Source: Candidatus Heimdallarchaeota archaeon (GTDB lineage Archaea > Asgardarchaeota > Heimdallarchaeia > Hodarchaeales > Hodarchaeaceae). Taken from it: a stretch of DNA of 20,870 nt. The position numbers and the translations under genes are program-made. The stretch lies in NCBI GenBank assembly GCA_019057635.1, contig DXJL01000036.1, positions 1 to 20,870 of the forward strand, written 5' to 3'. The notes beneath the pieces were generated by a model. It worked only from the letters and a program-made list of their open reading frames with translations, was not told the DNA's origin and searched no databases. The stretch's first letter is position 1; every line of letters begins with the position of its first letter. Below, piece after piece: positions 1-20,870 of this stretch.

Positions 1-438
1 CATTAATACATCAAAAACTTCTTTCAGGGCACTAAATTCTTCCCATGTACCATTTCTAGGGTCAACATTATAGTAATTTGACACAGAAAATCCTCTGTCT
101 GTATCCCATGAGTAAAAGGGTAGAATATGACAACCATTGATAGTTTTTTTCAAAAAGCTAGTAGAAAAACGTTTGAGAACTTCTAAAGGAGTAATTTCAT
201 CGCCCTGAATAGAATCAGCATAAGTATTAAGAATAATGTCATTATTGGAATATTTTCCCTTGAAAGACACTTCCTCCGACTCTTCCAATAGGTGGATTGC
301 ATGACTGTTGGTATAGCTTGCTAGAAGACTTTCAATATCCTTATATAGAGCATTCGATTGGTCACCATAAAGAATTTCTAGTTTTCTTTCTATTATTGTC
401 TTTGCTTCAGGGGGAAAAAATACCAAAATTGTATACAT
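1..438 (-). CDS. GH13_18 glycoside phosphorylase (sucrose/glucosylglycerate phosphorylase, YcjM-like), N-terminal part; continues beyond left edge
   Basis: Not in ORF track. Manual minus-strand translation from ATG at 438 (alternative TTG at 426): MYTILVFFPPEAKTIIERKLEILYGD...DIILNTYADSI...INGCHILPFYSWDTDRGFSVSNYYNVDPRNGTWEEFSALKEVFDVLM. The ILxTYxDS, HILPFY and DxGFSVxxY..VDPxxGxW motifs are typical of GH13_18 phosphorylases. Confidence 0.85.
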   Translation of the reverse strand, partial: MYTILVFFPPEAKTIIERKLEILYGDQSNALYKDIESLLASYTNSHAIHLLEESEEVSFKGKYSNNDIILNTYADSIQGDEITPLEVLKRFSTSFLKKTINGCHILPFYSWDTDRGFSVSNYYNVDPRNGTWEEFSALKEVFDVLM

Positions 439-773
439 CCTATTTTAGCTGTTTAAATCAGAAAAACGGTGTTTCTGTTTAGGAAAGGTCTATTTGATTA
501 ATAATTTGGAACTGATCTACTCCAAATATGAAGTTGTTGTTCGTTACGATTTACTTAGAGGAATAAAGAAATGAACTATTAATTAAAATAATACCTCATG
601 ATTCCCAAAGTATTATGCATGTTGTGTTCATTGAAGATACTAAGTTACATGGAGATACGCAACTGTAGGTAATGGATGCAGTTATATTTTTTCTTCAACA
701 AAGATGGAAAAGTTCTTTGGTCTCAGCAGAGGATGGTAGTTTACATATGAATTTCGTAATAGGGAGAAATAAA

Positions 774-2135
774 TTAATTTGACAAAGAAGAAAGAAGAGG
801 TTGAAGATATTCACCGAGAGCGGTAATTGAGAACTTTTGTAAACCAATTTCATAATTAGAAAGAACCATTTTCACCCTAGTAGTTTGATCTTGCAGTACC
901 AAAATTACAGCTTGGGCTACTTGGTGAAGTTTATCCTGTGTTACGGAAACTAATCCATTCACATCTGGTTTTTGGAGATTAGATCCGAGAGAAATAGTTT
1001 TAAACCCGAATGGGCCGATATCCTCTTTAAAGACATCGTACTCGAATAAAACTATTGGAAGCTTGGCTTTTACGGCTTCCAAAAATTGATTCCCCCATCC
1101 TTCCTGCAAGCTAGGATATGAAACCAAGTCTGCTTGCGTATAGCTATCCCATAGACTATAAATTTTCAATTTACTTTCAGAAACATGTCGATGGTTAGCG
1201 AATATATTGCTACAAAAACGATACTCAACATTGAGGGTTTTACACTTGTTCTCTAATCTCTCTTTATAGTCTGTATCTTCAATTAAATTTGGCATTACTA
1301 AAACAATTTTATTATTCTTTTGAAAAATTCTACCATCATACAGAGGTCTATTCAATAATATTCGATTATATTCTATTTTATTCAATTCATGAATCAGATC
1401 AATAACCAACTCAATCCCTTTCCTATCGATTATACGTGTGGCTTGTAAAATTATAATATCGTTATCATCAATGTTCAAACTAATTCGTATATCTGAATTG
1501 AAAGAATCTTTAATCCAATTAGAATCCTCAAAATAAAACACATTCGGAATAACTTTGGAATCGATATCTCTTCTTTTCTTAAGTTTATTTTTTGCTAATG
1601 AATTGATTACGATATGTTGAATATTGGGAAGGTTAGGAGGGAATATCTTATCTAAATATGACCGTATAAGATGACAACTTGGCTTATAATATGATCGCTC
1701 CCAAAAAAAATCATGTGAATGACTCATAGTCGAAATCCCTTTAGTTCTAACTACCTCAAATAATGCCAAAGAAGCAGGAATATTCAAAGGTAAACTGAAA
1801 ATATTATTGATAATGAAACATGTAATATTAAATTCTTCAATAAAAGTATGAATTTTCGGTTTAATACGATCTGTTATTAACCTGATCTCATCTCTTAATG
1901 CTTTTTCTGCGTTTGGATCTATTTTGTGGGAAAATGCTTTATCACGAATATTGATGCTAGGTAGATAATCTAAGGATAGTTCGGATATAATAGTTCCCTC
2001 GCTTTGACCTGAAGAGCCTGCTAGATAGTAAACATTATGGTTAAATCTCTCCTCTAAAACCCGGTACCATTTATCCATCTCCAACGAAACACCATCTAAT
2101 TCGCCCACTCTAAAATGAACCATTGCAATATTCAC
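774..2135 (-). CDS. GT4 (GT-B) glycosyltransferase, mannosylglucosylglycerate synthase (MggS)-like
   Basis: N-terminal HFRVGELDGVSLEMDKW, NIFSLPLN, HHDF-like HSHDFFWER, QATRIIDRKGIE and the GT4 EX7E motif (YPSLQEGWGNQFLE). GTG start preceded by a GAAGGTG RBS. Exact substrate is inferred. Confidence 0.8.
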   Translation of the reverse strand: MNIAMVHFRVGELDGVSLEMDKWYRVLEERFNHNVYYLAGSSGQSEGTIISELSLDYLPSINIRDKAFSHKIDPNAEKALRDEIRLITDRIKPKIHTFIEEFNITCFIINNIFSLPLNIPASLALFEVVRTKGISTMSHSHDFFWERSYYKPSCHLIRSYLDKIFPPNLPNIQHIVINSLAKNKLKKRRDIDSKVIPNVFYFEDSNWIKDSFNSDIRISLNIDDNDIIILQATRIIDRKGIELVIDLIHELNKIEYNRILLNRPLYDGRIFQKNNKIVLVMPNLIEDTDYKERLENKCKTLNVEYRFCSNIFANHRHVSESKLKIYSLWDSYTQADLVSYPSLQEGWGNQFLEAVKAKLPIVLFEYDVFKEDIGPFGFKTISLGSNLQKPDVNGLVSVTQDKLHQVAQAVILVLQDQTTRVKMVLSNYEIGLQKFSITALGEYLQPLLSSLSN

Positions 2136-2170
2136 TCTTTTAACACCTTCAGTAAATAAAAAATAACAAC

Positions 2171-2276
2171 GTTCACAGATTATAATCTTTAGATCAAATA
2201 ATTGATCAGTTTCAAGTGAATATATCTAATAACCCTTAAGAATTTATAGTATGATTTGAGGAAATTATAGTATGAT
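2171..2276. promoter_or_regulatory. Divergent promoter region with palindromes and a direct repeat (candidate operators)
   Basis: Perfect palindrome AGATTATAATCT (2177-2188), inverted repeat GATCAA-n4-TTGATC (2192-2207), direct repeat TTATAGTATGAT at 2244-2255 and 2265-2276, between divergent starts at 2135 and 2288. Confidence 0.5.
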
Positions 2277-2287
2277 CGTATTCTAGC

Positions 2288-2950
2288 ATGAGGAAAATTA
2301 AATTGCAGATGGAAGAACCAAAAAGGATGAAAAATTCTGTAAAAATCCTTTTAATCGGTGGAAGTATTTTATTTATTCTTCAAAACATCTTCTACTATCT
2401 TTTTGCTAAACCACTTCCGTTAGATATTATCGCATCTATAATGTTCAGTGCTTCTTTCATTCTAATGTTTATTCAGACAAAAATACGTTTATTTTTTCTT
2501 TCAGGCGTCACTTTACTTGGATGGGTCATTGGGACGTCATTGTGGCGTGCGTTTGTCATTCTAAACCCATTTACCTTCGGAGTAAATTTAGCTGGGCATT
2601 TTCAAGTTTTGATAATCTTTGGGATATGCTCACTATTATATTTCACTAGTTTTATTATCTTTATAAGGGCATTACATGAATCAGTAGAGTATAATCCTAT
2701 ATTTAACTCGAAGAAAAGTTTTTCTTTAATTTACATACGAATTTACTTGCTTTATCTTATACTCAATCTTATTATTTCACTTGGGATAGTAGTTGGTGGA
2801 ATTTATCCAGGTTTTTTGGTAATGATTGAGTTGGGGCTCTTTTTTAAACTTTTCATCATTCCAGCATTAGGAATTATGGTTTTCGGTGGTCTTTGTTACT
2901 TATTTATTCAAAATAGAAAGGTAATGCATAATACTATGAATGAAGCTTAA
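2288..2950 (+). CDS. Hypothetical integral membrane protein (about 6 TM segments)
   Basis: 220 aa ORF made almost entirely of hydrophobic segments; no family recognised; true start may be a downstream ATG. Confidence 0.7.
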   Translation: MRKIKLQMEEPKRMKNSVKILLIGGSILFILQNIFYYLFAKPLPLDIIASIMFSASFILMFIQTKIRLFFLSGVTLLGWVIGTSLWRAFVILNPFTFGVNLAGHFQVLIIFGICSLLYFTSFIIFIRALHESVEYNPIFNSKKSFSLIYIRIYLLYLILNLIISLGIVVGGIYPGFLVMIELGLFFKLFIIPALGIMVFGGLCYLFIQNRKVMHNTMNEA

Positions 2951-3005
2951 GAAAATTTAGTAGATATTGACAAAAAGTAACTAGGATGAGAATTTTGAAT
3001 TTTTT

Positions 3006-4103
3006 CTAATATAACGTTTTACCTGTCTCTTTATGGAATAAATAGATACTTTTTGGATCAAAACCCACTTTAAATTGCATACCTGGCTCATAATCTTGCT
3101 CTGGAGGAAAAACAGCCATGAAATAAGCTTCTCCAATCTTAAATTCAGTATCTACTTCAGTACCTCTGGGTTGTGCAACTGTTATTTCTGCAGGAATGAT
3201 ATAATCTGTTGGTAATTCTGTTGGTTCAAATATTAGAGATTGAGGTCGAATTCCCATAATTAAACCTTCATCCTTAACAGAAAGTATTGCTTTTTCTAAT
3301 CTTTCAGGAACAGGTAATTTCATTGCGAAAAAAGATAACCAAATCTTCCCCTGTTGTTCAACTAATTTTACATTATTAAAATTCATAGGAGGAGATCCAA
3401 TGAATCCAGCTACAAATTTATTAACCGGATTATAGAAAATATCATGAGGAGAACCAACTTGTTGCAAAACTCCATTATCAACAATGACTATACGATCCCC
3501 CATAGTCATAGCTTCAACTTGGTCATGTGTCACATATAATGTAGTTATTTTTAGCCTTCGTTGTAATTTTTTTAATTCAGCACGCATTTTTACTCGAAGT
3601 TTAGCGTCTAAATTACTAAGAGGTTCATCCATTAAAAAGACGCGAGGTTTCCGTATAATTGCACGACCAAGGGCAACCCGTTGACGTTGTCCTCCACTTA
3701 ATTCCTTAGGTTTTCGATCCAACAGTTCCGAAATGCCCATAATCTCAGCAGTTTCAAGAACTCTGGATCTGATTTCCTCTTTCGGAACTTTACTAACCAT
3801 CAACGGGAAACTAAGGTTATCTCGAACATTTTTGTGAGGATAGAGGGCATAAGACTGGAAAACCATTGCAATATCTCTCTGTTTTGGTGATAGGAAATTT
3901 ACAATTTGATCATCTATCAGAATATTTCCATTGGTCGGAGTTTCTAAACCAGCGAGCATACGAAGTATGGTACTTTTTCCACAGCCACTTGGACCGACTA
4001 CTACAAGAAATTCTTGGTCAGGTATTTCCATTGAGAAATCCTTAACTGCAGGTTCTGGAGCTCCAAAATCCTTTACAACTTTTTCAAATCGAATTGTTGC
4101 CAT
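3006..4103 (-). CDS. Carbohydrate ABC transporter ATP-binding subunit (MalK/UgpC/YcjV family)
   Basis: Walker A GPSGCGKS, AMVFQSYALYPH, signature LSGGQRQR, Walker B DEPLSNLD, YVTHDQ H-loop, C-terminal OB/TOBE regulatory region. Confidence 0.96.
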   Translation of the reverse strand: MATIRFEKVVKDFGAPEPAVKDFSMEIPDQEFLVVVGPSGCGKSTILRMLAGLETPTNGNILIDDQIVNFLSPKQRDIAMVFQSYALYPHKNVRDNLSFPLMVSKVPKEEIRSRVLETAEIMGISELLDRKPKELSGGQRQRVALGRAIIRKPRVFLMDEPLSNLDAKLRVKMRAELKKLQRRLKITTLYVTHDQVEAMTMGDRIVIVDNGVLQQVGSPHDIFYNPVNKFVAGFIGSPPMNFNNVKLVEQQGKIWLSFFAMKLPVPERLEKAILSVKDEGLIMGIRPQSLIFEPTELPTDYIIPAEITVAQPRGTEVDTEFKIGEAYFMAVFPPEQDYEPGMQFKVGFDPKSIYLFHKETGKTLY

Positions 4104-4135
4104 TTTAATTACTCGTTAAATTTATTTTATGAAGT

Positions 4136-4981
4136 TCATCCTTTTACAGCTCCCGCTGTAAGACCTTTTACCATATATTTTTCAGCTAACAAATAAAGAA
4201 TTATTACTGGGGTTAGTAATATCATTGCAGACGCTAAATATGCACCAAAATCAGCTAAATGAGCTGTTTTTCGAGCTAAACCGATTGCTAATGTGAATTG
4301 ATCTGATGATAACGTTAAAAGAAAAGTTCGTGCAAAAAGATATTCATTCCAAACAATCATAAATATAAATAGTGAGATTGAGGCGATTGTAGGAAGTGAC
4401 AATGGTAGGGTAATTTTTCTTATTACTTCAAAACGTGAACAACCATCAATTAAAGCGGCTTCCTCTATTTCTGCAGGAATTGTTTGAAAATAACCAGCCA
4501 TCATATAGAGGGCAACAGGAACTGTTTGTGCTAGATAAGCAATTGCCAAACCCGTCATATTTCCGGCAAAACCCAGTTTAGAAGCTAAAACAAAGAGTGG
4601 GATTATCATAATAATACCTGGAAACGTATAAATTAGTAAGATTGAATTTGTTATTAGTGCTTTTCCACGAAATTTCATTCTTGCGACAGCATATGCACCA
4701 AAAGTTGCAATAGTAAGTGTAAGAACAACTGAAAGTATTGAAATATAGAGAGAATTGAGAAATAAGCTAATAAGAGATGGATATGCTTTGGTTACTGCGA
4801 ATTCATAATTAAATAAAGTTAAAGTCGTTTCCCATGGAAAAATTACATTTGGTTCAAACAAATCAGTCAATACTTTTACTGAACTAAATGCAAGCCAGTA
4901 AAATGGAAAGAGTGCTATAATTAGGAGAAATGAAATGCCTATTGCTACAAATACGTTTTTGAAATTTTTTTTCCAATTCAT
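4136..4981 (-). CDS. Carbohydrate ABC transporter permease (MalG/YcjP-like)
   Basis: EAA loop EIEEAALIDGCSRF, WNEYLFA, C-terminal KGLTAGAVKG; about 6 TM. Confidence 0.94.
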   Translation of the reverse strand: MNWKKNFKNVFVAIGISFLLIIALFPFYWLAFSSVKVLTDLFEPNVIFPWETTLTLFNYEFAVTKAYPSLISLFLNSLYISILSVVLTLTIATFGAYAVARMKFRGKALITNSILLIYTFPGIIMIIPLFVLASKLGFAGNMTGLAIAYLAQTVPVALYMMAGYFQTIPAEIEEAALIDGCSRFEVIRKITLPLSLPTIASISLFIFMIVWNEYLFARTFLLTLSSDQFTLAIGLARKTAHLADFGAYLASAMILLTPVIILYLLAEKYMVKGLTAGAVKG

Positions 4982-5015
4982 TTTAATTCACATAAATTTG
5001 TTTATTTTTTACTCC

Positions 5016-6761
5016 TTACCATTTTAGTACTTTCTTTCCAAAGACCGCTGAAAAAGCAAGTAAAGCAAGAAATAATACTACTGCAACAGCAGCAGCTTCA
5101 CTGACCCTGAAAAGAACTCCAGTGAAAACTTTATCGAATATGTAGATGGGTAAAACTAAAGTACCTGTTTCAATACTCCCAGTCGTAAATAGATATACAT
5201 CATCAAATTTATTGAAAGTCCATATAAAACGCAATAAAATAACTACTCCAAGAACATATCTTAATTCGGGAAGAGTTATATGCCAAAACTTTTGTGTATC
5301 ACTAGCTCCATCAATATCAGCAGCTTCGTACAATTCTTCTGGAATAGCTTGTAATTGAGCAAGGATCATAAGCATAGCAAAAGGAAAATACTTCCAAATT
5401 TCAAATACGACCACAATAATGAACGCCCACGGAGTTTGGTCAATCCATGGTTCATACAAGCCCTGGTTTATTCCAAAAAGAAAGTAATTTACTAAACCAT
5501 ATACCTCATCTAAAGCCCATGTCCAGAGTAAAACCATTGCAACTGTAGAGGCAATGTATGGAAATAGCATTACACTCCTAATAAACCCACGTCCTGGTAT
5601 TGAGCGATTTAGTAATAGCGCTGCAACTAGTCCCAACATAACTGATCCAAGTGTTCCAAAGATTGTATAAAGAATACTCGTGATTGTAGCCGTAAAGAAT
5701 TCTGGATCATTAAACAATTTTGTATAGTTATAAAAACCAACAAAATCAGGACTTTTTGCACCTGGACCTACATTTTCTAATCCCACATTGAAAAACGAAG
5801 CTAAAATTATCCATATTATTGGAATCAAAACGATTCCGCAAACTACGGCAACTGTAGGGAGTATGAAAGTGATTGCTGTTTGTTCTTCTTGTTGTTCTGC
5901 AGTTCTCAAAACATCAAACTTATGGCGAATATTGTTACTTCTCAAGCTATTAATCGTAATTGCTGAGATGATTATTGTAAAAGCTAAAAGAATATTAAAG
6001 GTCAATATGGCAATAACCACAATTGTTCCCCAAATAAGAATTAATCGTAAATTAGCAATATATTTTTCTTTTAATGAGAACTTAGAAAGAATTAACACCA
6101 AAATAGAACCTAGGGAACCTATTAATCCGCTTAACAAAACAATTAAGTTATTTTCACTAATAGACAGGATAATGCCAATACCTGCAGCTAATAGTGTGAT
6201 AACTAGTAAGAATCCACTTTTCCTTTGCAAAGATCGAACTTCTCTCTCTGAATATTTTTCTGAGAGTAAATTTACTGACCAGTAAATTCCTATTAAGGAA
6301 AACAATAAGCCTAAGAAAAGACCTTTAGTTAAAAGAAAGGAATCTTCATTGATAAATATGTTGTTAAACCACATTTCTAAAGTAAGTGTTGTAATTCCGC
6401 CAAATCCTTGTATTAAGATATTTGTAAAGCCTTTAAAAATCACTAAATAAAATCCATTTATTAATTCAAACGAGATTCTACCATAACCTGCAAAAATTGT
6501 TACAACTAAGATAGAAACATGAGATATAAGAAGAAAAAACCATCCCCAAGGACTGTCCAAATAAAACCTCAATTCGAGATAAAGAATAATGAGGAATGTT
6601 AGAATCATTAAAAAGCCAAAAATTTCATCAAAAATATTACCCGATGTAACAAATAGAAGAAGTCCTAATACAACAATAATTAAATTTACAATAGTCGTAG
6701 AAAATATGATTAGCCATTCTGAAATCATTTTAGAAGGCTTTGTTATCTGACTATTTTCCAT
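5016..6761 (-). CDS. Carbohydrate ABC transporter permease (MalF/YcjO-like) with a large N-terminal multi-TM extension
   Basis: C-terminal ~290 aa has FVGFYNY, WKYFPF and EAA loop ELYEAADIDGAS. N-terminal ~290 aa is an additional very hydrophobic domain in the same open frame. Confidence 0.9.
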   Translation of the reverse strand: MENSQITKPSKMISEWLIIFSTTIVNLIIVVLGLLLFVTSGNIFDEIFGFLMILTFLIILYLELRFYLDSPWGWFFLLISHVSILVVTIFAGYGRISFELINGFYLVIFKGFTNILIQGFGGITTLTLEMWFNNIFINEDSFLLTKGLFLGLLFSLIGIYWSVNLLSEKYSEREVRSLQRKSGFLLVITLLAAGIGIILSISENNLIVLLSGLIGSLGSILVLILSKFSLKEKYIANLRLILIWGTIVVIAILTFNILLAFTIIISAITINSLRSNNIRHKFDVLRTAEQQEEQTAITFILPTVAVVCGIVLIPIIWIILASFFNVGLENVGPGAKSPDFVGFYNYTKLFNDPEFFTATITSILYTIFGTLGSVMLGLVAALLLNRSIPGRGFIRSVMLFPYIASTVAMVLLWTWALDEVYGLVNYFLFGINQGLYEPWIDQTPWAFIIVVVFEIWKYFPFAMLMILAQLQAIPEELYEAADIDGASDTQKFWHITLPELRYVLGVVILLRFIWTFNKFDDVYLFTTGSIETGTLVLPIYIFDKVFTGVLFRVSEAAAVAVVLFLALLAFSAVFGKKVLKW

Positions 6762-6795
6762 TAAACCACATCAAGTTATGTTTCTGTGATGATTT

Positions 6796-6812
6796 AAAAA
6801 AAAAGGGGGGGG
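6796..6812 (-). terminator. C8-T9 tract, probable intra-operon archaeal-type terminator after the binding-protein gene
   Basis: Plus strand A9 (6796-6804) then G8 (6805-6812), i.e. CCCCCCCCTTTTTTTTT on the minus strand, about 10 nt after the stop at 6822. Confidence 0.55.
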
Positions 6813-6821
6813 TGTAGAGTT

Positions 6822-8237
6822 TTACTTTCTACGTTTTCTGACAAACACGACAAGGATCAGGAGACTTGCAAAGAATGCGAATATACCAAATCCAGGTGCT
6901 GACGAAGGTGTTTCACCAAGTGCATCAAGAAAAGCTGCTTCAGCATCTATTAACGCTGTTTCTGCATCAGAAGTGTTTGCAATGACACTTACTATTGCCT
7001 TAGGCATAATAAGTTCACCATATAACGTAGCAATTTTTGTAGAATAAGAATTACCGTCAATTAGACCCCAACGGGCAATATTCTTGAAACCATTGAGAAT
7101 ATCAGCAGCAAGTCCTGATTCATACGAACCCCACACTTCATGTTGTGTCCAATTAGCTAATATTGCGGTTGTTTGCCTTAACGGCATTTTCCCTGTAATA
7201 GCCATATTGATCCATTCTAGATATTCAGCATCAGTTTCCAGTATAAATTTTACAAAAGCTTCAGCTGTTGAGTCTGCTCCCACTGTAATTCCGAGAGCTG
7301 ATAATTGACCATATGTGGCAGTTTCAGAATGGTTTCCAGTAATTGCGGCCTGAAAACCAGTGATATCTCCTAAATTTGGTACTGGAGCCCATTCTCTTGC
7401 TTGTAAACCAAGAATATCATCAGCAATGTATGTACTGTAAACCATCATCGCAGCTTTTCCAGTCAAATATAATTGATTTGCAGCGTCCCAATTGTTAAAT
7501 CCTTTGGGTGCATATTGGGCAAGGTCAGCGTAATATTTAAGCGTTTCTAGCTGTCTTTCTGAGTTCAAATCAACTTTTCCATCTTCATCAAGAGCCCGAG
7601 CACCGTTTGCAAGAGCAAAATGTTCGTAAACCTGCTGGGTGTATGTCGCTTTAGGGTCAGTACCTATGACAATACCATACATAGGATTGAGTGCACTAGT
7701 AGTGTTATGAAGCGTTTTGGCTGCTAACATAATATTGGCCCAGCTATCTGGGTCAGATAATCCAGCAGCAGTAAACAGGTCTTTACGATACCATATACCT
7801 TGAACCCAACCGTCTATAGGCACTGCTCCGTATTTATCAGAGTCACCTGTAGTACCAGGGTTGGCTGTAAGAGGTAAACCACCTAAATCGGCTATACTAG
7901 TGCCTACAGTAGTAGCTCTCTCGGCATCCAATATACCTTGATCTACATATCCACCTATATATTCGTAAAAGATCTGCATAACGTCTGGTAATGTCCCAGC
8001 AGCTTTTGCAGAGGCGATTTGTTCAGGTAAATCATTTTCATCTACTCCTACAACATCAACAGTAGCACCTGTAAACCGACTTGCAATTCCCTCGATTATT
8101 TCGGGTCGTCCAGGGTCAGTCTCTGTTGTCCAAAAAGTGAGAGTTGCCTGAGGTTTACTAGTGACTTGAGGGATAACACCAAGAAAACCTAAGCTAAGTA
8201 TTCCTAAAACTAGAATAGAAATTATTTTTTTATTCAT
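6822..8237 (-). CDS. Carbohydrate ABC transporter substrate-binding protein (YcjN-like) with C-terminal PGF-type membrane anchor
   Basis: Start reassigned to ATG at 8237 (MNKKIISILVLGILSLG signal peptide; AAGGAG RBS upstream) instead of TTG at 8300. GIWYRKD, FALANG, MMVYSTYI and TYGQLSALGIT resemble E. coli YcjN as recalled from memory. Ends APGF-hydrophobic helix-RKRRK. Confidence 0.92.
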   Translation of the reverse strand: MNKKIISILVLGILSLGFLGVIPQVTSKPQATLTFWTTETDPGRPEIIEGIASRFTGATVDVVGVDENDLPEQIASAKAAGTLPDVMQIFYEYIGGYVDQGILDAERATTVGTSIADLGGLPLTANPGTTGDSDKYGAVPIDGWVQGIWYRKDLFTAAGLSDPDSWANIMLAAKTLHNTTSALNPMYGIVIGTDPKATYTQQVYEHFALANGARALDEDGKVDLNSERQLETLKYYADLAQYAPKGFNNWDAANQLYLTGKAAMMVYSTYIADDILGLQAREWAPVPNLGDITGFQAAITGNHSETATYGQLSALGITVGADSTAEAFVKFILETDAEYLEWINMAITGKMPLRQTTAILANWTQHEVWGSYESGLAADILNGFKNIARWGLIDGNSYSTKIATLYGELIMPKAIVSVIANTSDAETALIDAEAAFLDALGETPSSAPGFGIFAFFASLLILVVFVRKRRK

Positions 8238-8321
8238 AGAATTTTTCTCCTTTAAATTAATCCTCTCGTTTAAAGATTGTAAACTAACGATTTGGATCAA
8301 AGGAATGAAGGAACGAAATGC

Positions 8322-8336
8322 TATATATATATTTTA
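8322..8336 (-). promoter_or_regulatory. Candidate TATA box of the ABC operon
   Basis: TATATATATATTTTA run about 85 nt upstream of the binding-protein ATG; position plausible but unverified. Confidence 0.4.
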
Positions 8337-8460
8337 TGATGTAAATTCGTAATTTTAAGAATTTTCCCCAAAAAAAACCGACAAAAACGTCGTAAGGAAT
8401 ATTGGGTATTTCCATAATATTTCGTCTATTGATGTAACTGTTTACTTAACGATAGGGACA

Positions 8461-8598
8461 ATTGAAGAGACAACCCATACAATAAATTAGACATCTGGTT
8501 GGACAATCTTCATATTACTCCCCCTTATTATCTCTGGGATGTATTTTATAAAAGCTCGTAATTATGATTGTATTGAGGAAATCACGAATATTTACTAA
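8461..8598 (+). pseudogene. Possible relic of the C-terminal sorting tail of a surface protein
   Basis: Frame reads IEETTHTIN*TSGWTIFILLPLIISGMYFIKAR...*: Thr-rich linker, SGW motif, hydrophobic helix, basic residues; in-frame stop and no upstream start. Confidence 0.3.
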
Positions 8599-8696
8599 AT
8601 TTTTTTAGGAAAAGAGAGAATTACATGTTTAGATTTTTGAGAACAATCACAGTTTGACGAAGTTGAAGTGTCTATAGGGGTATTCAATTTTCATAA

Positions 8697-8840
8697 TATG
8701 ATCAAAATGAAGAAACACAGTTTAATGCGCATGTAAATACTGCAACAAAAGCCCGTGTTGGCTACAGAATTGATTTAGTTTTTGATATGATTCGAACTCA
8801 TATATTTGACGGAGAAACAGAACTGAATTTAACAATCTAA
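8697..8840 (+). pseudogene. Relic C-terminus (OB/TOBE region) of a MalK/MsmX-type ABC ATPase
   Basis: Open frame directly after an in-frame TAA (8694-8696): YDQNEETQFNAHVNTATKARVGYRIDLVFDMIRTHIFDGETELNLTI*. It matches the FxAxV...GxxIxLxFDMxxxHxFDxETE ending of sugar ABC ATPases. Confidence 0.6.
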
Positions 8841-8850
8841 ATACCCGTCA

Positions 8851-8895
8851 TCCACCTTCTTCCTCCTTTTCCCATATATTTTCCAATGTTTTTTT
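8851..8895 (+). terminator. Pyrimidine-rich/oligo-T tract, probable plus-strand terminator
   Basis: TCCACCTTCTTCCTCCTTTTCCC...TTTTTTT immediately after the TAA at 8840. Confidence 0.35.
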
Positions 8896-8899
8896 AAAA

Positions 8900-9889
8900 T
8901 TAGTATTCTAGTTCTAAATTAACCTGATTTTGAGGATTTTTTTGATTGTAAATAGCCTTAAGATTACTAATAATATCTTCTGCGAAGGGAATCTCTCGTG
9001 AATCAACCTTAAATGCAGAATGAGGACTCATGACCAGAAAAGTCAGTTCTTCAAATGGGAAATTCTGATACACCAGAGGTTTCTTCCGATTTTTTGGATA
9101 ATTATACCATACGTCGGATGCTACTGCTGCTAGTTCAGACCCCTTCATGAATTCAAATAATTTTTTTTCATTAATAACATCTCCCCTCCCGATGTTGACA
9201 AGAACAACACTTGGTTTAAGGAATGCTAATTCTTTTTCTCCAATTAATCCTTTTGTCTCTGAGGTCAATGGTAGAGCTATAAGAAGATAATCAGAATTTG
9301 TAAGTACATAATCTAAGGAATCAAGTGTCCCTATGAAGTCTACCTCTTCTTCATCATTCTCTGTAGGATGCTTTTTTATTGCTAAGATTCGCATGTTGAA
9401 TCCCTGTTTCAATATACGAGCTACTTTACTTCCTATGGCCCCAAAGCCGACAATTCCGAGAGTTTTTCCCGTTAACCATTGAGAAGTTACATCATTGTAT
9501 CGTGTTGACCAATCTCCTTTTCGCATTACTGAATCACGGTAAACTATTTTTTTTGCAGCTGAGAGTAAAAGAGCTACTGCATGCTCAGCTATCGCCAAAC
9601 TATTGGAATGTGAATTCGAGATTGTAATATCGGGATATTGTCGCATTAATTCGAAATCTAGGGTTTCAACACCCGTCCAAGGAATCTGGATGTGACGTAG
9701 CTTTTGTGCTCGATCTAAGAACGTTTTAGAGAATTTATAACCAACAGCCACTTCAATATCTGGACCATACTTTAGAAGTTCAGAATCAGATAAATCATCT
9801 GGAAAAATAAGCTCGATGCCCCCAGGTAATGAGGAACGGTAATGATCACGTAAAACAGGAGTTACACGGTGGCAAAAGAGGACTTTCAT
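8900..9889 (-). CDS. D-isomer-specific 2-hydroxyacid dehydrogenase (glycerate dehydrogenase/hydroxypyruvate reductase-like)
   Basis: AIAEHA, Rossmann GIVGFGAIG, LPLTSETKGLI, catalytic Arg in NIGRG, DVWY, catalytic His in MSPHSA. Confidence 0.92.
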   Translation of the reverse strand: MKVLFCHRVTPVLRDHYRSSLPGGIELIFPDDLSDSELLKYGPDIEVAVGYKFSKTFLDRAQKLRHIQIPWTGVETLDFELMRQYPDITISNSHSNSLAIAEHAVALLLSAAKKIVYRDSVMRKGDWSTRYNDVTSQWLTGKTLGIVGFGAIGSKVARILKQGFNMRILAIKKHPTENDEEEVDFIGTLDSLDYVLTNSDYLLIALPLTSETKGLIGEKELAFLKPSVVLVNIGRGDVINEKKLFEFMKGSELAAVASDVWYNYPKNRKKPLVYQNFPFEELTFLVMSPHSAFKVDSREIPFAEDIISNLKAIYNQKNPQNQVNLELEY

Positions 9890-9915
9890 TTCTAATCTTC
9901 CTTAGATATATGGAC

Positions 9916-11121
9916 TTATTTTCCCAAATATTTTTTTCCCTCCCAAAATTTGTCAGCATTATCCTTCTTCCCATATCGCCACCAGGGAAAGAGAGCCATT
10001 AAATTATCAAGTCTAAGCCATAAAGGATCCAGCATAGGTAGATGTTTTATAAAAAAACGAGCTACATCGTGAGCTAATCCTGGGGGTTTCGTAAACGGGC
10101 AGACACGAATGCAATTTGAACACTCAGTTGAGTTCTTCACCCAGAATTCATAACATGTCTCTACATTCACGTACCACTTATAAGCTCCATTATTGTTGGA
10201 AAATGACCCCCAGGGGCTTTCCCAAGTCGGATCGTCATCATATAGGATACTTTGACTTGGACAATATTTCGCACATTTCTTACAGACACGACAAAACTGG
10301 GTTACCCCGAAATCTATTGGCTGGTCAATTTCTAATGGAAAATCAGTGTAAACCTTACAAATACGAACTGCCTGACCATACTTTGGATTTATCAACAAAC
10401 CATTTCTTCCAAATTGGCCTAGGCCAGCCTCTACAGCCAAAGGAACAGATAATCCAGTATCATTTCCTGCAGGAATAGCCTGGTATCCAAGATTGCGCAG
10501 AAAATCAGCCATACTTGCAATAGCAAAGGCCATACGCGAATAACCGTTTCCAGTTGTGATACTTGCAGGTAATGCTGGTGAGGTTTTAAGTGCTTGATAG
10601 TCCATTTGAATTAACATTACAATAGCAAATTTAATCCCTTTAGGTAGTTCTATAGGATCATTTTTCCGATTATGGGTATATAAATAGGGATAATCAGGAT
10701 TTAATTCTGTAATTCCGACACTGCATGAACCAAAAACTTTGCCTATTCGCTTAACAATTGCAGAATTCTTCTTGAGATTGGTAGAGAAAAATTTTCCTAG
10801 TTTAGTGGTTGATTGGGTGAGCGAGGTTGTGGATTCTCTAGGATTGTCCCAAGAAAAAGCTTGTCTAAAATTATCGTGTACCATCCAGGCAGCATTCATG
10901 GCGGCATATCCCTCCTGACTATACCCTTTCATCCCAACCTTAGTCCCTTCTTTCTCATTGATTGCTCTACGATATCCTGAATATGTTTCATCCCACATCA
11001 CACGTGCGAATATCATATTACGTCCAGAAAATCGTTTGTACACCGATTTATCAACTGCAAGCGGTATTTTTCCTTTTTTGAATGCTTTTTCCAAATTTTT
11101 ACGGGAATCTAGGGTATTCAT
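9916..11121 (-). CDS. Reductive dehalogenase (RdhA)-like cobalamin/2x[4Fe-4S] protein lacking a Tat leader
   Basis: SVPLAVEAGLGQFGRNGLLINPKYG..VR..KVYTDFPL, PIDFGVTQFCRVCKKCAKYCP, KWYVNVETCYEFW, CSNCIRVCPF, plus FG...VGI and FLRNLGYQA segments typical of the RdhA fold. Confidence 0.85.
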   Translation of the reverse strand: MNTLDSRKNLEKAFKKGKIPLAVDKSVYKRFSGRNMIFARVMWDETYSGYRRAINEKEGTKVGMKGYSQEGYAAMNAAWMVHDNFRQAFSWDNPRESTTSLTQSTTKLGKFFSTNLKKNSAIVKRIGKVFGSCSVGITELNPDYPYLYTHNRKNDPIELPKGIKFAIVMLIQMDYQALKTSPALPASITTGNGYSRMAFAIASMADFLRNLGYQAIPAGNDTGLSVPLAVEAGLGQFGRNGLLINPKYGQAVRICKVYTDFPLEIDQPIDFGVTQFCRVCKKCAKYCPSQSILYDDDPTWESPWGSFSNNNGAYKWYVNVETCYEFWVKNSTECSNCIRVCPFTKPPGLAHDVARFFIKHLPMLDPLWLRLDNLMALFPWWRYGKKDNADKFWEGKKYLGK

Positions 11122-11314
11122 AACCAGTCAAATCTGTTATTTTATAGCAAGATTTAGGTTTTTTCTTTAGTCACATTAACTTGATTCCACCTTTCCAAAA
11201 AAGATCAAACATTTTTCGAATTGGTAGGAAAAGTGCTATAATTAGGCCAAAGCTTAAATTAAATAGGAAAGAATCATTTGAACTCAAAATCATATTGAAT
11301 GTGAATTCTATCTC

Positions 11315-12490
11315 TTAAACATCAGTTAATAGCTGATCAATGACGCTCAGAAGTCTAGATAGATGAGCTCGAGATGTAGCAGGCATTATCACAAACCTTA
11401 ACGCACCATTAACTAGTGATGTCGTCCATCCATTCTCCCAGAGGGCTATGTGAAAATCTTCTTGACTTAGTGAGAGTGAATCAGGGATCTGTACTCCTAA
11501 AATGTTTATTATTGGTTCAATAGGAATCTTAAATCCACGACTTTTTAATTCTCCTGCTAGAAACTTAGTATTATGAATACATCGAATTACATCTGATTGA
11601 AATCCTCTGAAACCAATTTTCTTCCAAAGATGAGCAAATGCAACAGAGGAGGCGCCAGATCGTGTACCAGAAAGCGTATGTTGTTTTGGATTACCAGCTA
11701 GATAAGGAAGTGTAAATTCGATGGCCATTGGATAAGTTTTGTCTTTCCATAGTAATCCGCCGGCTGGAATATTCACTCGCCCCATTTTATGAACATCGAC
11801 AGTCATAGAAATCAGGGATTTTAATTTAAAGGACAAATTAAACTCTTGTACATTTGGTAGAAACGGAAAAACCATTCCTCCAAAAGCTGCATCGATGTGA
11901 AGAGGTAAATTGTTTTCGAGACACAGTTCATTCAAATCCCATAGAGGATCAATTGTCCCAAAGGCGGTTGTCCCTGCAACACCGACTATACCAATTGTAT
12001 TGGAACTAATGGCTTGTTTAGTCTTCTTAATATCAATTTGGTACTTTTTTGTTACAGGAATTGAAATTAATTTTAAATTGAGTAAATCTGCAGCTTTATT
12101 GATGGATATATGTGCGGATTGTGGGGCGATGATCTCAAGAGGACGAGAATTAGAAAGGTCTTTTCTATCTCTTTCATTATTACGGATTGCCCATAAAGCA
12201 GTAATATTAGCTTCTGACCCGCCTGTTAATATTAATCCCGTTCCATTTTCAGGAAGATCGAATAATTGACCTAGAATTCTTATCACGTGAGATTCGATAT
12301 TTTTTGTCCCTGGGAATAACGCAGGATCCCCAAGATTGCTTTCGAGGTTCTGGATGAAGATTTCTCTGGCTTGAACTTCTGCTTGGCAATTCATTGAACT
12401 GAGAATTTGCCCATTAGCATACGAAAGATCTTTTTCTAATTCTGATTTTAAGTTAATCTCTTTCACTGTAGATGATTGGTCTTCTACCAC
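11315..12490 (-). CDS. mfnA: Group II PLP-dependent decarboxylase, MfnA-like (L-tyrosine/L-aspartate decarboxylase)
   Basis: ILSSM, NLGDPALFPGT..IE, TGGSEANITALW, AHISINKAA, GVAGTTAFGTIDP, HIDAAFGG, PLP-lysine DVHKMG, GTRSGA. Confidence 0.88.
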   Translation of the reverse strand: MVEDQSSTVKEINLKSELEKDLSYANGQILSSMNCQAEVQAREIFIQNLESNLGDPALFPGTKNIESHVIRILGQLFDLPENGTGLILTGGSEANITALWAIRNNERDRKDLSNSRPLEIIAPQSAHISINKAADLLNLKLISIPVTKKYQIDIKKTKQAISSNTIGIVGVAGTTAFGTIDPLWDLNELCLENNLPLHIDAAFGGMVFPFLPNVQEFNLSFKLKSLISMTVDVHKMGRVNIPAGGLLWKDKTYPMAIEFTLPYLAGNPKQHTLSGTRSGASSVAFAHLWKKIGFRGFQSDVIRCIHNTKFLAGELKSRGFKIPIEPIINILGVQIPDSLSLSQEDFHIALWENGWTTSLVNGALRFVIMPATSRAHLSRLLSVIDQLLTDV

Positions 12491-12653
12491 TTATATTTGC
12501 TCCAAAAGCTTAGAGTTAGTGCAATTATTCCATTCAGAATCTAAATCAAAAGTTTTTTTGGAGAACCTGTATCGACTGTATAGTTAGAGATTTTTAGTCA
12601 TACATTCAGAACTGCTAGATTTATTCTTAGTGAGATTATCCAAATTTTAAAAA

Positions 12654-12788
12654 TTGTTCCCGTTTGCCATGGAAGGTGAAATTACTAAAGAAAAGCGTCT
12701 CGCAGGTGCAAAGGTACTCCGAAATGCTATTCCATTTGAGGAGGAAGCTTTAAAACTCATGAAAGAAGCACTATCTCTTTGGAAATGA
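12654..12788 (+). pseudogene. Small ORF or 3' gene relic (39 aa from ATG 12669)
   Basis: (LFPFA)MEGEITKEKRLAGAKVLRNAIPFEEEALKLMKEALSLWK*: protein-like amphipathic helix, in-frame TAA at 12648-12650 upstream, T-rich terminator-like tract (12805-12828) downstream. Confidence 0.4.
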
Positions 12789-13033
12789 ACTTTACCAAAA
12801 CTACTCTTTTCTTTTTTCCAAAATTTTTCAAGTTACTGTAGAATTTTGACTCCACATACGTTAACATTGAATGAGATATCCTTTCAATACGTGTACTTAA
12901 AGGAAATTTTGAAAGAGTCTATAAATTACTTTTACTTTAGTATACTGAAAGATTAAAAAGAACAATATATGAATTGTGTTTGATTGCTTCTGATCTATTA
13001 GTAGGTTGGATTAATACGGGTTAGGAGTAGTAA

Positions 13034-14083
13034 ATGGTGAAAAAATCTTTTCAGAATTTTTTGGAACAGATCCAAAACACACAAAGACAGGCTATAGAGC
13101 GAGTTGAAAGAGTACAGTCTGATAGACTTCAAGAATTTGATTATCAAGAATATCCTCCAAAAATGATTGCGATCGACGGCTCGAATCGCTGGATCTGGAA
13201 TAATCCCGACATTAATGCACGTATTGCAATTATTCGTACCGCTTATGTTGTTTATGAGTTTAATAGCGACCTTTCCCCTCCTATGCAGATTCTTAATCAA
13301 GGTTCTCAAGATGAAGCGGTTCTGATTGCACCTGATAACCCCAACATTCATACTTATGATCAAGATTTCCAGAAATTGCATACTGAAATACAGAGAATAA
13401 TTGGTCGCAAAAATCCATTAGGGGAAACCCTCTCTTTGCTTCGTTCCCTTGCTGAATTCAAAATGGTGGAGGAATTGGCTAGTAATTATACGGAATCACT
13501 GATTGTGATGGATGGCGCATTGACTTATGTACAGATAAAAGAATTTGAAGACACCATTAGGAATATTGTCAAGGCCTGCAAGAAAAATAACAATATTTTG
13601 ATTGGAGTATCAAAAAGGAATATTACACGGTGGCTTGGATCCGAACTAACTGATGAAGCAGTTATGAGAGAAATTGCCCGAAATGACCAAAAAATGATGT
13701 ATATGGATATTCCAACGATACCCAAATCCCAACAGAAATTCCCATCTATTGGTAAGACTTATCTAGCGAAATTGCATGCAAAACCTGTTAAAACCTTTAG
13801 AGTGGATATTTATAACCCTTTAAATGTAAATGATGATAAAGTTCTGTCACATCTAGCATACTACTCACAGGTGAACACATTTCCTGGGTATCCATTTCCC
13901 TTAGTAGATGCACATACTATTGCAGCCCTTTTAAGGCGTGTTCCGGATATGTATAATCACGAATTACTAGAAGTCGGCATTCAACTTGGTTTCACAGAAG
14001 ATGAATTACTCCAATACATGATAACACATGAAAATATGGAAACTGATCCATTCCACAGATATTTAGACGATGCAACAAGATAA
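13034..14083 (+). CDS. nurA: NurA-family 5'-3' nuclease
   Basis: Catalytic motifs IAIDGS and VMDGAL, IGVSKR, C-terminal GYPFPLVDAH; AGGAG RBS at 13023-13027; adjacent to herA. Confidence 0.88.
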   Translation: MVKKSFQNFLEQIQNTQRQAIERVERVQSDRLQEFDYQEYPPKMIAIDGSNRWIWNNPDINARIAIIRTAYVVYEFNSDLSPPMQILNQGSQDEAVLIAPDNPNIHTYDQDFQKLHTEIQRIIGRKNPLGETLSLLRSLAEFKMVEELASNYTESLIVMDGALTYVQIKEFEDTIRNIVKACKKNNNILIGVSKRNITRWLGSELTDEAVMREIARNDQKMMYMDIPTIPKSQQKFPSIGKTYLAKLHAKPVKTFRVDIYNPLNVNDDKVLSHLAYYSQVNTFPGYPFPLVDAHTIAALLRRVPDMYNHELLEVGIQLGFTEDELLQYMITHENMETDPFHRYLDDATR

Positions 14084-14110
14084 CATTCATTAAAATAAGA
14101 GGACAAGAAT

Positions 14111-15697
14111 ATGAAGAAAGATATTGAAGAAAAGATAGCTCTAGGTGAAGTTATTTCGGGTGCTGTAAGTGGTGCAATCCAATTAAAGCTCAGGACCGAT
14201 AGTGAGGAAGTGAAAATAGGATTTCCTGCAGTCATTGAGGGGAAAAAATATGATTTCTTTTCCATTATTTCTGATATTCAATTCCCAACAAGTAATGCGG
14301 TCACTATGTTAGCAAATGCAGAAAAACTGCGAAATACGATACCCTTGAATACCATCGACACTTCTAGGGGACGTACATTTTATAGTATTGCTGAGCTCCA
14401 GTGTGTTCAAATGATTGAGCAGACATCTGGCAAAGCTTTTGAATTTGAGACCCTTCCCCCTTATTTTTCATCAGGTCGATTAGCGAGTAAATCTGATGTG
14501 CAACGGGTATATCAAACAGACCTCCCTGAAAATACTCAATCAGTTGGAACCCTCAGAGGGGTAGAAGGATTTGAAATTCCAATTGATTTCAAAAAACTCG
14601 TAGAGGTACCGTTTGGGATTTTTGGTCGAACACACTCGGGAAAAACTTTTCTCAATAAGATAATCCTTGGAAATATTATTAAAACTGAGGTATCGCAGAT
14701 TCTGGTTTTTGATATGCAATCCGAATATGGGTGGCGATCCCGCGCTGATAATTCCCCTGGTCTGAAGTTTTTCTTTGAAAATCAAGTCACTCTATTGAGT
14801 CTTGACCCGAGCACAAGTAAAAGCCACGATGAGGATTTATTGATAGGAGAAAACGAAATAGAACCTGAGGATTTAATCGTAGCTTTCCAAGATCTTTCAC
14901 CTACAATGATTGATGCAATTTATGAGATAAATCGAACGAAACCCTCATCACAAACTCTTATGGAAGGAATTCATGCAGCACTGATAGCCGACCCCCCTCC
15001 TCAACGCATTAATCGTGGAACTTTGAACGCTTTGAGTAGACGTATCATGAGATTAGATCGCTTATCTTTTGTAGTGAAATCCGATAAGGGAAATTTGAAT
15101 AACATATTAAAATATATACAATCAGGCCAGAATATTGTAATTGATTTTGGGAAGTTTGGAGCGGATTTCTTCGCGTATGTGTTTGTGGCTAACATAATTT
15201 CTCGTCGATTATATAAAAGCTATAGTGAAATGGTCGATATGAGTGATTATCCTAGACTAGTTGTCCTTCTTGAAGAGGCTCATAAGTTTTTAGACCCCAG
15301 AATCTCGAAAAATACCATTTTTGATAGGCTTGCACGAGAAATGCGTAAATTTAATCTAGTATTGGCAATGGTCGATCAGCGACCTTCGAGAATTGACCCT
15401 GAGATATTATCACAACTCGCAAATCGATTCATTCTTTCCTTAACAGATCCTAAAGATACCATTAATGCTTTAACGGGCCCTGTTGATCCGGCGGCATGGC
15501 GAGCAATTGTACGTGCTATGCCTCCTCGTACTGTATTAATGTTTGGTGACGCAATCCGCGCACCGACGGCCATGGATGTTCTGGAGTATAATGAAAACAC
15601 AATGACTCAAAAATGGCAAATTAGCAGTACGTCCCAGGAGTTACGTGATACTCTTGATTCCCTATCGGATGATGATAAAAGAAACATGTTCAAGTGA
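14111..15697 (+). CDS. herA: HerA-family hexameric ATPase/DNA translocase
   Basis: N-terminal HAS-barrel-like region, Walker A GIFGRTHSGKT, FDMQSEYG, Walker B LLEEAHKF, arginine finger AREMRKF, DQRPSRID. Confidence 0.92.
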   Translation: MKKDIEEKIALGEVISGAVSGAIQLKLRTDSEEVKIGFPAVIEGKKYDFFSIISDIQFPTSNAVTMLANAEKLRNTIPLNTIDTSRGRTFYSIAELQCVQMIEQTSGKAFEFETLPPYFSSGRLASKSDVQRVYQTDLPENTQSVGTLRGVEGFEIPIDFKKLVEVPFGIFGRTHSGKTFLNKIILGNIIKTEVSQILVFDMQSEYGWRSRADNSPGLKFFFENQVTLLSLDPSTSKSHDEDLLIGENEIEPEDLIVAFQDLSPTMIDAIYEINRTKPSSQTLMEGIHAALIADPPPQRINRGTLNALSRRIMRLDRLSFVVKSDKGNLNNILKYIQSGQNIVIDFGKFGADFFAYVFVANIISRRLYKSYSEMVDMSDYPRLVVLLEEAHKFLDPRISKNTIFDRLAREMRKFNLVLAMVDQRPSRIDPEILSQLANRFILSLTDPKDTINALTGPVDPAAWRAIVRAMPPRTVLMFGDAIRAPTAMDVLEYNENTMTQKWQISSTSQELRDTLDSLSDDDKRNMFK

Positions 15698-15731
15698 TTA
15701 ATCCTTATTTTTAATTCGAGATTTGATTAGA

Positions 15732-16955
15732 ATGGCAAAAATTGTCATAGTGGGAGATGTCCATATTGGAAAGCGATATGCATATCGTGTCAATTTGAAA
15801 ACAGGCATTAGCGACCGTACTTTAGATTTTATTAATGCTCTTTCTAGAGTAGTTGCTTATGCAATCAATAATAAGGCCGATATATTTATCATTGCAGGGG
15901 ATCTGTACGATCGCGTCACAGTCGGTCCAACACTTCTTCGACAAGTTAGAGAAACAATTTGGCAGCCTCTTATTGAAGCAAAAATTCCGATAGTTTGTAT
16001 TGGGGGAAATCATGACTCACCGCAAATATTTGAGAAAGGATCACCATTGGGAGAAATTTCTCTTTTTCCGAATAGTATTGTAGCACGATCTCCACAAACC
16101 GCTATAGTACACACTATGACTACAAAGGAAGAAATTGGTTTTCTTCTCCTACCATATCTAACGGCATCCCAAGTTGTGAAGTTTGTAGAAGAACGTCTTG
16201 GTAAATCTGTCGAGAAGGAAAGACAGATGGTTTTAAGTCAAGAATATCTTAAATACTTTATAGAAAATGAATTAAAACAACTTCCCACTAAGACAAATCT
16301 TCTTGTTGGTCATTACTTCTTTCAAGGATCCAAAATTAATATTATTCCATACCCAGATCATCTTCCTCATGAATTCAAATTTAAGAAAGATATGCTACCA
16401 TTAGATAAAATTGACCTAGCAATATTCGGTCATATTCATACCACTCAAACTTTACATGGTGGAAAAGTTTTAGTTCCTGGATCATTGGAACGAGTAGATT
16501 TTGGTGAGGTGAACGAGGATAAAGGATTTTATGTATTCGAAACTACAACAGGAAAGCTAGAATTTATTACAAATAATCCTCGTTCGTTAGTTAAACAGTT
16601 TATTGAAGTACCAAGGGTAGAGGATCCTACAAATTACATAATTCAAAATTTACCAAGAACATTAGAAGAGTCTATTGTCCGTATAATTATAAAAATATCC
16701 CCCGAATTAAAGAAGAAAGTACGTCTGCCACGTATTCATCAAGCGTTAGATTCAACATTTTATTTTGAATTGTTCTGGGATACTTCTATAACTCAACGTG
16801 AAATAGTTCTCACTGATTTTGTTCTAGATCCATTAGTCTTATTTAATGACTTTATTACGAGAAAATTTGATCAAGACCCCAATTTGGAACAATTACGTCA
16901 AAAAGGATTAGAAATTCTTGATCGAGCACTCGCTCAGGTGGAGGAAAAGCTATGA
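15732..16955 (+). CDS. mre11: Mre11/SbcD metallophosphoesterase nuclease
   Basis: Five phosphoesterase motifs GDVHIG, GDLYD, GNHDS, GHY, GHIH, then GSLERVDFGE. ATG at 15732 preferred over TTG at 15723. Confidence 0.93.
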   Translation: MAKIVIVGDVHIGKRYAYRVNLKTGISDRTLDFINALSRVVAYAINNKADIFIIAGDLYDRVTVGPTLLRQVRETIWQPLIEAKIPIVCIGGNHDSPQIFEKGSPLGEISLFPNSIVARSPQTAIVHTMTTKEEIGFLLLPYLTASQVVKFVEERLGKSVEKERQMVLSQEYLKYFIENELKQLPTKTNLLVGHYFFQGSKINIIPYPDHLPHEFKFKKDMLPLDKIDLAIFGHIHTTQTLHGGKVLVPGSLERVDFGEVNEDKGFYVFETTTGKLEFITNNPRSLVKQFIEVPRVEDPTNYIIQNLPRTLEESIVRIIIKISPELKKKVRLPRIHQALDSTFYFELFWDTSITQREIVLTDFVLDPLVLFNDFITRKFDQDPNLEQLRQKGLEILDRALAQVEEKL

Positions 16956-19327
16956 GCGATACATCCCATCACTCTTTCGGGGGAGGTTTTGATCTAATTT
17001 CTCTCGAAATATATCGCTTCATGAATTATCTGGGGAAACCAGTTAAATTTGCTTTCAATGCTCCCAATATCGTCATCTCTGGTCCAACCGGTTCAGGAAA
17101 AACAACAATTTTAGATGCCCTAACATTTGCTCTATTCGGTAGAAGCTCCCGATTGGATCTTACTATTGTTAAAACAGAAGATATATGTGGGAATAATGGA
17201 AGAGTAACTTGTGAATTCCATATAGACAAAATCTATTACAAAATTATCCGTGGGAGGGACAGTAAGGGCAAAAGCTTTTTAGAACTGTTTATCAACAATG
17301 AACGGATTAATGGGAAAATTCCTGAGTTAAATGAGAAAATTCGGTCTACCATCCTTGGAATGAATTATGCTGCTTTTGTAAATTCGACGATCATTCGCCA
17401 AGATGAGATGAAATCACTGGGGTCTAAATCCTCAACAGAACGATTAAAAACATTACAAAACCTATTTCGACTGGATATTTTTAATAAAGCTATACAAGAC
17501 ACTCAAGAACAACTAATGACAATAAATGGCTTGAAAAATAAAGTAGAGGGTGAATTCCAAACAAATAAGAAGAATTTTTCCTCTAAAATACTTTTAGAAA
17601 AGAAAGTAAATCAATTAGTTCCTCAATTACAGAAATTGAAGAGTGAGGAAAAGAAGTCATTCAAGATAATCGGTGAAAAGGAACTAGAGAAGAATGAGAA
17701 ACAAGAATTACATGAAAAATTCCAAATCACTTTAGATAGTATGAAAAACTCTGAAAAACAACTTATGAAGCTTGAAAATTCAGAGAGGAAAGCAGAAGAA
17801 GAATTAAAAAAATATATGAAATTAAAAAATAATTCTATGGTTTTAGAGAAGCAAATTGAAGTAATTCGTAATCATGATGAGGAAATAAGATCTCTTGAAA
17901 GCAAGAAAAAAGAGTATACATTTGTAAAATCTGGGATAGAAAAATTGATCCAGAGACGAAGGAAAGATGAATTACGACTCAGAAAAGATACAGAAAAGAA
18001 GAATAATCTGAAAGCAGAAACAGTAAAGCGAATTGCGAACCTTACGACCGATATCGATCATAAAAAGGCTTTTCAAATCTTGCAGCAGGAGGGAAGATTA
18101 GGGGAACGAATTCAAAGAATTTCTCTTGAAAAATCATGGAAATTACCCGAAAAACTCATTCAGGAATTACAACAGGAACAATTAAACGCAAGATCTGATC
18201 TCAAAGAGTTATTAACGGAGAAAACAAAGATCAATATCGACTCTTTTAGATTATCTGAAATCCAAGACACGGAAAACCAGCTATTAGCAGAAATCGAGAA
18301 ATTAAATGAACGATTAAGCGAGTTAAAGGAATCTTCAGAGAAGGAAATCCAAGAAGAGAAAAACAAGCAAAAGAAGATTGGATTTTCTCCAGAAGTACAG
18401 AAACATCTTGATATGTTGAAAAACTCACAAATTACGAATGAAAAGATAAAAAAAGAGTATACTACAGCAAAACATAACTTAGAGTCAATAATTGATCCTA
18501 CAAGCAAGATAAATACCCTACTAAATCAAATCAAAGTGAATAAAGAAGAGATAGCAAGCTTTCGAGAGGAACTAAAAGATTATCGACAATTTCAAAAGGA
18601 GTATGAATTTCTTAAAACTGACTTGAAAGAAAAAAAAGAAAGTGCCGAAAAATTACAGATCCAATGTGTTCGCATGGATCAGGATATTAAGAACCTGCAA
18701 TTTAATATTCTAGAACTTCAAAAATTAGTGCCAGAAATTAAAAAACTTGAGAAAAAGTTGGATAAGTTTATTCAGGAAGAAAACGTTTTAATTAAACTGA
18801 AGAATGAGGTGTTTCATATAAGGGGCGCTCCTTTCTATGCAATTAACAAGATACTCCCTCATCTTGGTAAGCGTGCTTCCCTAATTTTATCAGATTTAAC
18901 AAGCCGAAGATTAACTAGTGTTCAATTAGAACGAATTGATAAAGGAAAACAAGGTTTGGGGTTCAACATTAACATCCAAACTCCTCAAGGACCTCGGGAT
19001 ATTTCAACCTTTTCTGGTGGTGAACGTACTCAAATTAATGCGGCATTAAGATTAGCGATCAGTGAAGAGCTTTCCTCATTTGGGGGAGAAATAGCTCAAG
19101 AATCAGGAACAAAGAAGACACTGTTTATTGATGAGGGAGATTTGGGATCCCTTGATACTATGGAAGCTCAACAAGCATTTGTCAAGAAACTCTTTGAATT
19201 AAGTAATAAATTCAAGATCATTTTAATTACTCACATCACAGAAATTGCGGATCAATTTCCACATTCCATTCAGATTACACGTGATACGTACGGGAGATCT
19301 ATGAAAAGTGATGCGAGTGATACATAG
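16952..19327 (+). CDS. rad50: Rad50/SbcC SMC-like ATPase lacking the CXXC zinc hook
   Basis: Walker A GPTGSGKTT, Q-loop IIRQDE, long coiled coil, signature FSGGE, Walker B/D-loop LFIDEGDLGSLD, ITH. ATGA overlap with the mre11 stop. Confidence 0.92.
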   Translation: MSDTSHHSFGGGFDLISLEIYRFMNYLGKPVKFAFNAPNIVISGPTGSGKTTILDALTFALFGRSSRLDLTIVKTEDICGNNGRVTCEFHIDKIYYKIIRGRDSKGKSFLELFINNERINGKIPELNEKIRSTILGMNYAAFVNSTIIRQDEMKSLGSKSSTERLKTLQNLFRLDIFNKAIQDTQEQLMTINGLKNKVEGEFQTNKKNFSSKILLEKKVNQLVPQLQKLKSEEKKSFKIIGEKELEKNEKQELHEKFQITLDSMKNSEKQLMKLENSERKAEEELKKYMKLKNNSMVLEKQIEVIRNHDEEIRSLESKKKEYTFVKSGIEKLIQRRRKDELRLRKDTEKKNNLKAETVKRIANLTTDIDHKKAFQILQQEGRLGERIQRISLEKSWKLPEKLIQELQQEQLNARSDLKELLTEKTKINIDSFRLSEIQDTENQLLAEIEKLNERLSELKESSEKEIQEEKNKQKKIGFSPEVQKHLDMLKNSQITNEKIKKEYTTAKHNLESIIDPTSKINTLLNQIKVNKEEIASFREELKDYRQFQKEYEFLKTDLKEKKESAEKLQIQCVRMDQDIKNLQFNILELQKLVPEIKKLEKKLDKFIQEENVLIKLKNEVFHIRGAPFYAINKILPHLGKRASLILSDLTSRRLTSVQLERIDKGKQGLGFNINIQTPQGPRDISTFSGGERTQINAALRLAISEELSSFGGEIAQESGTKKTLFIDEGDLGSLDTMEAQQAFVKKLFELSNKFKIILITHITEIADQFPHSIQITRDTYGRSMKSDASDT

Positions 19328-20870
19328 TGATTTCAGAATTCATTGAAAAAATTAAGAATACATCATATTACAAAGACCAAATTATATTTCAAAGAAGTAT
19401 TCCTGCGAAAGACCCCCAATTTGGATCCCTTACCTTCCAATTAGCTCCAGAACTTGAGCAATGGCTGAGAGAGAACGAATGGAAGCTTTATTCTCACCAA
19501 GTAGATGCCCTGAATTTTATAAATAAAGGAAAAAATGTTGTTGTAACCACTTCAACAGCATCGGGTAAAACATTAATTTTTTCATTGGCGGTAGCTCAGG
19601 CAATCACTCAAAGAGAAAATTCAACGGCATTATTTTTATATCCTATGAAAGCACTAGCTAATGATCAGCTCAGCAAAATGGAAGAACTGAACACAGTATT
19701 GGAGGGAAGACTGCGACCTTTTATTTATGATGGAGACACACCTTCTGAAAGACGACCAGCGATTCGAAATACCGCTCGGGTTATTATCTCAAATCCATAT
19801 GCCTTCCATCGCTATTTAGACTGGCATTCAAAGTGGGAACGATTTTTTCGAAATCTACGATTTTGTGTTATTGACGAGGCACATTCCTACCGAGGAGTGT
19901 TTGGTTCAAATGTAGCACAGCTTATTCGGAGATTACAAAGGATCTGTGAATTCTATCGTTCACAACCACAATTTATTCTCTCTTCAGCAACAATAAACAA
20001 TCCAAAAGAATTTGCTGAGAAGCTTATTGGTACTCCTCTTCACATCATCACGAATGATGGTTCTCAGCAAGGTTCAAAGGAATTAGTTATATGGAACCCT
20101 CCCTTTGTCGATCAATTTGATTCAAAACGAAGATCACCGCATCAAGAGACACGTGATTTACTTTTTAGCCATTTAAGTGAACATTATCAGACGCTTTGCT
20201 TCACCCTTTCAAGAAAGATGTCGGAAATCATTACAGTCTGGGCGCGTCAAGATCTCGAGAAGCACGAATTAGATCCTGAACAAGTAATGGCTTATCGAGC
20301 AGGGTATCGTCCCCTAGAACGAAGGAGAATTGAGAGCCAATTAAGGAATCGGGAAATATCTGCAGTTGTTAGTACAAATGCTCTTGAAGTAGGTATTGAT
20401 ATTGGCAATCTAGATGCAGTGCTTTTAAGTGGATTCCCAGGTACAATAATTTCAACTTGGCAACAAATCGGACGTGTTGGTAGAACTACTCGTCCTTCTC
20501 TTGCCACTCTAGTTCTCTTTGAAGACGCTTATCAGCAGTTCTTAGGGCGTCATCCAGAATATTTCCTAGAGAAGACCCCTGAAAATGCTATTATTGATTT
20601 AAACAATCCATATATTGTAAAAGGTCATATTTTGTGTGCAGCATCAGAATTACCTATTAAAAAAGCTGAAATCAGCAAAATATGGGGAGAGGTGGGGATG
20701 AAAGTAATCAAAGAATTATTAAAGCAGGATGTTCTAAAACTAGTTCCTGCAGGTATAGTTCCCAAGTCAATTAAGCATCCTTCACAACAAGTCAGTTTAA
20801 ATTCAGCATTTACAGAGTCTATTGAGATTATAGTGAGTGAAAAGTTGTTAGAAACGATGACAACGGCCCA
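19327..20870 (+). CDS. SF2 DEAH-box helicase of the MrfA/YprA/Hrq1/SftH type (DUF1998-associated); continues beyond right edge
   Basis: Not in ORF track. GTG at 19327 overlaps the rad50 TAG; frame open to window end. Motifs LYSHQ, TSTASGKT, YPMKALANDQ, YDGDTP, SNP, VIDEAHSYRGVFGSNVA, SSATINNP, AYRAGY, STNALEVGIDIG, QQIGRVGR, NPYIVKGHILCAASELP. Confidence 0.92.
   Translation, partial: MISEFIEKIKNTSYYKDQIIFQRSIPAKDPQFGSLTFQLAPELEQWLRENEWKLYSHQVDALNFINKGKNVVVTTSTASGKTLIFSLAVAQAITQRENSTALFLYPMKALANDQLSKMEELNTVLEGRLRPFIYDGDTPSERRPAIRNTARVIISNPYAFHRYLDWHSKWERFFRNLRFCVIDEAHSYRGVFGSNVAQLIRRLQRICEFYRSQPQFILSSATINNPKEFAEKLIGTPLHIITNDGSQQGSKELVIWNPPFVDQFDSKRRSPHQETRDLLFSHLSEHYQTLCFTLSRKMSEIITVWARQDLEKHELDPEQVMAYRAGYRPLERRRIESQLRNREISAVVSTNALEVGIDIGNLDAVLLSGFPGTIISTWQQIGRVGRTTRPSLATLVLFEDAYQQFLGRHPEYFLEKTPENAIIDLNNPYIVKGHILCAASELPIKKAEISKIWGEVGMKVIKELLKQDVLKLVPAGIVPKSIKHPSQQVSLNSAFTESIEIIVSEKLLETMTTA

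Follow-up and report, generated by a model that had tools for sequence, protein, structure and literature searches.

An MrfA/YprA-type helicase gene adjoins the nurA-herA-mre11-rad50 operon in one genus-level clade of Asgard archaea

The window analyzed here, a 20,870-nt stretch of DNA from a Candidatus Heimdallarchaeota archaeon, is one whole contig. Its ORF list includes five co-oriented open reading frames on the + strand, in the order nurA, herA, mre11, rad50 and an MrfA/YprA-type helicase gene. These genes and the elements preceding them are:

12786..13033, + strand, non-coding leader upstream of the operon
about 70 nt before the nurA start, + strand, A/T-rich box AAGATTAAAAAGA, a candidate archaeal TATA element
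13021-13027, + strand, Shine-Dalgarno-like TTAGGAG preceding nurA (sequence reading)
13034..14083, + strand, nurA, 349 aa, ATG start
14111..15697, + strand, herA, 528 aa, ATG start
15723..16955, + strand, mre11, 410 aa from a TTG, though translation more likely begins at the ATG at 15732
16952..19327, + strand, rad50, 791 aa, ATG start
19327..20870, + strand, mrfA/yprA-type helicase gene, GTG start, N-terminal 514 residues (ORF 19327-20868, open at the 3' end)

Because the window is a complete contig, it is the end of the assembled sequence, not a stop codon, that ends the helicase at residue 514. Reading of the junction sequences gave a gap of 27 nt between nurA and herA; counted from the end of herA, the TTG of mre11 is 25 nt away and the ATG at 15732 is 34 nt away. 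The longer gap is the likelier, since the methionine at 15732 is invariant in six orthologs. The mre11/rad50 junction is an ATGA overlap and the rad50/helicase junction a TAGTG overlap, so the layout that a prior sequence-only reading had described (five co-oriented genes, gaps of 27 and about 34 nt, two overlaps) is correct. In an alignment of nine genus loci the TTAGGRG element is kept in most rows, and an A/T-rich element is found at a similar distance upstream of nurA; the A/T-rich box may act as the promoter.

NurA was recognized by a Pfam profile search (PF09376, 3.2e-14, spanning positions 2–253 of 254), and its orthologs occupy the same position in the genus loci. HerA, a HerA/FtsK-type hexameric ATPase (PF01935 DUF87, 2.9e-19) with the Walker A motif GRTHSGKT at residue 172, is the best-conserved protein of the operon (68–99% identity within the genus). 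The profile of the HerA N-terminal HAS-barrel (PF09378) gave no match in it at E ≤ 0.01. Mre11 belongs to the Mre11/SbcD phosphoesterase nuclease family (Metallophos, 6.4e-15; sbcD TIGR00619, 75.8 bits). Its phosphoesterase motifs DVH (12), GDLYD (59), GNHD (95) and GHIH (236) are invariant in six orthologs, save for variable spacers at positions 13, 62 and 238.

Rad50 matched AAA_23 and SMC_N at its N terminus, as well as sbcC (TIGR00618, 116 bits) and Rad50 (PRK03918, 76.7 bits). The spacing of its ATPase motifs, Walker A GPTGSGKT (44), signature SGGE (688) and Walker B LFIDE (724), suggests a long coiled coil between the two ATPase halves. The protein has no CxxC zinc hook, its only cysteines being at 79, 87 and 572. 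No C..C motif was found in the Rad50 of four genus orthologs or in that of four other genomes (G063, G051, G189 and G254), and the hook motif CPLC was found in G134. Identification of the Rad50-like protein as an ASRP was rejected (16.8 bits, against 116 bits for sbcC); the available text of PMC9389158 describes a zinc hook in most ASRPs and nowhere mentions Mre11. None of the operon proteins reached an NCBIfam curated cut-off. The sequence-only reading had raised the matter of a second mre11/rad50/herA/nurA set; in the source genome (91.6% complete) the operon supplies the single NurA, the single Mre11 and the single Rad50.

The helicase matched DEAD (1.1e-31), Helicase_C (7.7e-15) and TIGR03817 (461 bits), with a winged helix after RecA2 (PF22982 WHD_HRQ1, 6e-10, residues 423–491). 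The SF2 core motifs TASGKT (motif I) and DEAH (motif II) are present both in this protein and in a 97% identical ortholog of 754 aa from a genome of the same genus (G002, L038:8476-10740). A C-terminal four-cysteine DUF1998 domain, anticipated by the sequence-only reading, was found in that ortholog (MZB/DUF1998, PF09369, 1.5e-23; Cys 659 and CPCSEGCPSC at 714–723), but the operon's own protein stops short of this region. MZB/DUF1998 with a cysteine cluster is also present in the G010 helicase. The missing C terminus was not found in the source assembly by tblastn or with the PF09369 profile. Contig C21 ends inside the subtilase gene that follows the helicase gene in sister genomes, and the missing piece therefore lies in an assembly gap. 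The G002 ortholog aligned with Bacillus subtilis MrfA (6znp_A) at E 9.6e-147 and 493.6 bits, residues 53–726 covering 56–732 of the chain. On this match, and with no fused nuclease domain, we assign the helicase to the repair type.

The helicase belongs to a widespread family, MrfA/Hrq1, with more than 7,600 relatives found at E ≤ 1e-30 among 8,000 candidates scored, and no eukaryotic Hrq1 was among the 120 best matches listed of 7,697. No clade-specific insertion or deletion sets the rad50-linked helicases apart; 11 discriminating columns are scattered over the domains. Co-folding of Mre11 with helicase residues 235–754 scored 0.00 in two runs, a result that is uninformative as controls were not folded. 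An apparent second helicase copy in one genome (G006) nests in family f14 and lies on a 4.7-kb contig, and was read as bin contamination.

A helicase ortholog was present in 18 of 21 same-genus genomes, and rad50 lies directly upstream of it in all 17 of the same-genus loci fetched, so the synteny on which the sequence-only reading depended holds in relatives. All five genes share a contig in 9 of the 17, and in one more genome (G009) mre11 and the helicase N terminus are 2.4 kb apart on one contig. The rad50–helicase spacing stays between −4 and +21 nt in 18 evaluable loci (the source contig, 16 of the 17 genus loci, L054 not being evaluable, and the metagenome locus L163), while Rad50 identity drops to 42–46%. 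Across 14 loci the mre11–rad50 spacing was either −4 or −1 nt. Junctions this close offer no space for a further promoter or terminator between the genes. Most likely all five genes are read from one transcript, and translation of mrfA is most likely coupled to that of rad50.

Chance does not account for the five-gene arrangement. The rad50-linked helicases group in a single clade (100/100 support; present in all of 200 bootstrap trees), and the 17 loci therefore represent one evolutionary event rather than 17 independent observations. The linkage is limited to one genus-level clade and is not a widespread system. In 12 loci the flanks are stable, with fer4/2-HADH genes upstream and a convergent subtilase gene (~1240 aa) downstream. 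In G015, whose chromosome is closed, rad50 is split and ~520 kb separate the operon halves, leaving the helicase gene beside the 3' rad50 fragment only. Three genomes filed in the same genus have neither the helicase ortholog nor this Mre11, and their nurA-herA pair is another one, which indicates that the module can be dispensed with or replaced. Four other Asgard genomes (G051, G134, G189 and G254) also have the order nurA-herA-mre11-rad50. No publication describing the five-gene arrangement was found (for Bell et al. 2025, preprint 10.1101/2025.09.15.676423, this refers to the main text), in keeping with the earlier statement that it is not a described system.

MrfA is a 3'–5' helicase and MrfB a 3'–5' DEDDh exonuclease, according to the available text of PMC12345164. 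The sequence-only reading had expected an MrfB/YprB gene downstream of the helicase; it was absent there. In relatives mrfB lies upstream: directly so in 72 of the 79 closest metagenomic relatives, where it encodes a DnaQ-like exonuclease and the two genes are adjacent and overlap. It is likewise directly upstream in several other Asgard families, seen in four genomes (G102, G074, G048 and G035) and, by coordinates, in five more (G053, G065, G082, G097 and G118). In the present genus this position is taken by rad50. MrfB was not found in any of 20 genus genomes or in the source genome, in a search with one query at E ≤ 1e-10. Since these are incomplete MAGs (64–99% complete), MrfB is "not found" rather than proven absent. 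In the source genome, the MrfB-like protein of G035 had no match, and both the PF13482 (RNase_H_2) profile and tblastn with three MrfB-like proteins recovered only the same two family-B DNA polymerases. The idea that the MrfB module had moved into one of the operon proteins was rejected, as nothing rose above noise at E ≤ 10.

Of the 301 Asgard genomes sampled, 76 have MrfB-like genes (61/68 in family f14, 6/6 in f23 and 3/5 in f20). In many families (f14, f20, f27) the MrfA and MrfB genes are either unlinked or separated by 10 kb, and G063 has an MrfA, with no MrfB found, that is unlinked to its mre11-rad50-nurA-herA operon. MrfA therefore need not adjoin its partner and may act alone.

A second joining was found outside the Asgard archaea. 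Locus L169 has the order nurA-herA-mrfB-mrfA with junctions of −4, 13 and −8 nt. Its helicase shares ~100% identity with a helicase annotated Candidatus Altiarchaeales and falls far from the clade described above, and its HerA, unlike that of the Asgard operon, matches PF09378 (2.9e-12). From these sequences L169 is an independent second linkage of mrfA to nurA-herA, in an arrangement known from a single contig. In both cases the MrfA helicase gene is the last of one tight operon with nurA-herA. The Altiarchaeales locus differs in that mrfB is kept, mre11-rad50 is not in the operon and the lineage is another at phylum level. What the two linkages have in common is nurA-herA, not mre11-rad50.

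The first four genes correspond to the archaeal HerA-NurA/Mre11-Rad50 operon of Sulfolobus, Pyrococcus and Thermococcus. The same four families form one operon in which mre11 overlaps rad50, and the Mre11 nuclease motifs and the ATPase motifs of Rad50 and HerA are intact; here the set is the sole copy in the genome. The Asgard operon differs in a Rad50 without a CxxC hook, in scores below the equivalog cut-offs and in the appended fifth gene, mrfA. In thermophiles the gene order is herA-mre11-rad50-nurA, and the order seen here differs from it. In the available part of a 2026 review (PMC13748450), Asgard resection proteins are described as wholly uncharacterized, and Asgard NurA as biochemically so.

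B. subtilis MrfA (YprA; 6znp/6znq/6zns) is a full-length homolog of the fifth protein with the same domains (DEAD, Helicase_C, WH and MZB with its cysteine cluster). The operon departs from the B. subtilis MrfA–MrfB pair in that no MrfB was found in the genome or genus and that rad50 is the gene coupled to mrfA on its upstream side. Where archaea have the pair, mrfB comes first and carries ~180 aa of N-terminal extension ahead of its exonuclease domain, whereas B. subtilis MrfB has a C-terminal TPR after its exonuclease domain (10.1101/426304, available text). Eukaryotic Hrq1/RecQ4 shares the helicase family and the domain pattern (Pfam WHD_HRQ1, MZB), a likeness drawn from domain matches. RECQL4 cooperates with MRN. 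Hrq1 is given as having the domain structure of MrfA at 32% identity (10.1101/426304, in part) and as stimulating a nuclease in crosslink repair, as in Hrq1–Pso2 (10.1101/773267, in part). NurA is stated not to occur in eukaryotes (PMC13748450, in the portion available), and any parallel with eukaryotic RecQ–MRN cooperation is offered by analogy.

We propose, at roughly an even chance of being right, that a housekeeping end-processing operon of a Hodarchaeales-type Asgard archaeon captured MrfA, which may now work with the operon's own nucleases instead of MrfB. In the ancestor of one genus-level clade, an operon supplying NurA-HerA as motor and nuclease for 5'-strand resection and Mre11-Rad50 as end sensor and nuclease would have captured the gene for a 3'–5' helicase of the repair branch (MrfA/YprA, Hrq1-like). 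With mrfB lost, mre11-rad50 would now stand in its place upstream of mrfA. MrfA would unwind damaged or blocked DNA, such as adducts, crosslinks and protein-blocked or structured ends, and pass the unwound strands to the operon nucleases in MrfB's stead. Mre11, whose exonuclease polarity is 3'–5', would be the best candidate partner because this polarity is the same as that of MrfB, and NurA is the alternative. Lesion excision and break resection would thereby be merged into one pathway. The sequences suggest, in short, a swap of partners between two known repair modules; from them we infer that the genes are co-transcribed, that their products cooperate, and which nuclease is the partner.

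A bolder version, which we think rather unlikely, would make the MrfA/Hrq1-type helicase an integral fifth part docking on Mre11-Rad50 or NurA in MrfB's stead. RecQ4/Hrq1 cooperation with Mre11-Rad50 would then predate eukaryotes or have arisen in parallel, and the recurrent joining of mrfA to nurA-herA would reflect a general and so far unrecognized role at DNA ends.

The Asgard group is often placed nearest to eukaryotes, a placement that is contested (PMC10307638 and PMC12222021, both in part). Working partners of the MrfA/Hrq1 family are known only from B. subtilis and yeast, and the locus offers a natural experiment in which the gene for the helicase's usual exonuclease is gone and the helicase gene is joined to those of Mre11-Rad50 and HerA-NurA. 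Two independent joins make it a testable hypothesis that the helicase feeds strands to end-processing nucleases, and suggest accessory helicases for archaeal break resection, as in eukaryotes. If the coupling were only regulatory, the finding would be a modest note on operon evolution.

Such regulatory coupling is possible, though on the doubtful side: a rearrangement may have put mrfA behind rad50, where it was kept for the shared promoter, with MrfA acting alone or with another partner on lesions unrelated to resection and with the loss of mrfB a separate matter. The helicase has gained neither clade-specific indels nor added domains, in many Asgard families its orthologs are on their own while MrfB is encoded elsewhere or was not found, and the available text of Bell et al. 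(2025, 10.1101/2025.09.15.676423) speaks of a repair branch having "no conserved genomic context." The linkage is also a single event in one clade, and in G015 the helicase gene adjoins just a fragment of rad50. Against this, the junction persists to the lowest Rad50 identities, the usual partner is missing in exactly this clade (0/20 and the source genome, against 76/301 in the phylum sample), and an unrelated archaeon independently joined mrfB-mrfA to nurA-herA. It is distinctly unlikely, in our estimate, that the helicase serves ordinary double-strand breaks in the manner of RecQ/Sgs1, unwinding ends for NurA or Mre11 with no special link to adducts or crosslinks and with the MrfB lesion pathway lost. 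The retention of mrfB beside nurA-herA in L169 indicates that linkage to resection genes is compatible with keeping the MrfB pathway, and B. subtilis mrfA and mrfB deletions sensitize only to mitomycin C (10.1101/426304, available text). HerA-NurA is, moreover, already described as a self-sufficient motor-nuclease in studied archaea, in the texts available in part, even though the operon context is purely one of end resection, the helicase family has 3'–5' polarity (PMC12345164 and 10.1101/426304, in part) and nurA-herA is the element common to both linkages.

The sequence-only reading had also entertained a defense or anti-mobile-element system. We consider it highly improbable that a YprA-family helicase here joins nucleases and ATPases against the linear ends of foreign DNA, in the manner of DISARM, Druantia, Dpd, ARMADA or HerA-based systems. 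YprA-family helicases and HerA ATPases are known in defense, and the YprA-family systems (DISARM, Dpd, Druantia, ARMADA, BRIGADE and TALON) resemble the present helicase in superfamily and in having a DUF1998/MZB module (10.1101/2025.09.15.676423, available text). A related operon in G254 has an OLD-family nuclease gene after a fused mre11-rad50. PADLOC returned partial matches (HerA at most 84.7 bits, LmuB 48.8, SngC 139, DruE 114.6 and DrmA 69.4), but these cover generic ATPase and helicase cores only and come with no partner genes, and NurA has no PADLOC match. For the helicase, the defense models reach the generic core alone and fall far below the 494 bits to 6znp; the NCBIfam models of anti-phage HerA, whose cut-offs are 800 and 850 bits, give 66 and 55, with matches confined to the C-terminal part of HerA. 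Unlike the defense systems, the operon has a repair-type helicase and lacks both a PLD/Vsr nuclease, whether fused or downstream, and partners resembling BrxHII or PglX, nor does it include a methyltransferase, DrmB/C or DruH. The arrangement was found in 0 of 33 viral-contig loci. The module is a single copy at a core chromosomal locus, with the same conserved housekeeping flanks across the genus and helicases forming one vertical clade. Sole copy, stable locus and rad50 before the helicase gene in 17 of 17 loci together leave the defense reading without support. The companion suggestion of ordinary repair was supported by the full-length match to B. subtilis MrfA and by a sole-copy resection set at a stable locus.

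The window is contig C212 in full (20,870 bases); its assembly, G000, comprises 3.19 Mb in 214 contigs, with 36% G+C and a completeness rated at 91.6%. Five ORFs in the same orientation occupy positions 13034–20870 in the ORF listing, and were assigned as follows.

First gene, + strand: NurA (Pfam PF09376, 3.2e-14)
Second gene, + strand: HerA (Pfam DUF87, 2.9e-19)
Third gene, + strand: Mre11/SbcD (Metallophos, 6.4e-15; TIGR00619, 75.8 bits, cut-off 77.65)
Fourth gene, 16952–19327, + strand: Rad50/SbcC (AAA_23; TIGR00618, 116 bits)
Fifth gene, + strand: SF2 DEAH helicase (Hrq1-type winged helix; TIGR03817, 461 bits on the truncated protein)

The sequence-only reading had described tightly spaced junctions, and its values hold: 27 nt between nurA and herA, 34 nt between herA and mre11 with the conserved ATG at 15732 taken as the start (a TTG further upstream would leave 25 nt), then ATGA and TAGTG overlaps at the last two junctions. 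The catalytic motifs of Mre11, Rad50, HerA and the helicase are all intact. The five genes are real, intact, tightly packed and kept as a unit in one clade, and this packing suggests that they are co-transcribed. The remaining genes of the window belong to ordinary metabolism and transport (a glycosyltransferase, an ABC sugar transporter, a 2-hydroxyacid dehydrogenase, a 4Fe-4S protein and a PLP decarboxylase).

Collinearity with the close sister genome G002 starts at window position 12643, which points to a breakpoint, from rearrangement or deletion, immediately before the operon leader. A remnant at 12633–12785 encodes 51 aa that are 90% identical to the C terminus of a 333-aa ORF in G002 (L038:936–1937), itself intact and of no known family. 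A 127-aa ORF lies antisense over the start of nurA (12998–13381, − strand) and is likewise open in G002 (L038:2147–2530). It gave no family match and is probably a chance frame that has stayed open because the two genomes are almost identical.

Truncation of the window helicase is due to assembly and not to biology. The C-terminal piece was not found anywhere else in the G000 assembly. A G002 contig is collinear with window positions 12643–20870 at 98.1% nucleotide identity, and its helicase ortholog (754 aa) carries a Cys cluster and the MrfA Zn-binding domain (DUF1998, 1.5e-23) that the sequence-only reading had envisaged beyond the contig edge. The full-length G002 protein matches the solved B. 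subtilis YprA/MrfA over residues 53–726 (E 9.6e-147). Matches to helicases of defence models (SngC, DruE, BrxH, DrmA, DpdJ/F) are far weaker and confined to the helicase core. Bell et al. (2025; 10.1101/2025.09.15.676423) distinguish two branches of the YprA family, one for repair, whose members stand alone or go with MrfB, and one for defence. Given the full-length match and the weaker, core-only defence matches, the operon helicase is by sequence a repair-type MrfA/YprA in their sense (10.1101/2025.09.15.676423), which supports the earlier interpretation of the operon as a repair module.

Contig C165 of G000 encodes a paralogous MrfA-like helicase (L003:865–3624, 919 aa, 31% identical to the operon helicase) that aligns to TIGR03817 positions 24–740 and lacks a Pfam MZB match. 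Paralogs of this type, 850–930 aa long, occur genus-wide and in many Asgard families. The same-genus genome G006 has a second MrfA ortholog on a contig of 4738 bases (C284, L153), which nests among family f14 sequences; it is probably bin contamination and not a second copy, the genome being rated 7% contaminated.

An ortholog of the operon helicase was found in 18 of 21 same-genus genomes (63–97% identity), and a rad50 homolog lies directly upstream in all 17 same-genus loci fetched. Nine of these have all five genes on one contig, seven are interrupted by a contig end, and the last, in G015, is a split operon. In a further genome, G009, mre11 and the helicase N terminus share a contig, 2.4 kb apart. 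Between rad50 and the helicase the junction measures −4 to +21 nt at the 18 loci where it could be evaluated, namely the window, the metagenome locus L163 and 16 fetched loci (all except L054); between mre11 and rad50 it measures −4 or −1 nt at 14 loci. Upstream, the 4Fe-4S and 2-hydroxyacid dehydrogenase genes are kept in several genomes; downstream, a convergent subtilase of about 1240 aa is found in 12 loci, and in G000 this subtilase is found where contig C21 ends. The closed chromosome of G015 carries rad50 as two fragments about 520 kb apart.

L134:7858–12467, at about 240 kb: N-terminal rad50 fragment, 224 aa, beside mre11-herA-nurA and running into a convergent class-I tRNA synthetase gene
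L048:7145–11358, at about 760 kb: C-terminal rad50 fragment, 622 aa, with the helicase, behind two ORFs

The two ORFs gave no convincing Pfam family and one sub-threshold match. The split reflects a true rearrangement or else an assembly error. G007, G011 and G013, also filed under this genus, have neither a helicase ortholog nor an operon-type Mre11. Their nurA-herA pair is of another kind, its HerA being 25–27% identical to that of the window, and no mre11-rad50 adjoins it.

L131:7724–10320, L132:7388–10939 and L133:4036–6586: nurA-herA pairs of G007, G011 and G013, with a HerA-like ORF of 828 aa in G007

A search for SbcD/Mre11 found none in G007 and G011 and only weak matches in G013.

The order nurA-herA-mre11-rad50 recurs in other Asgard families (G051, G134, G189 and G254, with G243 partly covered), and G063 has mre11-rad50-nurA-herA. 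In three of these genomes a single fused ORF of about 1190 aa combines mre11 with rad50.

L158:7057–10632: fused mre11-rad50 of G189
L159:6913–10491: fused mre11-rad50 of G254, with Metallophos N-terminal and AAA_23/SMC_N from about residue 420
L160:1285–4854: fused mre11-rad50 of G243

The helicase is present in none of these six core-operon loci. Conversely, at 23 Asgard helicase loci from outside the genus, searched over about ±8 kb and with divergent queries too, nurA, herA, mre11 and rad50 were all absent; in two of them the helicase starts too near a contig end for the upstream side to count. The four-gene core is thus an Asgard arrangement and the helicase is the addition. A tree of 40 helicase sequences groups the rad50-linked genes into a single clade (100/100 support, and 100% of 200 bootstrap trees), so the linkage arose once and the conserved loci count as a single event. 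Another lineage-specific add-on is seen in G254, where an OLD-family nuclease gene (L159:4928–6889, − strand; 653 aa, AAA_15 and OLD-like TOPRIM) follows the fused mre11-rad50 by about 24 nt on the same strand.

Elsewhere, MrfA has a different neighbor. The most similar out-of-genus Asgard helicases (G102, G074, G048 and G035; 44–50% identity) are each overlapped at their start by an upstream gene whose product, about 355–390 aa with RNase_H_2 (PF13482), is a predicted DnaQ-like exonuclease of the YprB/MrfB type. By coordinates, mrfB-mrfA adjacency also occurs in G053, G065, G082, G097 and G118. Among the 79 closest metagenomic helicase relatives (41–64% identity), 72 have an mrfB-like gene immediately upstream and six have neither arrangement (two of these with less than 35 bp of upstream sequence). 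The one relative with nurA-herA-mre11-rad50, L163, falls within the clade, its helicase being 95% identical to that of G006. The adjacency in the metagenomic and Asgard relatives indicates that mrfB and mrfA normally form a tightly coupled pair. The same holds in B. subtilis, where MrfA and MrfB interact with each other and serve a single mitomycin-C repair pathway (10.1101/426304).

An MrfB-like gene was detected in 76 of 301 Asgard genomes sampled (E≤1e-10). By family, the counts were 61/68 in f14, 6/6 in f23, 3/5 in f20, 1/1 in f15, 1/2 in f9, 1/2 in f2, 2/7 in f27 and 1/11 in f4, so that families with an MrfA ortholog almost always have MrfB. At the same threshold it was found in none of 20 genomes of this genus, nor in G000; these being incomplete MAGs, MrfB is best described as not found. 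The same query recovered matches at about 30% identity in far more distant families. The RNase_H_2 signals in G000 come from two family-B DNA polymerases only, and tblastn with three MrfB-like proteins gave nothing beyond these. G063 is the other exception, with an MrfA ortholog and no MrfB found.

A second operon that ends in mrfA was found at a metagenome locus (L169, G+C 47%).

L169:4328–10292: nurA-herA-mrfB-mrfA operon, junctions of −4, 13 and −8 nt
nurA: 351 aa (PF09376, 5e-35)
herA: 513 aa (HAS-barrel, DUF87 and HerA_C)
mrfB: 357 aa
mrfA: 763 aa, with MZB

These genes adjoin an archaeal rRNA operon. The helicase matches a protein annotated as Candidatus Altiarchaeales at about 100% identity, and its position in the tree is remote from the Hodarchaeales clade. 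Thus mrfA closes a nurA-herA-led operon in two unrelated archaeal lineages, with mrfB in between in L169 and mre11-rad50 in the window clade. The L169 order is apparently a separate, undescribed arrangement.

From gene order we infer that MrfA has come to act with the nucleases of its new operon. Mre11 would be the best candidate partner, because it has the same 3'-5' polarity as MrfB and mre11-rad50 occupies the mrfB position. NurA may be the partner instead, since nurA-herA is common to both independent operons. Jointly, the proteins might unwind and trim damaged or blocked DNA on its way to recombination. MrfB itself is described as a 3'-5' exonuclease that prefers linear DNA (PMC12345164; 10.1101/426304). 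Several observations speak against such a partnership. The helicase shows no adaptation of its own, with no clade-specific indel and only 11 scattered discriminating columns, and no MrfB-derived piece was found to have moved into the operon proteins. In several Asgard families MrfA and MrfB are unlinked, so the pair can function without being neighbors. The sequence-only reading had offered defence against mobile elements as an alternative to repair, and a single copy conserved throughout the lineage had been taken beforehand as speaking against it. G000 has one NurA, one Mre11/SbcD-like gene and one Rad50 of the operon kind, and its remaining matches to operon proteins are SMC-like or weak. 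With this single conserved set at a stable locus, the defence reading is not supported. On viral contigs, the five-gene arrangement was seen at none of 31 Mre11 and two helicase loci; the former carry only a distant Mre11 (≤32% identity), with or without Rad50, and one of the latter has mrfB.

The finding is a clade-specific joining of the archaeal end-resection operon with an MrfA repair helicase, which coincides with the non-detection of MrfB and is echoed by the independent nurA-herA-mrfB-mrfA operon. No account of the five-gene arrangement turned up in the literature searched on Asgard end resection, archaeal MrfA/Hrq1/YprA or the Asgard Rad50 zinc hook. A 2026 review of NurA treats the Asgard protein as uncharacterised and does not mention Hrq1, MrfA or DUF1998 (PMC13748450), and the main text of Bell et al. 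(2025; 10.1101/2025.09.15.676423) mentions neither Mre11, Rad50, HerA, NurA, SbcC nor Asgard. The joining leads to a testable hypothesis as to which proteins this widespread and poorly understood helicase family works with, and as to accessory helicases in the resection machinery of archaea, in a lineage that is of interest for evolution.

Rad50 from the window (16952–19327) and four genus orthologs has no CxxC zinc hook, and the same is true of Rad50 from the G063, G051, G189 and G254 operons. Hook-less Rad50s besides that of the window are located as follows.

L157:11252–13660: hook-less Rad50
L162:6426–8855: hook-less Rad50
L158:7057–10632: hook-less Rad50, fused ORF
L159:6913–10491: hook-less Rad50, fused ORF

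Among the Rad50s compared, CPLC is present only in that of G134. In place of the hook, the apex carries a conserved ISLE(Q/K)SW ... IN(K/Q)DSF pattern.
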